Origin: an uncultured Acidobacteriota bacterium
GTDB lineage: Bacteria > Acidobacteriota > Thermoanaerobaculia > UBA5066 > Gp7-AA6
Assembly: GCA_963708395.1 (NCBI GenBank)
Contig: CAVPSG010000002.1
Coordinates: 1,167 to 65,166, forward strand
Direction of reading: 5' to 3'
Length of the DNA stretch: 64,000 bases
Part shown: positions 1-64,000 of the stretch, in pieces
Layout: each line of letters begins with the position of its first letter
Position numbering within the stretch: the stretch's first letter is position 1
The notes under the pieces: model-generated
What the model saw: only the letters and a program-made list of their open reading frames with translations
What the model was told of the DNA's origin: nothing
The model's database searches: none
Position numbers and translations under genes: made by a program

Positions 1-1272
1 TAGGTGCTTCGTCAATCGTGCAATGGCAAACGCATTGGACACTCGATACGCCCCACGGGGATCCCCGAAGCTGAAGTACCCAGCCCAGCCACGCCGATAC
101 TGATTGACTTGCTTCACCAGTTCCGTCAGCGGCACAAATGCCCGCTGGTGACTGGTCAGCTCCCGCAGTTCGTTTCGATGCTTCTCCATCGCCTTGTTCG
201 ACGGCACTGCCGTGAGATACCGCCGGTGTCGTCCATGGCGATCCCAATCGTAGCGAAAGGTGTAGCCCAAGAAATCCAGCGAGGCTTCCTCGCACGGTGA
301 AAGGGCAATCACTCGGGTCTTCGTCCGATTGATCGTGAGCCCAAGCCACCCCTCCACGATGTGCTCCACCCACGTCGTGATCCGAGGACTGATGTATCGC
401 GCCATGATGATGAAGTCATCCGCATACCGCACCAGTCGAGCTTTCGCCCATACGCCCGGACCTTTGGATCGGTGAAACACGACATCAAACCAGTGGAGAT
501 AGAGGTTGGCCAGCAGCGGTGAAATGACTCCCCCTTGTGGCGTCCCTTGGTGTGGTCGACTGCGCTTCGGTCGACCGTCTTCGTCACGCTCTTCCACCAC
601 CGCGTTGAGCCAGAGGCGGAGCAGATGGAGGACCGACCGGTCCGCGATCCGCCGCTCGACACACTTCAACAACTGGTCATGCGGGATCGTGTCGAAGTAC
701 GCTTGCATGTCCGCGTCGTAGACGGCCGTGTACCCAGCCCGCACATTCTGCTCGATCACGCGTAACGCATCGGCTGCGCTCCGCGCCGGTCGATAGCCAT
801 AGGAGCAGTTCAGAAAATCTGCCTCGACAATCGGCTCCAGAATCAACTTCGCCGCCGTCTGCACCACTCGGTCCCGAATCGTTGGAATCCCGAGGGGCCG
901 CATGCGTCCGTCTGGCTTGGGAATGAGTACCCGCAGCACCGCGTCTGGACGATACGTCTTGGTCCGCAACTCCTGGTGCAACGTCTCCACCAAGAGCTCC
1001 GGTCCCCCAGGCGAGTTGGCGATCTGATCGATCGTCACCCCATCCACCCCAGGTGCGCCCTCGTGACCGGCCACCTGGGCCCAGGCCGCCCAGAGCACGT
1101 CGCGCCGATGGATCCGGTCGTACACCGCATAAAACCGGAACGTCGGCTCTCGCTTTGCCTTCAAGTAGAGCTTCTGTCTCAGCGTGAAGAGTTTCCCAGG
1201 CAGCCCGTCCCGATTTACCGCAAAGGCCTCGGGCAGTTCTCCCTGATCGTCCGTAGTAGCCAGGTTCGGCAA
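1..1272 (-). CDS. ltrA: Group II intron reverse transcriptase/maturase, partial at 3' end
   Basis: Translated by hand from a TTG at 1272 preceded by GAGGAG. Motifs: KLYLKAKREPTFRFYAVYD, APGVDG, PKPDGRMRPLGIPTIRDRVVQ, GTPQGGVISPLLANLYLH, RYADDF, DFLGY. The frame is open to position 1. Confidence 0.96.
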   Translation of the reverse strand, partial: MPNLATTDDQGELPEAFAVNRDGLPGKLFTLRQKLYLKAKREPTFRFYAVYDRIHRRDVLWAAWAQVAGHEGAPGVDGVTIDQIANSPGGPELLVETLHQELRTKTYRPDAVLRVLIPKPDGRMRPLGIPTIRDRVVQTAAKLILEPIVEADFLNCSYGYRPARSAADALRVIEQNVRAGYTAVYDADMQAYFDTIPHDQLLKCVERRIADRSVLHLLRLWLNAVVEERDEDGRPKRSRPHQGTPQGGVISPLLANLYLHWFDVVFHRSKGPGVWAKARLVRYADDFIIMARYISPRITTWVEHIVEGWLGLTINRTKTRVIALSPCEEASLDFLGYTFRYDWDRHGRHRRYLTAVPSNKAMEKHRNELRELTSHQRAFVPLTELVKQVNQYRRGWAGYFSFGDPRGAYRVSNAFAIARLTKHL

Positions 1273-1749
1273 GCGGCTCTCCTCGTCTCTGACGACTGCA
1301 TTCTGCTGGTCGGGGTCCTTCGCTCCCCCGGCATTACCCGGCTTCCACGCTACTCTGACCCCGTCCGATTCCCGACCACGGCGCCGCACGAGTTATGGAT
1401 TCCTCATGCTGCGTTCGACCACGACGTCGCCCCGGTCGGGCTTCCCAGGTTCCTCGTTCTCTCTCTCAGTGCGCGCCGTCCCCTCCCACCCCGGAGAGCC
1501 GAACGACTGCATACGCCTGTGCTTCATCGCTCGTGCTGGCTTCACCATCTCTGGCAGGCTGGCCACTCTCATCGTTGCGTTTCGAGGCCGAACTGGGTTC
1601 GCTTGCGCTACGGCTCACCCTGTGCGCCTTCCGAGGCTTCGCCGCCGTGATTGCTCACCGTCGACGCTCAGTCGGCTACATGTTTCACAGGCCCTTCACA
1701 TGGTGACCTCCTTCCGGTCACAAGAGAGACCAGGCTTATCCTGGCGCAC
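1..1749 (-). mobile_element. Group II intron, 5' portion (3' end lies beyond the left window edge)
   Basis: The minus strand starts GTGCGCCAGGATAAG at 1749, the canonical GUGYG 5' end. About 480 nt of intron-like non-coding sequence follows, including GGAAGCCGGGTAATGCCGGGGGAGCGAAGGACCCC, and then the RT ORF. Confidence 0.93.
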
Positions 1750-1875
1750 CAGAGACCGCAGAGAGCCGCAGAGAACAACAGATCGTGATGCTGCAATGGC
1801 CGATGCCGACTTGATGCGAAGTTCAATTCTTATTCTCTCTGTTTTTCTCTGCGTTTCTCTGCGTCCCTGCGGTCA
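1750..1875. repeat. Long imperfect palindrome built from ~10-nt CGCAGAGA units (5' exon of the intron)
   Basis: The left arm cagagaccgcagagagccgcagagaacaacaga (1750-1782) is complementary to the right arm tctctctgtttttctctgcgtttctctgcgtccctgcggt (1834-1873). Confidence 0.8.
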
Positions 1876-1904
1876 ATTGTTTTTTGGTGGATTTTTGCGA
1901 ACTG

Positions 1905-2936
1905 CTAATCATATTTCTCTCGCAGCCTGCTCCTGAGCGCGTGCTGCATCGACTTGGCGTAGTTGCGCGCGGCCGCGGCCGCCGCCACATCCTGCTTTCG
2001 CTCGAGAAACGCCAACTCGCGTCGCAAATGACGCCAGCTCTCGAACCGCTCGGCCTCGAGTGCCCCGCTCGCGAGCGCCGCGAGCACCGCGCAACCCGGC
2101 TCCGTCTCGTGCGCGCAGTCGCGGAAGCGGCACTCCTCCGCCAACACGACGATGTCGCGAAACGTTTCGTCGAGACCCTCGGCGGCGGACCAGAGCTGGA
2201 GCTCGCGCATCCCCGGCGTGTCGATCAGCGACGCGCCGCTCGGAAGGTCGATCAGCTCGCGGTGCGTCGTGGTGTGGCGGCCCGCGCCGTCGTCGCGCAG
2301 CTCGCCGACGCGCTGGCGATCTTCGCCGAGCAGCGCGTTGACCAACGTCGACTTGCCGGCGCCCGACGATCCGAGAAGCACCGCGGTGATTCCGGGCGCG
2401 AGCATGGCGACGATGGCATCGAGCCCGGCGCCGGTGAGGGTCGACACCGCGAGCACGTCGACGCCCAGCGCGACGGAACGGACGTCGCGAACGATGTCGT
2501 CGGTGCTCTCGACGAGATCCGATTTCGTGAGCACCACGACCGGCATCGCGCCGCTCTCCCATGCGAGCGCGAGATAGCGCTCGATGCGGCGAAGGTTGAC
2601 GTCGCCGGGCAGCGCCGCGGCGATAAACGCGATGTCGACGTTGGCCGCGACAATCTGCGCCGTCGTCACGTCGCCCGCGGTCTTTCGCCGAAAGGCGCCG
2701 TGACGCGGGCCGACGCTTCGGATCGTCGCGACGGGTGGATCGCCGCGCGCCACCGACGCGAGAACCCAGTCGCCAACCGCCGGAAAATCGTCGGGCGACA
2801 GCGCGGTGTGCCGAAAGCGGCCCGGCAGATGCGCGTCCGCATCGCCGGTTGGAAATCGTAGTACGTAGCGATCACGGTGCTGCGAAACCACGCGCGCCGT
2901 CTCGAGCGGCGCGTTGCCAGCTGCTTCGATGTTCAT
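1905..2936 (-). CDS. rsgA: Ribosome small subunit-dependent GTPase A
   Basis: Circularly permuted GTPase motifs TKSD, GSSGAGKST, GRHTTT and DTPGMREL, plus a C-terminal CRFRDCAHETEPGC zinc finger. Confidence 0.96.
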   Translation of the reverse strand: MNIEAAGNAPLETARVVSQHRDRYVLRFPTGDADAHLPGRFRHTALSPDDFPAVGDWVLASVARGDPPVATIRSVGPRHGAFRRKTAGDVTTAQIVAANVDIAFIAAALPGDVNLRRIERYLALAWESGAMPVVVLTKSDLVESTDDIVRDVRSVALGVDVLAVSTLTGAGLDAIVAMLAPGITAVLLGSSGAGKSTLVNALLGEDRQRVGELRDDGAGRHTTTHRELIDLPSGASLIDTPGMRELQLWSAAEGLDETFRDIVVLAEECRFRDCAHETEPGCAVLAALASGALEAERFESWRHLRRELAFLERKQDVAAAAAARNYAKSMQHALRSRLREKYD

Positions 2937-3339
2937 TGGTGGATGGCTCCGATGGCGATGGGCGCGCGCCGGCCAGAGGGTCCGACCGGCGTGATCGACG
3001 GTGGCCCGGATTTCGTCGGAGCTTGGGAAGCGCTTGGACGAGCCGGCGGAGGCCGGCTCGCGAGTTCAAGCGTTCGTCGTCAGAGCTCCCGGCGCGAAAC
3101 CGGGGCGGACGGAGCGGATGGCGGTATGCATAGCCACCTCCGAGACTGAGAGCCTGACCGTCGCACGGTGCGACGGCGAGGGAACAATCTTGTCACTTTG
3201 ACCGCTGTTTGCAAACGGCTCAACGACAGCCTGCGGGCAATCGTTAAACTGAATAGTCGAATGCCGTATGGCGCGGCGCTCGAGCCGTGCGCCAGATTGG
3301 GGGGCCTTGGACGCCTGACTTCACGCTCGAGACAACCGA

Positions 3340-5187
3340 ATGACGCTTCACGCAGCCGCGCGATGTCGCGCGCTCGCGAAGGCTGTGGTCGCGACGATCG
3401 TCTTCGCGTGGCCCGTGGCCGCGCAGCGCGCACCCACAAAACCGAAAGAGCCCGCCAAAGACACCCCTGAGTTCACGCGCCAGGGGCTCCTCATCGTCAA
3501 TTTCACGCCCCGCGCCGGCGCCGACATGAAGCTCGGCCGAAAGGCCGCGGACGCCGTGCGCGGGCGAATTGGCAAGCTCGTCAACAAACACGAAGTCGAA
3601 GTCATCGACGGCGACGACATTGCCATTCGAATGGAGCGTGCCGGCTTCGATCCCGACACCGCGTTCGATCTGCGCGAGGTCCGCTCGGTCGGTCGATATC
3701 TTCGCGCCGACGAGTTCGTGCTGGCGTCCGTTTCCAATGGCCCGGGCGGACCCCGCATCACGGGCCAGCTCATTCTGTTGCGAGACGAACGCCTCAGGCA
3801 GCCACTGCCCGACGCGACCGCCCCGAAGCTCGATTCTGCCGTTCTGTTGTTCGCGCGCTCGATCGCGGCCGCGCGAGGACAGTTGATTCCGGAACGCCGG
3901 TGCGAGAACGCGCTGCGCGAGGGGAGCGCCGCGCGCGCGATCGCCGCCGCCGAATCGGGGATCGCCGCGTACGACCGCGGCGCGATCGCGCGAACGTGCC
4001 TCGTGTGGGCGCTGCGTCAGAACAAGACGCCCTCCACGAAGGTTCTCGCCGAAGCGGAAGCGCTGCTCGCGATCGACTCGACCAGTCCGCACGGCCTGGA
4101 AGCGGCCGCGGTCGCCTTGGACTCGCTGCGCCGGCGCGACGAGGCGGCAGCTCATTGGCTGCGTCTCGCGGCCACCGATACTGGCGACGTCGATCAACTC
4201 GTGCGCGTCGGGTACGCACTCCTCGACGGTGGAAACGCGAAGCGCGCCGAGCCGTTCATCGTGGCTCAGTCGAGCGCGCGGCCCGACGACTTGCGGTTCA
4301 TGCAGCTGAAATGGCTCGCGGCATACGAGAACAAGCATTGGCCGCTCGCCATCACCGCCGGCGAAACACTCCTCGCGCGCGACACGGTGGCTCGCGGCGA
4401 CTCTGTCTTCTTTCTGCGGCTCGGCCTCGCGTACCACTGGGCTGACGTTCCGGTCAAAGCGATCGAGACGCTCGCGCACGGTGTCGCGACCTTTCCGCAC
4501 GACGCTCGGCTGTATTCGCTGTACTCGCAATACATCAAGGCAGAGGCGGACACGGTGGTGTCTCGCGGACTCGCGCTGTTCCCGCAGAGTGCCGACCTGT
4601 TGGCGATCAACGCGAAGGAGTTGCGCGCTCGCGGCAAGATCGCGGAGTCGTTGAACGCAACGAAGCTGGCCGTGGCGCTCGACACGGCGATGGCGCAGGG
4701 ACACCTGATGATCGCGCAGTTGGAGATCGAGCTCGGGCGACCGGACAGCGCGCTCGTGGCGCTGCGCGCCGGGCTCGCCCACGGCGACGATTCGTCCCTC
4801 GTCGCGCAGTTCGCTCTCGCGAAGGGCAACACGCTCTACCGCGCAGCCAACGGGACGAAGACGAGCGCGGACTTCGCCGCGTCGCTGCGCATGCTCGTGT
4901 TCGCGGATTCGGTGCGGTCGTCCGAGCAAACACGCTTCCTCACGGGCGCGGCGGCCCTGGGGTTCGCACAGTCGGCGCTGACCGAAGCCGCCAAGCTCTC
5001 GGACAAGGCGGAGAGCTGCCGCCTGGCGCGCATGGCGCGGGACCTGATTCCGATGGCGCGAAGTGGCCTCCAGGCCGGGGAGACGTCGTTCGCCGAAGCC
5101 GCGAAGCAATCGCTCGACTATCTCGACCAGCTCGACCCCTTCGCCGAGCAGCAGATGAAAATCGTGTGCGTCGAGCCGGGCCGGTAA
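3340..5187 (+). CDS. Exported TPR-like helical repeat protein
   Basis: 615-aa ORF with an N-terminal signal peptide (…WPVAAQ) and Ala/Leu-rich helical repeats. Confidence 0.7.
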   Translation: MTLHAAARCRALAKAVVATIVFAWPVAAQRAPTKPKEPAKDTPEFTRQGLLIVNFTPRAGADMKLGRKAADAVRGRIGKLVNKHEVEVIDGDDIAIRMERAGFDPDTAFDLREVRSVGRYLRADEFVLASVSNGPGGPRITGQLILLRDERLRQPLPDATAPKLDSAVLLFARSIAAARGQLIPERRCENALREGSAARAIAAAESGIAAYDRGAIARTCLVWALRQNKTPSTKVLAEAEALLAIDSTSPHGLEAAAVALDSLRRRDEAAAHWLRLAATDTGDVDQLVRVGYALLDGGNAKRAEPFIVAQSSARPDDLRFMQLKWLAAYENKHWPLAITAGETLLARDTVARGDSVFFLRLGLAYHWADVPVKAIETLAHGVATFPHDARLYSLYSQYIKAEADTVVSRGLALFPQSADLLAINAKELRARGKIAESLNATKLAVALDTAMAQGHLMIAQLEIELGRPDSALVALRAGLAHGDDSSLVAQFALAKGNTLYRAANGTKTSADFAASLRMLVFADSVRSSEQTRFLTGAAALGFAQSALTEAAKLSDKAESCRLARMARDLIPMARSGLQAGETSFAEAAKQSLDYLDQLDPFAEQQMKIVCVEPGR

Positions 5188-5207
5188 CTTCTGGGCCGGT
5201 AACTTCT
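5178..5207. repeat. Perfect 15-bp tandem duplication GGGCCGGTAACTTCT x2
   Basis: Copies at 5178-5192 and 5193-5207, spanning the stop codon of the upstream gene. Confidence 0.9.
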
Positions 5208-5233
5208 TGGCCTGAACGCCCGTACGCTTAGAA

Positions 5234-7213
5234 ATGGCTCCGGAACGCCCGGCATTTCGATCTGACATCGAGGGGCTTCGCGGCCTCGCGATTCTGCTCG
5301 TCGTCGCGTTCCACGCCGGCGTCTCGAGGTTGGCCGGCGGCTACGTCGGCGTCGACGTCTTCTTCGTGTTGTCCGGCTACCTCATCACCGGCATGCTGGC
5401 GCGCGAGGTCGTTGAGACCGGCGACGTCGATTTCTCCGAGTTCTATGCACGACGCGCCAGGCGGCTGCTGCCGGCGTTGCTCGTCGTGCTGCTCGCGACG
5501 ATCGCCATCGCGCTGTGGATCTACGCGCCGATCGACAGCCCCGCGATCATGACCGACGCGCGCGCCGTCGCGCTGCACTACGGCAACATCGTGTTCGCCA
5601 ACGGCGCCGTCGACTATCACGCGACGTCCGACAATCCGCTCCTCCACACGTGGTCGCTCGCGGTGGAAGAGCAGTTCTACATCGCGTGGCCGCTGCTCTT
5701 CGCGTTCATTGGCCGCATGTGGTCGGAGGGGAACGAAGACGCGACACGCAAGCGCCTATTCGTCGGCGTGACGATCGCCGGCGCGGTCTCGTTCGCGGTG
5801 TCCCTCTGGGTCACGCGCGTCGCGCAGCCGTGGGCGTTCTTCGGCATGCCGACGCGCATCTGGGAGTTTGCCGTTGGCGCCATCGTCGCGCTCGCGGTGA
5901 CGAATGAATCCTCGAAGACCGAGCGGGTGGGGCTGACGCTTCAGATCGCGGGGCTGATCGCGATCGGCGCCGCGGTATTCCTGCTGAACGATGCGACGCC
6001 GTATCCGGGAATCGCGGCCTTGCTGCCAGTCGCCGGAACAGCCGCGTTGCTGATCGGCGGCCGACGAGCGCCCGACAGCTCCGTGAGCCGCGCGCTCGGC
6101 GCGCCCGTCCTACAATTCTTCGGTCGCGTCTCGTACTCGTGGTATCTCTGGCATTGGCCGCTCGTCGGCCTCGGCGCGGTTCTGAATCGCAACATCGACG
6201 TCGGGGGTCGCGCGATGTGGTCGCTCGCGGCGCTCGGGTTGGCTGTCCTCACGCATCGGTTCGTCGAAGAGCCCGCGCGGCGCGGCAAGTGGCTCGAGTG
6301 GCGCCCGCAGTGGGTCAACGTCGCGGCGCTGGTCGCCAGCTTCGCGGCCGCGTCGATCGCGTACGGCGCTCTGGTCGTCGCCGCGCGCGGTGCGTCGACG
6401 CCCGTGCAACGGCGCTTCGCGGCGGCGCGCGACGACGCCATGTCGCACGACTGCTGGGGCTCGCTCCTCGAGAACGCGACCGGCCCGTGTGTATTCGGCG
6501 ACGTGACGGCGCGGAAGATCGTCGTGCTGTTCGGCGACTCGCACGCCGAGCATTGGCTTCCCGCCATGGACCAGATCGGCCGAGCGCGCGGCTGGAAGAT
6601 CGTGGCGATGATCAAGCCGGCCTGCCCGGTGGCCGACGTTCCGGAGCTCGTGAACACGAGACTCAAGCGCTACTACACGGAGTGCACCGAGTGGCGGCAC
6701 GCCATGCTCAAGCGCATCGTCGCCATGCACCCGACCGCGGTGGTGCTCTCGAGCTACGATCGCTACGTAGAGCGCGGCGACGCCGATTGGGCGATCTCGC
6801 CGATCGAATGGGGCCTGGGTCTCAAGCGAACGTACACGACGTTGGCGCGCGCCGGCATCAACACGATCGCGATCCGCGGGACGCCGAGCGCAGGATTCGA
6901 CGTGCCGTCGTGTCTCTCGCGTCGCGCGAGCGGCGCGCCGTTCAGCGGGTCGCCGTGCGAGTACGCGCGCAGCGGATCGCTCGTGCCGAACGCGGTCGCG
7001 GCGCAGACGGCGGCGGCGCGGGGACTGTCGACGGTGGCATTCGTCGACGTCGGCGATCGGGTGTGCGGTTCGGCCGTGTGTCCGGTGGTGCGGAATGGGA
7101 CGATCGTCTTCCGCGACGGCAATCATCTCACGGCGACGTTCAGCCGGCGCGAGGCGCCGGTGCTCGGCGCGCGCATCGACGCGGCGCTGAGCGAGCTCGG
7201 CACGCGCAAGTAG
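5234..7213 (+). CDS. Acyltransferase family 3 fused to an SGNH domain (OafA/OatA-like O-acyltransferase)
   Basis: RSDIEGLRGLAI, GVDVFFVLSGYLIT, HTWSLAVEEQFY, SYSWYLWHWP, then GDSHA and DGNHL in the SGNH domain. Confidence 0.92.
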   Translation: MAPERPAFRSDIEGLRGLAILLVVAFHAGVSRLAGGYVGVDVFFVLSGYLITGMLAREVVETGDVDFSEFYARRARRLLPALLVVLLATIAIALWIYAPIDSPAIMTDARAVALHYGNIVFANGAVDYHATSDNPLLHTWSLAVEEQFYIAWPLLFAFIGRMWSEGNEDATRKRLFVGVTIAGAVSFAVSLWVTRVAQPWAFFGMPTRIWEFAVGAIVALAVTNESSKTERVGLTLQIAGLIAIGAAVFLLNDATPYPGIAALLPVAGTAALLIGGRRAPDSSVSRALGAPVLQFFGRVSYSWYLWHWPLVGLGAVLNRNIDVGGRAMWSLAALGLAVLTHRFVEEPARRGKWLEWRPQWVNVAALVASFAAASIAYGALVVAARGASTPVQRRFAAARDDAMSHDCWGSLLENATGPCVFGDVTARKIVVLFGDSHAEHWLPAMDQIGRARGWKIVAMIKPACPVADVPELVNTRLKRYYTECTEWRHAMLKRIVAMHPTAVVLSSYDRYVERGDADWAISPIEWGLGLKRTYTTLARAGINTIAIRGTPSAGFDVPSCLSRRASGAPFSGSPCEYARSGSLVPNAVAAQTAAARGLSTVAFVDVGDRVCGSAVCPVVRNGTIVFRDGNHLTATFSRREAPVLGARIDAALSELGTRK

Positions 7214-7216
7214 TCT

Positions 7217-7244
7217 GTCATCCTGAGCCGAAGCGAAGGATTCT
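7217..7244 (+). repeat. GTCATCC-type REP monomer
   Basis: gtcatcctgagccgaagcgaaggattct, 3 bp after the stop of the acyltransferase gene. Confidence 0.85.
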
Positions 7245-7306
7245 GCTTTCCGCTTGCGCGTTCGCTCGAGTGCGCCATGATATGGCGACACCTTTCCGAG
7301 CTCCGC

Positions 7307-8080
7307 ATGCGCCGGTTCTCTTCGACCCTCTTGCTCGCTCTCACCGCGTCCGCTGCGGTCGCCCAGACGCCGAAGCCGCCACCCAAGCCCGCCGACACCG
7401 AAGTGTGGACGCCGGTGCCGGTGGTGATCACTCCAGGCCGCGCGAACGCCGACGCGCCGTCCGACGCGATCGTCCTCTTCGACGGCAAGAACCTCGACGA
7501 ATGGCTGTCCGCGAAGGACGAGTCGCCGGCGAAGTGGACCGTCGCGAACGGCGTCGTCACCGTGAACAAACCGTCGGGCGACATCCATACGCGACGCAAG
7601 TTCACGAACTATCAGCTACACATCGAGTGGCGCATTCCTCCCGGCATCACCGGCGAGGGACAGGAGCGCGGCAACAGCGGCGTCTATCTCGCGTGGACGC
7701 CCGACTTCGGCTACGAGCTGCAGGTGCTCGACTCGTACGAGAACAAGACATACGTGAACGGGCAGGCCGGCAGCATCTACAAGCAGTTTCCGCCGCTCGT
7801 GAATGCGATGCGGAAGCCCGGCGAGTGGCAGACGTACGACGTCGTCTGGATGGCGCCGACGTTCAAGCCCGACGGCTCAGTCAACACGCCGGCGTACGTC
7901 ACCGCGCTTCAGAACGGCGTGCTGATTCAGAATCACGTCGCGTTGCGCGGCGACACCAAGTACATCGGTCAGCCCGAGTACAAGGCGCACGGCGCCGCGG
8001 CGATTCTCCTACAGGCGCACGGCGATCCCAGCGCGCCGATCAGCTTCCGCAATATCTGGGTTCGCGAACTCGGCAAATAG
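7307..8080 (+). CDS. DUF1080 / 3-keto-disaccharide hydrolase family exported protein
   Basis: Signal peptide, then PSDAIVLFDGKNL, GNSGVYL, YELQVLDS, GEWQTYDV, LLQAHG and FRNIWVREL. Confidence 0.9.
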   Translation: MRRFSSTLLLALTASAAVAQTPKPPPKPADTEVWTPVPVVITPGRANADAPSDAIVLFDGKNLDEWLSAKDESPAKWTVANGVVTVNKPSGDIHTRRKFTNYQLHIEWRIPPGITGEGQERGNSGVYLAWTPDFGYELQVLDSYENKTYVNGQAGSIYKQFPPLVNAMRKPGEWQTYDVVWMAPTFKPDGSVNTPAYVTALQNGVLIQNHVALRGDTKYIGQPEYKAHGAAAILLQAHGDPSAPISFRNIWVRELGK

Positions 8081-8152
8081 TCATCCCGAGCGAAGCGAGG
8101 GATCTGCAGTCCCGACCGACAACTGCAGAGCCCTCGCTCTGCTCGGGATGAC
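8080..8152. repeat. Inverted dimer of GTCATCC-type REP (BIME/REPIN-like)
   Basis: gtcatcccgagcgaagcgagggatctgcagt-11nt-actgcagagccctcgctctgctcgggatgac, between convergent genes. Confidence 0.93.
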
Positions 8153-9387
8153 GGTTCTGCCGACGGTGAGCGCCAACCCGGCGGCGACGAGACACAGCGC
8201 GCCCGACGTCCAGAACGCGGTGCGATAGTCGCCCGTGCTGGTGCGGATCCAGCCCGCGCCGAGCGCGGCCGTTGCGGCGCCGAGTTGATGGCCGGCGGCG
8301 ATCCATCCGAACATGATCGGCGCGCGCTCCTTGCCGAACGCATCCGTCGCCAGCTTCACCGTCGGCGGAACGGTGGCGATCCAATCGAGCCCGTACCACA
8401 CCGCGAACACGACGAGACCCGTGTCGTGACCGCCCGCGAGCGCGCGCGGCAAGAACATCAGACTGAGGCCGCGCAGGCTGTAGTACCACGCGAGCAGCTT
8501 GCGGCTGTCCCATCGATCGCTCAGCCAGCCCGGAGCCCGTCGTCCCGAACAGGTCGAAAATGCCCATCATCGCGACGAGTCCCGCCGCGCGAACTTCGGG
8601 GATTCCGTGATCGTGCGCCGCCGGAATGAGATGCGTGCCGACCAAGCCGTTCGTGGACGCGCCGCAGATGAAGAACGTCGCGAAGAGGAGCCAGAAGTCG
8701 CGCGAACGAGTGCCGTCCCGCAACGCGCCGAGCGCGGCGCCGATCGGGTTCGCGGTCGACGCGTGCGCGACCGATGGGGACGCCGCCAAGCGGAGCCGAG
8801 CCGACGTCCTCGGGATATTCGCGCATGAACAGCGCGACGACGACGATCGTCAGCGCCGCCGCGCCGCCGACGATGGCGACGGCCGTGCGCCATCCGCGAT
8901 GCTCGATCATCGACGCGAGCATCGGCAGAAAGACGAGCTGGCCCGTCGCCGTGCTCGCCGTGAGAATGCCGAGGGCGAGCCCGCGCCGCTCGACGAACCA
9001 GCGGTTCACGACGGTGGCGCCGAGTACGATCGCGACCATGCCCGTCGCGAGCCCAACGCCGATGCCCCAGATGACGACGAGCTGCCACGCCGCCGTGATT
9101 CGCGTCGCGAGACCGACGCATGCGGCGAGCGCAGCCATCGCGACCATGGTCGTTCGACGCACGCCGAATCGCTGCATCAACGCGCCGGCGAACGGTCCCA
9201 TGAGACCGTAGAGCAGGATGTTGATCGACATGGCGAACGAGATCGTCGCGCGCGTCCAATGGAATTCCTGCTCGAGCGGAATGATCAACACGCTCGGCGT
9301 GGCGCGCACGCCGGCCGATGCGAGAAGTGTGACGAAGGTCGCCGCGAGGACGACCCACGCGTAGTGAACGGAGCGAGTACGGGTCAT
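8081..9387 (-). CDS. MFS transporter with two frameshifts (~8775, ~8530)
   Basis: Three consecutive frames join into one MFS protein: YAWVVLAATFVTLL…GALMQRFGVRR…, FWLLFATFFICGASTNGLVGTHLIP…, and SGWLSDRWDSRKLLAWYYSLRGLSL…. Confidence 0.88.
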
Positions 9388-9448
9388 GCCCGAAAACATC
9401 GGGACGGCGACAAGATGTGCGCGGCGCGCATGGAATCCATCTACTTCG

Positions 9449-9474
9449 GTCATCCCGAGCGCAGCGAAGGATCT
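9449..9474 (+). repeat. GTCATCC-type REP monomer
   Basis: gtcatcccgagcgcagcgaaggatct, in the divergent intergenic region. Confidence 0.9.
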
Positions 9475-9524
9475 GCTTTCCCCGATCTTGCCAGCGTGCG
9501 CGGCGACAGTAGCATAGTGCTTCT

Positions 9525-11463
9525 ATGATCTGGACTTCTTGGCGGTTCCTCCTCGTCGCGCTCCCCTGTTGTTCAGCGGTGCTTGGGTGCGACCCACGGG
9601 AGCTGTCCAGTCCGCCGGCGACGGGCGACAATCAGGTCCAGGGCGCCCCGCTCGGCTGGGGCGCGTATCCCACGCCGGCGTTCACCGTCGGCGTCGACTA
9701 CACGCATCATCACGGCGGTACGGCGGCGGCGTTCATCCACGGATTCACGGCGTCGGGAACGTCGACGACGTACTTGATGCAGAACTTCCTTGCCGACTCG
9801 TACCGAGGAAAGCGCGTACGCTGGTCGGCGTGGGTCGCGCACACGGATGTCGGCGGCGGCGATGTCGGTCTCTACCTGAGCGTCGAGGGACCCGGGCAGT
9901 ACACCGGCATCGACGACATGTCGAATCGGAGTCTCACCGGCACGGCCGATTGGCACCAGATCTCGTCGGTGCTGGACGTGCCGTCGAACGCGATCGGTCT
10001 CACGGTCGGAGCCGTCATGTCCGGGTCGGGTATACTGCTCATCGACGATTGCCGTCTCGAGGTCGTCGGCACGGACGTTCCGACGACGAACACCCTCAAG
10101 ACGCCGCAGCTCACGGGCGACGATTCCGCCGCGGTCGCGGCCGCGTATGGCCGAAGCGGAAACGTGCCGCTCAACCTCGACTTCGAGGGATTTTCGCCGG
10201 CGCCGCCCAGCGCGATCGATTGGCTCGGACGAACCGCGTCCCTCGTCACGACGACGAATCCTCAGGAAAGCTCGGCCAATCTTCAGCCGCTCAAACAGGT
10301 GATCGGCACCGCGCACGTGGTCGGCCTCGGAGAGGGCACGCACGGCACGCGTGAGTTTTTTGATGAAGCACCGCATTCTCGAGATGCTGGTGCAGGAAAT
10401 GGGCTTCACGACGTTCGCCATCGAGGCGTCCACGCCGGAAGCGAACGACATGAACCGCTACGTGCTCACCGGCGTCGGCGATCCGAAGGTGCTGCTGTCG
10501 CGCCTGTATTTCTGGACGTGGAACACGCAGGAAGTGCTCGACATGATCGAGTGGATGCGGCAATGGAACGCGAAGGCGCCGCCGTCACAGCGCGTGCAGT
10601 TCCTCGGATTCGACATGCAGTTTCCTGGCGAGGCGATGGACAGCGTGCAGTCGTTCGCGACACGCATCAATCGCGCGGACAGCGCGTACGTCGCCACGCG
10701 CTTCAACTGTATGAACCCGTATCGCAATCACGGCCAGCTCGGCCCGGCGCTCCAGGTCGGGTTCTATCGAGGCAAGGTGTCGCCCGCCGACCAGGCCGCG
10801 TGCGCCGCCGGGTTGCAGGAGGTCTACGACCGCATCGCGGCGAATGCTGCGCAGTATTCGTCGGCGGCGCCGGCGGACACGTTCCAGCTTCGGCTGCACG
10901 ACGCGCGTCTCGTGCAGCAGTACGAGCGGATGATCGTCGTGGGCAACGTCACCGAGAGCGCCGCGCGCGACCGCTTCATGGCCGAAAACGTCGGCTGGAT
11001 CCGAAGCCAGGTGGGACCAACCGGCAAGGTCGTGCTGTGGGCACACGATGGCCACATCAACAACGTGACCGGGTACATGGGCGGATACCTCCGCGCGAGC
11101 TACGGAACCGATTACGTGAATGTCGGCTTCCTCTTCGCGCAGGGGAACTTCAACGCCGTGGGATTCAACGGTGAGGGTCTCAAGTCGTGGCGGTCGACAG
11201 TGGTTCCGTCGAACTCCATCGAGGCGATCTTCGCTGGCACGAGCAAATCGGCGCTGTTGTTCAACACGCACCTGATTCCAGCCGGCGGCGCGCCGGCCGC
11301 TCCGCTCGCGGGGCCGATCCAAATGCGGTCGATCGGCTCGGCGTTCAACCCGGAATCGGATGCGTCGTTCTTCGGACCTGTGACGTTCCCCAGCACGTTC
11401 GACGTGCTGATCTATTTGCAAAACACGACGGCGTCGACGCTGCTGCCGTTCGTCTATCAGTGA
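9525..11463 (+). CDS. Erythromycin esterase (Ere/ChaN-like) family protein with an extra N-terminal beta domain; one frameshift at ~10360
   Basis: VGLGEGTHGTREFF joins MKHRILEMLVQEMGFTTFAIEA…RDRFMAENV…VVLWAHDGHI across a T6 homopolymer. The N-terminus is lipoprotein-like (AVLGC). Confidence 0.88.
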
Positions 11464-11489
11464 GCCAACTTCGGGTCTCAGGAGGCAAC

Positions 11490-11603
11490 ATGCGGGTCGT
11501 TCGATATGCGGTGGTCGCGCTGGTCGTCGCGGCGGCGTTCACCGGGTGCAAGAAGGGTGGCGGGTACATGAGAACCGCCCCCGTGCCGGCGGTCGCGAAG
11601 TAG
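11490..11603 (+). CDS. 37-aa small putative lipoprotein
   Basis: AGGAGG Shine-Dalgarno, then MRVVRYAVVALVVAAAFTGCKKGGGY… with lipobox FTGC. Its stop overlaps the next start (TAGTG). Confidence 0.7.
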   Translation: MRVVRYAVVALVVAAAFTGCKKGGGYMRTAPVPAVAK

Positions 11604-12146
11604 TGCGATCCTCTGGAATCCGAGCGCTCGCGCTGATTGGCGCGCTGGTCGCGGGCCAGTCCGCGCGAGCGCAGGGATATCCGTTCAGTCAACGAGGGAG
11701 CGTCACGCAGGACGTGGCGTTCACCAAGATCGCGATCGAGTATGGTCGGCCGATCGCGCGCGGCCGCGTGCTATTCGGCCAGCTCGTTCCCTGGGACAGC
11801 ATCTGGCATCCCGGGGCGGACTCGGCCACGCGAATCTCCTTCGCGCACGACGTCGTGCTCGAGGGCCACGCGGTCAAGGCGGGTGAGTACTCGCTGTGGC
11901 TCGTGCCGCGCCAGCGCGGCACGTGGACGTTCATCCTCAGCCGCGCGGCGCACACGTTCCACAAGCCATATCCGGGCGCGTCGGAGGACCTGCTCCGTGT
12001 GGAGGTCACGCCGGAGACGGTGTCGCACATGGAAACCATGGCGATCTATTTTCCCGTCGTGCTTCGTGAGACCGCGGTCGTTACGGATTCACTGGGGCGA
12101 GACCGCCGTGCCAATTCACATCACGGCGCCGTACAAGCCGGACTGA
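11603..12146 (+). CDS. DUF2911 family exported protein; one frameshift near 12080
   Basis: GTG start. Motifs SQRGSVTQ, IEYGRPIARGRVLFGQLVPWDSIWHPGAD and GEYSLW. The C-terminus IHWGETAVPIHI is in a second frame. Confidence 0.85.
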
Positions 12147-12207
12147 TCGCCGCGGGCGCGTGATTTCCCCGACGCTGACGTCGCGTCGACCGACCGAAGA
12201 TGGCCGT

Positions 12208-12678
12208 CTATCTGCGCCGCGTTCGCACCAGCAGCACGTCACCCACGATGACCGAACCCGTCGGCGTGAGGCGAGGGCCGATGGACAGAAGCGCCGTGCT
12301 CCAGGCTCACAGCTTCAATCGTCGAGACACGCATAGACTCGAGGATCGAAAGCTCCATGGGCGCTCCTCCGTCGATGGATACCGACAGCGGCGCTAAGCC
12401 ACGCGGATTGAAGAATTCCGGACGTACGCGACGCAACGCCGCGAGCAGCCATGTCGTCTTGTCCATCGCGCGAAAGGTCCGCCGCGGACACCGTTTGACG
12501 ATTGTATGAGTCGGGACTCGGTCTGGTTCGACGGCCGGACTGCGGTCGTCGTACAGCCCGACGCCGATCCGACGACCACGAACAGGATGGCCGCCCGTCG
12601 CGCATACGTTCGAAGACTCGCATTCGAGGCGCCGCGACGCGATTGGCGCGCTCCCCACACGACGATTTGTCTGGACAT
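12208..12678 (-). CDS. Putative small lipoprotein with a TonB-plug-like domain; two frameshifts
   Basis: Frames join …FVVVGSASGCTTT…, LLAALRRVRPEFF…VSIDGG…LESMRVSTIEAV and GSVIVGDVLLVRTRRR*. The family resemblance is from memory. Confidence 0.5.
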
Positions 12679-12753
12679 CGATCGCTCCGCGACTTGAGTC
12701 GGTTTTGGCGGCTCGGGCCGACGCCGTCGGTTGGGCTGCAACTGGCCCCAGAC

Positions 12754-12788
12754 ACAAGCACACGATCTCGATTCACAACCCGACATTT
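12754..12788 (-). promoter_or_regulatory. Candidate ECF-sigma promoter, copy 2 (AAATGTCGGGTT-N10-ATCGTGTGCTTGT)
   Basis: All 25 conserved positions and the spacing are identical to the copy at 16349-16383. It lies ~75 nt upstream of the lipoprotein start. Confidence 0.65.
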
Positions 12789-12878
12789 CTTCGGCGTCGC
12801 TGGTCCATCATCCGAGCGGCGAATGCGCGGGATTGGACAGGCGCTGATCAACGGGACACCGGAGCAACAGCGTGGTCG

Positions 12879-15800
12879 CTAGAAGCTGTACCGCAGCGAG
12901 AGCTGCAGCTGGTAGCTGGACTCGGCGTTCTGGACGTTGCGCGCCGGGGTGTTGAACGTGTAGAGCGGCTGCGCCACCGGCGTCTGCGTCCGCCCCGCGT
13001 TCTGCAGAATCCACGGGCTGGGGACCTCGAAGAGTCCCCACGACTTGTTGAGCAAGTTGAGAACGTTGAATACCTCGAGCTGGACCGCCGCGGCATGTCC
13101 GCCAACCGCGGGCAGCGACTGCCGCACCGACAGGTTCGAGGTGTGCACCCACGCGCTGCGACAACTGTTGCGCGCGACGATGCGGCCTCGCTGCCGATCG
13201 AGGCACGGCGTGCTGTGAATGAACTTCTCGAAGGCCACGCCCTGCGCTGTCGCCGAGTCTGAACTTCCGGCGAAGGCAATCTCCGACCGATTGGTCGCGT
13301 CGCGCGGCACGTAGATGGGATCGTCGGCGCCGGTACCGTCGGCGTTCAGATCACCCGTGAACTTTCCGGCCGTCGAATCGCCGTATGTGAACGGCACGCC
13401 AGACTCGCCGATGTAGTACAGTGAGATGTCGGTCGTTCGGTGCTTCCATCGCGCCGCGTACGTCGCCGAAAGCACCACCCGATGTGGGATCTCGAACGAG
13501 GACACGCCAGAGGTCGCGTCATCGAGGCGGCCGGAGCCCGGGCGTTCGCCCGCCCAGAGGTCGAGCGGAATTGGAGTCATGTTGCTCGTGATGGATCGCA
13601 CGTCGCGGACACGCGAATACGTGTATGAGAGACCCATCTCGAGACGGTCGGACCATGGCCTGTGCACCTGTCCCGTAACCGACCATGAGTACCCGCCGGT
13701 TTGGTTGCGAAGATCGACGACCTCTGAAAACGGGTTGCCCGCGACGAGCGACGGGCGCGCAACGCCATCAGTGCCAAGCGATCCGTACATCACTCGACCG
13801 TGCGAATCGACACCCGTTGGGCCGCCGAGGCCGAGATTGAAGAAGCCGAAGTCGGATCGCACTCGCGAGTACAAGGCTTCCACGCCGCCAATCAGGTTCC
13901 ATGGCAGGCGCTGGTCGACGCCAACAGACGCGCGCATCGTTTCCGCCATGCGCAAGTTTCGATCGACGAGCGTGACCGCGCCATTCGCCGGGCCGGATCC
14001 ATTCGCGCACGTCGTCGGCTGCACGGCGGGGTACGGGGTGAACGCGGGCACATTTCCAGCGGCGCACGACAGCGTCCGTATGCCGACGCCGTCCGAGCGC
14101 ATCGGCCCAACGAGCCAACCCAGCGGCGGGCGACCAACGAATAGGCCGGCGCCTCCGCGAATGCTCGTGCGGTGGTCGTCGTCCGGCTGCCACATGAACC
14201 CGACCCTCGGCGACCACTGGGGGCGAAAACGCGGAAAGTCGGTGGTGCGGCGATGAAACACTGAATCGACTTGCGGATCGTACGCCGGATGTTGGCTGAA
14301 CGTCAAACCATCGGCCCGCACGCCGAGCGTCACCGACATGCGGTCGCTGAGACGCCACTCGTCGCTCGCGTACAGGCTGGGCTCGGCCCCCGCCACAGGG
14401 GATGCGGCGCTGCCGAAATCTCTACTGATCGTGAAAGCTGACGGGGCCCCGGCGGCGACCGCGTCGAGGCTCGGAAACGTCCATTGTCCATAGGCCGTTT
14501 TGACACCGATCGCAGCGTACCGGAAGAACTCGACGTGGGCGCCGAACCCGAGCGTGTGACTCGGCCCTGGCTGGAATACGACGTAGTCGCCGATCTCGGT
14601 GGAGGCACCGGTCGAGCTGCCGCCGCCCTGGGCGCGCACCTCAGGCCCGGCGAGCAGCGTGGCACCGACGACCGAAGCCGAAATCGAAGGCATTTGCACG
14701 GACGTCCCGCCGCCGATCGGATTGTCGGTGTGGCCCAACTGAAATTCGTTGAACACGGCGGGCGACAGTTGAGAAAACAGCTGAACCGCCGTCGTTCGCT
14801 TCGTCAGGCGAATCACGCCGGCGACGCTGGTGAGCTGAAAATTGCGGTTCGTGACGGGTCGTTGGAAGTTGGAAAACTGGCCGTCACTGTAGCTTTCGCG
14901 CAGCACGAGGCGGCTCGCGAGCTCCGGCAGCGCGAAGTCCACCCGTCCGAACAGCGCGATATTCGGATTCGGTAATTTGACGCGACCACCGTCGCCTGGG
15001 TCGAGCCCCCGGTCGTGCAGCAGCGAAGCGAACCGCGCTACTGTATCCGACGACACAGGGACCGGAAATGGCGCATCGCTGGCCTGGCCGACATACGGCC
15101 CACGAGCAGGTTGCGAGGCGCGCTGAATCTCGGGAGCAATGAAAAAGTGGATGCGATCGTGAACGATCGGCCCTCCGAGGGAGAAGCCAAACACCTCGCG
15201 CTCGAATGACGAGGTTCCCAGAAGCGTGCCACTCCTCGCGAGTTGCGCGTTCCGCAAATCCCCATATACGGATCCGTGCAGATCGTTCGTGCCGCGCTTC
15301 GTGACGGCGTTGACGAGCAGGCCGGTGAAGTCGCCATAGCGCGGGTCGAACGGCGACAGATGCACCTGGTACTCCTTCACGGCCTCCAGCGGGATGGTCC
15401 TGTTGCTCGTGCTGGTGAGGGGCGCCGCCCCCGCGCCATTACCGCTGGTCTGAAGAATTCGCTCGCTCACTCCGTCGATGAGATAGCTATTGAAGCGGAA
15501 GGCGGCCCCTCCACCCGACAAGCCGAATCGGGTGGTGACCTGGGGAACCATGCGCATGAAGTCGTAAATGTCCCCGTTGAGCGTCGGGAGCCGGCGCAGC
15601 GTCGAGTCCGAGATCGAAGTCCCAATTCCTCGTCCCGGTGCCCTCTGCGCATCGATATTGTCGGCATCGACGATGACGGTATCGAGGCGCGTGACGGCGA
15701 CAAGGAGGAAGTCGATGTCAGGACGATCGCCGAGGTTGAGGTAGGGAATTGTCCGGGTCTGCGGCACGAAGCCGATCCGCCGTACCTCGACGGTGTAGGG

Positions 15801-16055
15801 TCCGCCGGTTTCGAGTCCTTGAATCGAGTAACTGCCGCGGCGCACCCGCGCGTCGCTCCGATAACCGGTCGCGCGATTCACGATGCGCACCGGCGTCCCG
15901 TCGACGTCGGCGCCGTTCTCGGCGCGGACGGCGCCACGGATTGCCGCCGTCGTGATTCCTTGCGCGGCGACCGGCGCCGAAGACCACCACAGGGCGGTGG
16001 CCAACACGAGCGGGCCGAAAAATCGATGCAGACGACCACGCCGAGGAAGATCCAC
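12879..16055 (-). CDS. TonB-dependent receptor (Oar-like) with N-terminal carboxypeptidase-regulatory-like domain
   Basis: Probable GTG start at 16055 after GGAGG. Signal peptide, then AQGITTAAIRG, EAVKEYQV…FDPRYGDFTGLLVNAVTKRGTN, and C-terminal YQLQLSLRYSF. Confidence 0.92.
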   Translation of the reverse strand: MDLPRRGRLHRFFGPLVLATALWWSSAPVAAQGITTAAIRGAVRAENGADVDGTPVRIVNRATGYRSDARVRRGSYSIQGLETGGPYTVEVRRIGFVPQTRTIPYLNLGDRPDIDFLLVAVTRLDTVIVDADNIDAQRAPGRGIGTSISDSTLRRLPTLNGDIYDFMRMVPQVTTRFGLSGGGAAFRFNSYLIDGVSERILQTSGNGAGAAPLTSTSNRTIPLEAVKEYQVHLSPFDPRYGDFTGLLVNAVTKRGTNDLHGSVYGDLRNAQLARSGTLLGTSSFEREVFGFSLGGPIVHDRIHFFIAPEIQRASQPARGPYVGQASDAPFPVPVSSDTVARFASLLHDRGLDPGDGGRVKLPNPNIALFGRVDFALPELASRLVLRESYSDGQFSNFQRPVTNRNFQLTSVAGVIRLTKRTTAVQLFSQLSPAVFNEFQLGHTDNPIGGGTSVQMPSISASVVGATLLAGPEVRAQGGGSSTGASTEIGDYVVFQPGPSHTLGFGAHVEFFRYAAIGVKTAYGQWTFPSLDAVAAGAPSAFTISRDFGSAASPVAGAEPSLYASDEWRLSDRMSVTLGVRADGLTFSQHPAYDPQVDSVFHRRTTDFPRFRPQWSPRVGFMWQPDDDHRTSIRGGAGLFVGRPPLGWLVGPMRSDGVGIRTLSCAAGNVPAFTPYPAVQPTTCANGSGPANGAVTLVDRNLRMAETMRASVGVDQRLPWNLIGGVEALYSRVRSDFGFFNLGLGGPTGVDSHGRVMYGSLGTDGVARPSLVAGNPFSEVVDLRNQTGGYSWSVTGQVHRPWSDRLEMGLSYTYSRVRDVRSITSNMTPIPLDLWAGERPGSGRLDDATSGVSSFEIPHRVVLSATYAARWKHRTTDISLYYIGESGVPFTYGDSTAGKFTGDLNADGTGADDPIYVPRDATNRSEIAFAGSSDSATAQGVAFEKFIHSTPCLDRQRGRIVARNSCRSAWVHTSNLSVRQSLPAVGGHAAAVQLEVFNVLNLLNKSWGLFEVPSPWILQNAGRTQTPVAQPLYTFNTPARNVQNAESSYQLQLSLRYSF

Positions 16056-16348
16056 CGCGCCTCCAGAACCGCTCGGTGACCACTCGAGCGGCGAAACGAC
16101 GACGGTCAACACTGTCTGCGCAGCGACCACACCGCAAGTTGCTCCAGCCGCCCGTCGACGTCGGCTATCGTCGCGATCCTGCGCCGCGCCGGCGTGCGCG
16201 CCGACGACGAGCCTGGCCGGCATGGCGAACGTGTATGTTCGAAGATACGCATGAGATACTTTGCAAGACATGTCGTCCTCCATAGCCCGGGCTTGGCTCT
16301 TGATTTGCGCCACGCTGACGCGAATCGCCGGGGCGATGCGCCCCACGA

Positions 16349-16383
16349 ACAAGCACACGATTACCGGCGGTAACCCGACATTT
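16349..16383 (-). promoter_or_regulatory. Candidate ECF-sigma promoter, copy 1
   Basis: AAATGTCGGGTT-accgccggta-ATCGTGTGCTTGT, upstream of the TonB receptor and divergent from the ECF gene. Confidence 0.65.
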
Positions 16384-16533
16384 GGCGCCGGCGCCTCGCC
16401 GCGACGTCGCGCTCACGCTTGACTCGGCGCATCCCATCGCGGAAGATTGAGGCGCGAGAAGTGCGCGGACTACGCGACGTCGCATGCGCCCTGAGACCAC
16501 CGCGCCCCGCAGTCCGGTGCTGGTTGGAGCGAC

Positions 16534-17094
16534 ATGACCGGTGAGCCCGATAGCATGGGTGCCCTCGAAGCCCTGCGTAGCCCGCGTCATGCCCTGCTGG
16601 ATCGATTGCTGCCAGCGGTCTACGACGAATTGCGAGCGATCGCGCATAAACATCTCGCTCGGCATGGGCACACTGACTCGCTTGCCACCACCGGCCTGGT
16701 TCACGAGGCGTACCTGAAACTCGTCGACCAGTCACAGTCCGACTGGCGGGACCGCGCGCACTTTTTCGCCTTGTCCTCGGTCGCCATGCGACACGTGTTG
16801 GTCAATCGCGCGAGGGACCGCGCGACACTCAAACGGGGAGGCGCGCGTGGGGCAATCACGCTGGACGAGGAAGTGATTGCGGCCGACGACTGTGCAGACA
16901 CGCTGTTGGCGATCGACGACGCGCTCGAACGACTGGCGGCCGTCGAGCCCCGCCTCGCCAAAGTGGTCGAATGCCGATTCTTCGGCGGACTGTCTGAAAA
17001 AGAGATTGCCGAAGCCCTCGGCGTTACCGAACGCACCGTCGAGCGCGACTGGGTCAAAGCGCGGATGTTGCTGCGCCGAGCGTTGGCTGAATGA
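16534..17094 (+). CDS. ECF RNA polymerase sigma factor (TIGR02999-like, kinase-associated)
   Basis: LLPAVYDELRAIA, TGLVHEAYLKL, WRDRAHFFALSSVAMRHVLVNRAR and VECRFFGGLSEKEIAEALGVTERTVERDW. Confidence 0.93.
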   Translation: MTGEPDSMGALEALRSPRHALLDRLLPAVYDELRAIAHKHLARHGHTDSLATTGLVHEAYLKLVDQSQSDWRDRAHFFALSSVAMRHVLVNRARDRATLKRGGARGAITLDEEVIAADDCADTLLAIDDALERLAAVEPRLAKVVECRFFGGLSEKEIAEALGVTERTVERDWVKARMLLRRALAE

Positions 17095-20015
17095 CCGCAC
17101 GCTCACCCGACGACCTCCCGATGAGCCGACCGATCTTGCCCGATCGCTGGCCGGAGATCGCGCCGCTGCTCGACGCGGCGCTCGACCTCGAGCCGTCCGA
17201 GCGGCGGGCGTTCCTGGATCGCGCGTGCGCTGGCGACGCCAAGTTGCGTGATGCGCTCGAGGCGTTGCTCGCCGAATGCGCTCGCCCCGATCGATTGTTC
17301 GCAGCCGGCGCCGTCGAACGCTTTGGGGCGCTGCTCGCCGGGCCGCCGGGTCAGTTGCCCGAGATGCTGGCCGGACGCTATCGCGTCCAGCGTGAAATCG
17401 GTGCCGGGGGAATGGCGACCGTCTACCTGGCTCGCGACGTCAAGCACGATCGCGATGTCGCACTCAAGGTGCTCCGCGCCGACCTCGCCGCCGCCATCGG
17501 CACCGACCGATTTCTCGCGGAGGTCCAGATCGCTGCGAGGCTCGACCACCCGCACATTCTGACTCTCATCGACTCGGGAAGCGCGGACGGCGCGCTGTTC
17601 TATGTCATGCCGTACGTGCGCGGCGAGAGTCTCCGCGCAAGGCTGGCGCGAGAGCGCCAGCTCCCGCTTGACGACGCGCTCTCGATTGCACGACAGATCG
17701 CCAGCGCCCTCGACTACGCGCACTCACAAGGTGTTGTGCATCGAGACATCAAGCCCGAGAACATTCTGCTGCACGAGGGTGAGGCGGTGCTCGCCGATTT
17801 CGGGATCGCGCTCGCGATGGCGGAGGCCGGCGTTACGCGGCTCACCCAGACGGGCCTCTCGCTTGGCACACCGCAGTACATGAGTCCGGAGCAGGCGACC
17901 GGCGAGCGTACCATTGATGCGCGGAGCGACATCTATTCGCTGGGCGCGGTGCTGTACGAAATGCTTGCCGGCGTTCCGCCCGTCACCGGTGCGACGAAAC
18001 AGGCAATCATCGCGAAGCTACTCGCCGAGCGGCCGACGAGCCTCCGCGTCATCCGCGACACCGTGCCTGAAGGTGTGGACTCCGGTGTGCTCAAGGCGCT
18101 ATCGAAAGTGCGGGCGGACCGGTTCGAGACCGCGGGGGCGTTCATCCGTGCGCTCGACACACCGGCGGCGACGAACGCCTCGACTCCACCGCCACCGCGG
18201 GTCAATAAGAGAATTCTTGTTGCGCTTGGTGTTGCCGGTGCCGTCGCGGTCGTCGCGGTCGTCGCCATTGGGGCGCGGTTCGCGCACGGAAAAATCGCGC
18301 GACGGGGGCGCGCAGTCACCGCGCTGACCGATCACCGCGTGATCACGTTGACGGGTGACGCGGCGATTCCCGCGATCTCGGGCGATGGGAAGATTCTCGC
18401 GTATAGAACGGCGACCTGTGGCCCGAGCGGCTGCCGATACGGCATCGACCTGAAAGTTGTGGCGGGCGGTCGACCGCGTCGGTTGCTCGACGGCGCCAAC
18501 GCCATCTATACCATTGATTGGAGTCCCGATCGTCGCAATCTGCTTGTTCATGGGAATATGGGGGCCGCCCTCGGTACTTACATTGTCTCGGCGTCGTTCG
18601 GAGGCACACCGCCGAGGCGTGTGAAGCAGCAAGTCGATCGCATCGACCGCCAGGTACAAGCAACGTTCTTCGCCGATGGCGATTCTCTGCTCTTGGTGAG
18701 GCAGGGCAGGCTCGACGACGACCCCCGTTTGCTATTGGTCGCTGATCTGAACGGTGTCGTTCATGACAGCATCCAGGTCGGCGGCCGCGGAGACCAACTT
18801 GCGTTCGCACTGCAGGTCCCGGGTTCGAAGTGGCTGGTGATCGGGTTGCATCGCAAGGTTTCAACGTCGGCCGCGCCGTTGGAGGCAGTCGTCATCCAAC
18901 GAGATGGTCAGGTCGTGAGTCGATCCGTCATCGGCAATCAGGGCAGCAGAGACACCGAGGCCCACGCGTCCTCCGACGCCTTGTGGATCTCCCCCGGAGG
19001 AGAGGGTTGGCCGAAGCGCGCCGTGCTCCGGATTCCGATCGACTCGGTCTCGGGCCGGTTCGCAAAGACCATCGACACGATCAACACCGCCGTCCACACG
19101 AGATTCGGCGTGACGACAGATGGATCCTCGCTGGTGCTCGATGAGGGGAGCACCGACTACTCGCTGTTTGCGCTCGACATGGCCCACGCCCTTCGCGGCG
19201 AATTTCCGCAGAAGCCGTTGCTGAAGTCCAGTTCTGCGCTCAATGTCCGCATGTCGCCCGACGGCAAGCAGATACTCGTCGGCCGTGACGGCGGACGACC
19301 CATGGATCCACACCCGGATTGGTCCACGATTCCGTTCGACGGCCTGCCCGATACCTTGACGCCGCTCGCGCTCGGAGAGCGCACAACGGAAGCGTTTTGG
19401 TCCGACGACGCAACCGTCGCTATCCGCGCGCTCAGGGATTCTGGCGCGCATCTCGCGCTGGTGGATGTCGGCTCTGGAGGTGTGCGCGAGCTACTGAACT
19501 CGGACCAATATCCGCGCAACTTTGCGCGTCTACCAAAAGGCGGATGGATTTGGGTGAGAGGCTACAGGCCCGAACTGAGCCTTCAGCGCCTCGGAGAGCT
19601 GGCGCCACGACGAATCCCCGTCCCGACGTGGTACGCCTCGGTGTACTCCGCAGCCGTGTCGCAGGACGGACGATTCGTCGCATTCGCCGGCTACAACGCA
19701 CCCGGACAGGACTCCGTTGGCGTGAGCGTGATGTCGCTGTCCGACCTGTCGGTACAGCACTGGTTCACGATCGCTGGCGACGGCGGCGAGGTTGGCTGGC
19801 TGAGCGACGGAACGTTGTTGCTACGCCTCGCCGACACGCCGGAGAGGTATTCGCTGTATCACCTGACGCGAGCTGACCGAGCGGAGAAGCTGGGCACCAT
19901 TCCGGGAACGGTGTCGTCCATTTCCGTTTCCGCGGACCTCGAGCACGCCGCGATTGTCGTCAATGACTATCGCGGCGACGCCTCGATGAGCCGCGTCGTA
20001 CGACCGAAGAACTAG
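17091..20015 (+). CDS. Membrane Ser/Thr protein kinase with C-terminal TolB-like beta-propeller
   Basis: IGAGGMATVY, VALKVL, HRDIKPENILL, DFGIA, GTPQYMSPEQ and DIYSLG, then a TM helix and WSPD/SPDG repeats. The start overlaps the ECF stop (ATGA). Confidence 0.95.
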   Translation: MTARSPDDLPMSRPILPDRWPEIAPLLDAALDLEPSERRAFLDRACAGDAKLRDALEALLAECARPDRLFAAGAVERFGALLAGPPGQLPEMLAGRYRVQREIGAGGMATVYLARDVKHDRDVALKVLRADLAAAIGTDRFLAEVQIAARLDHPHILTLIDSGSADGALFYVMPYVRGESLRARLARERQLPLDDALSIARQIASALDYAHSQGVVHRDIKPENILLHEGEAVLADFGIALAMAEAGVTRLTQTGLSLGTPQYMSPEQATGERTIDARSDIYSLGAVLYEMLAGVPPVTGATKQAIIAKLLAERPTSLRVIRDTVPEGVDSGVLKALSKVRADRFETAGAFIRALDTPAATNASTPPPPRVNKRILVALGVAGAVAVVAVVAIGARFAHGKIARRGRAVTALTDHRVITLTGDAAIPAISGDGKILAYRTATCGPSGCRYGIDLKVVAGGRPRRLLDGANAIYTIDWSPDRRNLLVHGNMGAALGTYIVSASFGGTPPRRVKQQVDRIDRQVQATFFADGDSLLLVRQGRLDDDPRLLLVADLNGVVHDSIQVGGRGDQLAFALQVPGSKWLVIGLHRKVSTSAAPLEAVVIQRDGQVVSRSVIGNQGSRDTEAHASSDALWISPGGEGWPKRAVLRIPIDSVSGRFAKTIDTINTAVHTRFGVTTDGSSLVLDEGSTDYSLFALDMAHALRGEFPQKPLLKSSSALNVRMSPDGKQILVGRDGGRPMDPHPDWSTIPFDGLPDTLTPLALGERTTEAFWSDDATVAIRALRDSGAHLALVDVGSGGVRELLNSDQYPRNFARLPKGGWIWVRGYRPELSLQRLGELAPRRIPVPTWYASVYSAAVSQDGRFVAFAGYNAPGQDSVGVSVMSLSDLSVQHWFTIAGDGGEVGWLSDGTLLLRLADTPERYSLYHLTRADRAEKLGTIPGTVSSISVSADLEHAAIVVNDYRGDASMSRVVRPKN

Positions 20016-20037
20016 TACGATGCGATAAGCCTTGTGC

Positions 20038-21084
20038 TCAGATGTCCTCGCGCGTGACGCCAGACGCTTCCAGCACGAAGTCCGCGCCGTACGCTTGTGC
20101 CGGCGTCTGGAATCCCGCGGGCGCGTCTCCGGCCAACACGCGTCGCACCCCCGCGAGGGCGGCGCGCGCCGTCCAGTCGACCGCCGCTTCTGGACCGTGC
20201 AGCCGTGACACCACGCTTCTCCCCTGGTCGTCTTCGACCTTGCCCCAGACGTGCGCCGACGTCCGTGCACGTTCGTCCGGAGTCGAACCGCGCGTCACGG
20301 TCCGCTGGAGCAGCTTCCTCACCGCCTTCGGCTTGAAGAGCGCCGGCGCGTACGCGACCGCGAGCAGCTGGACGCGCGCCGCCGCGTTCATCGCGGTATA
20401 CACCTCGATGTTGGGGATGCCGGTGCTTCGGTAGGCGGTGAACACATCGCCCCAGGTCAAGAGCGACGCCCGCTTCGGACCGCGACCAAAATCGACCATG
20501 AGCGTTTTCATACGCTCGTGCTCCAGCCGTCCATCGCGTCGAACGAGGAGGCCGTGCTGTGCGAGCTCGATCATCGTGCGCTGCGTGCCCGGCGGGAGCG
20601 AGGCGGGACCGGTCGACCTGAATGCGAGCGTGAGACGCGTGGCGGATGGAAGGCGCTGCTTGAGGTGCACGGCGAGACAGTCCGTCGGAACGACGTCGAA
20701 CCCAATTCCAGGGAGCAGCATGATCCCGCGCGTCACTGCGTCCGCGTGCCGCGCGGCGAGATCCTGGTACACCGGGATCTCGCCCGTCAGGTCGAGGTAG
20801 TGCGTTCCGGTCCGGAAGCAGCCCTCGACCATCGCTCGCGACGTGTACATGAATGGGCCGGCACAGTTGAGCACGACGCGCACGTCACGAAGCGCGTCGC
20901 CCACGCCCAAGGCATCGTCGACGCTGAACACGCGGTGCGCAGTGCCGAGCGCTGTTGCCAACCGCTCGATCGCCGCAGCGTGGCGTCCGGCGAGAATCGG
21001 TCGAAGGCCCTGTTCGACGGCGAGACGCGCGATGACCTCGCCGACGAATCCGTTGGCGCCGTATACCAGAACGCCTGCCCGCAT
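20038..21084 (-). CDS. Saccharopine dehydrogenase-like NAD(P)-binding oxidoreductase
   Basis: VLVYGANGFVG, VLNCAGPF, HYLDLTGE and GFDVVPTDCLA. Confidence 0.9.
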   Translation of the reverse strand: MRAGVLVYGANGFVGEVIARLAVEQGLRPILAGRHAAAIERLATALGTAHRVFSVDDALGVGDALRDVRVVLNCAGPFMYTSRAMVEGCFRTGTHYLDLTGEIPVYQDLAARHADAVTRGIMLLPGIGFDVVPTDCLAVHLKQRLPSATRLTLAFRSTGPASLPPGTQRTMIELAQHGLLVRRDGRLEHERMKTLMVDFGRGPKRASLLTWGDVFTAYRSTGIPNIEVYTAMNAAARVQLLAVAYAPALFKPKAVRKLLQRTVTRGSTPDERARTSAHVWGKVEDDQGRSVVSRLHGPEAAVDWTARAALAGVRRVLAGDAPAGFQTPAQAYGADFVLEASGVTREDI

Positions 21085-21118
21085 CAGCGGTCAACGTTCA
21101 TGAACGCCGCGATGCGCC

Positions 21119-21301
21119 CTAGCCTCGCAGGTTCTGAACGACCGCCTTTAACACCTCGTGCTGCATATTCGCGAGGTTCGACGAACCGCCGCGGATGCCG
21201 TCCACGTCTTCGTCCGTCACGACTTGCGGTTGGGGCTGGAGATCGCCGATCACTGCCTCGGGCTCCGGATTCACGGCCTCGTCGCGGTTCTGCTCGGTCA
21301 T
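21119..21301 (-). CDS. 60-aa peptide with an acidic double-glycine-type leader
   Basis: MTEQNRDEAV…VTDEDVDGIRGG|SSNLANMQHEVLKAVVQNLRG, with GAGG upstream of the ATG. Confidence 0.65.
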   Translation of the reverse strand: MTEQNRDEAVNPEPEAVIGDLQPQPQVVTDEDVDGIRGGSSNLANMQHEVLKAVVQNLRG

Positions 21302-21396
21302 TCGTCGCCTCGCCGGTGAGAGTCAGGCGACAATAATTCGGCGGACGAGAAAATCCGGCAAGGATGTAGGTCACGTATCGGGTCGGCGCAACGCCC

Positions 21397-22575
21397 TCAA
21401 TCTTTCGAAATGACGGCGACCTTCGCCGAGCGCGCATCACCGCCCCAACAATAGACGCCGCCGTCCGATGACGTCCCGCAACTCATCGATCCGCCGGCGG
21501 CGACATCGACGAGCGCGGACGGAAGCGCGACGCGAACAGGAACGGACGAACAGGGAAGCCCATCGCAGGACTCGCGTGTCGGTCCGCCGAGCGCGCCACT
21601 GGCATCCGATCCCCAGCAGTAGGCCGTGCCGCTCGACGCAAGCGCGCAGGTGTGCGAGCCGCCGGCGCTCACTTGGACGAACCGTTCGCCGTCCGGTGCG
21701 GCGACGATCGCGCGAGTCACACTGCCGCTCGACGCACCAAGTCGCCCGCGGTCGCTCGTGCCCCAGCACTCGACGTTGCCCTGCACGGTCACGCCACACG
21801 TGTACATGCCCGACGCACTCACCTGGCGAAATGCGTTCGACGACACTGCCATCGGTCGAGCGGACGTGCCGGGGTCGGTGCGCCCCGTCAGCTGCGCAAA
21901 GCGATTGTCGCCCCAGCACCACAGCGTTGTGTTCGCAATGCCGCACGTGTGGGTTCCGCGCGCAATGATCGACGAGAAGCGGACCGAATCGCTCACAGCA
22001 ACCGGCGTGCGGCTGCATGCGACGCCGTCGCACACGGACATGAGGCCAGAGGCGCCAAGCTGCCCAGAGTCATCACGTCCCCAGCAGTACGCGCGCCCGT
22101 CGCGGAGTCCGCACGTGTGCTCGAAGCCTGTGCTGAGCGAATCGAAGCGAAACCCGATCGCCACGGGAACCGGTTCTGTCGCGCACGGGACACCGATGGC
22201 GCATCGATCGCGCACGGTGGCGTCGCCCATTACACCCGAGAGGTCCGATCCCCAACAATAGGGGTACCCGCCGTCGGTCAACGCGCAACTGTGTGTGGAT
22301 CCCGCGACGACCTGGCGAAAATGCTGAAGGCTGGTGACACGGACTGGCGTCAACGGCGACGACAGGGTCGACCCGTTTCCCAACTGTCCCCACGACCCGT
22401 CGCCCCAACAATAGATGTCGCCGGTCGAGTCGAGCGCGCAGAAGTGGGCGCTCCCGGCGGCGACGCTCACGAACCTCGGGCGGGCATCCGGAGTTGGTGG
22501 TAGTTGTGCGCGACTCGTGACCGTGACTGTTACGGTGGCGAACGCGGCAGTGAGAAAGCGCGAGATGGTCGACAA
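21397..22575 (-). CDS. Exported RCC1-repeat protein
   Basis: Signal peptide and repeated H[FT]C[AG]L…G..YCWG…GQLG units. Confidence 0.92.
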   Translation of the reverse strand: MSTISRFLTAAFATVTVTVTSRAQLPPTPDARPRFVSVAAGSAHFCALDSTGDIYCWGDGSWGQLGNGSTLSSPLTPVRVTSLQHFRQVVAGSTHSCALTDGGYPYCWGSDLSGVMGDATVRDRCAIGVPCATEPVPVAIGFRFDSLSTGFEHTCGLRDGRAYCWGRDDSGQLGASGLMSVCDGVACSRTPVAVSDSVRFSSIIARGTHTCGIANTTLWCWGDNRFAQLTGRTDPGTSARPMAVSSNAFRQVSASGMYTCGVTVQGNVECWGTSDRGRLGASSGSVTRAIVAAPDGERFVQVSAGGSHTCALASSGTAYCWGSDASGALGGPTRESCDGLPCSSVPVRVALPSALVDVAAGGSMSCGTSSDGGVYCWGGDARSAKVAVISKD

Positions 22576-22756
22576 TATCGGAGGCTCAGGTTGAGTGCGG
22601 TCGCCGGCGGGTGACGTCGCTTACTATTTTTTGCCCGCCGGTCGTGTGCATCCTGCGGCGAGGGCGTCCCTCAGCCCTTCCGCGCCGCTTCCCTGGCTCT
22701 TCGCCGACACTTTTTTCAGAAATTCCGGTGAGTTTTCTGGCAGAACATCGTCGCGG

Positions 22757-25278
22757 ATGATCGAACTCCGCGTGCTCGGGGCCATCGAGCTGCGGAACGA
22801 GAGCGGCCGTGAGCTTGCGGCAGTGCTCGCTCAGCCGAAGCGGCTGGCCCTCCTCATCTATCTTGCGGCCACTCCCGGCTTCTGCCGGCGCGACAAGTTG
22901 GTGGGCCTCCTGTGGCCGGAGCTCGAGCAGTCGAGAGCCCGCCAAGCGCTCAACAAGGCCGTTCACCACCTTCGCCAATCGCTCGGCGACGCCGCGATCG
23001 TGAGCCGGGGCGATCAGGAGCTCGCGCTGGAGCCGACCGTCCTCGGTTGCGACATTCGCCAGTTCGAGACCGCGCTCGCATCACGCGATCTCGCGACCGC
23101 GGTCAACCTCTACCGCGGCGCGCTCGCGGACGGCCTTTTCGTCTCGGAGACGGACGAGTTCGAGCGGTGGTTGTCCACCGAGCGCGAACGCTTGCGAACC
23201 GAGGCGGCGAGCGCGGCTGGAGCGCTCGCTGACCGCGAGGCGAGTGTGGAATGGGCACGGCGGGCGGTCGAGCTGTCGCCGTTCGACGAGCCGGCGGTTC
23301 GCCGGCTGATGTCGTTGCTCGCTCGTGCGGGCGAGGTCGCCGGTGCGGCCGTCGCCTACGACGGCTTGGTTCGCCGGTTGTCGAAGGAGCTCGACGTCGC
23401 ACCGTCCGCGGAAACGCGAGCGCTGCGCGAATCGATCGGCGACCTCGGTGGACAGACACCGCCGGCGGCGACGCCGGCCGCGCCGGGGGAGTCGAGCTCA
23501 TCGCCGGCGATCGGGTCGCCGGTGTCGAGAGCCGCACCGTCGAGACGCCGCGACAGTCGGCTGATCGCGCTCGTCGGCGCGGCCGCGTGTGTCGTGTTCG
23601 CCCTCGGTGGAATCGCGTTCGCGCGTCGCGCGGGCGCGACATCGACGAACGCGCCGCTGGGCGCGACGAGGCTACTCGTGTCGGTGCTCGAGAACCGAAC
23701 CGGCGATTCGACGCTCAATCGAATCGGCGTGATGGCGGCGGATTGGATGATTCAGGGGCTGAGCGTGTCGGATTCGATTCACATCGTGGACTCGCGCGCG
23801 GCGCTGCTTTTGGCGAGAACCGGCGGGCGCACGACCGCGCAGCTCGCGGACGCAGCCCACGCGCGATTCGTGATCGCCGGCGCTTACTACAAGGAAGGCG
23901 ACAGCCTGCGCTTCATGGCACGCCTGTCCGATGCAACGAGTGACGGGCAGGAATGGACGTTCAAGCCCGTCGCCGTGCCGATCGATCGACCGGAAGCGGC
24001 GCGGCTGTCGCTTCAGGATCAAGCGCGGACGTTGGTGGCCCAGGCGGCATTTCCGCAGATCGGCGACATGCTGCGGACGCGCGCCACGCCCCTCCGATAT
24101 GACGCGTATCGGGAATACGTGCGCGGCGTCGACTACTTCGTGCGGCGGGAAGAAGGAAGCGCCAATGAGCATTTTCTCATGGCAGCCCGGCTGGATACGA
24201 CGTTTGCCGAGGCACTGCTGAACGCCGTTACCACGCTGTCGCTGCGCGGCACGCCGACGGCGGATTCGATCATGCAGGTCCTCGCCCGCCGCCGCGAACA
24301 GCTGTCACCGATGTCGCGGCTGTGGTTCGACGCGACCGACGCGGCGCATCGCGGCGAGCCCGCCGCCATGCGCCGCTACGGAGAGCTTGCACATCGGTAT
24401 CCCGACTCGTTTTTCGCGATCTGTTACAGCATGCAGCTCCTGGCCTTTCGCCGCGTCGGCGACGCGGACTCGGTGCTTCGTTCGCTCGATCCGAATCGCG
24501 GTTGGCTGCGAGGCTGGTTCAGCTACTGGCCGACGCGCGTGATGCTGGACGACATGCTCGACGACGTGGACGCGGCGCGAGCGGACGTGGTCGCCGGCGC
24601 GCGCGCTTACCCGCACAACATGGGAATCGCGGTGGCCGATGCCCGCTATCTGGCGCGCGCGGGCACGCCGCGCCAGCTCGACTCGTTGTTCGACGAGGCG
24701 GTGGCGCTTCCGACGTTGGGGGACTGGCACGCCGGGGAGGTGCTGGCCGCGGCGGCGCTGGAGGCCGCGGCCCACGGACACGGCGATTGGGTCCCGCATA
24801 TCCGCGACCGTACGCTGCAGTGGTATGCATCGCTGCCCGCGGCGGAGCGCGGGGCCAACCCAATTCTGGATTTGGGCTGAGCTGGGTGCTCGCGTCAGTT
24901 CGCGCTTGGCCGGAGCTGCGATCGCGCATCGCGACGCTGCTCGCCTCGACGAGCGCCGACTCGGCGCGATGGGTTCGGTACGAGGCGCTCGCCGCGGCGC
25001 ACGTTGGCGACACGGCGACGCTCACACGGCTCGATCGTCGGTTGAAGGTCGCGATCGATGGTGGGTCCGACGCGGCGATCGGAGAGCTGCTCGGGGAACG
25101 TGCGCGTATCGCCGCGCTGCGCGGCAGCAGCGGCGAGGCACTCGATCTCCTGCGTCAGGCATTCTCGCACAACAAGGCATTCGACGTATTCATGCACACC
25201 GATCCGTCGTTCGAGACGATCTGGTCCGATCCAGGCTTCGCGCGGCTCTTGGTTGCTGTAGACGGTGGGTCGCGATGA
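22757..25278 (+). CDS. BTAD/SARP-type regulator with TM segment, TolB-N-like and TPR regions; frameshift at ~24870
   Basis: MIELRVLGAIEL, QPKRLALLIYLA, RRDKLVGLLWPE and LSPFDEPAVRRLMSLL. The C-terminus MHTDPSFETIWSDPGF is in a second frame. Confidence 0.87.
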
Positions 25279-25926
25279 TGAAGAACAGAACGTTCGCCGC
25301 CGCGAGGGCGATTCCGTTGGCCCTCCTCGCCGTTGCCTGTGCAACGACGCACCCCGAGAATCCTGCGCTCGATGCGTTTCCTGCGGGCGTCGCCGGGTCG
25401 ACCGACGTGACCTACTACGACGTGCACGGCACGACGGCGCGGGAGCTCGTCGCCGACATGCGGCGGTTGGGGCCAAAAACGGAAACCGGCGCGAGCTTCT
25501 TCGGTGAAACCCAGTCGCCATTGCGATGGGAATGGAAGACGCGGCACGACGGACCGAACTGCACGGTCAGCGACGTGAGTGTCTACGTTCGCTCCGAGAT
25601 CACGCTTGCCGAGGTGGACACCGCCGCCCGATGCGTCGCCCGCGCTCGTCGCGCAATGGAAACAGTTTCTCGCCGCGCTCGAGACGCACGAGATCGGACA
25701 CAAGGACATCTCGGGTCGTGCCGCACGTGACGTGCTCACGGCGATCCGCCGGCTCAACACGATGTGCACGTCCTTCAGCGCCGAGGCCAAGCGCGTCACC
25801 GACGGCATCGTGACGCGGCAGCGGGTCGAGCAGGAGGCCTACGATGCGCAGACACGGCATGGCGCGACGCAGGGGGCGACGTTTCCGCCGCGGCCGATCG
25901 CCGGTAGTGCGCCACCGCTGAACTGA
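25275..25926 (+). CDS. DUF922 family putative zinc-protease lipoprotein; frameshift at ~25610
   Basis: LLAVAC lipobox, DVTYYDVHGTT, ITL/PRW, and an HExxH motif (LETHEIGH). Confidence 0.85.
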
Positions 25927-26529
25927 TCAGCATGCGTCCTCACGTGTCGACGATCACGTCTCGAGGCATGCAGTGGCTCCTGCTGGTACGCGACGATGCA
26001 CGGTGCGATTCGAGCGGGTTGGTCGGCCGCGTCGTGTTGCCAGTTGGTGGCATTCGAGATCAAGTTGGTGGACGATGAGCTCCGCATTGAGGAGCGTGAG
26101 CTGCGTCACCGCGCTCGGTGGCCTATGCAGGACCGGCTCGGATACGAGTGAGCAGCCGGCAAGGTCGCTTTTGGCATCCGACCGCTCTCGTCGACTATAC
26201 CGCACGGTTGTCGTGGCGGTTCGACCGCTCGTCTCCGGAGACGGTATCGTGGTGACCTCGACGTTGCTCCAGGCTGCCTGATTCAGCGAAGCGCGGTCAT
26301 CTCCGCGACGGTCAGCGGCGGCTCGACGAGCGGTCAAGTCATCTCGACGTCTCGCCAAGTCGGCTCGACACGTTGCCAAGTGATCTGGCACTACTCCCCA
26401 ACTCCGGCGAACATCCCGACGGCTGGTTCGCGGTTTATTGCCGATCGGTTGCGCGCGTGTGCGGCTCTTTGGTGATCGCGCGCAAGTGCTGCGAGCGTTC
26501 AAGGCCTCGGTCCCTGCTGCCTTGGCTAG

Positions 26530-26904
26530 TCAGCAGCGGCTATGAGAGCCCCGCTGCGTGAGCGACGCGACGCACAACAAGAAGCGTGGCGACGGCGTCG
26601 CCGACAAAGTGGTTGATCTCTGCCGACCGTTCGCGGACTGCTTGTTGGAATCTCCTCTTGTTCGACAGTTGCCGAGCCGCAGCCAGACCACCTTCGGCGG
26701 TCCACCGCGGAGGAAAATTCGTTGTCGGAAATGGTCATCCTTGGTAACGATGACGTAGCCGCCGGTGGCAGCCTCCAACGAAGTCGCCTCATCATCGGCC
26801 GCCTGGAGGCCGAGATCGCGGACGTGCGCGAGTTTGTAGAGGGTCGGCCAACTGCTTCACAAGGACCGGAGACAGGTTCTCATCGAACAGCGCCGGATGG
26901 CCAC
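26530..26904 (-). pseudogene. DUF5615 PIN-like toxin (VapC45-like), several frameshifts
   Basis: Fragments LFDENLSPVLV, AHVRDLGLQAADD and GYVIVTKDDHF…GGPPKVVWLRLGNCRT. Confidence 0.8.
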
Positions 26905-26921
26905 GATGCGCGATCGGGTCG

Positions 26922-27145
26922 CTACACCGCTGGATCGGCGAGCAAACGGCGCTCTCGATCGGCTGCAAAGGCGTAGACAGCGAGAAAGTCATCGCGCTCG
27001 AGATCCGGAAAGTCAGCGAGGATTTCGCCTCGGCTGATGCCCGACGCGAGATAAGAAAGCACGTCGTCGATGTAATCGGAGGTCGCGGATGCACGGCTTC
27101 ACTGCCTTGCCGGGGCTCGATGGTGATCCGCTCGCGATAGTCCAT
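26922..27145 (-). pseudogene. DUF433 antitoxin (VapB45-like), frameshifted
   Basis: Fragments MDYRERITIEP, KPCIRDLR and DDVLSYLASG…EILADFPDLERDDFLAVYAFAADRERRL. Confidence 0.85.
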
Positions 27146-27292
27146 AGGAGGAGATTAGGCCGGCGGTCATCGGTCGGCAAGGAACGGCCCGGGTTAACCC
27201 GGCGCCAGCGGTTCCCGGGCGGAGAGCGGGTGTGATGCGTCTGGAGTCTGTGCTGAAGTGGCTCCGCCTTTCCGTGCAACGACCGCAGGTCG

Positions 27293-29112
27293 CTAAGTCA
27301 TGGAGCCACACCGCACTTGCGAGGAGATAGCCCGCTGAGAATCCTCGTCCGCCAGCCCGAATTCCTGCGACGTAAAACTTGGAAGCGACGGGCACGGTTG
27401 GATCATGCCAACGCCGTGGTGCCGCGTGCCATCGCGTTTTTGCACAAGCTCGCCCGTCCAGTAGACGTTGCACCCGCCGGGCAACATAAACGGATTCACC
27501 ACGCCGATCGTGCCCCACCTCGGCTCGCCGACGATGTCGCCAAGTCGATTCCCTCGACCATGCCGAGTAGGGTCTCCTCGTTGCTGATGTCGCCTCCGTA
27601 CGACAAGAAAAGTGAGTCGCGCCGAGAGTCGCGGTGTCGCAGGCGCAACGGTCCACGAATCGTCAGACGAATCCGACGTGCTCGTAGTTCGGTAGCGTGA
27701 CCACCGGAATCATGAAGCGTGGCGAATGGTTCAGCGTGTCGCTGAAATGCGAAATGAGCCTGAGCGCGTTCCAGCGTGTGCGCCCGCGCATGTCGAATAT
27801 GACAGCGGTTGCGCGTTGCACTCGCGGTATGAGGCCGTCGGCGATGGCCGACGTGTTGCGGCCGAGGTCCACGTACAACACGCCCGGCGCGACCTCCGCA
27901 ATTGAATCGACCTTCGGATTGACTGCGACCTTCGGCGCTTCTGAGAGACTCACGTCGCGCGAGAGACTGACATCACGTGTCGCGCCGCTCGCCGCGCGGA
28001 CGCGGAGCTCCGCACGGGCTTGGGAACTGCCTGCGAGCAGCCGTTGAAGCGCAAGCGTTCGAATCCATTGTGGCGTTGCACCGGAAATGCGGCCGGTTCG
28101 CTCGGCGAGGTACGTCTCGATTGCATCCCCCTCGACGGAGATCACTTCGTCGCCAACCTGGAGCCCGCTCGCGGCGGCCGACCGTCCAATCGCTGTGACG
28201 AGCACGCGGCCTTCGGCCCAACCGAAGCGGACGTCGGGAGTCGACGGCATCGGCGATGGGCGGATAAAGCCATGCCCGTCGTGCAGTGCTGCGAAAAGCC
28301 GCTCCAGCGTCGCTTGAAATGCAACGCCATCGGCGTCGGTCGCGGCGGAGCGCAGCGCGGTGTCGAGCGCCGACGGCCAATCAGTGTGGACGACGTCGAA
28401 ATAGGGATAGAAATGCTTGAAGAGCGACCATGCGAGTGCGACGTCGGCGAGCCGCGTCGCGCGATCGTTCCCCGTGAAGCCTTCAACGACGCCCGACGGG
28501 TTCGGCACGCGCAACGCTTCCTCGACGGCGCTCGCGTGGGTAAACAAAGCGATCGGCATGTCATCGACACGCCGCCGCCGAGTGCGACGATCATCGGATG
28601 CGATGGGTCGGGAACCGGCGGCAGCGAGAGGGCGGGGACCTCGTCCTGGAACGCGATTGGATGTCCAATCTCGCTGAGCGGAGCAACGACTCGCTCGCTT
28701 CGATACCGTCCAGGCACAGCACTGCCGCCACTCGGCGCACCGACGCCGAGGTGTCTCCAGAACACGACGTGCGTTGCATCGTCGGGTTTTTGTAGTGTCG
28801 TCGGCAGCGGAACGCCGGTTCGCGCAAACCGCACGTTCGAGGTGATCGGCGCGAATACGGACGAGAGAGCCGTCGCCAAACTGTCGGCCGACGTCGCGCT
28901 CGCGATGGCGCGGATGCCGCGCACCGGAACGCATCCCAGTTCACGCTCACTGCTGCGTCGGTCGGGTGGAAGAAGCGGATGTAGCCGAGCGCGTTGGCAA
29001 ACGCCGTGACGTTGCCGAGCTCGCGCGGAGTGAGCGCGCGCGACGGCGCAGTCTCCGTGCAGGCGACTGCGTGGAACGCCGATGCCAAGGCTAGGATCTG
29101 ATGTCGGTTCAT
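27293..29112 (-). pseudogene. S41 family peptidase lipoprotein, multiple frameshifts
   Basis: Fragments AVAC…LGYIRFFHPTD, RLADVALAWSLFKHFYPYFD, LHDGHG, PDVRF, VIFDMRG, and GVVNPFMLPGG…HHGVGMIQP. Confidence 0.8.
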
Positions 29113-29299
29113 ACGAGCGTGGGGCGATTTCAGGCTCGTCTCGATTGGCAGACGGATGCTAAGTCAAACCATCAAAGGCTGCAAGAAGCGCAGTATGCCT
29201 CACATCTCTAATTAGACATCCAAGATATTACAGCAAGGCGTGCAGCTACGCAGACTACCGAATAGCTGCCTTTCCGCGGCTGCCGCTCGAAAACGGGAA

Positions 29300-29334
29300 C
29301 GGGGCGGCGGGCGCTGAAAGCGCCCGCCGCCCCG
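29300..29334 (-). terminator. Intrinsic terminator of the S9 peptidase gene
   Basis: Perfect 16-bp stem cggggcggcgggcgct-gaa-agcgcccgccgccccg, followed on the minus strand by ttcccgtttt. Confidence 0.75.
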
Positions 29335-29356
29335 CTGACCTTCCCGACCGAGCGGC

Positions 29357-31428
29357 CTACTGCGGCTGCAACGAAGTCGTCGTCACCGCACTCGCCGGCA
29401 TCGTCCCGTACTTCGTCGAACCAACTTCGCAAATAGAGCTGCGTCCGGAGCCAGTTCGACGGCGTCGACGACGTCCCGTGGAATTCGTTGTTTACCCGGA
29501 TCATCGCCGTCGGCACGCCCTTATCTTGAGCGCGCGATAGTACTCCTCGATCTGCGGAATCGGCGTCCGAAGATCCAGCACGCCCGTCATCAGCAGCGTC
29601 GGCGTCTTCACGCTGCCGACGTACATGATCGGCGAGCGCCGCAGAGTATTCGCACGGATCCTCCCAGAACGGCCGCTCGAAGTTCTGATACCACCCCGCG
29701 CCGTCCGTCTCACCCACGAAGCTGATCCAGTCGATCACGGGGCAGAGCGCCGCCGCCGCCGCGAAGCGCGTCGTGTGGCCGACCGTCCAACTCGTCAGCA
29801 CGCCGCCGCCGGAGCAGCCGAACACGAACATGTTCTTCGTGTCGATGTAGCCGCGGCCCACCACGGTGTCGACGCCCGCCATCAGATCGTCGAAATCCTT
29901 GCCGGGATACGCGTTCTTGATCTCGTTCGTGAACTTCTCGCCGTAGCCCGTCGAGCCGCGCGGGTTCGTGTAGAGAATCACGTAGTTGTTCGCCGCGTGA
30001 TCCTGGCGCGCGAAGTTGAACGCGACGTTGTACATGCTCTGCGGGCCGCCGTGAATCTCGAGCATCAGCGGATACTTCTTGCTCGGATCAAAGCCCGGCG
30101 GCTTCACGATCCAACCCTGGATCTTGAGATTGTCCTTCGACGTGTACCAGATCTCTTCCGTCTGCGCGAGCTCTTTGCCCTGGAGCACGTCGTCGTTGAC
30201 GGCGGTGACCTGATTGAACGTCGACACCGTGCCGGTCTTCGGCACCATGAACGTCACGACGTCGTTGGGCTTCGTGGGCGTGCTGTTGAACGCCGACCGC
30301 GAGCCCGGTCTTGCCCACGCCGCTCACCGTGAGCACGTGCTTGCCCGCCGTGATCGGGTGGAACTGGCCCGTGGTCGTGGCGAAGTAGAGATCCTTCGAC
30401 CCCTCGTGCTCCACGTTGAAGTAGATGCCCGTGTTGTCCTCGGCCCAGGTGACGCCCGAGATCGGACGATCGAGGGTGCCACTGACGGAGTGCGCGCTCG
30501 AGCCGTCGGCGTTCATGACCCAGAGCTTCGTCTCCGCCCACGCCGAGTGGTCGACGGAGTCCGCGGACATGAAGGCGATGAAGCGGCCGTCGGGCGAGTA
30601 CTCGGGATTGCCGCTCGTGCCGGCGCGACGCGATGAGCTGCTTGATCTCGCCGGTCGCGAGGCTCACCGCATAGATGTTCGACTGACGGAACTTCGCCTC
30701 GGCGTCCGGCTCGCGAAGCGATGAGAACGCAATCGACTTGCTGTCGGCGGACCACGACGGGGCCGAGTGGTTCCACTCGCCGTTCGTGATCTGGCGCGCG
30801 GTGCCGCCGTCGGCCGGAATGACGAAGATGTGCCGATACGCTTCGTCCGTGTAGCCGACGCGATCGGAGCGATAGTTGAGCCGAGTGACGACCTTGGGCG
30901 ACTCGGTCCACTTCGCGCCCTTGGGCGGCGTCGGCATGTTGATGCGCAGGAAGTTGTCGCGCGCCGGCGACGTTCATCGTGAACGCGATCGACTTGCCGT
31001 CCGGCGACCATTCGAGACCCGTCGGCGACTATCGGTCAGATGCGAGATCTGAGTGACGGCGCCCTCGGCGTCCATGTAGCGGACGAAGATCTGCGTGTCC
31101 GCTCGGCTCACCCTTGGCGATGTACGCGATGCGCTTGCCGTCGGGCGACCAATGCACGTCGCCGCCCTGCACGAGCTGGCGCTGGTGCGTGCCGTCCGCG
31201 TCCATCAGCCAGATGGACGACTCCCAGCGGTCGTTCATCTTGTCCACCCACCGCCGGCCGAAGAGGATCTGCGTGCCGTCGGGTGAGAGCTGGGGATTCG
31301 AGACTTCTTCCCAGTCGAGGTATTGCTCGAGCTGCACGCGATTCTGCCGGGCGCTGCTGAGCGGTGAGCGGCGCGAGCGAGACGCTGAGGAGAGACAGCG
31401 TCACGCTGGTAAAACGAAGGGCGCGCAT
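29357..31428 (-). CDS. S9 family (dipeptidyl/acylaminoacyl) peptidase, several frameshifts
   Basis: Signal peptide, SPDG propeller repeats, IQGWIVKPPGFDPSKKYPLMLEIHGGP, nucleophile motif GCSGGG, GVLDLRTP, and NNEFHG. Confidence 0.9.
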
Positions 31429-31704
31429 GAGGCCTCCGGGGGCAAGGGGCGCGAGGTGCTTCAATAGTGTAGGACGCTGGCCGGGGCGGGAAGAGGCACC
31501 AAGGTCCAGACCGCCACGAGCGGATGGACGGCTCTCGAGGCGCGTCGCGAGTCGATCTAAGCGTTGCGCGGGCCGCGGAGAGCCACGCTCCCCGCACAGA
31601 CATCGAGCCCTCACCTCGCTTTCACGAAATCGTAATCCCGGGCATGTTCCGCGAGGTGGGTGGGTCCCTAAGCTGGAGGCATCCACCCACCCATGGATGA
31701 TCCG

Positions 31705-33415
31705 ATGCGCGCGCGTGGTTGGTTGATCGGCGTCTTGGCGATCGTGATTCCGGCGATAGCCCAAGCGCAGTTGAGGGGGATCATTCGTGACGGCCCAACG
31801 CAGGCCGGCCTCGGCGGCGCTGTCGTCACGGTGCTGGACGCCGCGGGGGCGACGACCGCCCGCGCGATCACTGGCGCCGACGGACGCTTCACGATCGCGA
31901 GCGACAGCCGGCGCGGCGAGCGTTCGCGTCACGCGCATCGGGTACCGGCCGGTCAACGCGCCGCTTCCGGCGGCGGGGAAGCCGCTCGATCTGACCATGG
32001 ATCGCATTCCTCCGATGCTCAACGCGGTCAAGGTCACCGACAGCGAGCTCTGTCCGGGATCGGCCGATCGCGGCAGCGCGTTCGATCTCTGGGATCAGGC
32101 GCGCGCGGGCCTGCTCTCGGCGGTCGTCGCGCGCGAGCTCAGGCCGGCGCAGGCAAAGATGGTGATGTACGAGAGTCGTCTCGCACCGAACGACGAGCGC
32201 GTTCGAAGCCAGACGAAGAAAATTTCCTCCGGCCGAACGACGCGTCCCTTCATCGCGTCGCAGACGCCGATCTACTTCGCTCGGCACGGCTATATCCTCG
32301 ACGATCCGTCGGTGCGGATCTACAACGCGCCGGACGCGGATGTGCTGCTCGACGAGTCGTTCGCAACGACGCACTGCTTCCACGTGCAGCGCGCCGACGC
32401 CGAGCATCCGGGGCAGATCGGCCTCGCGTTTTCGCCGTCCCCGGGGCGCGATACGATTCCGGACGTCACGGGTGTGATCTGGATGGATGCGTCGGTCCCG
32501 CAGCTGCGGTCGCTCGACTTTCTCTACACGGCGCTCGAGCGGGCGGCCATCTCGGCGAAGACCGGCGGCCACATCGAGTTTCGGTCGATGCCGAATGGCG
32601 TGTCGTTCATCGAGCGGTGGCATCTGCGTCTTCCGACGCTCGAGATCCAGCCGCTGACCGCAAGCGCCAGCCGCGCGCCGCAAGACCAGCTTCGGCCGGT
32701 GTCGCGCCAACAGCGAACGGACTATCGAGTTCACGAGATCGTGGAAGCCGGCGGAATCGTCCTCGAGGCGAAGTGGGACGACAGCACGAAGTTCACCGAC
32801 ACTCCCGCGATCGTGCGCGGCACCGTGACGCAGCGTCGGACGAAGGCTCCGGTCGCAAATGCCGTCGTCACGCTGGTCGGGACGCCGGACACGGTGCTGA
32901 CGAACGCCGCCGGCGAGTTCGAGATCGCCGCCATCCCGGGGAAGTACAGTCTGTCGGCGCGCGACACGGCGCTCAAGTCGTATGTCCAGTCGCGCATCGT
33001 GAGCCAATCAGTGGATGCGATTCGCGCACAAACGACGATGGCGCAGATCGAGCTGGCGCCGATCGCCGACGTCATCGAGGACATCTGTCACGACATCCGC
33101 GTCAGCGACAGCACGGTGGTGCTGCTGGGTCACGTATTCGCTCCGGACCGTCCGCGCATTCCGAACGGTTCGGTCGCATCGACGTGGCAGGAGTACTTTC
33201 TCGCGGGCGCGAAGGAGATCGCAATTCGCGGCGTGCGGCGCGACTCCGACGTCGACGATGAGGGTCGCTTCGTTGTATGCGCGGTCAAGCTCCACCAGCC
33301 GGTCAAGCTTCGGCTCACGTCGGGCAAGGAGGTTCTGGCCGACACGACGATCCGGCTCGATCGCACGGACCTCACGCAGCCGTTCGAGTGGCGCATTGCG
33401 CCGAAGCCTCGGTAA
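31705..33415 (+). CDS. Exported protein with carboxypeptidase-regulatory-like domains; frameshift at ~31920
   Basis: AQAQLRGIIRDG…AVVTVLD…TGADGRF joins SVRVTRIGYRP. A second VRGTVTQ…TNAAGEF domain follows. Confidence 0.75.
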
Positions 33416-33431
33416 CCTGCATACCAAGTGC

Positions 33432-33461
33432 GCTGATCCCGAGCGCAGCGAGGGATCTGCA
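33432..33461 (+). repeat. Degenerate GTCATCC-type REP at the 3' end of the GIY-YIG gene
   Basis: gctgatcccgagcgcagcgagggatctgca. The core is identical to the other copies but the tag is altered (gctgatcc instead of gtcatcc). Confidence 0.88.
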
Positions 33462-33754
33462 ATTCCCCCGTCGTTACGCCAATCCTCGGACAGATCTATC
33501 CACGTCGGATTGACGGACGTGATGAGCGCGATTCGTTTCGCCCGCGTCCACGATTTGATCTGCTTTTCCGCTCGAATGCCGTCGAGTGGGTTGCTAAACA
33601 TCGTGTAATAGACGAGACGGTGGACGTGGTATCGTGTCGTGAATGCGCTCCAGCCCGAGCGGTGCTGCTCTAGGCGCACTTCGAGGTTGTTCGTGAAATC
33701 GGTGTACAGGGTTCTCGACCGACTCGCGAGGATGTAGACGTAGAACGTTCGCAT
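33434..33754 (-). CDS. Small stand-alone GIY-YIG nuclease (UPF0213-like), REP-flanked, possibly degenerate
   Basis: MRTFYVYILASRSRTLYTDFTNNLEVRLEQH…FTTRYHVHRLVYY…AEKQIKSWTRAKRIALI…NPTWIDLS. The expected stop at 33434-33436 reads TCA, so the ORF runs on to 33008. Confidence 0.88.
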
Positions 33755-33818
33755 GCGCGCACGCTGCGTACAAAGGACGCTGGTGCGTGATCGAACGATT
33801 GCGAGGCGTGCGCTTGAG

Positions 33819-33896
33819 TTGCAGATCCCTCGCTGCGCTCGGGATGACAGCGGATGACAACGGGATTGCAGATCCCTCGCTGCGCTCGGGATGACA
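33819..33896 (-). repeat. Two direct tandem GTCATCC-type REPs upstream of the GIY-YIG gene
   Basis: ttgcagatccctcgctgcgctcgggatgaca occurs at 33819-33849 and 33866-33896, with an extra ggatgaca between them. Confidence 0.95.
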
Positions 33897-33902
33897 AGGG
33901 GG

Positions 33903-36341
33903 CTAGGTCCGCCGAAGCGCCTGCACGGGATCGACGCCGAGCGCGCGTCGCGCAGGAAGCAGACACGCTGCCGCCGCGATCGTGACGAGCAGCGCCGCGA
34001 CGCCGACGAAAGTGAGCGCGTCGCTCGGCGGCGTGTTGTAGAGAAGGCCGCGCATCAACTTCGTGACGGCCAGCGACGTGCCGACGCCCGCCACGAGGCC
34101 GGCGGCCACCAGCCCCAACCCCTGGCGCATCACGAGCCACACCACCGACCCGCCGTCTGCGCCGAGCGCGACGCGGATGCCGATCTCGGTGAGTCGCTGA
34201 TTCACGGTGTAGGCGATGACGCCCGCGAGGCCGGCGGCGGTGATGATGAGCGCGAGCAGCGCGAATGACGTCAGCAGCGCCGTCGTCACGCGCGGCTCCG
34301 AGAGGCGAGTGCCGCGCACTTGGTCGAGGGTCTGGATCGACACGACGGGCTGACGCGGATCGAGCTCGCGAACGGCGTTACGAATCGCCGCGCCCATCGG
34401 CGACGGGTCGTTCGTCGTCCGTACGAGAACGCGAAAGTCACTGGACGGGCTGACGAAATACGGGATGTAGATCTCGTCGGTGATGTCTTGCGACAGGCTA
34501 TTTTGATGGACGTCGCCAACGATGCCGACGACGGTCAGCCAGCGCCGGCCGCCGTCGATCGAGAGCTGTTGGCCAACGGCGTCGCCCTTCGGCCAATTGG
34601 TCGCGGCAAGCCGCTGGCCGATGACGGTCGACACGTTCGACGTGTCGCGATCTGCGTCGGAGAAGGAGCGGCCGAGAAGCACCGGGACGCCGATGGTCTT
34701 GAAGTAGTCGCCGCTCACGAGCGTCACGTCGCTCTTCGGCAGGCGATCGGCCGCGACGTCCTGGCCGCGAATCTGGAATGGCTGCGTCCCGGGCTGGCCC
34801 GCGTTCAGCGGAAAATCGGTCGATAGCGCGACCGACGTCACACCGGGTTGCTGCGCGATCCGTTGATAGAGTCGGTCGGCGAATGAACGAATGAGCGGAC
34901 GCTGGTCGGTGGTGACCGACGGATTCGAGTAACGCGTCCAATCGAGATCGACGCGTGCCGTGAGCACGTTCGACACGACATAGCCGCCGTCGACGCGTTG
35001 AAGCTTCACGAGGCTCCGGACCATGAGGCCCGCGCCAACGAGCAAGACGAATGCGATGCCGACCTGCACGCCGACGAGAATGCCGCGCGCTCGGCCGTCG
35101 CCGCGTGTCGACGTCGCCGTGGTGCTTCCGGCGCGGAGTGCGTCGGCGAGCGAGCCGGTTCGGCGCCGCATCGGCATCACGGCCGCCGCGAGCCCGACAA
35201 TGATGCTGACGACGAACGCAAACGCGAGCACGGTCGGATCGATCGCGATCTCGTTGGCGCGGGGCGTGACGCGGGTCGCGAGGCTTCGCAGGAGTCCGAG
35301 ACCGCTGTATGCGATCCCGACGCCGAGCAGTCCGCCGGTGAGGCTGACGCAGAGACTTTCGACGGCGAGCTGGCGAAAGATTCGCCCCGCACCAGCGCCG
35401 AGCGCGGCGCGCAAAGCGATCTCACGCTGCCGGCGCAGCTGTCGAGCTAGCGTGAGGTTCGCGAAGTTTGTCATCGCGATGAGCAGCACGAAACCGGCGG
35501 CGGCGAGCAGTGTGAGGAAGAGCGTTCGCGATTGCTGCTGGAGCTCCGTGCTGAGCGGCGTGAGCGCGACGTCGAGCTTTCTCGCGGCAGGGTAGTTGGC
35601 CGGGTATTCGGCGTGGAGGCGACCCGAGATGGTGGCGAGCTCCGTGCGCGCCTGCTCGATCGTGGCGCCCGGCGCGAGCAGCGCGAACTGCTGGAGCATG
35701 CGTCCATTTCGGAGGTTCATCACGCCGTCACGGAACGGACACGCGCCGGCGGGCATCCAGATGTCGTTGTTGTCCGGATACGTCGGCAGGGGTGGGAGCA
35801 CGCCGATCACGGTGTGCGTCTTGTCGTTCATCGTGAACGTGGTGCCGACCACGCTCGGGTCGCCGCCGAAATGCTCCATCCAGTAGCGGTAGCTGAGCAG
35901 CACGACGGGCGCCGCGCCGACCTCTTCCTCGCCGGGCGCGAAGACGCGGCCATAAATCGGCTTCACGCCGAGCAGCGTGAAGAAGTTGTCGGAGGCGACG
36001 CCGGTCTGGACGCGCTGCGGCTCGCCGCGCCCATACAATTGAAAGGGCATCGAGTGGTACTCCGCGACGGCGGCAAAGCTCTTCGTCTGCGCGCGGTAGT
36101 CCTTGATCTCGGGTACGGAGAAGCGACTGTCCGGTCGAGTCGCGGACGGCTGCGTCACGTGGACGAGTCGCGCGTCGCCGGCGTAGGGCAGGCGGCGAAG
36201 CAGTACGCCGTGCACCATGCTGAACGCGGCGGTGTTGGCGCCGACACCGAGCGCGATCGTGAGGATCGCCAGGAGGGAGAAGATCGGGGTCGCGCGCAGC
36301 GTTCGCGTCGCGAAGCGAAGGTCCTGCCAGAGGTCGCGCAT
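33903..36341 (-). CDS. ADOP family duplicated ABC permease (MacB/FtsX-like)
   Basis: MRDLWQDLRFATRTLR, LTIALGVGANTAAFS, REIALRAALGAG, EIGIRVALGA and LPARRALGVDPVQALR. Confidence 0.93.
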   Translation of the reverse strand: MRDLWQDLRFATRTLRATPIFSLLAILTIALGVGANTAAFSMVHGVLLRRLPYAGDARLVHVTQPSATRPDSRFSVPEIKDYRAQTKSFAAVAEYHSMPFQLYGRGEPQRVQTGVASDNFFTLLGVKPIYGRVFAPGEEEVGAAPVVLLSYRYWMEHFGGDPSVVGTTFTMNDKTHTVIGVLPPLPTYPDNNDIWMPAGACPFRDGVMNLRNGRMLQQFALLAPGATIEQARTELATISGRLHAEYPANYPAARKLDVALTPLSTELQQQSRTLFLTLLAAAGFVLLIAMTNFANLTLARQLRRQREIALRAALGAGAGRIFRQLAVESLCVSLTGGLLGVGIAYSGLGLLRSLATRVTPRANEIAIDPTVLAFAFVVSIIVGLAAAVMPMRRRTGSLADALRAGSTTATSTRGDGRARGILVGVQVGIAFVLLVGAGLMVRSLVKLQRVDGGYVVSNVLTARVDLDWTRYSNPSVTTDQRPLIRSFADRLYQRIAQQPGVTSVALSTDFPLNAGQPGTQPFQIRGQDVAADRLPKSDVTLVSGDYFKTIGVPVLLGRSFSDADRDTSNVSTVIGQRLAATNWPKGDAVGQQLSIDGGRRWLTVVGIVGDVHQNSLSQDITDEIYIPYFVSPSSDFRVLVRTTNDPSPMGAAIRNAVRELDPRQPVVSIQTLDQVRGTRLSEPRVTTALLTSFALLALIITAAGLAGVIAYTVNQRLTEIGIRVALGADGGSVVWLVMRQGLGLVAAGLVAGVGTSLAVTKLMRGLLYNTPPSDALTFVGVAALLVTIAAAACLLPARRALGVDPVQALRRT

Positions 36342-36440
36342 CGCTCACCATTCACGGGGGTCGCCGGAGAGTACGGCGGCGAGTGTGCGGCCAGGTGTCC
36401 AAAGGGTGCGAGAGCTGTAAAAGAAGTGTGCAAGCTCTGT

Positions 36441-36512
36441 GTCATCCCGAGCGCAGCGAAGGATCTGCAGGCAAGGCGGGAATAGCAGATCCCTCGCTGC
36501 GCTCGGGATGAC
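36441..36512. repeat. Inverted dimer of GTCATCC-type REP
   Basis: gtcatcccgagcgcagcgaaggatctgc…gcagatccctcgctgcgctcgggatgac, followed by an extra ggatgaca. Confidence 0.93.
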
Positions 36513-36544
36513 GGGGATGACAAAGTGGGGACCGAACCCTTATC

Positions 36545-36566
36545 TTCTTTCGACTGTCTAAAGGAA
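36545..36566. promoter_or_regulatory. Possible PadR operator
   Basis: Near-palindrome TTCTTTCGAC-T-GTCTAAAGGAA, 15 bp upstream of the padR start. PadR regulators commonly autoregulate through such sites; the function here is inferred. Confidence 0.4.
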
Positions 36567-36581
36567 CGAGGAACCAATCCC

Positions 36582-36923
36582 ATGGCCTCCTGGCCCACCA
36601 CCGACGTCCTCCAGGGCACGCTCGACATGCTCGTGCTGAAAGCGCTCGAGTTGGGCACGATGCACGGCTGGGGCATCACAGAACGACTCGAGGAAGGGTC
36701 GCGCGGCGTGTTTCAGCTCAACCAGGGCTCGCTCTACCCGGCGCTCTACCGCCTCGAGCGGCAAGGCCTCGTATCGTCCGCCTGGAAAACCACCGAGCAC
36801 AAGCGACGAGCGCGGTACTACGCGCTCACCGCCGCCGGACGAAAGGCGTTGGCCGCCGAGCGACAGAAGTGGGAGCGCCAGTCGGATGCCGTGAACCTCG
36901 TGCTCCGGATGACTCACGCGTGA
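36582..36923 (+). CDS. PadR family transcriptional regulator (ADOP-associated type)
   Basis: DVLQGTLDMLVLKAL, MHGWGI, QGSLYPALYRLE and RRARYYALT. Confidence 0.94.
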   Translation: MASWPTTDVLQGTLDMLVLKALELGTMHGWGITERLEEGSRGVFQLNQGSLYPALYRLERQGLVSSAWKTTEHKRRARYYALTAAGRKALAAERQKWERQSDAVNLVLRMTHA

Positions 36924-36939
36924 TTGGAGATTTCCGCCC

Positions 36940-38711
36940 ATGCCGCTCTCTCCGCTGACACGCCTGCGCTCTGCGCTGGCCTTCATCACTGGTTGGTTCA
37001 GCTCGCACGAGCGCGACTCTCGCCTCGCCGAGGAGATCCGCTTCCATATGGAGATGGAGGCGGAAGCGTCCCGCTGCAAGAGGACGTCCTGCGCGACGTC
37101 CGGCAGGCGCTCTGGATTCTCTTCGGCGCCGCCGCGGTGGTGCTCGCGGTCGCCTGCGCGAACATCTCCAACCTCTGGCTGGCGCGGGCCGCCGCGCGAG
37201 ACCGCGACACCGGCATCCGCATCGCATTGGGAGCGGGGCGGGCGCGGATTCTTCGGCAGGCCGTGGCCGAGGGCCTCCTCGTCGCGGCCGCGGCCGCCGC
37301 CGTCGGCCTGCTCCTCGCGGCGCAGGCGGTTCCGATCGTCCTTCGCCTCATCCCATTCGACTACATCCCCGCCGAGGCGGACCCGCGCGTCGACGTCTGG
37401 GCGGCGACATACGGCGTCGCGATCTGTATCGCCGCGGGCGTCTTCTTCGGCCTTCTGCCGGCCGCGCGCTGGCGTCGAATCGGCGCGGCGGTCTCGGGCG
37501 GAGCGAGCCCGCGGACGACCTCGGATCCCCGGGCGCGCCGCATGCGCCGGCTCTTCCTGGCCGGCCAGATCGCGCTCGCCGTGGTGGTGACGTCCAGCAC
37601 GACCCTTCTCGTCGAGAGCTTCCATCGCCTTCTCGCCACCCCGACGGGGTTTCGGTCGGACGGCGTCGTGACGCTGCGCGTTGCGCTCCCGCGGCTGCGG
37701 TACGAATCGGAGAGCCGCGCGCGCGGCCTGCTCCAGAACCTCCTCGAGAATCTCGAAAGCGATCGGACGATCGCGCGCGCGGGAGCCGTCAGCAGCCTCC
37801 CGCTCGATCGCGCGACGCCGAGCCGGCGGCTCGAGATCGAGGGCCGTTCCGAACCGGCGGCGGCCGGCGTCTTCGACGCCGACGTGCTCGCCGCGTCGGC
37901 GGGTTACTTCGAGACGCTCGGCATCCCGACGCTCGCCGGGCGGAAGATCGCGGAGACCGACACGGCGGCCAGCCCGCCCGTCGCCGTGATCAACCGCACG
38001 ATGGCCGACCGATTCTTCCCCGGTGAGAACGCCGTCGGCCGGCGGCTTCGTGTCTCGAACGACGCCGCATGGCGAACGATCGTCGGCGTCGTGAGCGACG
38101 TTCGCCAGCGGAGCCTGGAACAGCCGCCGCGCCAGGCCCTCTTCGTCCCGCTCGCCCAGGCCGACCCGGCCCCGCGATCCCTCGCTGTCGTCGTGAACGC
38201 CGCCGGAGGAGCCGAAGCGGCGGCGGCGGCCGTGCGCCGCGCGCTCGCGCGCCTCGACCCGGAGATTCCCGTCTTCGCGGTCGAGGAGATGGATCGGCGG
38301 ATTTCGGACTCTCTCGCCGGCCGCCGGCTCGCGGCTTTCCTGCTGCTCTTGCTGACCGCAGCCGCGATCGGCCTCGCGGCCCTCGGCACGTCGGCGGTCG
38401 CGGCGTACGACGTCGTGCAGCGGCGGCGGGAGATCGGGATCCGGATGACGCTCGGCGCCCGGCCCGATCGAATCTCGCGCGACGTCCTCGCCGAATCGCT
38501 GCGCACGGCCGTGGCGGGAATCGCGGCCGGGCTCGTCCTCGCAGTTGCAGCGAGCCGGATCCTTTCGGCGCTTCTCTCGGACACGTCGGCCGGTCTTTCC
38601 TCGCTTGCGAGCGGCGCCGCGGCGCTCGCCGGCGCGACCGTTCTCGCGAGCTGGGTTCCCGCCCGGCGCGCGGCGAAGACCGACCCGGCAATCTCGATTC
38701 GGGGAGAGTAA
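36940..38711 (+). pseudogene. ADOP permease: N-terminal ~42 codons joined out of frame to the C-terminal part of an ADOP gene at ~37066
   Basis: …RDSRLAEEIRFHMEMEAE ends abruptly. Another frame resumes at VPLQEDVLRDVRQALWILFGAAAVVLAVACANISNL. The first periplasmic domain is missing. Confidence 0.85.
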
Positions 38712-38715
38712 GAGA

Positions 38716-38747
38716 CCCTCACCCCGGTTCTCTCCCTTGACGGGAAG
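38716..38747 (+). repeat. Degenerate CCCTCACC…CTCTCCC-type palindromic repeat
   Basis: ccctcaccccggttctctcccttgacgggaag resembles the reverse complement of 48038-48076. Confidence 0.4.
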
Positions 38748-38758
38748 CGTGAAGACGT

Positions 38759-39361
38759 CTACCGCAGCGTCAGCTGGCCGGCGCCGACATGAGCATGGAG
38801 GCGGTAAGGGCCGCTGCCCTCCCTCTTGAAGGAACGAAACAGACCGCCGTGCTCCTCGCCGAATGGATCGCCGTCGACCTCGCCGGTGAACACCGACGCG
38901 TCCACACGCCCGTAGTCGGCCGGGTTGCCCAGCCGGACCGTCAGATCGCCCGCGTGGAGCTCGATGTCCTTGTTGCCGACGACGTTCTCGACGTTCACCT
39001 CGCCGAACGGGATCCGGGCGTAGAGATCGGTGCTTTTCGGAATGCCGATCGTGATCGTGAGGTCGTTGTGCGGGCCTCCCGAAACGCGCAGATCGGCCGC
39101 GCCCTCATGGCGATCGAGTCGCACCTTCAGCTTCCTCGCTTCCGGAGCGCTCTTGCCCGACAGGGTGACCGTGATCCTGTCCTGGTCGCTCCCCACGATC
39201 TCGATGTCGCCCGAGCGGACGTGGAGGTTCAATCGGCTGCCCGAGGCGAAATCTGCGGAAAAGCCCGTGTCTACGATGTCCGTGACTTCGACCCGCGGCG
39301 CGGCGGCCGCGGACGCTGCGACGAGCAGCCCGGCGGCGAAGAGAAGAAGGAAGCGGCGCAT
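38759..39361 (-). CDS. Exported beta-strand repeat protein (DUF4097/adhesin-like)
   Basis: Signal peptide, then SGDIEIVGSDQDRITV, GEVNVENV and GDLTVRL. Confidence 0.6.
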   Translation of the reverse strand: MRRFLLLFAAGLLVAASAAAAPRVEVTDIVDTGFSADFASGSRLNLHVRSGDIEIVGSDQDRITVTLSGKSAPEARKLKVRLDRHEGAADLRVSGGPHNDLTITIGIPKSTDLYARIPFGEVNVENVVGNKDIELHAGDLTVRLGNPADYGRVDASVFTGEVDGDPFGEEHGGLFRSFKREGSGPYRLHAHVGAGQLTLR

Positions 39362-39424
39362 ACACTTACCCTCCTTCCCGCAAGTACGCAGATGGCGGGC
39401 GGATGTTCCCCCGGGGAGGAGAAC

Positions 39425-39485
39425 GGGCGGGGACGAGCCCCGCCCCTACCATCCGACGCGGTAGGGGTGGCGCTTGGGGCCGCCC
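39425..39485. repeat. Two GTAG-type REPs
   Basis: gggcggggacgagccccgcccctac (39425-39449, minus orientation) and gtaggggtggcgcttggggccgccc (39461-39485). Confidence 0.8.
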
Positions 39486-39489
39486 GACC

Positions 39490-39969
39490 TTAGGTCTCGT
39501 TCGCGATCGTGATCTTGAACCCGTCCGGATCGGTCAGCGAAATGACGCGCGCGCCCCAGGGCTGATCGGTCGGTCCCTGATCGAGCGTGCCGCCTTTCGA
39601 CTCGATCCGCTTCGCGATGTCGTCGACACTCTTCTTCGTCGTGCAGAACATCCGGAAGCCTTCGCCCTTCTTCCGGTCGCGGCCCTTCTTCCAGTCGTCC
39701 TGCCCGATCATGAACGACACGTCGCCGGCCTTCAGCGACACGCCGACGACTTTTCCCTCATCCTTCCACGTCTCCTCGACGTCGAACCCGAGCACGTCGC
39801 GATACCAGCCGAGGCTCTTGTCCAGATCGCCCACCGTGAAGCTCGGTGACGCCGATCTCAAAGTCAGTGACCGGGCTCCCCCGTTGCCGGACTTCGAGGC
39901 CGTCGCCTTCGGTTTGCGGGGAGCCGCCTTCTTCGCACGAGCCGTCTTCGCCGATTTCTTCGTCGCCAT
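39490..39969 (-). CDS. VOC/glyoxalase family protein with a Lys/Ala-rich N-terminal extension
   Basis: TVGDLDKSLGWYRDVLGF and DQPWGARVISLTDPDGFKI. Confidence 0.88.
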   Translation of the reverse strand: MATKKSAKTARAKKAAPRKPKATASKSGNGGARSLTLRSASPSFTVGDLDKSLGWYRDVLGFDVEETWKDEGKVVGVSLKAGDVSFMIGQDDWKKGRDRKKGEGFRMFCTTKKSVDDIAKRIESKGGTLDQGPTDQPWGARVISLTDPDGFKITIANET

Positions 39970-40075
39970 GATCAGACCTCCAGGCAGGCGAGGCTATGAC
40001 CGCGGGTCCGGCCAGTCAACTCGGTGGGACGAAGGACGGAACTCTCGCGGCCGAGAAGCGTCAAGCCGTGCAGCC

Positions 40076-41119
40076 ATGCTCAAGACTGCTCGGATTCCGG
40101 CGCTCCTGCTCGCGATCGCGACACCCGCCGTCGCCGCGGGGCCCCCCGCTCCGAGGCCGCCCGGACGCCTCGTCGATCTCGGGGGACATCGACTTCACAT
40201 CCTCTGTACCGGCGCCGTGAGGCCGACCGTGGTGGTCGAAAACGGGCTCGGGGACTTTTCGTTCGACTGGGCCCTCGTTCAGGACCGCGTGTCGAGGTTC
40301 GCGCGCATCTGTACCTACGACCGCGCCGGCTACGCCTGGAGCGACCCGGGACCGAAGCCGCGGACCTTCGCACAGATCAACCTCGAGCTGCGAGAGGCGC
40401 TCCACCGGCTCGGCGAGAAGGGGCCGTTCATCCTCGTCGGGCATTCCTACGGCGGACCGGTCGTCCGGCAGTTCGCGCAGACGTACCGGGGCGACGTCGC
40501 GGGTCTCGTTCTCGCCGAGTCCGTCTCCGAGAACCAGCCGATCACCATTCCGCACGGCGTTCTCCGTCTCTTCGAGGGCGCCCGTGGTGCTCCGATCCCG
40601 GAACCGCGCGAATCGATGCTCCCGGAGGATCGGCCGCCACCATCCGGTCCGGCGCCCGCCGGCGTCGACGAGCTGCCTCCGATTTACGCGAGGCTCCCGG
40701 AGAAGGCGCAGCATTTCCGGCGATGGGCCCAGACGCTCACGGCAATCGATGACGCGGAAGCGAGTCAGCGCGAGTGGTCGGTCGAGTACTTCGCGCGGTG
40801 GCACGCCGTGCCGCAGGACGGGATCCTCGGCGATCTGCCGCTGATCGTCCTCACGCGCGAAAATGGCGGCTACGGCGACGGCCACGGCGTGCCCGCCGAA
40901 CGGCTCGAGAAGGAGCGCCGCGATGCGCAGGCCGCCCTGGCGCGCCTCTCGATCCGGGGCGAGCAGCGAATTCTCCCGACCGGCCACCGGATGCATCTCG
41001 AGGCGCCGGACGACGTCGCCCGTGCGATCGAGGACGTCGTCGATACGGTGAGGTCCTCGAACCGGAAGCCGGAAGAGAGACCTTCACCTCGACGATGTCC
41101 CCTCCCGGGGGTTGAATGA
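40076..41119 (+). CDS. Exported alpha/beta hydrolase
   Basis: GRLVDLGGHRLHILCTG, YDRAGYAWSDPG, nucleophile motif GHSYGG, and GHRMHLE. Confidence 0.92.
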   Translation: MLKTARIPALLLAIATPAVAAGPPAPRPPGRLVDLGGHRLHILCTGAVRPTVVVENGLGDFSFDWALVQDRVSRFARICTYDRAGYAWSDPGPKPRTFAQINLELREALHRLGEKGPFILVGHSYGGPVVRQFAQTYRGDVAGLVLAESVSENQPITIPHGVLRLFEGARGAPIPEPRESMLPEDRPPPSGPAPAGVDELPPIYARLPEKAQHFRRWAQTLTAIDDAEASQREWSVEYFARWHAVPQDGILGDLPLIVLTRENGGYGDGHGVPAERLEKERRDAQAALARLSIRGEQRILPTGHRMHLEAPDDVARAIEDVVDTVRSSNRKPEERPSPRRCPLPGVE

Positions 41120-41788
41120 AGCGGCCCGGCTCGCCCGAATGACGCGCCGGATCGCGATGACGCCGGGGATCATCGGCAGGACGGCCGTATAGAGACCCGG
41201 AAAGTAATACACACCCGTCGCCTTCAGCCAGTAGTTGGGCATGTCGGCCATGAAGCGGCCATTCGAGACGATCTGTGAGACCGGGCCGGCAACCTCCGGC
41301 CGAATCGCCGGCCTCAGGAGCGGAAAGATGAAGTGCGTGAACTCCGCCACGCCGGGACCGATGAAGATGAACCAGGCGATGAAGCCCGCCAGAGGAAACC
41401 GGTAGAAGAGGCCGAGAGCGGTCAACGCGTAGATCGTCGGCCCGATGAAAGCGAAGATCATCAGAAACGAGTGCTCGGTCCAGCTGATGTCGAACAGGCG
41501 GCTCATCGCCGGACCGAATCCCTTCTGGTACTCCTCGATCATGTGAATCTCGAGCGCGGCCACGGTCAGAAGAAACGGCGGCAGGATGATTCGGGGCTGC
41601 AGGGGATTTTTCAGGTAGGTGCGCGTCCACATCACGAAACCCGCGATGCCGGACCCGCCGACGATGACGACCGGCGGCAGGCCGATGCTCCGGTAGCCGC
41701 CGATCATCGCGGCCGCCACGAAGACGACGGCCGCGATCACGCTCACGAGGCGGGCTCGCGCGGAGAACAGGATCGGCGCCTCCCCCAT
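41084..41788 (-). CDS. HXXEE-domain membrane protein
   Basis: Multiple hydrophobic helices, LEIHMIEEY and YFPGLYTA. Confidence 0.75.
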   Translation of the reverse strand: MGEAPILFSARARLVSVIAAVVFVAAAMIGGYRSIGLPPVVIVGGSGIAGFVMWTRTYLKNPLQPRIILPPFLLTVAALEIHMIEEYQKGFGPAMSRLFDISWTEHSFLMIFAFIGPTIYALTALGLFYRFPLAGFIAWFIFIGPGVAEFTHFIFPLLRPAIRPEVAGPVSQIVSNGRFMADMPNYWLKATGVYYFPGLYTAVLPMIPGVIAIRRVIRASRAASFNPREGTSSR

Positions 41789-41800
41789 GTTCTCTACTTT

Positions 41801-42934
41801 CTACTTCAATTTCGCCCCGTCGAGGGCCTCCTCCGCCGCCTTTTCGGTGAGCTTCGCCACGACCTTGCGGAAGTCGTCGCTCAACGGAGCCTCCGGAGCG
41901 TACTCCCGCCCGATCCGGTCCACGTCGACCGCCGCCCGCAGCTCGCTCAACTGGAAGACACCGCGCGCGAGCGCGGCGTGCACCTGATCGAGGACCGTTG
42001 CGAAGAGCGCGATCGTCCGCCGAAGGTAAGTCTCGTCGTGCATCACGGGCCCCTGACCGGGAACGATCGCGGCCGTGTCGAGCGCTTCGAGCCTCCGAAG
42101 GCTCTCGAGCCAGGGCGTGATCGCGTAGGAATTCGTCGTCCAGGGCGGCGGGCCGTTGCCGTCCTCGGGGCTCACGAGGACGTCCCCGGTGACGAGGATC
42201 CGGCTTCCCGGCAGGTACAAGACGGTCGACCCGGTCGCGTCGCCCGTCACGCTCATCAATCGCAGCTCGCGACGGCCGCTCCAGAACGTCATCTCGTCCC
42301 GATAGACGACATTCGGAAGGACGCGCGGGAGCGCCGCGACCTCGCCCGCGAACTGGCTCGCCATCTGAATGCTCGCCTCCTTGCGGGCGCGAACGGCCGC
42401 GGTGAGCGGTGACCCGTCGGCGAGCTTCCCGCTCTGGATCGCCGCTGCCAGCTCTTCGCGCATCTTCGACAGACCGAACTGCTCGAGCTCGTTGACGAAG
42501 AACTTGGACCCCATCACCGCCATGTAGGCGCGCGTCTCAGCGCTCGAGACGATGCGAAGCCCCGGGAATGCCTTCGCATACGCGTCGTTGCCGGACCAGT
42601 GGTCCTGGTGCCAGTGCGAATTGATGAGGACGCGCACGGGCTTGTCCGTCCGCTTGCGGATCTCGGCGATCACCGCCTTCGCGGTCACTGCGCGCGTGCA
42701 GCTGTCGAAGACGGTGACGTCGTCGTCGTCGACGATCACCACCGAGTTCGTCGCCGTCCAGTATTCGAGATCCGACGGCGCGCGGAAGACGTAGACGCCG
42801 CCGCCGAGGTCTTCCTCGGTCAGCATCGCCCGGGCCTTTTCGACCGAGGTTTCCAGCGGATGCGGCTGCGCGAGAGCCGCGGCGGCCGAAAGCCCGAACG
42901 CGAGAGCCAGAGAACCGGTGAGCCGGAACGTCAT
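41801..42934 (-). CDS. Exported MBL-fold metallo-hydrolase
   Basis: Start after GGAGG. Motifs INSHWHQDHWSGN, LVTGDVL and IVPGQG. Confidence 0.88.
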   Translation of the reverse strand: MTFRLTGSLALAFGLSAAAALAQPHPLETSVEKARAMLTEEDLGGGVYVFRAPSDLEYWTATNSVVIVDDDDVTVFDSCTRAVTAKAVIAEIRKRTDKPVRVLINSHWHQDHWSGNDAYAKAFPGLRIVSSAETRAYMAVMGSKFFVNELEQFGLSKMREELAAAIQSGKLADGSPLTAAVRARKEASIQMASQFAGEVAALPRVLPNVVYRDEMTFWSGRRELRLMSVTGDATGSTVLYLPGSRILVTGDVLVSPEDGNGPPPWTTNSYAITPWLESLRRLEALDTAAIVPGQGPVMHDETYLRRTIALFATVLDQVHAALARGVFQLSELRAAVDVDRIGREYAPEAPLSDDFRKVVAKLTEKAAEEALDGAKLK

Positions 42935-43138
42935 GTCGTCCTCCCGGGAGCCACTGACTGCTCGTACGAGGCGGCTCTCGAGCGGTTGCGCCCTTCGTCC
43001 CGCCGTTCGTCGAATAGGCTGCCGACGGTTCATGACCCGGAAGCGGGACCGGGAGGCTAACCTCTTTCCGGCGACGCGCGTCGGACAGAACGCCGAGCGC
43101 CGCTCCGGTTTAGAGTAGGCGCCTTCGGAGGAGCGCTC

Positions 43139-45217
43139 ATGACCCTTCGCCGCCTCGCCCTCGTCCTGATGGCCGCTTCGATCCTGGCCTCCGCGCGCGC
43201 CGCCGCCCAAAAGCCCCAAACCTCTTCGTCCGACGTCCAGGCCACGCTGGTGAAGGTGCCCCCGGAAGTCCCGGCGAGCGCGCGGCGCTACGCGGTCCTG
43301 TTCGCCGGCAACAAGGCCGGCATCCTCGCGATCTGGGACACGCCGGACGGCGCGCGCCACAATTTCTTCGCGTTCAACGACCGCGGACGCGGGCCGTCGA
43401 TCCTGTCCCGCTTCGTCGTGGACAAGGGCGGCATCCCCGTCGAGATCCACGCGGCGGGAAACAACTATCTGAAGACTCCGATTCAGGAGACGTTCCGCAT
43501 GTCGGGCGGAAAGGCCTCCTGGTCGAACAAGTCCGAGAAAGGGGAAAAGCCGATCTCGGGCGCGTCGTTCTACGTGCCGATCGACGCGGTCCTGACGGGC
43601 GAGCTCGAGCGGGCCCTCCTCGCGGCGCCGGGGCACCGGCTGCCGCTGCTTCCGGAAGGCGAAGCGCGGATCGAGAAAGTCGCCGACCGTCCGGTCGAGG
43701 TCGGCGGAACGAAGCACACGGCGACGCTGTACGAGGTCACCGGACTCTCGTTCACGCCGAGCCCGACGTGGCTTCTGGAGGACAAGAGCTTCTTCGCGAG
43801 CGGCAGCGACTGGTCCGCGACGGTCCCCGAGGGCGCGGAAGCCGCATGGCCGGCGCTCCTCGAGGCGCAGAAGGCGCACGCCGCGGCGCTCGGAGGAGAA
43901 GCGGCGGCGAAGCTGCGGAAGAAGCCGGCGAAGGACCTCGTCATCGAGCACGCGCGTCTCTTCGACAGCGAGGCCGGCACGGTCCGGGACGGCATGTCGG
44001 TGCGGATCTCCGGCGGCAAGATCGCGGCCGTCGCCAAGGACGGCGATGCGAGCCTCGGCCTCGGATCCTCACCCGAGATCCTCGACGCGAAAGGCAAGAT
44101 GCTCCTCCCGGGGCTCTGGGACATGCACGTCCACCTCGGAGACTGGGACGACGGTCTCCTCCATCTCGCGGCCGGAGTCACGACGGTCCGCGACCTCGCC
44201 AACGACATCGACCACCTGCAGGACCTGCGCGGAAAGTTCGATGCCGGCACTCTGGCCGGTCCGCGCGTCATCATGGCGGGATTCATCGACGGGCGCGGCC
44301 CGTTCCAGGGCCCGACGAAGATCTTCGCCGACACTCCCGAGGAAGCGAAGGCCGACATCGCGAAGTACAAATCGCTCGGCTACGAGCAGATCAAGATCTA
44401 CAGCTCGGTCAAGCCCGAGCTCGTCCCGATCATCGCCGCCGAAGCGCACCGGAACGGGATGCGCGTCAGCGGACACATCCCCGCCTTCATGACGATGGAG
44501 CAGGCCGTCGCGGCGGGCTACGACGAGGTCCAGCACGCCAACTTCTGGTTCCTGAACTTCCTCTTCGACAAGGCCCCGGACACGCGCACGCCGGCGAGGT
44601 TCACGGCGGTCGCCGAACACGCCGCGGAGCTCGACCTCGATTCGGATCGCGTGCGGGCGTTCGTGAAACTCCTGCAGGATCACCATACGGTCCTCGATCC
44701 CACGGTGAGCGTGTTCGAGGACATGTTCGTCGGACGGGACGGCTCGTACGCGCCGACGCTCGCGCCGGTGGCCGGGCGCCTGCCGCCGCAAATCCGGAGA
44801 AACTTCTTGAACGTCGGCCTTCCCGTGCCGGCCGGAATGGATCAGCGGTATCGGGATTCGTACCAGGCGATGCTGAAGATGCTCAAGAAGCTTCACGACG
44901 CCGGGCTCACGATCGTCGCGGGAACCGACGATCTGCCCGGCTTCACGCTCCACCGGGAGCTCGTCAACTACGTCGCCGCGGGGATCCCGGCGCCTCGCGT
45001 GCTTCAGATGGCGACGATCGACCCGGCGCGCGTGATGAAGCGCGACAAGGTCTCCGGATCCATCGCGGCGGGCAAGAACGCGGACGTCATCCTCGTGGAC
45101 GGCGATCCGACCGCGCGGATCACCGACATCCGCCGCGTCGTGACCGTGATCAAGGACGGCACCGTGTACGACGCCGCGGCGCTCTATACGACGCTGGGGG
45201 TCAAGCCGGCGGAGTAG
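43139..45217 (+). CDS. Exported amidohydrolase family protein
   Basis: LPGLWDMHVH, GVTTVRD, QIKIY, VSGHIP and GSIAAGKNADVILVDGDP. Confidence 0.92.
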   Translation: MTLRRLALVLMAASILASARAAAQKPQTSSSDVQATLVKVPPEVPASARRYAVLFAGNKAGILAIWDTPDGARHNFFAFNDRGRGPSILSRFVVDKGGIPVEIHAAGNNYLKTPIQETFRMSGGKASWSNKSEKGEKPISGASFYVPIDAVLTGELERALLAAPGHRLPLLPEGEARIEKVADRPVEVGGTKHTATLYEVTGLSFTPSPTWLLEDKSFFASGSDWSATVPEGAEAAWPALLEAQKAHAAALGGEAAAKLRKKPAKDLVIEHARLFDSEAGTVRDGMSVRISGGKIAAVAKDGDASLGLGSSPEILDAKGKMLLPGLWDMHVHLGDWDDGLLHLAAGVTTVRDLANDIDHLQDLRGKFDAGTLAGPRVIMAGFIDGRGPFQGPTKIFADTPEEAKADIAKYKSLGYEQIKIYSSVKPELVPIIAAEAHRNGMRVSGHIPAFMTMEQAVAAGYDEVQHANFWFLNFLFDKAPDTRTPARFTAVAEHAAELDLDSDRVRAFVKLLQDHHTVLDPTVSVFEDMFVGRDGSYAPTLAPVAGRLPPQIRRNFLNVGLPVPAGMDQRYRDSYQAMLKMLKKLHDAGLTIVAGTDDLPGFTLHRELVNYVAAGIPAPRVLQMATIDPARVMKRDKVSGSIAAGKNADVILVDGDPTARITDIRRVVTVIKDGTVYDAAALYTTLGVKPAE

Positions 45218-45305
45218 GGGCGCGCCCGCCAATCGCGGCTGATTGCGTAGGGGCGGCCCTCGCGGCCGCCCGACCGCGACGGGCGGGGACGAGCCCCGCC
45301 CCTAC
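45214..45305. repeat. GTAG-type REP cluster with an inverted dimer (45247-45305)
   Basis: gtaggggcgcgccc, gtaggggcggccctcgcggccgccc and gggcggggacgagccccgcccctac. The TAG stops of both convergent genes lie inside GTAG tags. Confidence 0.88.
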
Positions 45306-45964
45306 TCCAGTTCCGCCGCGTCGCCGGGCTTCACGAGACTTCGGAATGCGATTCCGCGCGAGGCGAAGTACTTCTCGAAGTTCTGATGTCGTCCCGCGAG
45401 GAACGCGTCTTTCGCGAAACCGTCGTGAATCGGCAGGATCTCCTTCGGCGTGATGCGCTCGGCAAACGCCGTTGTCTCGAGCTCCTTGGCCCATGGCGCG
45501 GAGACCGGCAGCGCGAGGGTTCGAATCCCGCGACAGACGTCGAGCTCCGCCGCGTAGGAGTCTCCGGGGACGAGCAGCGTCTCGGCGACGACGTAGGCGA
45601 TGTTTCGCGGCGGAGCCGCTCCGAGCGGCGCATGGGGAGCAGGGACCGCGCGCAGCATCGTCCCGCCCACCTTCCGTGAGCCCGCCTCGAAGACCGTCGC
45701 CTCGAGGCCCCGCCTCGCAAACGCGGCGCGCGCCTCGGCGTTCGTGAAAAGGACCGACGCCGGGTTTCTCGCGAGGATCTCCCGGACCGCTTCGTCATCC
45801 ACGTGATCGGCGTGGTCGTGCGTGACAATGACCGCGGACACGTTCCCGAAAGTCTCCGGATCGACCTCGCCGCCGAGGAACGTGAACTTCCCCGGATCGA
45901 AGAGGATCCGGTCGCCGCCGGCCTCGACCAGAAGGCAGGAATGAATGTACTTGACGACGCGCAT
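45302..45964 (-). CDS. MBL-fold metallo-hydrolase (UlaG-like)
   Basis: YIHSCLLVE, ILFDPG, VTHDHADH, PGDS and PIHD. Confidence 0.9.
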   Translation of the reverse strand: MRVVKYIHSCLLVEAGGDRILFDPGKFTFLGGEVDPETFGNVSAVIVTHDHADHVDDEAVREILARNPASVLFTNAEARAAFARRGLEATVFEAGSRKVGGTMLRAVPAPHAPLGAAPPRNIAYVVAETLLVPGDSYAAELDVCRGIRTLALPVSAPWAKELETTAFAERITPKEILPIHDGFAKDAFLAGRHQNFEKYFASRGIAFRSLVKPGDAAELE

Positions 45965-46082
45965 GCGCTTCCGCACCGGCAACGATACGGCCGGGCGTTT
46001 GGTTTCGCGAAATCGCCCGCCGAGGGCACGGCCGCACTCCGTAGTCGCGATCTCTCTTGGATAGACTCCCACCGATCTCGCC

Positions 46083-47251
46083 ATGACCGCCGTCTCCAAA
46101 GCCACGACTGTCGCGATGTCCGCGGCCTCGCGCGCGGCACGGGGGAAGGCCCTGCTCCTGCCGCAGCAGGTCGTCACGAGCCCGGAGACGCAAGCTCCAG
46201 TACCGCATCGAGCGCCTGCTCGGCGAGGGCGGCTTCGGCCAGGCCTACCTCGCGACGCGCATCGCGCTCCCGCGGCGTCCCGGCGATAGATCGCATCAAG
46301 GCGAGCGAGCACATCGACGGATGGCTGCGCGAGGCGTACTTCGGCCAGCTCCTCGACGGCCATCCGCGCGCGATCCGCGTCTTCGACGCCTTTCCGCTGA
46401 TCGCGCGAGGACGGGAGCATCCTCTACTGCCTCGCGCTCGAGTACGCGCGGCACGGCGACCTGCGCGCCTTCCTCCAGCGCACGCGGCAAGGGCTGGGCG
46501 GAGAAGACCGCGCGCCGCGAGATCGCCGGCATCCTCGAGGTGCTCGGCAAGCTCCACCGCGGCCAGATGCTCCATCGCGACCTGACGCCGATGAACGTCT
46601 TCGTCTGCGACGGACGGCAGCCTCAAGCTCGGGGACTTCGGCATCGTGCGGCAGCAGAGCGACCGGCGCGGCATCACCGCGCGCACGCTGAACCCGCTGG
46701 GCGCTCCGAGCGACATCCTCGCGGGCGCCGCCCCGAAGTGGCAGGCGCGCGACGACGTCTATCAGGTCGGACAGCTGCTCGGAATGCTGGTCAAGGGGAC
46801 GGCGAAGGACCGGATTCGCACCGGCGAGGTCCGGCGGCTGCCGCTGCAGCGACCACCTGAAGGAGATCGTCTATCGCTGCATCGGCGAGCGCGCGCAAGC
46901 GGTACGAGAGCGCGGACGAGCTGATCGACGGCGCTGACGCATCCGCCCGCGCCGCTCAAGGTCGGGCGGCTGCGCACGCTCAAGGGCGTGCACCTCGCGT
47001 TCACCGGCATCCTGACGCGGCGCCGCAGCGAGGCGGCCCGCGCCGCCCGCCGCGCCGGCGCGATCGTCCACGGCGGGCCGTCGGCGAAGACGACCGTCGT
47101 CGTGCGCGGCCGGCCCAATCCGCTGCAGGCCGCCGGCCGCGACGCGGGCCTGAAGCTCATGGAGATCAAGCGCCTGCGCGAGAAGGGGCACCGGATCACG
47201 CTGCTCAACGAGACGCAGTTCTGGCGGCTGGCGGGGCGAGGGCGTTCCTAG
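46083..47251 (+). pseudogene. Ser/Thr kinase fused to a C-terminal BRCT domain, many frameshifts
   Basis: Fragments LGEGGFGQAY, IKAS, LEYARHGDL, HRDLTPMNVF, LKLGDFG and DDVYQVG. The BRCT part reads LKGVHLAFTGILTRRRSEA…GAIVHGGPSAKTTVVVRG. Confidence 0.8.
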
Positions 47252-47340
47252 GTCTCGCACCGGGATCACGATGCGGCCCCGTCACGCGATTTTTCTCCCT
47301 TCATGGTAGTTTCCGTCCTCGATTCATGAGGAGGTTTGTC

Positions 47341-48018
47341 ATGCGGAAATTCACCGGAATGCAACTCGTCCTGAGCCTGCTGCTCCTGTTGACCTCGTCC
47401 GCCGCGTGGGCGAAGGCGAGCAAGGCCGAAGCACAGGAGGAAGTCTCCAACGCGGGGTTGACGCTCGACAATTTCGTGGCCGACCCGGACATGAACTGGT
47501 TCCGTGAGCACTCCAAAGAGGCCAAAGGCCTCTTCGTCTGCCACCAGATCGTGAAGGCCGGGTTCATCATCGGCGGGTCCGGCGGCCGGTGCGTCCTGGT
47601 CGTGAAGACCGAGAAGGCGTGGAACGGCCCCGCCTTCTACACGATCGGAACCGCGAGCGCCGGATTCCAGGCCGGCGTTCAGGACTCGGAAGTCGTCGGG
47701 CTCGTCATGACGCAGAAGGCCATCGACTCGTTGATGTCGAAGTCCTTCAAACTGGGCGCCGACGCGAGTGTCGCGGTCGGGCCCGTGGGCGTCGGCGCCG
47801 CCACGACTCCGAAGGCCGACGTCGTCTTCTACAGCCGCTCGAAGGGAGCCTACGGAGGCGTGGACATCTCGGGCGCCGTGATCAAGCCGAGCGAGGACTA
47901 CAACAAGGCGTACTACGGCAAGGCCGTGTCGCCGATCGACATCATCGTCCGGGGCAGCGTCCATCCGAAGCCCGCGCCCGAGCTGACGGCGAAGGTGACG
48001 AAGCTGTACGGAAAGTAG
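47341..48018 (+). CDS. Exported SYLF/Ysc84 lipid-binding domain protein
   Basis: GAGGAGG SD. Motifs KAGFIIGGSGG, SAGFQAG, KLGADASVAVGPVG and YSRSKGAYGGV. Confidence 0.92.
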   Translation: MRKFTGMQLVLSLLLLLTSSAAWAKASKAEAQEEVSNAGLTLDNFVADPDMNWFREHSKEAKGLFVCHQIVKAGFIIGGSGGRCVLVVKTEKAWNGPAFYTIGTASAGFQAGVQDSEVVGLVMTQKAIDSLMSKSFKLGADASVAVGPVGVGAATTPKADVVFYSRSKGAYGGVDISGAVIKPSEDYNKAYYGKAVSPIDIIVRGSVHPKPAPELTAKVTKLYGK

Positions 48019-48037
48019 CGGAGCAGGCCGCCTTCTG

Positions 48038-48076
48038 CCCTCTCCCCCGGTCCACTGGGGGAGAGGGTCAGGGTGA
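48038..48076. repeat. CCCTCTCCC…GGGAGAGGG hairpin repeat (REP-like, may act as a terminator)
   Basis: ccctctcccccggtccactgggggagagggtcagggtga between convergent genes. It contains the stop of the minus-strand gene. Confidence 0.7.
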
Positions 48077-48760
48077 CGCGAGCCGCGGCATCATCGCCCG
48101 TCCGCGATCTACGAGCGCCGCCGCGACAGCGATCCCCGCGTACGCCGCCAGCGCGGTGGCGGCAAAGGCGGCCGGGCTCTTCGGGTCCGGCTGGAACGGC
48201 GTGATGATGGTCATCGCCACGAGAAAGATCGCAAAGGCGATCGTCCCGATCCGCGCGAACCGGCTCTTCGGCCGCGACGCCCGCAGATAGATCCACCCGC
48301 CGGCGACGAGCACCGCGAGCTCCGCCAGAACCGCCGCGAAGCGATGGTTCCAGAGGCCGAGCCCGATCTTCGGCGCTCCGGCGCCCGGCCACAGCGGCAT
48401 GTCGGCCGTGTGCATCGGCACGTCGAGCACGAAGTGCGAGAAGACGGCGCCGCCGAGCACGAGCGCGCCGACGCGCCGCTCCCCCGCCGGCACGCGTCGC
48501 GCGGCCATCCACCAGATCCACCCGACGAGCGCCGACCAGAACAGGGCGCCGACGAAGCTGTGCGTGTACGGCATCCAGTAGAGGTCGTACGGGTTGTACG
48601 GCGTGAATCCGTGAACGATACGAAGCTTTTCGATCCCGCAGAGGACGAACGCGGCGAACAGGACGTCGAGGAACTGGACGGCCAGAAAGAGCAATCCCAA
48701 AGGCAATTTCAGGCTCGCCCGCTTGCCGGCGAGCGCGACGCCGTAGTGCCCGACGAACAT
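48068..48760 (-). CDS. Membrane protein, YdjM-like putative metal-dependent hydrolase
   Basis: MFVGHY, QFLDV, PYTHS, SHFVLD and H..D motifs. Confidence 0.7.
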   Translation of the reverse strand: MFVGHYGVALAGKRASLKLPLGLLFLAVQFLDVLFAAFVLCGIEKLRIVHGFTPYNPYDLYWMPYTHSFVGALFWSALVGWIWWMAARRVPAGERRVGALVLGGAVFSHFVLDVPMHTADMPLWPGAGAPKIGLGLWNHRFAAVLAELAVLVAGGWIYLRASRPKSRFARIGTIAFAIFLVAMTIITPFQPDPKSPAAFAATALAAYAGIAVAAALVDRGRAMMPRLASP

Positions 48761-48764
48761 CCGA

Positions 48765-50294
48765 TCATCCCTCCCCGAGGCGAATTCCGATCCCCATCTC
48801 GATCCAGTCGAACTCCTCCTCGAGCCGATGAAACGCGTCGTCGCCGATGTCGTCCTGCGCGCGCATCTCGAAGACGACGCGCCGTGCCACGCCGAGAGCC
48901 TGCAACTCCCCTGCCGACGGATCCGCCGACGTCCGGCGATTCAGCCGCGCATCGAACGCCTGGCGCAGCGCGCGCGCGGCGGCCGACCCCTCCTCGCCGA
49001 GCGCCGCGTAGGCGGCCTCCAGCGCTCGCCGGCGCGCGGCCTCGACCTCCCGCCCAACGGGGTCGTCCTCCGGCAGATCGATCCGCATCATCAGCGGCCG
49101 CAGCGTCAGCCCCTGCACCACGAGCGTCCCGAGCACGACCGCGAACGCCGTCAGTAAGACGAGGCCGCGATACGGAAACTCGGCGGGCAGCGCGAGCGCC
49201 GCGGCGAGCGAGACGATGCCGCGCATGCCGGCCCACGAGATGACGAGGCCGCTCCCGACGGTCGGCGGCGAGGTCGGACGCGGCGGATGGAATCCGACCT
49301 GCCGGATCCGCCAGCGCAAGATCGTGTTGTGGGTCATCACCCACGCGATCCGCACGACGATCACGGTCGCGACGACCGCCGCGGCGACGAGGAGGTACCG
49401 CGCGCGGACATCCGGCGTCAGGCTCTCCAGGATCGGGCGCAACTGCAAGCCGATGAAAACGAACGCGAGGACGTTCAGCACGAAAACCGCCGACTCCCAG
49501 ACCGCGTAGGACGGGATGCGGATCCGCGCCGGCGTGGTCGCCGGAGCCCGACGCGCGACCGACATCGCGAAAGTCACCATCGTGAGGACGCTCGACAGGC
49601 CGAGCCGATCCGCGAGGATCCAGACGCCGAAGCAGCCGACGAACTGCACGATGATCGCGGTCGGCACGTCGCAGATCGTCCGCGTCACCCACAGCATCAC
49701 CCACGCGAGCGCCACGCCGACCGCGAAGCTCCCGATCACGACGAGTCCGAGCGTCGGCGCAACCGACTCGGCCGCAAACGCGCGCACCGTCAGCGCGCCG
49801 AGGGCCAGACGGTAGATCAGGAGGGCGCTCGCGTCGTTGAGCAGGCTCTCGCCCTCGAGGATCTTCAGGATCCGATACGGCGGCCGGAGCGAGCGCAGCA
49901 CCGCGGTGGCCGCGGCGGCGTCGGGCGGCGAGACGATGGCTCCGAGCGCGACGGCCGCCGGCCAGGGAATCGCCGGCACGAGCGCGCGCACGACGGCCGC
50001 GACCGCGACCGTCGTCAGGACCACGCACACGACCGAGAGGCTCACGACCGCGACCCAGTTATCCCGGAGATCCCGGAGCGATGTGTCGTAGGCGGCATCG
50101 AGCAGCACCGGCGCGACGAAGAGCGCGAGCGCCATCTCCGGGTCGATCGTGAATCGCGGCGCGCCCGGGATGAGCGCGAGGGCCGCTCCGCCGAGCGCCA
50201 GGAACGCCGGATAGGGTGCGCCGAGCCGGCGCGCCGCGGCGGCGAGGAGGACCGCGATCAGCAGGACGCCGAGGAGAGAAGCGAAGCCCGACAT
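48765..50294 (-). CDS. CPA1 family Na+/H+ antiporter
   Basis: FVAPVLLDAA, GAIVSPPDAAA, LEGESLLNDASAL and SWAGMRGIVSLAAALALP. Confidence 0.93.
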   Translation of the reverse strand: MSGFASLLGVLLIAVLLAAAARRLGAPYPAFLALGGAALALIPGAPRFTIDPEMALALFVAPVLLDAAYDTSLRDLRDNWVAVVSLSVVCVVLTTVAVAAVVRALVPAIPWPAAVALGAIVSPPDAAAATAVLRSLRPPYRILKILEGESLLNDASALLIYRLALGALTVRAFAAESVAPTLGLVVIGSFAVGVALAWVMLWVTRTICDVPTAIIVQFVGCFGVWILADRLGLSSVLTMVTFAMSVARRAPATTPARIRIPSYAVWESAVFVLNVLAFVFIGLQLRPILESLTPDVRARYLLVAAAVVATVIVVRIAWVMTHNTILRWRIRQVGFHPPRPTSPPTVGSGLVISWAGMRGIVSLAAALALPAEFPYRGLVLLTAFAVVLGTLVVQGLTLRPLMMRIDLPEDDPVGREVEAARRRALEAAYAALGEEGSAAARALRQAFDARLNRRTSADPSAGELQALGVARRVVFEMRAQDDIGDDAFHRLEEEFDWIEMGIGIRLGEG

Positions 50295-50407
50295 CGGGGC
50301 GATTATGACAAGGGCTCTCTCCAGTGGTCCTCTTGGATTCGACGGAAGTGGACCTTGCCGCCACCCCTCCGCCGGACGAGACTCGAGAGCCGACGGAGGT
50401 TCTTGCG

Positions 50408-50998
50408 ATGCGCACTCGATCGTCCGCTCTCCTCGCCGCCATGCTCCTCGCCTCGGGCGCCGCGCCGCTGCGCTCCGCTCCCGAGACGACCCCGCCGCCC
50501 AGGCCGACGCCCGCGATGACGCCACTGCGCGATGGGCAGCGCGACTTCGACTTCCTCCTCGGCAAGTGGAAGTACCACCTGAAGCGGCTGCAGAATCCGC
50601 TGACGGGCTCGACCACCTGGATCGAGTTCGACGGCGTCGGCGACTGCCGCCCCCTCTGGAACGGCAACGCGCAGATCGACGAGTTCGACGTGAACGGCCC
50701 GACGGGTCACATCCTCGGGCTGACGCTGCGCCTCTACAACCCGAGCTCCCGCCAATGGAACCTGAACTGGGTCAACGCCGCCAAGGGCACGCTCGATATC
50801 CCGACGATCGGCTCCTTCAGGGACGGCAAGGGCGAGTTCTACGACCAGGAGTCGTGGAACGGCCGGACGATCCTCGTCCGCTACGAGTGGACGCGCACGA
50901 CGACGAGCTCGCCGCACTTCGAGCAGTCGTTCTCCGACGACGGCGGCAAGACCTGGGAGGTCAACTGGATCACCGACCAGGTGCGGGTGAAGGAGTAA
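50408..50998 (+). CDS. Exported conserved hypothetical protein (DUF1579-like)
   Basis: Signal peptide, DFDFLLGKW, and HFEQSFSDDGGKTWEVNW. Confidence 0.75.
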   Translation: MRTRSSALLAAMLLASGAAPLRSAPETTPPPRPTPAMTPLRDGQRDFDFLLGKWKYHLKRLQNPLTGSTTWIEFDGVGDCRPLWNGNAQIDEFDVNGPTGHILGLTLRLYNPSSRQWNLNWVNAAKGTLDIPTIGSFRDGKGEFYDQESWNGRTILVRYEWTRTTTSSPHFEQSFSDDGGKTWEVNWITDQVRVKE

Positions 50999-51023
50999 GA
51001 GACTCGGACGAGCGGCCGGCGGC

Positions 51024-54000
51024 CTACTTCCAGTCGCCGGCGAGCTGAAAGCCCGCCCAGGCGCCGGGGTGCGCGAAGTCCCGGGAGCGGATCGCTTGGA
51101 TTTGCGCCAGGCGCAGGGACTCGTCCTTGGTGTTTCCGGCTTTCAGGTAGCCGTAGAAGCTCTTCATCAGCCGCGCGGTCGATTCGTCCTCGACCTTCCA
51201 GAGCGATGCGAGGACGGAGCGCGCGCCGGCGTACTGAAAGGCGCGCGTCAGACCGATCAGGCCTTCCCCGCCCATCTCCTTGCCGAGACCCGAGTCGCAT
51301 GCGGAAAGAGTCACGAGGTCCGCGTCGATGCGGACGGTCTCGAAGATCTCCCAGACCTGGAGCAGCCCGTTTTCCTGACCCGGTCGCGGCCTCTCCGGAA
51401 TCGTGAACACGAGGGCCGAATCGAGCGGGAACCGCTCGTTGACGTACGCGTGACAGGCGTAGTGAATGAGCGGGACGTCCTTTCCGACCGATCGGGCGCG
51501 CTCTTCCGTCGCTTCGGCGCCGACGTACGATTCCGAACGCGGCGCGTAGAGGGCCGCGATCGCCTCCACCTCCTGACGGGAGCGCGGGAGCGGCTCGAAC
51601 CGGTGGCGGCCGCCCCGGAGGACCGCGGCGACCTCGGCGTCGCCGGCGGTCTCAACGTCCGCCTCCGGATCCTCCGCGCCGCCGCCTCTCGTCGCGGCCG
51701 GCTCCCCTTCGTGCCGGACCGGATACCGAGGATCTCCGAACGCCTTCACCTGGACCGCGGGAATCGCCCGCGCGCCCTTTCGAGAGCCCCGCAGCTCCGC
51801 ATAGACAGTGGCGGAAGCCGCCGTGTGAATGGACTTGCTCTCGACGAGGTACTGCGGCCGCTCCGACTTCGCGTCGCGGACGAGCGCGGCCCACGGAAGC
51901 GTGTGCAAGGGACCGTCGGGAACATCAGGAGCCGGTCGTTCTTCGCGATCAGCGCGGCGGCCGGGCCGAGCAGCGTTTCCGCGAGTGACCGGCCGCGGTC
52001 GAGTACGTCGCGAGGCGATCCGTTGCGTTCGAGCAGCCGCCGAAACGCTTCGACCGACTCGCGCAGCGGCGCCTCGCCCACCGGCAGAGTGAAGACGGAC
52101 AGGGCCCGCGAATCGGCGGCGGAGGAGACGGCGAAGAGAATCGTCCGGTCCCGGCCGACCGCATAAGAAAGGAGAAGGGTGCCCGGATCGAGCGCCTCGC
52201 GCGCCGCCGCCGCATCGCTCGGTTTCGGGTAACGCAGCGCGGCGTATTTCGGAGAAGCCCTCCGAATCCTCTCGGACACCTCCTCCTGCCGGCGCCGCAC
52301 GTCGGCGAGCCGCGCCAGGGCCTCCTCGATTTTCGGGCCGTCCTCCCGGGGACGAAGCTCCCGGATGCCGGCCTGCGTTCGCTCGTACTCCGCTCCGAGC
52401 AGCCGGCGCTCGCGATCGAGGTCGGGCGAAATTTCCCGAGGGGCGGCCAGATCGCGCTCGGCGAGCTTTCGGAGAAATGCGCCCGCGCGGAAGCGCTCGA
52501 GGACGAGGAAGGCATCCTCCTCCCGGCGCCGCTCCACGAGGAGATTCAGATAGTCCTTGTAGAAGTCGGAGAAGGACGCGGCAAAGATCGTCCGGGTTTC
52601 CTCCACGCCGCCGAGCGTCGCCAGCTGGGCCTCCAGGTCGTCGAGCGCGGACCGCAGCTCGACCTCGGCCTCCTCCAGCCGGCCTGTCTTCCAGAGAAGC
52701 AAGCCGAGGTTGTGGCTCGACTCGGCGGTCTCGCGGCTCTGCGGCGCGTATCTCTGGCGAATCGCGAGGACGCGGCGGAACTCGCGCTCGGCCTCCGCCG
52801 TCTCACCGAGCTGCATGAGAACGCGTCCGAGGTCATTCGACGCGAACGTGACCCATGCGCCGTCGGGCGTGAGGCCCTGAAAGAACTCGACGGCCTGTCG
52901 AAGGCGCGACGCGGCTCCCGGAAGGTCGCCGCGCAGCTCCGTGAGCTGCGCCTCCACCACGCCCGCCATGCCCGGATAAGGCGAGCCCGGCGGCAGCGCG
53001 ACCTTCTGGACCTCGCGAGAACGCCGCAGAAACTCCTCGGCCGCGCCCAGGTTCCCGCGCCGCATCTCCACGAGCGCGAGCTCGTACAGGTTCCACCCGG
53101 TCCCGCGGCTCACGGGCGCCGTCTTCTCCCGAATGGCGAGCGCCTGCCGGAAGAGCTCGCCGGCGCGGTCGAGGTCGCCGCGCTTGCGCGCCACGGTCGC
53201 GAGATTGTGAAGCGCGATCGCGGCGCCCGGCTCGTTCGGGCCGAGCCGGTTCCAGAGAGCGAGAGAACGATCGCAGGCCGCCTGCGCCGAAGCGAGGTCT
53301 CCCGTGTTGAGGTCGATCGCACACAGCGCGCTCAACGTCGTTGCGACCGTCCGGCTGCCGGGATCGAGCTTCTCGTGAATCGCGAGGGCTCGCTGCTGGA
53401 GGTTCCGGCCGGTGCGTAAGTCTCCCCGCTCGCTGTAGGCGCGGGCGAGCGCGCCCAGGCTCGCGGCTTCGACGCCGCTTCCTGGCGCCAGGCGCTCGCG
53501 AATTTCGAGCGCCCGCCGCGCCGCGGGCTCGTATTCGGGATCGAGGTACTCCGTCACGCGCGCGAGATCGAAGAGCGCCTGCGCCGCGGCCAGGCTGTCC
53601 GGGTCGAGCCGCTGACGGATCGCAAGAGCGTCTCGCATCGCCTTCTGCGCGTCCGCGGGCCGCGGAGCGTTCCAGAGGAAATCGCCGCGCTCTCCCAGAA
53701 GGTGCGCTTCGACATCGGCCCGGCCGGCCGCGCGGGCCTCGGCCGCCGCTTCCTCAAAGGACGAGAGCGCGGCGTCGATCTGCTTGCCCTCGGCCTGCAT
53801 CCGGCCGACGCGGCTCCAGACCCAGGCAGCCTCGACACGGCCGCCCGAGGAAGACAGAGCGGACGCGAGACGGCGCCAGGCGTCGAGTCCCCCCGGAAGG
53901 TCGCCCTGCTCGATGCGCCGCCGCCCGTCTTCCCAGAGATCGAGCCTCGCGCCGGCGAATCGCGGCCGCGTTTCGAGCCGCCAGGGATACGGCGCGATCG

Positions 54001-54310
54001 ACGCCGAGAGGCGCTTGCCGCCGCGAACGAACGCGAGCGTGAGCGTCTTCGCCCGCGGCGCCTGGTCGATGAAGACCTCCGGCACGTCGAAGGGCGAGCG
54101 AAAGACGCCGCGCGCCGCCCTCGGATTCGCCGGCGGATTCGCCCCGCGCGACCACGAGACGAGGACGTCGCCGGGCTGGAGTCCGGCCTTCTCGGCTTCG
54201 AAGCCCGGAGTCGCCTTCTCGACGACGATGCCCGGCCCCGCGCCGGGGGGAGCGGCCAGACCGAGGCTCATCCGCAGGGCGACGAAAATGCCGAGGAGTT
54301 CGACGCCCAT
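51024..54310 (-). CDS. PDZ-TPR-CHAT (caspase-like) protease; frameshift at ~51925
   Basis: Hydrophobic N-terminus, GIVVEK…AEKAGLQPGDVL (PDZ-like), TPR repeats, and a CHAT domain with PDGPLHTLPW, IHYACH, LVTLSACDSG and HPGAWAGFQLAG. Confidence 0.92.
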
Positions 54311-54316
54311 CGCCGC

Positions 54317-54922
54317 CTATCGCCCCGGGAGCGCGAGGGGCGCGCTCTTCGCGACAACCTGCCCCAGGGCGTCGCGCGCCGCGACGCCGATCGAATAGCT
54401 CCTTCCCTCCGGCGCCGGCGGGAACGAGCCGGCCTCGATGGTCCGATGCGGCTCCGGCGTCTCAGTCTTCCAGACGAGCGCGCCGTCGGAGGAGACGATC
54501 TCGATCTCGTACGACGCCGCGTCGGGTTGCGGCTGCCAGCGGATCTCGACGGACCCCCGTGCGCCGGGCGCGACCGCGACCTCGAGACCGGCCGCCGCGC
54601 CGCGGACGACGCGCCCGGACGGGACGATCGATGGACGGCGCGCGACCTGCCAGACACCGGCCGCCAGCAGGGCAATCGCGGCCGCCGCGGCGAACGGAAG
54701 CCAGGCACGGCTCGGCCGCGGGGCCGCGGAAGCCAGCGCGACGGCAGGCCTTCCAAACGTCGCCCGGAGCTTGCCGCCGGCCTGGACGTCCTCCCAGCAT
54801 TCGCGGCATCCGAGATAGTGCAGCTCGAAGGCCTGCGCCACGTCCTCCGGAAGCTTCCCCGCGAGGTAGAGCGGCGCCAGGTCCTGCTCCCCGGCGCTCC
54901 GGCAGTCGATCACGGTTCTCAT
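54317..54922 (-). CDS. zf-HC2 anti-sigma factor with TM helix and extracytoplasmic domain
   Basis: HYLGCREC zinc motif and TM WLPFAAAAAIALLAAGVW. It lies directly downstream of the ECF gene. Confidence 0.85.
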   Translation of the reverse strand: MRTVIDCRSAGEQDLAPLYLAGKLPEDVAQAFELHYLGCRECWEDVQAGGKLRATFGRPAVALASAAPRPSRAWLPFAAAAAIALLAAGVWQVARRPSIVPSGRVVRGAAAGLEVAVAPGARGSVEIRWQPQPDAASYEIEIVSSDGALVWKTETPEPHRTIEAGSFPPAPEGRSYSIGVAARDALGQVVAKSAPLALPGR

Positions 54923-54930
54923 GGGATCTT

Positions 54931-55497
54931 TCAAGATTCCCGGTCCCCGGCCTTCGTTACACCGAGCGCGTCCGCAAGGCGGCGGATCGCGCGATGCCGG
55001 CGCACCCGGACCGCGCCTGCGGTCATCCCGAGGCGCCGCGCGATCTCCTCCGAAGAAAGCTCCTCTCGATAACTCAATTCGATGATTTGGCGATCCGCCG
55101 GCTCGAGCCGTCCAAGAGCCTCTCGAATGCCCGATTGCTCCTCGGCCGATATGAGCGCACGGAGCGGGCTCTCGTCAACCGCTCCGCCGTCGGCGCCCAG
55201 GCGGCGCAGCGCCCTCTGCTCGCGGACCGCCGAACGAGCGCGGTGCAGGCAGATGTGCTCCGCAGTCCGGAAGAGAAAACCGGGCAACCCCGCGGAATCC
55301 TCGATGCGTCCGTCGCGGATCGCCTCGAGCGCCAGCCGGACGGCCTCCTGTGCGACGTCCTCCGCCGCCGTCCAATCGGCGAGGCGCCGCGCGGCGAAAA
55401 GGCGCAGACGGTTCTGAAGACCCTCCAGCTCCTCGGGTCTCGGAGCGTTCTGCTCACCCGACGGGCCGCCGGGAGACGTGTAACGCCCGGTCTGCAT
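54931..55497 (-). CDS. ECF RNA polymerase sigma factor
   Basis: AEDVAQEA, LPGFLFRTA and YREELSSEEIARRLGMTAGAVRVRRHRAIRRL. Confidence 0.92.
   Translation of the reverse strand: MQTGRYTSPGGPSGEQNAPRPEELEGLQNRLRLFAARRLADWTAAEDVAQEAVRLALEAIRDGRIEDSAGLPGFLFRTAEHICLHRARSAVREQRALRRLGADGGAVDESPLRALISAEEQSGIREALGRLEPADRQIIELSYREELSSEEIARRLGMTAGAVRVRRHRAIRRLADALGVTKAGDRES
54936..54961 (-). promoter_or_regulatory. Candidate ECF promoter TGTAAC-N14-GGGAAT, driving anti-sigma and CHAT
   Basis: TGTAACgaaggccggggaccGGGAAT, inside the last codons of the ECF gene. Confidence 0.55.
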
Positions 55498-55504
55498 CGG
55501 GAAT
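55479..55504 (+). promoter_or_regulatory. Candidate ECF promoter TGTAAC-N14-GGGAAT, driving the SLH operon
   Basis: TGTAACgcccggtctgcatcGGGAAT, 47 nt upstream of the first SLH gene. Confidence 0.55.
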
Positions 55505-55551
55505 TGGATGTTACAGCACCGAAACCTCGAAGGACTGCGGAGGAAAGAGCG

Positions 55552-56331
55552 ATGCGCTGCTTCTTGCGAGTCTCGAATCTGCTCTTTGGCGTTTTCGCGA
55601 CCGCCCCACATCTTCTCGCCGGCGATTTCCCGACGACGCCTTCCCAGCCCAACTACGGCACATCAGCTCCCAACGTTTTGACCATCAGCGCCCCTGGCTT
55701 CACACCCTGGTCGAGCGATGACGGCTATGTGACCTACACGGTCGGGAGTCGGCGGCCGACGAGCGGCACCGGCGCGTTCGTCGCGCCCGTATCGCTGCCA
55801 TCCGGCGCGCTCGTCAAAGACCTCGTCCTGATCGGATGCGACGAGAGCACCAGCGGCCGGATCTCGGCTGCTCTCTGGGTGGGCCGCGTGAGCAACCTTG
55901 ACGACGGGAATGAGCTCCTGCGTGTCGACACGAACTACTCCGGGGCCCCCGGGTGCTCCGGATTCCCGGTGGCCGCATCCGTTCCGATCACCATCGACAA
56001 CGACAACGAGACCTACTGGGTCATCGTCTGGATGGACGCGTTCGCGCCGAGCCTCCGGTTCCAGGGGGTCCGCCTTCACTACAAGCTCCAGATGTCGCCG
56101 CCGCCGGCGGTCGCGACGTTCGGCGACGTGCCGAAGAACCACCCGTACTTTCGGGCCGTGGAAGCCCTCGCGGCATCCGGCATCACGGGTGGATGCGGGA
56201 ACGGCAACTTCTGCCCGGACCTGCCCGTCACGCGTGGCGCGCTCGCGAAGTTCCTCGCCAACGCGCTCGGCCTCCATTGGGGGGTCGCCGAGCCCGCGGC
56301 TTCGGCGTCCGAAGCGAAGGAGAGGCCGTGA
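55552..56331 (+). CDS. Exported protein with C-terminal S-layer homology (SLH) domain, paralog 1
   Basis: GGAGG SD. The C-terminus reads TFGDVPKNHPYFRAVEALAASGITGGCGNGNFCPDLPVTRGALAKFL. Confidence 0.88.
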   Translation: MRCFLRVSNLLFGVFATAPHLLAGDFPTTPSQPNYGTSAPNVLTISAPGFTPWSSDDGYVTYTVGSRRPTSGTGAFVAPVSLPSGALVKDLVLIGCDESTSGRISAALWVGRVSNLDDGNELLRVDTNYSGAPGCSGFPVAASVPITIDNDNETYWVIVWMDAFAPSLRFQGVRLHYKLQMSPPPAVATFGDVPKNHPYFRAVEALAASGITGGCGNGNFCPDLPVTRGALAKFLANALGLHWGVAEPAASASEAKERP

Positions 56332-57067
56332 CGCACGGCCGAAGGGTTCGGCGACGGCTGCTCTCGGTCGCCGCCTTCTGGGCGGCCGCGCCCCTTCTCG
56401 CCGGCGACTCGCCGCCGAGGCTCTTCCATCCGACTTCCGGCGCGTCGGCTCTGAACGTTCTCAGCATCAACGCCTCGGCGTTCGAACCGTTGAGGAGCGA
56501 CGACGGGTTTGCGGTGAGCGCGCTCGGCAGCCGGTGGGCGATGAGCGGGACCGGGACGTTCGAGGCATCGGTCTCGCTGCCTTCGGGCGCGCTCGTCCGA
56601 TACCTCTACCTGATCGGGTGCGACAACAACACCAACGGCCAGATGACCGCCGCGTTGAATCGGAGCTCCGTCGACGGCGACGCCGAGATCGTGACGGAGC
56701 TTCTTCGGGTCGCCACCGACAACGACACCGCGCCCGGCTGCTACGCCTTCCCCTCCGACGCACCGGCGCCGATCACGATCGACAACCGCCTCGGGACATA
56801 TTCGATTCAGGTGCGGATGAACGCGTTCGCCGCGAACCTCCGGTTCCAGGGCATTCAAATCCTCTACACCCTCCAGATGTCACCGCCGCCGGCCGTCGCC
56901 ACCTTCGGCGACGTGCCGAAGAACCACCCATACTTCCGGGCCGTCGAAGCTCTGGCCGCCTCCGGCATCACGGGTGGATGCGGGAACGGCAACTTCTGCC
57001 CGGACCTGCCCGTCACGCGCGGCGCGCTCGCGAAGTTCCTCGCCAACGCGCTCGGCCTCAATTGGGG
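56086..57067 (+). repeat. ~197-bp direct repeat pair (56086-56283 and 56871-57067) encoding the SLH modules
   Basis: Near-identical DNA. The proteins are identical from LQMSPPPAV to NALGL. Confidence 0.9.
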
Positions 57068-57110
57068 AACCGCCGACAACGTCGCTCCGGCGATGGACGA
57101 AAAGAGGTGA
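56328..57110 (+). CDS. Exported SLH-domain protein, paralog 2
   Basis: GTG start overlapping the previous stop (GTGA). It has the same SLH sequence and a homologous ASVSLPSGALV…LIGCD core. Confidence 0.88.
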   Translation: MTHGRRVRRRLLSVAAFWAAAPLLAGDSPPRLFHPTSGASALNVLSINASAFEPLRSDDGFAVSALGSRWAMSGTGTFEASVSLPSGALVRYLYLIGCDNNTNGQMTAALNRSSVDGDAEIVTELLRVATDNDTAPGCYAFPSDAPAPITIDNRLGTYSIQVRMNAFAANLRFQGIQILYTLQMSPPPAVATFGDVPKNHPYFRAVEALAASGITGGCGNGNFCPDLPVTRGALAKFLANALGLNWGTADNVAPAMDEKR

Positions 57111-57703
57111 AGGCCACGTGGAGATCCGTGGTCCGATACGTCGTGCGATCGAGCGTCGCGCTGGCTCCCATGGCAGGCGTTGCGATCGCCGGCGATCCGC
57201 AGCACGACCCGTCGCGCACACAACCAATGGAGCTTGTGCGCTACCGGATCGAGCCGGGCGCAATTCATCGGGACGCGAGTGGCCTCATCTCCGGCACGAT
57301 CACGTTGACGGAAGATCCTGGCGGCGATTTCGGAAAGAAGGGCGGCGGCTGTCTGCTCTACGAGCCGGTCGCCGGCCCCGAGGCGAAAGGGTGCGCGAAC
57401 ACTTCCGATTGCGGCGGCCCAAACGGCTACTGCGCCATCTCTTTCTTCACGGGCAATCTGCCGACTCCGATTCGGAAGTGCTGGTACAAGCAGAGCGAAT
57501 GCGGTTGCTTCAAGTCTCCGGATGTCGATCTTCCGGTCGGAGCTCCCATTTCCCTGCCGCACATCGACCCGAAGGCCGTTCCGGGCAAGGTCCGATGGCG
57601 GATCATCACGTGCCAGAACATCACGACGCTCGGGTGCGCCGGAGGCGCGGAGGGAAAAAATAAGCGGACCCGATTCGGTCCGATCTGGACGCCGCCGAGC
57701 TAG
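57107..57703 (+). CDS. Exported Cys-rich hypothetical protein
   Basis: GTG start overlapping the previous stop, signal-like N-terminus, 9 Cys. Confidence 0.7.
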   Translation: MKATWRSVVRYVVRSSVALAPMAGVAIAGDPQHDPSRTQPMELVRYRIEPGAIHRDASGLISGTITLTEDPGGDFGKKGGGCLLYEPVAGPEAKGCANTSDCGGPNGYCAISFFTGNLPTPIRKCWYKQSECGCFKSPDVDLPVGAPISLPHIDPKAVPGKVRWRIITCQNITTLGCAGGAEGKNKRTRFGPIWTPPS

Positions 57704-58131
57704 CGTCGCGGCGTCTTCGCGGCAGCCGGCTTCACCAGCTCCACTTCGTCGATCTCGATAGCGGGCTTGCCGCCGCGCTTCTCGGTGAGACGGTTCAGTC
57801 CGTCCCAGATCTTCTTGACCGCGGGGTGATGCTCCGGGACGCTGTCGGGAGCGTCCCCGTCATTCCACGTCAGGATCTCGATCACGACCGGCTTGCCGCC
57901 GTCCTCCTTGCCGGAGAGGATGAGATGCGGCTCGGCGTGAACCAGTCCGTCCTTGCGGCACGCCGGGAAGTGCTGCTTCAGGACGGCCAGGAACTCGTCG
58001 AGCTTGCCCTCCGGGACGTGGTACGTGACGTGGACGGTCTCCGGGGGACCGGCGGCGAGCGCGACTCCACCGCCGAGCGTCGCAAGCCACAAACCGGCCG
58101 GCGCCGCGAGCCACGCGATTCTTCGCCTCAC
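57700..58131 (-). CDS. Exported hypothetical protein (possibly ABM-like alpha/beta barrel)
   Basis: GTG start with GGAGG SD overlapping the upstream stop. Sequence includes VHVTYHVPEGKLDEF and VIEILTW. Confidence 0.65.
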   Translation of the reverse strand: MRRRIAWLAAPAGLWLATLGGGVALAAGPPETVHVTYHVPEGKLDEFLAVLKQHFPACRKDGLVHAEPHLILSGKEDGGKPVVIEILTWNDGDAPDSVPEHHPAVKKIWDGLNRLTEKRGGKPAIEIDEVELVKPAAAKTPRR

Positions 58132-58814
58132 GAGACCTCCTCTCTCCGCGGCAGCGCGGCACCTTTCACGATCAACCAGAACGCGAGCGACACTTCGAAG
58201 ACGAGCATCGGAAGCCACATGAAGTCGGTGATCGGGCTGCCGGCGAGCCCGACGAGCTCCAGGGGCAGGATCCCCAGGACGAGAACCGACGCGACGACGC
58301 CCAGCCACGCGAGCGCCGCGGGAACGATCCGGCCGCGGAGCATGAGCCAGGCGAAGAGAGTGCTGCCGACCGCGAAAAACGTCGCACCGAGGTTCGTCCC
58401 CCAGCTCGGGAGCCCGAACAGGGAGGCGGCGGCCCCGGCCGCCACGGCGGGATCCGGCGACTCCGCGCCCGAGGCCGTCGCGAGCCACAGCCTCCCCGCC
58501 ATGCGTGGAAGAGACAGGGCGCCGATGACTCCCTCCGCGATCCGGCAAGCCATCGCCAGCAGCGCGACGTCTTGATCCCGATCGCGCGTGATCGCGTACA
58601 GCGTCACGGCGAGAACGAGGGCGCAGAAGCACCCGACGAGCTGGAGCAGAATGGCCAGCCGCATCACCCCGGCGTGCTGCGCGATGCTCGCGAGCTTCGC
58701 CGCCGGGCCCTCCCCACCCGAGGCCTTGCCCTCGAGGATCATTCCGCCGAAGGCCGCGGCGATGTAAACGAGAAACGCGAATCCGGCGACGCGTGCGTTC
58801 GATCGGCGCGTCAT
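58128..58814 (-). CDS. DUF4386 family membrane protein
   Basis: NARVAGFAFLVYIA, LAVTLYAI and MLVFEVSLAFWLIVKG. Confidence 0.85.
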   Translation of the reverse strand: MTRRSNARVAGFAFLVYIAAAFGGMILEGKASGGEGPAAKLASIAQHAGVMRLAILLQLVGCFCALVLAVTLYAITRDRDQDVALLAMACRIAEGVIGALSLPRMAGRLWLATASGAESPDPAVAAGAAASLFGLPSWGTNLGATFFAVGSTLFAWLMLRGRIVPAALAWLGVVASVLVLGILPLELVGLAGSPITDFMWLPMLVFEVSLAFWLIVKGAALPRREEVS

Positions 58815-58839
58815 GACGCGGCGCCGGGAAGTCGAGGCG

Positions 58840-59430
58840 TCACTCAGATTTCTTCCGGCTGGCCGGAGGCACGATGCCGTTCATCCGAAGGTATTCGACC
58901 ATCTGACCGTAATGATCGAAAGCGTGCGCGACCGCAAAGGTCGCGAAGTGCAGTCGGGTGGACTTACTGGTTCCCGCCGGCTGCAGCATGTTCTCGGCCG
59001 TCAATCCCGCCGCGGCGCGGTGGCCGAGCGCGAACGACTCCTTCAAGAGCTTGATGATGTCGGCCTTGCTCTTGATCTCCTCGGGGCCGTTGCCGCCCCG
59101 GAGGTTGTCGGGGATCTTGTCGCCCGTGACGCTTCCCCAAAGAAAGTAGTTGGAGGCGGCGACGTGCTTGAGCTCGAGCGCGAACGTTCGCACGCCCTTG
59201 TAGTCGGCGCCCGGAATGTTGAGGCTCTCGGGAGAAAAGTCGTACCGGCCCTCCGGCATCGCCTCCGCGACGTCCAGGATCTGCTTCTCGATGCCGCTGA
59301 CCTGGTGATCCACGACGGACGCGACGGTCGGCGGCGCTTCTGGCGTGGCGCAGGTCGCTGCGCTCTGCTCCCAGGCTACGGCGACGATCGCGAACGCCAC
59401 CGCCAGAAGGAAGATTCGTGTCCATTTCAT
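58840..59430 (-). CDS. Exported DinB family protein
   Basis: AEAMPEGRYDFSP, RTFALELKHVA and HAFDHYGQMVEYLRMNGIVPP. Confidence 0.92.
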   Translation of the reverse strand: MKWTRIFLLAVAFAIVAVAWEQSAATCATPEAPPTVASVVDHQVSGIEKQILDVAEAMPEGRYDFSPESLNIPGADYKGVRTFALELKHVAASNYFLWGSVTGDKIPDNLRGGNGPEEIKSKADIIKLLKESFALGHRAAAGLTAENMLQPAGTSKSTRLHFATFAVAHAFDHYGQMVEYLRMNGIVPPASRKKSE

Positions 59431-59446
59431 CGAATGACCTCCGGAC

Positions 59447-59471
59447 GTCGGGGCGGCCCTCGCGGCCGCCC
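59447..59471 (+). repeat. GTAG-family REP variant (GTCG tag)
   Basis: gtcggggcggccctcgcggccgccc has the same core as 45247-45271. Confidence 0.75.
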
Positions 59472-59473
59472 GC

Positions 59474-60961
59474 CTAGTACTCCCCGTAGTGTCCCTTCAC
59501 CGAATCGCGCAGCTTCGCCGGGTCGTATCCGACGCCGTCTTTGAAGACGATCTGGACGTTCTCGACGTCGGTGATGCGGGCCGCCGGGTCGCCCTTCAGC
59601 ACGACGAGATCCGCGTTCTTGCCGACCGCGATCGAGCCGATACGACTCGACTGACCGAGGTAGGTGGCGCCGTTCAGAGTCGCGATCCGGATGGCCTCGA
59701 CCGGCGCGAAGCCGGCCTCGACGAGGAGCTCGATCTCGCGCTGATCGCCGAAGCCCGGGATGTTTCCGTTGAGACCCACGGGGTCCGAGCCGGCGAGCAG
59801 GAGTCCCCCGGCCGCCTCGAAAGCGCGCTCCAGGTCCATGTTTCGTCTCAGGAGGCGGGCGCTCGTTTCCTGTTTCGTCCGGTCGAACGCGCGGCTGCGG
59901 CCGTACAGATAGCCCTGGAGCAGCGGGGGCGACATGGCTTCCAAGACCCACGGCGGCACCGCCGGCCGGCCGGCCGCCGGCGGCAGGGACGCCGCGGTGC
60001 CCGGCATCGTCGACGTGATGGCCGTGTGGTGTCCGATGAGCGAAGCGAAGAGATGGTTCGCCTCGGGACTTCCCGGGCTCATGTGCTCGAGAGTTTCGTC
60101 GCCCTCGCTGTCGGTGCACGTGTCGGGCTTCTTGCCGGTGTCGCCTGCGGTGTTCGTGAAGAAGCCGTGCTCGAGGTCGTCGATCCCGATCTCCGCGGCC
60201 TCCTCATAGGTGACCGAGCAGAGATGCCCCGTGACCTTCAGGCCGCGCTTGTGAGCTTCCTCGACGGCCGCTCTCAACTCCTCGCGCGTGATGTTCTTGT
60301 AGGCCTTGAACGACGTGACGCCGCGATCGGCCCAGTAGGCGACCGTCTGCCGGGCGTCGTCGGGGCCGGTCAGCTCGTGCATCTGGAGAAACACGCCGTC
60401 CGTCTTTCCCTGGAGGTACGGGCCGGTCACGTCCAGGTGAGGACCCGGCAGCGCGCCTTTCTCGATGACCTCCTTGATCCTCAGGTCCGTGAAGGCATCC
60501 ACGCTGCCGGCCGTGCGCATGGTCGTCACGCCCGCGGACAGATACAGGCGCGGATTGGAGAAGCTCATCTGCTGAAAGAGGGCCGGGCGCTCGAAGTTCC
60601 CGTCGGGACCGAGGTCCGGCAGCGCGAGATAGAAGAGGTGCCCGTGCATGCCGACGATGCCCGGCATGACTGCGTCGCCTTTCAGGTCGAGGACGGCCGT
60701 CCCCTCGCTCGGCGCGACGTCGGCGCCCGGGGCGATCGCGGCGATCGTTCCGTTCTCGAGGACGAGGTTCCGGTCCGGGATCGGTGCGCCTCCGGTTCCG
60801 TCGATGATCTCCACGTGCTCGAGGATCACCCTCGGCGCGGCGACGCTCACGTACTTGCGAGCCGGCGGGCCGAGCGCTTCGAGACGCTGCGCGTCCAGAG
60901 TCCGGCGGGAGGCCAGAACGGCCAGGAGAGCGAGCAGCACCCGGAGGCGCGGCGACGCCAT
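59474..60961 (-). CDS. Exported amidohydrolase family protein
   Basis: MPGIVGMHGHLF, GVTTMRTAGS, FKAY, VTGHLCS, LEHG and GSIAVGKNADLVVLKGDP. Confidence 0.92.
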   Translation of the reverse strand: MASPRLRVLLALLAVLASRRTLDAQRLEALGPPARKYVSVAAPRVILEHVEIIDGTGGAPIPDRNLVLENGTIAAIAPGADVAPSEGTAVLDLKGDAVMPGIVGMHGHLFYLALPDLGPDGNFERPALFQQMSFSNPRLYLSAGVTTMRTAGSVDAFTDLRIKEVIEKGALPGPHLDVTGPYLQGKTDGVFLQMHELTGPDDARQTVAYWADRGVTSFKAYKNITREELRAAVEEAHKRGLKVTGHLCSVTYEEAAEIGIDDLEHGFFTNTAGDTGKKPDTCTDSEGDETLEHMSPGSPEANHLFASLIGHHTAITSTMPGTAASLPPAAGRPAVPPWVLEAMSPPLLQGYLYGRSRAFDRTKQETSARLLRRNMDLERAFEAAGGLLLAGSDPVGLNGNIPGFGDQREIELLVEAGFAPVEAIRIATLNGATYLGQSSRIGSIAVGKNADLVVLKGDPAARITDVENVQIVFKDGVGYDPAKLRDSVKGHYGEY

Positions 60962-61065
60962 GCGATCTGTTACGGGCGACGCGGCTTCGAGTTTCAGGCG
61001 CCGACGCGGCGGCCGCGCTTTCGACGGAACCCGCTCCCGGCCTCCCCGTATCAGTGGGGCAGAAC

Positions 61066-61773
61066 ATGGACTCGACCAGAAAGACCGCCCGCCTTGCCGG
61101 CCTCCTCTACCTTCTGAGCAGCATCCCCGGCGCCTTCGCCCTCGTCTACGTCCCCGGCAAGCTCGTCGTCAAAGGCGACGCGGCGGGCACGGCCGAACGG
61201 CTCCGGACGTCCGGCGCACTCTTCCGGCTGGGCCTCGGCGCCGAGCTTCTCGGCATGGCCCTGTTCATCTACGTCGCCCTCGTCCTGTATCGCCTGTTCC
61301 AGCCGGTGAGCCCGGGACCCGCCCTGTCGATGTTGGTGCTGATTCTGGTCTCGATCCCGATCGCGTTCGTCAACGTCCTGACCGAGATCGCCGCGTTGAA
61401 CCTGGCCGGCGGCGCCGGCGGGACCGACTTCCTGTCGGGCCTCGATCCGCATCAACGCGACGCCCTCGCCTACCTGTGCCTCCGCCTGCACGGCCAGGGA
61501 TTCCTCGTCGCGCAGATCTTCTGGGGGCTGTGGCTGTTCCCGTTTGCCACCTGCGTGATCCGATCGGGATTCATCCCCCGGTTCCTGGGCGTCCTGCTGA
61601 TTGCCGCCGCCTTCGGCTACCTCGGGAGCTCGATCGCCAACCTGGTCTTCCCGCAGTCCGCCGACGCGATTGGGCCGGTGACGCGGATCCTCACACTCCT
61701 CGAGACGCCGATCATCTTCTGGCTCCTGATCTGGGGGGCGAGACCACAGCCGGCGCCGGGGAAGGAGAGATAG
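61066..61773 (+). CDS. DUF4386 family membrane protein
   Basis: TARLAGLLYLL, ALVLYRLF, AQIFWGLWLFP and FWLLIWG. Confidence 0.87.
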   Translation: MDSTRKTARLAGLLYLLSSIPGAFALVYVPGKLVVKGDAAGTAERLRTSGALFRLGLGAELLGMALFIYVALVLYRLFQPVSPGPALSMLVLILVSIPIAFVNVLTEIAALNLAGGAGGTDFLSGLDPHQRDALAYLCLRLHGQGFLVAQIFWGLWLFPFATCVIRSGFIPRFLGVLLIAAAFGYLGSSIANLVFPQSADAIGPVTRILTLLETPIIFWLLIWGARPQPAPGKER

Positions 61774-61789
61774 ACTCCGCCGAAACTTC

Positions 61790-62653
61790 ATGCCGTCGGA
61801 AGTTTCGGTCGGTCGCCGTGTCGGGACGTATCTCGTCCTGACGTTCGGCTTCTCCTCCGTCTTCTACTTCCTCATCATCCGCGCGGGGACGCTCGAGGGC
61901 GGCGGCGGCCTCTGGGTCGTCGGGCTGATGTGGTCCCCGGCGGCCGCGGCTCTTCTCGCGTCGCTCCTGACGGCGCGCCGGCTCTCGGAAATCGGCTGGC
62001 GCTGGAGCTGGCGTTATGCCGCTGCCGCCTACGCGATCCCGGTCCTCTATGGCCTCATCGCCTACGGCGCGACCTGGGCCCTCCGTCTCGGCGCGTTCCC
62101 GAACCAGAGCTTCGTGAACAAGCTGATCCGGCCGGGGGAGACGAGCGGCGCGGCGATCGGCCGCTACGTGCTGGTCCGAGCGACGCTCGGCGTCGTGCTC
62201 TCGCTCACCACCGCGCTCGGCGAGGAAATCGGCTGGCGCGGGTTCCTCGTGCCCGAGCTTGCGCGCAAGCTGCCGTTCTCGCGCGTCGCGCTCGCGTCCG
62301 GCGCGATCTGGGCGTTCTGGCACTTCCCGGTCTTGCTGTTCGCCAACTACCACGGGCAGACGCCGGCCTGGTACAGCCTGACCTGCTTCACGCTGCTCGT
62401 GCTGGGAATCGCCTTCATCTTCGCGTGGATCCGGCTCGTTTCCGGGAGCGTCTGGCCGGCGGCCATCCTGCACGCGAGCCACAATCTCTGGATCCAGTCC
62501 GTTTTCGATCCCCTACGGACCGGCCGCACGGCCTGGGTCATCGGCGAGTTCGGCGCCGCGCTCGCGATTGTGGGCATTGCCACCGGCGTGATCGTGGCGA
62601 CCCGAACGAGAAATTGCGCGGGGCCGAGCCCTGCTCCGGTGAAGTCATTTTGA
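61790..62653 (+). CDS. CPBP (CAAX/Abi) intramembrane metalloprotease
   Basis: GEEIGWRGFL, WAFWHFP and WPAAILHASHN. Confidence 0.92.
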   Translation: MPSEVSVGRRVGTYLVLTFGFSSVFYFLIIRAGTLEGGGGLWVVGLMWSPAAAALLASLLTARRLSEIGWRWSWRYAAAAYAIPVLYGLIAYGATWALRLGAFPNQSFVNKLIRPGETSGAAIGRYVLVRATLGVVLSLTTALGEEIGWRGFLVPELARKLPFSRVALASGAIWAFWHFPVLLFANYHGQTPAWYSLTCFTLLVLGIAFIFAWIRLVSGSVWPAAILHASHNLWIQSVFDPLRTGRTAWVIGEFGAALAIVGIATGVIVATRTRNCAGPSPAPVKSF

Positions 62654-62689
62654 TGACCCGCGGCCGATAGAGCTCTCGCCCGCCCATCC

Positions 62690-63487
62690 ATGCGCCGCCC
62701 GCGGACGCAAACGCTGCTCCTGATCGCGTGGCTCGCCGCCGCAGCGCACGCGAGCGCGCAGATTCCATTCCTCACCGACGACGCCGGAGTCACGGAGAAG
62801 GGCCGCTGGAACTTCGAGTACTTCAACCAGTATGCCGTGCTGCCCAAGAGCGCCGCGCCTGACCACTGGCAGGAGACCAACAACTTCGTCGTCCAGTTCG
62901 GGCTTCTCCGAAATCTCGAGCTCAACGTCGACTTCCCCATCCTCCTCATCAACCGCTATTCCGGCGCCTCCCTCGCCGACGCGTTCGGCTTCGGTGACAT
63001 CGATTTCGCCGCAAAGTACGGGTTCTGCGACGAGGATCGCGACGGGTGGCGCCCGGCGCTCGCGGCCAGCGCGGCTGTCGAGGTGCCGAGCGGCAATTCG
63101 AAGACGCAGCTCGGCTCGGGTTTCACCGACTTCGTCGTGAACACGATCGCGCAGAAGTCGCTTTCCGATCGGGCCGTCCTTCATCTCAATCTCGGCTACC
63201 AGGCGAACGGCAACACGCTGACCGGCGCCATCGGCATCCGAACGCCCGGAAAGATCGTGTCCGAGGGCGTGTCGGTCACCGTGGACGTCACCCCGAGGCT
63301 CGCGCTCGGCGTCGACCTCAACGGCGCGCAGATTTGGACGGCACACGACCACGACCGCCAACTCCAGCTCACTCTGGGCGGCACCTACGCGCTCGGACCG
63401 AAAACGAGCCTCGCTTTCGCCGCGCTCGCGGGCTGGCACGACAGTCCGAAAGGCGGAGTTCTCGCGGGCCTCACGTACTCGCCGTAG
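62690..63487 (+). CDS. Putative outer-membrane beta-barrel (MetA-pathway/phenol-degradation-like)
   Basis: Signal peptide, PFLTDDAG, GFGDIDFAAKY and a terminal aromatic LTYSP. Confidence 0.7.
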   Translation: MRRPRTQTLLLIAWLAAAAHASAQIPFLTDDAGVTEKGRWNFEYFNQYAVLPKSAAPDHWQETNNFVVQFGLLRNLELNVDFPILLINRYSGASLADAFGFGDIDFAAKYGFCDEDRDGWRPALAASAAVEVPSGNSKTQLGSGFTDFVVNTIAQKSLSDRAVLHLNLGYQANGNTLTGAIGIRTPGKIVSEGVSVTVDVTPRLALGVDLNGAQIWTAHDHDRQLQLTLGGTYALGPKTSLAFAALAGWHDSPKGGVLAGLTYSP

Positions 63488-63541
63488 CGCCGTAGCGCCG
63501 CCCGACTCGCCATAGAATCCTGGCCTTCTGGAGGTGGACGA

Positions 63542-64000
63542 ATGAGGAGGATCCTCGTGCTCCTGACGGCGCTGGCGGCTCTCGGAGCTGCGGCGGGAGG
63601 CGACGAACAGTACCAGTGGCTGGAAGAGGTGCAAGGCGAGAAGGCGCTGGCGTGGGCCAAGGAACACAACGCGAAGTCGACGAAGGTGCTCGAGGCGCGC
63701 CCGGAGTACAAGGCCATCTACAAACGCACGCTCGAGATCCTCGACTCGAAAGAGAAGATCCCGATGCCCCGGCTCCTCGGCGACACCATCTACAACTTCT
63801 GGAGGGACGACGCGCACGAGCGCGGCATCTGGCGGCGCACGACGCTCGCCTCCTACCGCACGCCGGCGCCACAATGGGAGACGGTTCTCGACATCGACGC
63901 GCTCGCGAAAGCCGAGGGCAAGGCGTGGGTCTTCCACGGCGCCGAGTGCCTGCCGCCCGCCGATACGCGCTGCATGGTCAGCCTCTCGCAGGGCGGTTCC
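63542..64000 (+). CDS. Prolyl oligopeptidase (S9A), partial at 3' end
   Basis: Translated by hand: MRRILVLL…DEQYQWLEEVQGEKALAWAKEHN…YNFWRDDAHERGIWRRTT…WETVLDIDALAKAEGKAWVFHG. Confidence 0.9.
   Translation, partial: MRRILVLLTALAALGAAAGGDEQYQWLEEVQGEKALAWAKEHNAKSTKVLEARPEYKAIYKRTLEILDSKEKIPMPRLLGDTIYNFWRDDAHERGIWRRTTLASYRTPAPQWETVLDIDALAKAEGKAWVFHGAECLPPADTRCMVSLSQGGS

What the first reader, a model, noticed from the sequence alone, without database searches (positions are those of the whole stretch)
1548..1875. Group II intron inserted 4 nt inside the end of a long palindromic repeat
Seen: on the intron strand the 5' exon is a hairpin. Its arm accgcagggacgcagagaaacgcagagaa pairs with ttctctgcggctctctgcggtctctg|GTGCG, and only the last CGGT of the 3' arm is missing. 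A CAGAGA complementary to the last six exon bases lies in the intron at 1548-1553 (weak EBS1 candidate). Established: some group II introns home to hairpins such as terminators and attC sites. Inference: this intron may use a dispersed CGCAGAGA repeat family as a multi-copy neutral landing pad.
Basis: partly seen in the sequence, partly recalled or inferred. Interest (0 to 1): 0.62.

Follow-up and report, generated by a model that had tools for sequence, protein, structure and literature searches.

The report
Group II intron homing into tandem-unit palindromes
A complete, probably still mobile self-splicing retroelement (a class F-type group II intron) sits four bases inside the end of a long DNA palindrome built from short tandem units that spell the intron's own target, and about 80 relatives do the same, so this intron lineage uses such multi-copy palindromes as harmless landing sites.

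Summary
Extending the contig leftwards shows a 1952-nt intron (minus strand). Its 3' exon begins CGGT, which completes the palindrome.

The CAGAGA at 1548-1553 is the real EBS1. Its loop covaries with the last 5-6 exon bases across 17 different EBS1 variants in about 60 related introns. An EBS3 (window 1486) and a weaker EBS2 candidate (1576-1580) were also placed.

The intron is IIB-like, of the class E/F type, not IIC. Domain V has a 5-nt loop, the reverse transcriptase has no endonuclease domain, and EBS1 is full length.

The hairpin is one member of a family of "tandem-unit palindromes". The family is not dispersed in this assembly. However, the first ~35-38 kb of the contig are compositionally foreign, so that absence says little. 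The same family is dispersed in other Gemmatimonadota genomes, with 113 to 920 tandem-unit matches per genome. An analogous family in a delta-proteobacterial MAG has 49 exact sites, and eight 100%-identical introns (seven full, one truncated) sit in non-identical copies of it.

The best reading is base-pair-guided retrohoming into a pre-existing, multi-copy, intergenic repeat. Origin of the palindromes themselves remains unexplained.

The parts
1..1749 (-). Group II intron, the part inside the window. This is intron nt 1-1749 of 1952. The last 203 nt, with domains V and VI, lie left of the window at C2:964-1166.
   Evidence: GTGCG start at 1749. RF02005 D1-D4 model 62.4 bits at 1479-1711. RF00029 D5-D6 52.9 bits ends at C2:964. 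Length 1952 nt.
1..1389 (-). Intron-encoded reverse transcriptase/maturase ORF. It is 492 codons from a GTG start; relatives suggest a 453-aa form. It runs 88 nt beyond the window's left end. There is no endonuclease domain.
   Evidence: RVT_1 109.5 bits and GIIM 39.7 bits. TIGR04416 353.6 bits against a cut-off of 300. YADD motif present. The best solved relatives are IIC-type RTs at 175-185 bits.
1548..1553 (-). EBS1 (5'-CAGAGA-3'), which pairs with IBS1 UCUCUG.
   Evidence: Lies in a hairpin loop of RF02005. Seventeen distinct EBS1 5-mers covary with the exon end. 86.5% of cells are paired in register -6..-1, against 67% when shuffled (maximum 71.6%), and other registers sit at background.
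1576..1580 (-). Candidate EBS2 (5'-ACGCA-3'), which pairs with IBS2 UGCG at exon -11..-8.
   Evidence: Compensatory examples in relatives: ACACT/AGTGT 5 of 5 bp, ACTCA/TGAGC and AAGC-/TGCTT 4 bp each. Register -11 gives 51% paired against 43.5% shuffled (maximum 47.9%), the best of five registers. This is weaker than EBS1.
1486..1486 (-). EBS3 (G), which pairs with the first 3'-exon base (C).
   Evidence: Best-covarying column of 442. It is G with +1 C in 28 of 28 introns, A with +1 T in 16 of 18 (the other two are G-U), and T with +1 A in 1 of 1. All 47 can pair.
1750..1755 (-). IBS1, the last six bases of the 5' exon (UCUCUG).
1756..1760 (-). Candidate IBS2 (UGCGG, exon -11..-7). It consists of the G|YG junction of the preceding tandem unit.
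   Evidence: The EBS2 column also covaries with the +1 base (0.83), which shows the periodicity of the units.
1750..1775 (-). 3' arm of the palindrome, 26 of 30 nt: three tandem ~10-nt units TTCTCTGCGG CTCTCTGCGG TCTCTG. The missing CGGT follows the intron at C2:963-960.
   Evidence: It aligns unit for unit with empty elements of genome G093.
1776..1844 (-). Central region (loop) of the palindrome. It is AT-rich: GC is 46% over the 150-nt window at window 1760-1909, which covers the hairpin, against about 70% beyond.
1845..1873 (-). 5' arm of the palindrome: ACCGCAGGGA CGCAGAGAAA CGCAGAGAA, the reverse-complement units.
   Evidence: It aligns with G093 elements. A near-identical arm start, ACCGCAGGGACGCAG, lies beside a related intron remnant in L018.
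1905..2936 (-). Upstream gene in the same orientation (my reading from the sequence: an RsgA-like GTPase; no family scan was run). Its stop codon lies 31 nt before the palindrome.
   Evidence: ORF. Homologues of 48-50% identity in two same-order genomes. No hit at E<=1e-40 in 11 same-genus genomes.

Best explanation
This is a full-length group II intron without an endonuclease domain. It is IIB-like, of the class E/F type, and most probably belongs to the core class F group that contains Ge.ur.I1.

It entered its present site by retrohoming guided by base pairing. EBS1 (CAGAGA) pairs with the last six exon bases. A candidate EBS2 (ACGCA) pairs with the G|YG junction of the preceding unit. EBS3 (G) pairs with the first 3'-exon base.

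The target is the outermost pair of tandem ~10-nt units in the 3' arm of a 'tandem-unit palindrome'. This is a REP/REPIN-like intergenic element whose two arms are inverted arrays of about three units. Because the last unit ends 4 nt before the outer end of the palindrome, the intron sits 4 nt inside the stem.

The whole intron lineage is specialised on such elements, and each sublineage's EBS1 matches the unit of the palindrome family it lives in. The elements are multi-copy and intergenic, so they offer many harmless sites.

Shown here:
- the anatomy and exact boundaries of the intron;
- EBS/IBS covariation;
- identical introns in non-identical palindromes, with many empty copies, in another genome;
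- membership of this hairpin in a family that is dispersed elsewhere.

Inferred:
- that this copy is active;
- that, lacking an endonuclease, it primes cDNA synthesis at replication forks as other endonuclease-less introns do;
- that it is transcribed by read-through from the upstream GTPase gene.
For: Boundaries and intactness.

Class. Domain V has the 5-nt loop GAAAC, a hallmark of IIE/IIF according to PMC3753933. About 470 nt of ribozyme lie outside the ORF. There is no endonuclease domain.

The published class F intron Ge.ur.I1-1 has reiterated IBS1 copies 9 and 19 nt upstream, which act as alternative 5' splice sites. Loci L073/L074 carry the same AUUCG|UGUCA units.

Covariation: EBS1, EBS3 47 of 47, EBS2.

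Reiterated targets: 63 extra IBS1 copies against 3.8 expected. The base at -1 is paired in 33 of 41 folded empty sites.

Dispersed families:
- G041 has 49 exact 13-mers against 3 in the control and 8 introns that are 100% identical. Its hairpins are intergenic, and their loops differ or are only related.
- G092/G093/G094/G095 have 920/113/217/521 tandem-unit matches against 81/10/61/46 in controls, but only 1-3 RT matches per assembly, i.e. 1-2 introns each.
- The own arms align with G093 elements, including the GGTAAAA end.

Pre-existence of the hairpins:
- G042 keeps 24 TTTCG sites without the cognate intron.
- The last unit differs among the identical G041 introns (L015, L017).
Against: In this assembly the palindrome is a singleton: 22 matches against 31 in the control, and one CGCAGAGA cluster. 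The 'multi-copy' part therefore rests on other genomes.

Genome G096, which holds the closest identifiable relative of this intron, also has very few such palindromes: 17 against 17.

Class F membership could not be tested against reference sequences.

EBS2 support is modest.

An assembler can join contigs through a repeated intron. The CGGT that follows the intron could therefore in principle come from another family member rather than from this very site.
Confidence: 0.8

Rival explanations
1. The tandem units, and perhaps the whole palindromes, are made by the intron itself. Introns excised at upstream alternative 5' splice sites would carry one or two units along. Repeated insertion and loss on both strands would then grow a palindrome outward while keeping its outer ends.
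For: - Each unit is exactly IBS1 plus the start of the 3' exon.
- The array motif tracks EBS1 over 17 variants and several phyla, even among related genomes: TTTCG in G041, CTCTG in G042, ATCCTG in G057/G059.
- Ge.ur.I1-1 does use upstream IBS1 copies as 5' splice sites in vitro and forms circles that contain the extra unit.
- In low-copy genomes the few palindromes lie next to introns (own locus; L018 in G096).
Against: - Eight 100%-identical introns in G041 sit in hairpins with different loops. The unit next to the intron differs in two of them (L015, L017), so it was not carried along.
- Empty palindromes greatly outnumber assembled introns: 49 exact sites against 8 introns in G041, and 113-920 tandem-unit matches against 1-2 introns in G092-G095.
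- G042 keeps the family without the cognate intron.
- Subsets of hairpins share related loops, so they were copied as whole elements.
- Unit transduction cannot make the inverted arm.
Confidence: 0.08
2. The intron behaves like a class C (IIC) intron. It recognises the DNA hairpin as a structure, as with terminators or attC sites, and the sequence of the arms is incidental.
For: - The site is a strong hairpin directly downstream of a gene.
- The RT has no endonuclease domain, and its best solved relatives are IIC RTs.
- The base at -1 is paired in 33 of 41 folded empty sites.
Against: - The domain V loop is of the IIE/IIF type.
- EBS1 is 6 bp and there is an EBS2 candidate, whereas IIC introns lack part of EBS1 and all of EBS2.
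- The insertion is inside the stem, so IBS1/IBS2 would be hidden by the hairpin rather than following it.
- 29 of 63 related sites have no inverted IBS1 copy within 160 nt, while tandem direct copies are common.
- Target sequence covaries tightly with EBS1 and EBS3.
Confidence: 0.07
3. A one-off ectopic insertion into an ordinary terminator of the upstream GTPase gene, with the palindrome being a local peculiarity.
For: This assembly has a single intron and a single palindrome.
Against: - The arms are three tandem copies of the intron's own target on both strands, which chance does not give.
- The hairpin is preceded and followed by A-runs (aaaaaa..., ...GGTAAAA), not followed by a U-run.
- The same architecture recurs in dozens of related loci and in dispersed families elsewhere.
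Confidence: 0.02

Closest known systems
[quoted passage not shown] 2013 (PMC3753933)
   Same: - Small IIB-like ribozyme with a 5-nt domain V loop.
- RT/maturase without an endonuclease domain.
- EBS1 and EBS2 in domain I.
- A 5' exon with reiterated IBS1 copies about 9-10 nt apart. Related loci L073/L074 carry the very AUUCG|UGUCA units reported for Ge.ur.I1-1.
   Different: In the paper the reiterated IBS1 copies were treated as a cause of alternative 5' splicing of one intron in vitro. Here they turn out to be the units of a dispersed palindromic repeat that the whole lineage targets. The RT of this copy is only about 54% identical to the AUUCG-type relatives. Class membership could not be checked against reference sequences.
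Class C (IIC) group II introns: B.h.I1 (after terminators) and S.ma.I2 (attC sites)
   Same: - No endonuclease domain.
- Intergenic sites associated with DNA hairpins.
- Many sites per genome.
- Neutral location downstream of genes.
   Different: IIC introns read the stem-loop as a structure plus a 3-4-nt IBS1 that follows it, and they have no EBS2. This intron has a 6-bp EBS1, EBS3 and a candidate EBS2. It inserts inside the 3' arm, and its ribozyme has IIE/IIF features.
Introns that home by base pairing into other multi-copy elements: RmInt1 in ISRm2011-2, nested introns of Methanosarcina acetivorans, TeI3/TeI4 of Thermosynechococcus
   Same: Base-pair-guided retrohoming into a repeated, dispensable sequence that gives the intron a perpetual supply of safe sites.
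   Different: The target here is not an IS or another intron. It is a short non-coding palindrome built from tandem units, and EBS1 has diversified to follow at least 17 unit variants.
REP/BIME/REPIN elements (repetitive extragenic palindromes mobilised by RAYT Y1 transposases). IS elements and 2 of 9 P. putida group II intron copies are REP-associated (PMC1525189)
   Same: - Short intergenic palindromes.
- Tens to hundreds of copies per genome.
- Conserved arms and variable centre.
- Used as landing sites by mobile elements.
   Different: - The arms are arrays of about three 8-11-nt tandem units.
- There is no GTAG head.
- The flanks are T-run/A-run (TTTTTAC...GTAAAAA).
- A link to a Y1 transposase was not found: G093 has the family but no Y1_Tnp hit.

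Membership tests
Group II intron (mobile, ORF-containing) | 5' GUGYG, domain V with catalytic triad and bulge, domain VI with bulged A, 3' AY | tested here: met
   GUGCG at window 1749. RF00029 matches 77 of 77 positions at 52.9 bits, ending ...CUAC at C2:964. The AGC triad and a bulged A 7 nt from the end were read from the sequence.
Group II intron (mobile, ORF-containing) | RT/maturase ORF in domain IV | tested here: met
   TIGR04416 at 353.6 bits against a cut-off of 300. RVT_1 plus GIIM. YADD motif present.
Group II intron (mobile, ORF-containing) | EBS1-IBS1 and EBS3-IBS3 pairings that covary | tested here: met
Bacterial class E/F (IIB-like) introns | 5-nt loop in domain V instead of a GNRA tetraloop | tested here: met
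   The loop is GAAAC between GCGG and CCGC. The criterion comes from PMC3753933.
Bacterial class E/F (IIB-like) introns | Small ribozyme (450-700 nt without the ORF) and an IEP without an endonuclease domain | tested here: met
   357 nt before the ORF and 113 nt after it. Only the RVT_1 and GIIM domains are found.
Bacterial class E/F (IIB-like) introns | Alpha' motif in a terminal loop of DId3 and an extra bulge in DId3 | not tested
   No full domain I model was built.
Core class F (Ge.ur.I1, So.us.I2, Pe.th.I2) | RT/X-domain phylogeny groups it with reference class F ORFs | not testable with these tools
   No reference intron sequences could be fetched. The only link is indirect: relatives L073/L074 reproduce the published Ge.ur.I1-1 exon units.
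Class C (IIC) introns | Shortened EBS1, no EBS2; insertion just after a stem-loop (terminator or attC) | tested here: not met
   EBS1 is 6 bp and there is an EBS2 candidate. The insertion lies 4 nt inside the stem. The domain V loop is of the E/F type.
REP/REPIN-like dispersed palindromes (for the hairpin) | Many intergenic copies per genome with conserved inverted arms | tested here: inconclusive
   Not met in this assembly: 22 against 31 in the control. The contig end is foreign, however. Met in G093, G092, G094 and G095, and for the analogous family in G041-G043, G057 and G058.
REP/REPIN-like dispersed palindromes (for the hairpin) | Cognate RAYT (Y1 transposase) and GTAG-type head | tested here: inconclusive
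   Y1_Tnp hits occur in G041, G042, G092, G094 and G095, but none in G093 or G096. No adjacency was examined. The elements have no GTAG head.

The most novel reading that the evidence does not exclude
The tandem-unit palindromes are not an independent host repeat but a by-product of the intron lineage. Introns excised at upstream alternative 5' splice sites (as shown in vitro for Ge.ur.I1-1) would carry target units to new sites. Repeated insertion and loss on both strands would then build palindromes out of the intron's own target. In that case a retroelement would manufacture its own landing pads.
Probability: 0.08. Interest if true: 0.85.

Novelty: new variant of a known kind. Interest (0 to 1): 0.6.

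Why it matters
The 2015 review of group II intron evolution lists three target strategies for bacterial introns: specific homing sites, intrinsic terminators and attC sites. It assigns the last two to class C only.

Here an IIB-like class E/F-type lineage with about 80 sampled members is specialised on a fourth kind of target. This target is a short intergenic palindrome built from tandem units. The intron's guide sequences have diversified into at least 17 variants that follow the repeat unit of each host's family.

This matters in three ways:
- It explains why Ge.ur.I1-1 has several IBS1 copies and splices at alternative sites.
- It gives a natural system in which retargeting of an intron by EBS changes can be studied.
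- It draws attention to an apparently undescribed, very abundant class of repeats (113 to 920 tandem-unit matches per genome in Gemmatimonadota genomes) whose origin and mobility are unknown.

For this particular window it is one well-preserved example, sitting on a contig end that probably does not belong to the rest of the genome.

Tried and rejected
- Orthologous empty site in relatives. DNA searches found no close match in 40 relatives. The upstream GTPase has no counterpart at E<=1e-40 in 11 same-genus genomes. In the two distant homologous loci the downstream gene differs, so there is no comparable site.
- Dispersed family in the own genome. Exact and relaxed motif scans, and a generic scan for tandem arrays with an inverted partner, found only this locus or nothing. 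The generic scan was too strict to detect even the own hairpin, so it is uninformative.
- Integron/attC idea for the clustered hairpins of G041. Rejected: neighbouring genes have mixed orientation and sizes of 100-800 aa, and I saw no RYYYAAC/GTTRRRY ends when reading the hairpins.
- Intrinsic terminator. Rejected: the elements are preceded by T-runs and followed by A-runs on both strands.
- RAYT link. A Y1_Tnp scan of eight genomes was inconclusive.
- Literature. Six full-text searches found no description of class E/F introns homing to tandem-unit palindromes. Simon et al. 2008 could not be retrieved.
- A fixed-offset rule for EBS1 mis-registers loops that are 1 nt longer. The alignment-based count is the one to trust.

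Full report
**1. The observation**

The intron lies on the minus strand. It starts GTGCG at window 1749. Its domain I-IV region matches Rfam RF02005 at 62.4 bits (1479-1711). An RT/maturase ORF runs off the left end of the window.

The window is C2:1167-65166 of a three-contig assembly, so the 1166 bases to the left could be read. Rfam's domain V/VI model RF00029 matches end to end (52.9 bits) and stops at C2:964...CUACUCUAC. The intron is therefore 1952 nt long.

The joined exons fold into one long hairpin of -69.9 kcal/mol (z = -6.5). Its 5' arm is ACCGCAGGGA CGCAGAGAAA CGCAGAGAA. Its 3' arm is TTCTCTGCGG CTCTCTGCGG TCTCTG^CGGT, where ^ marks the insertion point, 4 nt from the end of the stem.

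**2. The intron**

The ORF is a group II RT/maturase: TIGR04416 at 353.6 bits, with RVT_1 and GIIM domains, a YADD motif and no endonuclease domain.

Domain V has an AGC triad and the 5-nt loop GAAAC. According to Nagy et al. 2013 this loop is a hallmark of the IIE/IIF lineages, as are a small ribozyme and an IIB-like organisation. About 470 nt of ribozyme lie outside the ORF.

The intron is therefore not class C, although the best solved RT relatives are IIC enzymes.

**3. Relatives and exon-binding sites**

Relatives were collected as follows:
- The protein search found thousands of RT relatives. Most sit on contigs of about 2 kb, as expected for multi-copy repeats.
- 18 genome loci and 80 metagenome loci were fetched.
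- Intron ends were set by the conserved GTGCG/GAGCG start and the D5...CTACTCTAC end.

The domain I hairpin loop that carries CAGAGA in this copy changes in step with the last 5-6 bases of the 5' exon. Examples are CAGAG/ctctg, CGGAG/ctccg, CGAAT/attcg, CGAAA/tttcg, CGGAT/atccg, CAGAT/atctg, CTGAC/gtcag, CTAAG/cttag, CAAAG/ctttg, CGTAA/ttacg and CTCAG/ctgag.
- In the alignment-based count, 86.5% of cells pair in register -6..-1.
- Shuffled pairings give 67% (maximum 71.6%).
- Shifted registers sit at background.

A scan of all 442 alignment columns against the first 3'-exon base picks out one position, intron nt 264 (window 1486). It is G with C, A with T and T with A, and all 47 of 47 can pair. 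This is EBS3.

A candidate EBS2 (ACGCA, window 1580-1576) pairs with exon -11..-8. It shows clear compensatory cases but weaker overall statistics: 51% paired against 43.5% shuffled, the best of five registers.

**4. The targets are tandem units, often palindromic**

In nearly all relatives the 5' exon ends in two to four tandem units of 8-11 nt. Each unit consists of 'YG(N)' plus the IBS1.
- 63 extra exact IBS1 copies lie in -50..-6 of 63 distinct flanks, against 3.8 expected.
- In 34 of 63 flanks the reverse complement also lies upstream.
- In 33 of 41 folded empty sites the insertion point is inside a stem.
- The EBS2 column covaries with the +1 base (0.83). This is a direct read-out of the periodicity, because IBS2 is the G|YG junction of the preceding unit.
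- Sometimes units continue into the 3' exon (L044, L057, L039, L095).
- Two loci have two introns exactly one unit apart (L011, L069).

This matches what Nagy et al. saw for the class F intron Ge.ur.I1-1. It has IBS1 copies 9 and 19 nt upstream that act as alternative 5' splice sites. L073/L074 carry the same AUUCG|UGUCA units.

**5. Are the palindromes a dispersed family?**

*In this assembly: no.*
- CGCAGAGA occurs 119 times against about 164 expected, with a single cluster.
- A degenerate two-unit pattern gives 22 hits against 31 in the control.
- The intron is single-copy here and absent from 60 relatives, except for fragments in one.

*In other genomes: yes.* The table gives counts of the two-unit pattern and RT matches per assembly; some RT matches are pieces of one split intron, so each assembly holds 1-2 introns.

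| Genome | Two-unit matches | Control | RT matches |
|---|---|---|---|
| G092 (Longimicrobium) | 920 | 81 | 1 |
| G095 (Longimicrobium) | 521 | 46 | 3 |
| G094 (Longimicrobium) | 217 | 61 | 2 |
| G093 (Gemmatimonadaceae) | 113 | 10 | 2 |

- Matches mostly come as inverted pairs.
- G093 elements read TTTTTAC-C(G/A)CAGAGGA x3 - variable centre of 25-170 nt - CCTCTG(C/T)G x3 - GTAAAAA. The arms of the own hairpin align with them unit for unit, including the GGTAAAA end.

*The delta-proteobacterial MAG G041:*
- It has 49 exact TTTCGTGCTTTCG sites against 3 in the control.
- It has seven full and one truncated intron copy, all 100% identical.
- The hairpins are intergenic, between genes of mixed orientation.
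- Empty copies read ...TTTCGtgcTTTCG^tgat, with the same 3-4-nt offset from the outer end.
- Subsets share related loops, so they were copied as whole elements.

The only related intron in G042 has EBS1 CAGAG and sits in a CTCTG array.

**6. Why the own hairpin is a singleton**

The first 30 kb of C2 have the lowest tetranucleotide correlation of all 149 30-kb windows of the assembly (0.945 against a median of 0.996). The shift back to normal lies at about 35 kb. A REP-type 16-mer occurs 5-6 times in the first 38 kb and never in the other 4.47 Mb.

This agrees with an earlier first-stage note that suspected a junction at window ~37066. The contig end is either a mis-join or a recent island. 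Either way, the absence of further palindromes in the remaining 4.47 Mb says little about the native host.

The closest identifiable relative of this intron is an internally deleted remnant in a Gemmatimonadaceae MAG (84-85% nt identity). It lies at a different locus, beside a hairpin whose 5' arm starts with the same ACCGCAGGGACGCAG. That genome too has only a few such elements. Another relative with 88% RT identity sits 14 nt inside a CTCCG-unit palindrome, 71 nt downstream of a called HhH-GPD gene.

**7. Mechanism**

The simplest account is sequence-guided retrohoming into pre-existing palindromes:
- Identical introns occupy non-identical hairpins.
- Empty sites abound.
- The unit next to the intron differs between identical copies.
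- The family survives without its intron.

The requirement for EBS2 plus EBS1 explains why the outermost pair of tandem units is used. It therefore also explains why the intron ends up a few bases inside the stem.

The alternative that the intron builds its own arrays, by carrying units from alternative 5' splice sites, is attractive. The reason is the perfect match between unit and target across phyla. The G041 data speak against it, and it cannot produce the inverted arm. I give it about 8%.

IIC-like recognition of the hairpin as a structure is unlikely. The binding sites lie inside the stem, and nearly half of the related sites show no inverted partner.

**8. What remains open**

- What the tandem-unit palindromes are and how they spread. 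A Y1-transposase scan was inconclusive.
- Whether this copy splices.
- Formal class assignment.

Earlier notes of this scan describe similar cases in other genomes: class F-type introns in REP-like repeats, and 'tandem-repeat-stemmed hairpins'. I treated these as leads only.

Noticed in passing
window 1-37000 (C2:1-~38000): The first ~35-38 kb of the contig differ in composition from the rest of the 4.5-Mb assembly. Its first 30 kb have the lowest tetranucleotide correlation of 149 windows. A REP-type 16-mer (ATCCCGAGCGCAGCGA) occurs 5-6 times here and 0 times elsewhere. The region is probably a mis-join or a recent island.
   Followed up: partly
window 1905-2936: The RsgA-like GTPase upstream of the palindrome has no counterpart at E<=1e-40 in 11 same-genus genomes. 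It does have homologues of 48-50% identity in two genomes of another family of the same order. This is consistent with the foreign contig end.
   Followed up: partly
L113-L132, L009, L015 (genome G041): Downstream of many TTTCG hairpins lies a second short tandem motif, (T)CTGT(C/A)T(T/C)C, repeated 3-5 times (for example ttctgtcttctgtctgctacattctatc). It may be part of the same dispersed element or a second target array.
   Followed up: no
L011:33-2051 and L069: Two introns in tandem are separated by exactly one target unit (tgttcttcg, tgtctctg). Adjacent units of one array were therefore both occupied.
   Followed up: partly
L018:2270-2770 (Gemmatimonadaceae MAG G096): An internally deleted remnant (about 400 nt) of the same intron lineage (84-85% nt identity) keeps both ends. 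It lies beside a decayed hairpin with a near-identical 5' arm, downstream of a different gene.
   Followed up: partly
L133:1140-3220 (genome G042): A related intron starts GTACG instead of GTGCG and has about 110 extra nt in domain VI. It sits in a CTCTG array, although its genome carries 24 TTTCG-type hairpins.
   Followed up: no
G000 C3:547051-547209: Tandem copies of a ~80-nt GC-rich palindromic unit (cacagagaatgtaggggcggccctcgcggccgccc...) turned up in the motif scan. It is a different repeat family of the main genome.
   Followed up: no

Follow-up and report, generated by a model that had tools for sequence, protein, structure and literature searches.

The 64,000-nucleotide stretch of DNA analysed here (the window) carries two matching copies of a bipartite element, P1 and P2, which we consider, with a probability of about 0.8, to be ECF-type promoters that the neighbouring TIGR02999/ECF43-type sigma factor recognises and that drive a TonB-dependent receptor gene and a small lipoprotein gene. 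We regard the arrangement as a switch of an ordinary type, whose promoter code is common to related soil bacteria.

The minus strand carries the element, AAATGTCGGGTT-N10-ATCGTGTGCTTGT, at two places, 16383..16349 (P1) and 12788..12754 (P2). As the original prediction held, all 25 specified bases are identical between the copies (25/25), while the 10-nt spacers, ACCGCCGGTA and GTGAATCGAG, show no likeness to one another. When up to three mismatches were allowed, a scan of the window matched the pattern only at P1 and P2, and none of 100 dinucleotide-preserving shuffles of the window gave any match. Each half-motif, searched exactly in the 4.5-Mb assembly, was likewise found only at these two places. 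The likeness between the copies extends beyond the motif to a TGGGGC located 3 nt downstream of both; past this, local alignment of the surroundings revealed only a short TCTTCGAAC box further downstream in common. The two blocks differ from each other and have neither dyad nor direct-repeat symmetry, and they are held at a fixed distance across a free spacer, the form expected of an ECF promoter and not of a site for a dimeric regulator.

Both copies lie in non-coding DNA, each upstream of a gene on the same (minus) strand. P1 is 294 nt before the GTG start of the receptor gene (16055) and 151 nt from the start of the divergent sigma gene, while P2 is 91 nt past the receptor stop and ~76 nt ahead of the lipoprotein ATG (12678), so that the gene map agrees with the predicted placement ahead of a TonB receptor divergent from the ECF gene and ahead of the downstream lipoprotein. 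The candidate −35 element, TGTCGGGT, occupies 16380..16373 in P1 and 12785..12778 in P2, and the candidate −10 element, TCGTG, 16360..16356 and 12765..12761 respectively. Transcription is predicted to start near 16345-16343 for P1, at the T/G of the shared TGGGGC, and near 12750-12748 for P2. A scan for sigma-70-like promoters or terminators near the sites found none.

The gene divergent from P1 (16534..17094, plus strand) encodes an ECF sigma factor of 186 aa, classified by Pfam, TIGR02999 and an alignment with 90 homologues. Its assignment to the TIGR02999 type, part of the original prediction, was confirmed: TIGR02999 (Sig-70_X6) is the best NCBIfam match, at 188.6 bits against a curated cut-off of 126.15, and Pfam PF07638 (Sigma70_ECF) matches at 4.3e-44. 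Region 2.2 reads LATTGLVHEAYLKL; it is non-acidic, is missing the acidic DAED motif and carries a Thr-Thr pair (T52, T53) that is kept in nearly all of the 90 aligned homologues. A region 2.2 without the acidic DAED and with a conserved Thr (QTTA/STTA) is the hallmark of ECF43 (PMC13147305, PMC8999054). The sigma stop overlaps, as ATGA, the start of a gene for a 974-aa Hanks-type Ser/Thr kinase with one transmembrane segment (17091..20015, plus strand; Pkinase 2.7e-49). The C-terminal part of the kinase, which is taken to be periplasmic, is beta-propeller-like, with weak PD40 and WD40 repeat matches that fall below cut-offs. No anti-sigma-like ORF was found between or beside the pair. The sigma-kinase pairing also occurs in about 70 of 80 related loci, and full-length kinase orthologues of about 78% identity are present in loci L056 and L057. 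A sigma region 4 signature, VKARM(L/F)L, accompanies the motif; this co-variation was not counted as evidence because it is confounded by phylogeny and because region 4 is identical among close orthologues.

The putative target of P1 is a TonB-dependent receptor of 1058 aa (12879..16055, minus strand) with a CarboxypepD_reg domain and an OMP_b-brl_4 barrel; its gene has a GTG start, a GGAGG Shine-Dalgarno sequence and a signal peptide. Orthologues with 79-92% identity are found in L157, L158 and L159, and in the first two of these TGTCGGGT-N14-(T)CGTG stands upstream of the gene and again 16-23 nt after its stop. A more distant homologue (61%) is flanked by a TIGR02999-type sigma gene on one side and a kinase gene on the other. 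The putative target of P2 is a small lipoprotein gene (12208..12678, minus strand; lipobox VVGSASGC). Compared with an intact orthologue it has three frameshifting single-base insertions, at about 12507, 12448 and 12288, and it may be a pseudogene, or the insertions may be assembly errors. From a structure model and Foldseek, the C-terminal domain of the lipoprotein is predicted to resemble a TonB-receptor plug; sequence comparison with Pfam and PDB gave nothing meaningful. WD40 matches to the lipoprotein were judged spurious, and only the fold comparison indicated plug domains.

The original prediction depended on the motif recurring near homologous ECF genes. It does so: the same sites are present in orthologous Gemmatimonadaceae loci, with the same divergent position in L056, L057, L137, L139, L140 and L142. 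Five loci (L056, L057, L136, L137 and L141), in which the sigma factor is 79-90% identical and the kinase about 78% where comparable, have the same sites despite rearranged flanks. Orthologues of P2 are present in all five, with the spacer, (C/T)GTGAATCGAG, almost unchanged, and a paralogous copy of P2 is found in L249. Orthologous sites of P1 occur in L056, L057 and, in degenerate form, L137; L136 and L141 have lost it by deletion, and in the window locus, where the receptor gene lies behind it, P1 is perfect. Judged from these sequences, P1 tracks the presence of a downstream gene among the closest relatives. In the three closest loci P2 and its leader are about 85% conserved throughout, and this conservation is therefore not motif-specific.

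Over a wider set of 89 distinct related loci, 14 have TGTCGG-N16-18-CGT on the divergent strand no more than 200 nt from the sigma gene, compared with about 0.83 expected from the rest of the same loci. Much of this ~17-fold enrichment stems from one clade, so that the sites lack phylogenetic independence. The count for the sigma strand was 0. The site-bearing loci include two from Ignavibacteriales and some with sigma genes 58-65% identical; the other 75 loci have no site within 200 nt. The element is conserved beyond chance beside both orthologous and paralogous sigma genes, as would be expected of an ECF promoter. At the genome level, exact ATGTCGGGT-N15-CGTG was found 10 times in 15 Gemmatimonadota genomes, compared with 0 for the reversed control, and the products encoded behind such sites are mostly lipoproteins or exported proteins. 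The only exact sites in the 6.2-Mb genome of L056 are P1 and P2 beside the sigma gene. In 105 Acidobacteriota genomes there were 2 matches, approximately the chance level estimated from base composition, and 1 for the reversed control.

The family consensus is (A/G)ATGTCGGGT-N14-TCGT(G/T), equivalent to TGTCGG-N17-CGT, and the 14-nt gap is seen in 13 of 17 high-scoring sites of related loci. In the window, P1 and P2 have their CGT at N15 from TGTCGG, 2 nt closer than the family norm. A C-to-T change shifts the CGT to 15 nt after TGTCGG in the window sites and in P2 of L136, L137 and L141, and these N15 sites read TGT at the family-typical 17 nt. A weight matrix built from 18 sites, all from other genomes, ranked P1 and P2 joint first across the 4.5-Mb assembly, at 26.6 bits each; the next two matches lie inside coding ORFs. 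This score is obtained with a gap of 12, compared with 18.8 bits at the family gap of 14. The promoter strength of P1 and P2 is uncertain because their CGT sits at N15 and they reach only 18.8 bits at the family gap. ECF promoters have spacers of 14-17 nt between −35 and −10 (PMC5758882). The predicted regulon with −35 TGTCGG and −10 CGTG was thus upheld in that the motif recurs beside homologous sigma factors, but had to be adjusted in its spacing, N17 in the family versus N15 here, and in its extent, since the regulon appears to be just P1 and P2.

The locus is situated at an end of the assembly that is Gemmatimonadaceae-like and deviates in composition, the remainder being Acidobacteriota; the join near 37 kb of the window may be a mis-assembly. 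The assembly has two further TIGR02999 sigma loci, and neither contains the motif. When the GTDB family of the assembly was scanned with the pattern, only coding or chance-level matches came back; because the main part of the genome is Acidobacteriota, these scans act as a negative control. Exact-pattern scans of genome and metagenome contig collections gave only chance coding matches, for example in rhizobial FlhA-like genes. An RNA element is unlikely, since an Rfam scan of 11500-17500 (E<=1) gave no match and the leaders that follow P1 and P2 show no folding advantage over shuffled sequences (z-scores −0.36 and −0.09).

Comparison of the loci also suggests how the receptor gene came to lie behind P1. 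In L056, L057 and L137 the receptor gene is not between P1 and P2. Directly 5′ of the receptor GTG is a conserved leader (16056..16148, minus strand) common to orthologous receptor genes, which on this comparison probably belongs to the inserted receptor segment. Between this leader and P1 is a remnant small ORF (MSCKVSHAYLRTYTFAMPARLVVGAHAG..., 16182..16271, minus strand) whose reading frame continues into that of the receptor; it resembles a degenerated duplicate of the lipoprotein gene's 5′ end. Its counterpart in L056 is a 30-aa ORF; L057 and L137 have lost it in part or completely. We infer that P1 and the short ORF arose as a tandem duplicate, since decayed, of P2 and the 5′ end of the lipoprotein gene, and that in this lineage an insertion placed the receptor gene, together with about 135 nt of leader belonging to it, downstream of P1, which would have brought it under P1 control.

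This history raises the question of whether P1 and P2 have any present function, or are leftovers of the tandem duplication of the lipoprotein 5′ region, alike through recent ancestry or gene conversion. A decayed lipoprotein N-terminus (LRTY..VVG) does follow P1, and the leader lengths are similar (74 nt and 72 nt). P1 is deleted or degenerate in three loci (L136, L141 and L137), the target of P2 is frameshifted in the window, and derived bases are common to both copies in this genome. However, the two blocks alone have stayed identical while the spacer and leader have completely diverged, and the same bipartite consensus, with fixed spacing, is found in non-homologous contexts of many genomes, which makes mere leftovers very unlikely. 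A slightly greater, though still low, likelihood attaches to P1 and P2 being genuine ECF-type promoters that are read by a different, paralogous ECF sigma of the true host. TIGR02999-type sigma genes are multi-copy in these phyla, and cross-recognition is possible because the TGTCGGGT/TCGTG consensus also lies beside sigma genes only 58-65% identical and at sites, in L157, L158 and L249, with no sigma gene within the DNA examined. The motif is nevertheless strongly tied to the divergent position beside the sigma gene (14/89 loci versus 0.83 expected), and the 6.2-Mb L056 genome has exact sites only beside this sigma gene.

Two further readings would not make the element a promoter at all. The 25 conserved bases are more than sigma contacts alone need, and conservation runs past the −10 element (CTTGT, TGGGGC), as might be seen if the motif were an operator for a conventional DNA-binding repressor or activator. 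We regard this as highly improbable: the blocks lack the symmetry of an operator, no regulator gene apart from those for the sigma and kinase is conserved in the loci, the geometry fits mapped ECF promoters (PMC6180224), and the extra conserved bases are not kept across the family. The direct repeats could also serve for recombination or as cassette boundaries, mobilising the receptor gene between them, given that direct copies flank this gene in the window, L157 and L158 and that the gene is missing between P1 and P2 in L056, L057 and L137. Such a role is hardly credible, since the insertion edges relative to L056 fall outside the motif, some 150 nt downstream of P1 and some 47 nt upstream of P2, genes for an integrase or transposase were not found nearby, and the motif stands singly before many unrelated lipoprotein genes.

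If P1 and P2 are promoters for the adjacent sigma factor, as we favour, the switch could operate as follows. On the model of EcfP/PknT and EcfK/PknS, the C-terminal part of the membrane Ser/Thr kinase would detect a signal from the envelope or periplasm, and the kinase would then phosphorylate the Thr-Thr pair in the non-acidic region 2.2 of the sigma factor, probably on T53. The phosphorylated sigma would bind core RNA polymerase and recognise the −35 (A)ATGTCGGGT together with the −10 TCGTG, with transcription beginning some 8 nt past the −10 element. The TonB-dependent receptor would then be expressed from P1, and the small lipoprotein with the plug-like domain from P2. We also lean, by a little over even odds, towards a broader generalisation, in which TGTCGGGT-N14-TCGT(G/T) would serve as the promoter code for an entire Gemmatimonadota subfamily of ECF sigmas activated by phosphorylation, and for some in Ignavibacteriales. 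Each target (lipoproteins, Big-domain surface proteins, TonB-dependent receptors and the plug-only lipoprotein) would have its own copy, and a gene would enter the regulon on being inserted downstream of a surplus copy of the promoter, as the receptor gene seems to have been.

Ser/Thr-kinase-activated ECF sigma factors are widespread, and to our knowledge only two pairs have been studied. A comparatively supported promoter code would connect the sensor kinase with specific outputs, namely a receptor of the outer membrane and a lipoprotein with a plug-like domain, and would offer a simple reporter design for finding the kinase signal. The locus would also be a small, clear example of regulon growth by gene insertion behind an idle duplicated promoter. 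If the subfamily-wide code is true, kinase-to-sigma outputs in uncultured soil phyla would be predictable from sequence.

The closest known systems are EcfP-PknT of Vibrio parahaemolyticus and EcfK-PknS of Xanthomonas citri, which share with the window a two-domain TIGR02999-type sigma with Thr-Thr in a non-acidic region 2.2, an adjacent membrane Ser/Thr kinase gene, no anti-sigma gene, and envelope-related targets nearby (PMC13147305, PMC8999054, PMC8103513). The window locus differs in belonging to another phylum (it is Gemmatimonadota-like), in the C-terminal sensor part of its kinase, with weak PD40/WD40 matches, and in its putative targets, a TonB-dependent receptor and a plug-like lipoprotein rather than polymyxin-resistance or T6SS genes. 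The literature covered gave no promoter consensus for ECF43. In Sinorhizobium meliloti, promoters of the ECF42 sigma RpoE10 with experimentally mapped starts read TGTCGG-N17-CGTC (PMC6180224, Table 1). The −35 TGTCGG, the CGT-type −10 and the 17-nt distance are the same as in the family consensus found here, although the ECF42 −10 is CGTC rather than CGTG/T and the window CGT sits at N15. RpoE10 is a larger sigma of a different ECF group, with a C-terminal TPR extension and no kinase.

For ECF41, Wecke et al. reportedly gave TGTCACA-N16-CGTC as the promoter consensus in 2012. One ECF41 example is the SMb20029 promoter (PMC6180224). ECF41 resembles the window in its TGTC-type −35, CGT-type −10 and small local regulon adjoining the sigma gene, but the second half of its −35 differs and control is by a C-terminal extension instead of a kinase. 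FecI-type systems, like the window, have an ECF sigma whose very small local regulon takes in a TonB-dependent receptor of the outer membrane. Release of FecI runs through FecR and the N-terminal signalling domain of the receptor, whereas the window has neither FecR nor an STN domain; its input would be a Ser/Thr kinase, and its sigma, with TIGR02999 as the best NCBIfam match, is of another group than FecI.

The minus strand carries the bipartite 35-nt pattern AAATGTCGGGTT-N10-ATCGTGTGCTTGT twice, at 16383..16349 (P1) and 12788..12754 (P2), with unrelated N10 spacers, just as the original prediction had described an identical motif upstream of two genes. These are the only matches to the pattern in the window at ≤3 mismatches, and none of 100 dinucleotide-preserving shuffles of the window matched it. 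The sequence TGGGGC is common to both copies, 3 nt beyond each on the downstream side; outside the motif and TGGGGC, the P1 and P2 regions align only at a short TCTTCGAAC box. This box, ATGCG(T/A)(A/G)TCTTCGAAC(A/G)TA, is found in both leader/N-terminal regions (16237-16253 and 12608-12623, minus strand) and encodes LRTY. It is a near-palindrome in the P1 region, GTATCTTCGAACATAC, is kept in the related sigma loci L056, L057, L136 and L141, and could reflect mere shared ancestry or be an extra regulatory site. A scan near P1 and P2 gave no intrinsic terminator or sigma-70-like promoter, an Rfam search around the locus returned 0 matches, and the leaders behind the two sites folded no better than shuffles.

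The gene divergent from P1, starting 151 nt away, encodes an ECF sigma factor of 186 aa (16534..17094, plus strand; PF07638, 4.3e-44; TIGR02999, 188.6 bits, cut-off 126.15). Its stop is overlapped by the start of a gene for a 974-aa Hanks-type kinase with one transmembrane segment (17091..20015, plus strand), the C-terminal part of which gives weak, sub-threshold matches to PD40 and WD40 repeats. A TonB-dependent receptor gene (domains CarboxypepD_reg and OMP_b-brl_4) runs divergently from the sigma gene. Its long ORF opens at 16358, but translation most likely begins at the GTG at 16055, which has a GGAGG Shine-Dalgarno before it and a signal peptide after it; P1 would therefore precede the receptor start by 294 nt. 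P2 lies 91 nt past the receptor stop and ~76 nt ahead of a small gene that starts with the ATG at 12678 and encodes a lipoprotein signal peptide (…LFVVVGSASGC). Compared with its intact L136 orthologue, this lipoprotein gene (12208-12678, minus strand) carries three single-base insertions, at ~12507, ~12448 and ~12288, which jointly restore the frame at the end; DNA identity is 91% apart from the insertions. Either the gene is a pseudogene or the assembly is in error here. The 157-aa lipoprotein (L056:4994-5467, minus strand, and homologues) had 0 Pfam matches. For residues 60-157 of an AlphaFold model of the protein, most pLDDT means over 10-residue blocks were in the 63-86 range, falling to 40 around 131-140. 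All 50 Foldseek matches listed for these residues were TonB-dependent transporters (RagA, Cir, BtuB, SusC and others; E-values 8e-3 to 0.3), which suggests a stand-alone plug-like domain.

Gemmatimonadaceae MAGs and soil metagenome contigs hold close homologues of all four proteins (sigma, kinase, receptor and lipoprotein), while the rpoB region of the assembly matches Acidobacteriota/Thermoanaerobaculia MAGs. In the assembly's assigned species-representative relatives, sigma homologues reach at most 53% identity and the motif does not occur beyond chance; the Acidobacteriota motif scans served as a negative control. The first 36 kb of the contig (approximately window 1-34.8 kb) is a tetranucleotide outlier (97.6-98th percentile) with a GC content of 65.4%, versus 68-69% in the next two chunks, and composition is typical from 36 kb on. 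Together with the homologues, this suggests that window 1-37000 either was mis-joined to the assembly or is a large foreign island. Each half-motif is exact only at P1 and P2 in the whole 4.5-Mb assembly; since the locus is Gemmatimonadaceae-like and the bulk of the assembly Acidobacteriota, this 'genome-wide' uniqueness mostly describes another organism.

Both sites are present on the divergent strand in L056 and L057, whose sigma factors are 88% and 79% identical to that of the window and whose kinases are ~78% identical over the full length. There, P1 and P2 are only ~280-320 nt apart, with no receptor gene between them, and the L056 and L057 genomes hold no close receptor orthologue (best matches 40-43% identity). 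In L056, a 30-aa ORF, MSCKVSHAHLRTYKLVMVAAPVVVARATRA, comes after P1, and an intact 157-aa lipoprotein gene after P2. Because this ORF resembles the lipoprotein N-terminus (…ASLRTYARRAAILFVVVGSASGC) and the window leaders are alike in length (74 nt for P1, 72 nt for P2), P1 plus the short ORF appears to be a degraded tandem copy of P2 and the 5' end of the lipoprotein gene. Metagenome contigs whose sigma genes are 88-90% identical all retain P2 and the lipoprotein gene, while P1 is cleanly deleted in L136 and L141 (75 nt lost between GCGC(C)AAAT repeats) and degenerate in L137 (AAAGTCGGGT…CGCATG, only 69 nt from P2). In this closest group the window alone has a perfect P1, and it alone has a gene behind that site. 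The L057 genome has a second copy of P2 with a lipoprotein paralogue (L249, contig C4:427321; 67% identity), without a sigma gene within 3 kb. Promoter and lipoprotein gene seem to duplicate as one unit.

The motif was also found near more distant sigma genes. In L139, L140 and L142 (sigma 79-82%), TGTCGGGT-N11-TT(T/G)CCGTG lies within ~55 nt of the sigma start. Of 89 distinct loci, 14 have TGTCGG-N16-18-CGT on the divergent strand no more than 200 nt from where the sigma gene starts, compared with ~0.83 expected from the remainder of those loci, although the counts are not phylogenetically independent; on the sigma strand of the 89 loci it occurs in none. The expectation that the motif would recur near homologous ECF genes was thus borne out. 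The 14 include sigmas at 58-65% identity, with a kinase match over the kinase domain only, and two Ignavibacteriales loci (sigma 48%). Family sites align as (A/G)ATGTCGGGT-N14-TCGT(G/T), the 14-nt gap being kept in 13 of 17 high-scoring sites. When the window's assembly was scanned with a matrix of 18 sites, none of them its own, P1 and P2 tied for the top rank (26.6 bits each), and the two matches ranked after them lie inside long high-GC3 ORFs. Exact ATGTCGGGT-N15-CGTG gave 10 matches in 15 Gemmatimonadota genomes and 0 for the reversed control. P1 and P2 are the only such sites in the L056 genome, and a third in the L057 genome lies ahead of the paralogous lipoprotein gene. Lipoprotein signal peptides open most genes behind motif sites, and some loci, like the window, have two sites ahead of two consecutive genes. 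In a 77% sigma clade (L143:8427-8460, plus strand, and L145), GATGTCGGGT-N10-ATCACGTG directly follows the kinase stop, before a 93-aa gene, and the divergent site is weak.

The receptor has its own association with the motif. Upstream of orthologues L157 (86%) and L158 (79%), TGTCGGGT-N14-(T)CGTG lies on the receptor strand and recurs 16-23 nt past the receptor stop, ahead of the next gene. In another case a TIGR02999-type sigma gene and a kinase gene flank a 61% homologue, which adjoins a Big_2 gene; the receptor family is therefore in the same kind of regulon elsewhere, and in the window P1 appears to have replaced the receptor's own promoter. The closest partial orthologue (L159:1932-5504, minus strand; 92%) is followed by a convergent gene for a 1190-aa BTAD-Pkinase-Tricorn_N protein, a kinase context that differs from the window's. 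A leader of ~95-110 nt before the GTG start is kept in three receptor genes, with ~95 nt conserved directly 5' of the GTG (window 16056-16148, minus strand; L157:2934-3026; L158:1490-1582). It may form hairpins, one pairing with the Shine-Dalgarno and start region; no convincing covariation was seen among the three sequences.

Taken together, the orthologous loci, the family enrichment and the matrix rank support the proposal that P1 and P2 are promoters of the adjacent kinase-linked, TIGR02999-type ECF sigma factor, with a probability of about 0.8. The motif copies could instead have served as recombination sites for receptor insertion, but relative to L056 the insertion boundaries miss the motif, falling ~150 nt past P1 on its downstream side and ~47 nt ahead of P2. 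Other paralogous sigma factors of the true host might also read the two sites. For recognition by the adjacent sigma, the predicted elements, −35 TGTCGG and −10 CGTG, agree with the family in the hexamer and the CGT type of the −10; the N15 spacing in the window departs from the family N17. A C-to-T change, present in both window sites and in the P2 copies of L136, L137 and L141, sets CGT 15 nt after TGTCGG; TGT stands at the 17 nt typical of the family.

ECF43 sigma factors come with a partner Hanks kinase, and their region 2.2 has no acidic DAED motif. They become active when a conserved Thr is phosphorylated, which is T51 in EcfK and lies within STTA in EcfP (PMC13147305, PMC8999054, PMC8103513). 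Region 2.2 of the window sigma resembles these, reading LATTGLVHEAYLKL with the TT conserved across 90 homologues. The literature searched, with incomplete coverage, gave no ECF43 promoter consensus; ECF promoters have been reported with spacers of 14-17 nt (PMC5758882). Experimentally mapped promoters of RpoE10 (ECF42) in S. meliloti read TGTCGG-N17-CGTC, with the start 9 nt after CGTC (PMC6180224). By analogy, transcripts from P1 and P2 would start on the shared TGGGGC, at ~16345 and ~12750. The family sites share with RpoE10 promoters the −35 hexamer, the distance and the CGT-type −10 element.

Follow-up and report, generated by a model that had tools for sequence, protein, structure and literature searches.

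The window, by which we mean the whole stretch of DNA that was analysed (64,000 nucleotides), corresponds to positions 1167-65166 of contig C2 in a genome of 4.51 Mb and 69% G+C that is assembled in three contigs. Between two convergent host genes it carries a reading frame on the minus strand, starting at 33754, whose product has a GIY-YIG domain (PF01541, E=2.7e-10) over residues 4-73 and no other domain. The PF01541 match and the gene calls agree with the earlier note, which had claimed at this place a stand-alone GIY-YIG gene between convergent host genes and flanked by REPs. Read in the direction of the gene, the cassette consists of two hairpins, a 64-bp leader, the gene and an inverted hairpin, with the GTCAT tag outermost on both sides. 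Two hairpin motifs are thus found upstream of the gene and one downstream, within 500 bp and with their tags outward. In the list of features below, the gene is called ssn and its end hairpins SRM, after the nuclease family to which we assign the locus further on.

7217..7247, plus strand: solo hairpin, a variant with stem CCT/AGG and a 4-nt loop (1 nt longer), 3 nt past a gene stop codon
8080..8152: gene-less hairpin doublet, tags outward, 13-bp spacer, with arms 8080-8109 (plus) and 8123-8152 (minus)
9449..9478, plus strand: solo hairpin beside the 5' end of an MFS gene on the minus strand, with one mismatch in its stem
31787-33415, plus strand: flanking gene for a CarboxypepD_reg-domain protein, convergent with the permease gene
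33433..33462, plus strand: 3' end hairpin (SRM) of the cassette, downstream of ssn, with 2 mismatches, both in the tag
33437..33754, minus strand: ssn-type GIY-YIG gene, 106 codons by analogy with homologs
33755..33818, minus strand: 64-bp leader between the 5' hairpins and the ssn start codon
33819..33848, minus strand: inner of two tandem 5' end hairpins (SRM), 0 mismatches to the consensus
33852-33859: tag-only fragment GGATGACA after the inner 5' hairpin
33866..33895, minus strand: outer 5' end hairpin (SRM), 0 mismatches to the consensus
33903-36341, minus strand: flanking gene for a MacB/FtsX permease, convergent with the CarboxypepD_reg gene
36441..36512: gene-less hairpin doublet, tags outward, 12-bp spacer, with arms 36441-36470 (plus) and 36483-36512 (minus)
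36514-36521: extra tag fragment adjoining the doublet at 36441..36512

The repeats carry the tag GTCATCC. When the window was scanned with their 30-nt consensus GTCATCCCGAGCGCAGCGAGGGATCTGCAA, seven copies were found at up to 3 mismatches, against none in 100 shuffles, and the diverged arm at 8123-8152 and the variant at 7217 bring the total to nine. All the nine copies claimed previously, monomers and inverted dimers included, are therefore present, each within 1 nt of where the earlier note had placed it. The claim that REP-gene-REP has the same geometry as REP-spacer-REP holds as well, the gene-less doublets sharing the tags-outward layout around spacers of 12-13 bp. As one strand, the doublets at 36441..36512 and 8080..8152 fold at -35.4 kcal/mol (z=-8.9) and -34.5 kcal/mol (z=-9.6), respectively. 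The repeats lie tight against gene ends or between convergent genes, a placement like that of REPs. The first base of the doublet at 8080..8152 is the G of the TAG stop codon of a 3-keto-disaccharide hydrolase gene, and at the outer 5' hairpin of the cassette (33866..33895) about 7 nt separate the end of the tag from the MacB permease stop codon. This permease gene (33903-36341) is itself bracketed by hairpins, at 33819-33895 and at 36441-36512. The nearest named homologs of the flanking gene come from Gemmatimonadaceae MAGs, which suggests a host of Gemmatimonadota type.

The single hairpin, which with its tag is written as TGTCATCCCGAGCGCAGCGAGGGATCTGCA, is predicted to pair ATCCC with GGGAT around GA-GC-GNA-GC-GA, that is, to form a 5-bp stem, tandem G-A pairs and a GC-GNA-GC mini-hairpin. 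DNA mini-hairpins gain stability from GNA loops and sheared G-A pairs. Under standard nearest-neighbour folding the single hairpin reaches -4 kcal/mol (z=-0.19), which is no unusual stability. Between lineages the stems co-vary with complementarity kept, as CCC/GGG, CCT/AGG, TCC/GGA and ACCCT/AGGGT. Genome-wide, the exact family with the tail GGATCTGCA consists only of the nine window copies, all inside 29.3 kb, a clustering far beyond chance (order 1e-17 or less; 2e-19 was computed for ten copies). A sister variant with the tail GGATCCCGAG, which has the tag and stem in common and a 4-nt loop, is scattered in about 10 copies on C2 and C3. We infer a local spread, in which the solo and doublet hairpins near the cassette would be gene-less derivatives that arose in place.

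Small single-domain GIY-YIG proteins that act as site-specific nucleases on single-stranded DNA have been described as the Ssn family, cd10448 (Chenal et al. 2025, Nat Commun 16:2388, PMC11893778). According to that work, Ssn binds a hairpin motif in single-stranded DNA, named NTS in Neisseria and SRM more generally, and cuts just upstream of its CGTCAT tag, without activity on duplex DNA, RNA or the reverse strand. The characterised members come from Neisseria and Wolbachia, and cleavage has been demonstrated biochemically in four species (PMC11893778). In N. meningitidis, SsnA lowers transformation by DNA whose gene is flanked by NTS. Among Ssn homologs, an SRM is found nearby in 71% and on both sides in 42%; the arrangement NTS-ssnA-NTS was likened to an insertion sequence, and the comparison with RAYT, REP and BIME was offered as a hypothesis (PMC11893778). 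The SRM/NTS repeats are the CGTC-tagged REPs of Di Nocera, De Gregorio and Rocco (2013, BMC Genomics 14:522, PMC3733652), and a 2026 preprint uses SsnA loci as a benchmark class. The premise of the earlier note, that no enzyme is established for (C)GTC-tagged REPs, is therefore out of date; the idea of pairing this nuclease with these hairpins is already published, and the note rediscovered it.

The window protein can be assigned to this family. It is 47% identical (E=1e-24) to the protein of locus L023, which provides an indirect link to SsnA: downstream of the L023 gene stands CGTCATTCCCGCGAAAGCGGGAATCCAG, identical to the NTS consensus as published. It also agrees with the family in being a single GIY-YIG domain in the range of roughly 90-150 residues, its homologs measuring 91-145 aa. 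Searches of NCBIfam and PADLOC with the window protein gave no match. By sequence, the nearest solved structures in the PDB are the UPF0213 proteins 1zg2 (BH0048, E=4.6e-6) and 1ywl (EF2693, E=1.5e-3). These UPF0213/YhbQ-type proteins are likewise single-domain GIY-YIG proteins of about 100 residues and retain the YxG glycine, but they are only distantly related to the window Ssn, and to our knowledge they have no association with hairpins.

The likeness to the published Ssn-NTS/SRM system (SsnA of N. meningitidis) extends to the whole arrangement: a single-domain GIY-YIG protein of about 95 residues, a gene between hairpins whose (C/T)GTCAT tags point outward, and further copies of the motif across intergenic DNA, single, in doublets or in tandem arrays. 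The window differs in its low copy number (9 plus about 10 in the genome, against hundreds), in its host, a soil lineage putatively of Gemmatimonadota type, in the loss of the YIG glycine, of the stop codon and of one tag, and in its hairpin, a GA/GNA mini-hairpin type that lies outside the published pattern. Indeed, the published degenerate SRM pattern matched none of the nine window copies, and its 46 matches in the genome look like chance. In the flanks of 32 loci of the window's Ssn subclade, that pattern matches 4 and a GA/GNA-type pattern 13. A genome scan for a perfect 7-bp stem after GTCA gave 134 matches, similar to control tags, and was uninformative because the real stem contains G-A pairs. 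From their position and co-occurrence with the gene, we think that GA/GNA hairpins are probably the cognate sites recognised by these Ssn proteins. All the features of the CGTC-tagged REP/SRM class are present, namely a tagged stem-loop, multiple copies, intergenic location, and both monomers and inverted dimers. Like the CGTC-tagged REPs (PMC3733652), the window repeats are short, palindromic and intergenic, with a GTC tag at one end; unlike in that study, in which no partner enzyme is named, the partner gene is here inside a repeat pair.

The association between gene and hairpins holds for the subfamily of the window protein. Across 27 homolog loci from Acidobacteriota, Gemmatimonadota, Chloroflexota, Planctomycetota, Alpha- and Gammaproteobacteria, Bacteroidota and Desulfobacterota, nearly all show GTCA-tagged hairpins beside the gene, either on one side or on both. 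With a crude detector, a tagged hairpin was located within 250 bp in 21 of the 27, and on both sides in 12. The density of tagged hairpins is 4.2/kb within 250 bp of the homologs and 0.27/kb beyond 600 bp, so that the enrichment beside homologs for which the earlier note had proposed to look is found. As to the co-variation of protein and repeats across genomes that it also proposed to test, the two co-occur in relatives. An ssn homolog occurs in 13 of 41 related genomes (1 of 11 in the same genus), and those with it have a median of 13 repeats (up to 143) against a median of 1 in those without (Mann-Whitney p=2e-4 over the 41 relatives, p=2e-3 within the family; Fisher test with 11/13 against 5/28, p=8e-5). 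The exceptions are four relatives that have repeats and no detectable ssn, with 64 (G012), 31 (G014), 33 (G022, a genome 100% complete) and 18 copies (G007).

In the window, the gene appears to be in decay. The glycine of the YIG motif, G19, is present in 120 of 120 homologs and is Asp in the window; position 59 is Ala in 119 of 120 and Gly in the window (A59G); and Phe at position 20, the result of V20F, is found in none of the 120. Y7, Y17, R27, H31, E63 and N82 are present, so the catalytic core of the GIY...YIG fold (Tyr, Tyr, Gly, Arg, His, Glu, Asn) is altered at G19. The end of the gene has changed too. Its last 8 codons (ADPSLRSG) are encoded by the 3' hairpin, and in 63 of 120 homologs the protein ends in ...RSG with the TGA stop codon inside the GGATGAC tag of the downstream hairpin. 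The 3' tag of the window is CTGATCC, not GTCATCC, which in the gene frame reads GGGATCAG; the TGA stop is lost because G at 33435 stands for C in the tag, and therefore the frame runs free of stops until 33008, for 248 codons, antisense to the neighbouring gene. The gene length of about 106 codons claimed before is hence right by analogy with homologs, but it is not that of the actual reading frame. The genome scores 58.7% complete despite its three contigs, which suggests sequence (indel) errors; these are an unlikely source of the changes in Ssn because the key ones are substitutions. Judging from conservation, the window ssn is probably inactive and a family member by descent, not by activity.

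One GIY-YIG gene copy is present in this genome according to a genome-wide search. The window Ssn is 69-77% identical to the proteins P0001-P0010, and Ssn proteins 61-77% identical to it are found in at least five different gene contexts. Leaders of similar length to that of the window are present in L056, L062 and L067, and the hairpins at cassette ends form tandem runs of 1-6 copies with periods of 32-47 bp.

The history of the cassette can be followed at orthologous loci on metagenome contigs, which were retrieved by looking up exact proteins and by one metagenome scan. No ortholog of the flanking gene exists in the 11 reference genomes of the same genus, and a DNA search against them matched only the repeats. 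Both flanks are collinear with those of L062, L056, L064, L069, L070 and L072 at 72-85% nucleotide identity, and the site takes the following states.

L062, L056-L061 and the contig of P0005: cassette present, ssn on the plus strand, collinear with the CarboxypepD gene
Window: cassette present, ssn on the minus strand, in the opposite orientation
L064/L070/L071: 9-bp spacer between the convergent stop codons, no cassette and no hairpin
L069: 41-bp spacer, no cassette and no hairpin
L072: 18-bp spacer, no cassette; a half-hairpin GCGCTCAGGATGAC lies 4 nt from the permease stop codon
Contig of P0125: 27-bp spacer, from gene calls only, cassette not found

Thus, the empty and filled sites that the earlier note had hoped for in relatives exist: the window, L062, L056 and P0005 have the cassette at this site, which is empty in L064/L070, L069, L072 and P0125. 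In L062 and L056, ssn aligns to that of the window on the opposite strand while both flanks are collinear. The nearest relatives have a spacer of 9-41 bp where the cassette stands, so the entire unit was gained or lost in one piece. A tree built from 584 columns of the flanking protein pairs the window with the empty L069 as its sister (support 100/99) and puts all the loci filled in plus orientation in a clade of their own (support 100/99). The data are compatible with two histories. Insertion may have happened twice, independently and in opposite orientations, which would require two events; one old insertion followed by 2-4 clean losses and one inversion would require at least three. If its outermost inverted hairpins recombined, an L056-like cassette would take exactly the window arrangement. 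The outer tag is 4-7 nt from the permease stop codon in the window, in L062 and in the L072 remnant, which favours common descent or an insertion aimed at a resident hairpin. In the Ssn protein tree the node relevant to inversion or independent insertion is a polytomy, and the nucleotide identities of ssn do not decide between the two. No target-site duplication is visible at the window junctions, which are too diverged for base-level mapping. Under either history, the cassette with its hairpins is a discrete and invertible unit of gain or loss. In this it resembles an insertion sequence, having inverted ends and occupying some orthologous sites but not others; a family of several near-identical copies with target-site duplications is not what we find, as there is one gene copy and no visible duplication.

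Other changes have taken place around the locus. L064/L070 lack the doublet at 36441-36512, their orthologous site having 12 nt where the window has about 92. In L062 the corresponding position is not cleanly empty, for it contains the decayed form of a hairpin together with C-rich DNA of unrelated sequence. L056, L064/L070 and L072 share a solo hairpin immediately upstream of their CarboxypepD gene that the window, L062 and L069 lack. The permease gene has been largely deleted in L056, and one of the breakpoints is 4-6 nt past a tag.

How a cassette of this kind might move depends on where it would be cut. Following the literature, the hairpin would form in single-stranded DNA and Ssn would bind it and nick a few nt 5' of the (C/T)GTCAT tag. 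By geometry, with the tags outward, each outer border of the cassette is predicted to coincide exactly with a nick, the two nicks being on opposite strands. If so, each strand would have only one cleavable site, and therefore no excision of a single-strand circle of the IS608 kind would be expected. GIY-YIG enzymes, moreover, hydrolyse DNA without a covalent intermediate. Should Ssn drive movement at all, we would speculate that nick-primed copying or homing-type repair between hairpin-marked sites suits it better than transposase chemistry. Any role of Ssn in moving the cassette is putative.

The proposal of the earlier note, a GIY-YIG enzyme that plays the part of RAYT for this repeat family, has to be considered against this background. 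A dedicated partner of the hairpin is indeed what Ssn is, whereas a RAYT-like peel and paste on one strand does not fit. The window resembles RAYT/REPIN and IS200/IS605 in the small gene between inverted hairpin repeats, in the gene-less inverted doublets elsewhere in the genome and, as far as the characterised Ssn members go, in the recognition of hairpins in single-stranded DNA. It departs from them in having a hydrolytic GIY-YIG enzyme in place of an HUH tyrosine, GTCAT in place of GTAG as the tag, and end sites cleavable on opposite strands. A RAYT-type element proper was rejected, because the sole reading frame of the cassette is the GIY-YIG gene, with no HUH protein, and because of the tag. 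A wider version would have the cassette as a currently active autonomous transposon whose GIY-YIG enzyme acts like a RAYT or IS200/IS605 transposase, with the doublets as REPIN-like non-autonomous copies. The inverted ends with outward tags, shared by the doublets, are consistent with it, and so are the presence or absence and the opposite orientations at orthologous sites, the location of all nine exact-type repeats within 29 kb of the gene, and the analogy with insertion sequences raised in PMC11893778. We nevertheless think it very unlikely: there is a single gene copy, damaged by G19D, V20F, A59G, the lost stop codon and the mutated 3' tag; no target-site duplication is seen; and the insertion is older than the divergence of about 20% in nucleotides from the sister lineage. 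Moreover, with end hairpins cleavable on opposite strands and a reverse strand that is not cut, same-strand excision as in IS608 is not available, and a hydrolytic enzyme has no covalent intermediate for strand transfer. As an element working at present, the candidate autonomous element proposed earlier is not supported.

Two other explanations leave mobility aside. Ssn might be a domesticated host nuclease that polices single-stranded DNA (transforming or conjugative DNA on entry, or replication intermediates), as proposed for Neisseria, the hairpins marking loci under exchange control and mobility being incidental. The effect of N. meningitidis SsnA on transformation by DNA with an NTS-flanked gene speaks for it, as do the bracketing of the window permease gene by hairpins, the deletion of that gene in L056 with a breakpoint 4-6 nt from a tag, and the retention of the cassette at the locus through about 25% nucleotide divergence in one clade. 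A needed host function, however, would not be missing from 10 of 11 same-genus genomes; in addition, the window copy is changed at invariant positions and neither PADLOC nor NCBIfam has a match, so that we consider this explanation unlikely. That the hairpins are ordinary REP-like terminators or mRNA stabilisers, adjacent to a GIY-YIG gene by coincidence, we find hardly credible, even if the repeats are tight at gene ends and between convergent genes as REPs are, and several relatives have many repeats without ssn. Beside homologs from many phyla, tagged hairpins are enriched 15-fold and have stems specific to the lineage; in relatives, repeats and ssn occur together; about half of the homologs have the ssn stop codon within the hairpin tag; and cleavage is established biochemically in four species (PMC11893778). 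At the family level, this published work and the hairpin densities of 4.2/kb and 0.27/kb refute coincidence.

Our preferred reading, to which we give a probability of about 80%, is that the window locus is a member of the Ssn/SRM system: a GIY-YIG nuclease gene of about 95-106 residues bracketed by tagged hairpins, now decaying, part of a cassette that is gained or lost whole and that has left local derivatives. A further step, that hairpin-ssn-hairpin cassettes are true self-mobilising elements whose sole enzyme is a hydrolytic, hairpin-guided single-strand nuclease, with the doublets as non-autonomous derivatives, is tentative, and we would put it at somewhat under even odds.

The GA/GNA hairpin variant and the series of empty, filled and inverted sites are modest additions to what is known of this family. 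The GA/GNA type is widespread and yet missed by the published SRM pattern; therefore, a survey that relies on it counts too few of these systems among Acidobacteriota, Gemmatimonadota and soil lineages related to them. Because about half of the homologs have their stop codon within the hairpin tag, gene and site are physically coupled, and a single tag mutation damages both together, as in the window. One orthologous site offers a natural series of empty, filled in either orientation and half-hairpin remnant, which bears on the mobility of Ssn cassettes, raised only as a hypothesis in PMC11893778. If these cassettes do mobilise themselves, the locus would record either two opposite insertions into the same spacer of 9-41 bp, or an ancient insertion with repeated clean excisions and a flip. 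The mechanism would then be unlike both HUH peel and paste and DDE transposition, because the end sites are cleavable on opposite strands.

The hairpins of the window, GTCAT-tagged repeats of the CGTC-tagged REP kind, overlap signals of host genes at two places, window 8078-8080 and 9451-9453. In the former, the G of the TAG stop codon of a 3-keto-disaccharide hydrolase gene is also the G of the GTCAT tag at 8080, and in the latter the listed ATG of an MFS gene on the minus strand is formed by the CAT of the hairpin tag at 9449.

The MacB permease gene (812 aa) that lies beside the small GIY-YIG nuclease gene, ssn, is mostly deleted in the lineage of the related loci L056-L058. What remains of the gene is a stretch of 91 bp from its 5' part, and the left breakpoint of the deletion is found 4-6 nt past a hairpin tag. 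The segments compared are the following:
L056:3302-3423, locus with the deletion
window 33867-33899 and 36112-36202, segments set against it

The second MacB/FtsX permease of the window is broken up into two ORFs that do not share a reading frame (36924-38711 and 38789-39493), its orthologs being single genes of 886-887 aa. Taken together with the completeness of the source genome, which is 58.7% although the assembly has only three contigs, this split suggests indel errors or real pseudogenes.

A second hairpin sub-family of the source genome has the tag and stem in common with that of the window, with a loop of 4 nt and the tail GGGATCCCGA(G/A)CTC. About 10 copies are spread over two contigs, without a further ssn gene in this genome to accompany them. 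The GAGCG(N)AGCGAG core also occurs in two further repeat families, a dispersed ~50-nt repeat and a repeat that forms a local cluster.

Repeats of the source genome
C2:103160, 141625, 725663, 2570015; C3:509245, 515790, 543167, 551344: second hairpin sub-family, outside the window
C2:308425, 495187, 740295, 740441, 1164758 and a dozen more; C2:2239788-2263493: repeats with the GAGCG(N)AGCGAG core
at least 15 copies: dispersed ~50-nt repeat with this core (GACTCGCG..GGGAGCCGGAGCGCAGCGAGGGGATCAGGCGAGCGGTCG)
seven copies inside 24 kb: local cluster of GCGAGCGACCCGAGCGAAGCGAGGGACGGCGAGTC, same core
C1:65840, C2:184691, C2:1352360, C2:1994436: palindromes of heptamer-like units (CAGTTCTCAGTTCCGGAACTGAGAACTG)

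In the related genome G019, which has 93 hairpin copies and two ssn genes, same-orientation hairpins form long tandem arrays with regular periods of ~49, 110, 128 and 160 bp, for example:
C1:1348104-1348733
C1:1796208-1796671
C1:1918494-1918713
C2:543026-543807

Cassettes of ssn bracketed by tagged hairpins occur in direct tandem as well: in a Gemmatimonadaceae MAG (L015:1-470) there are two, the end of one ssn copy and its hairpins lying directly upstream of the next copy.
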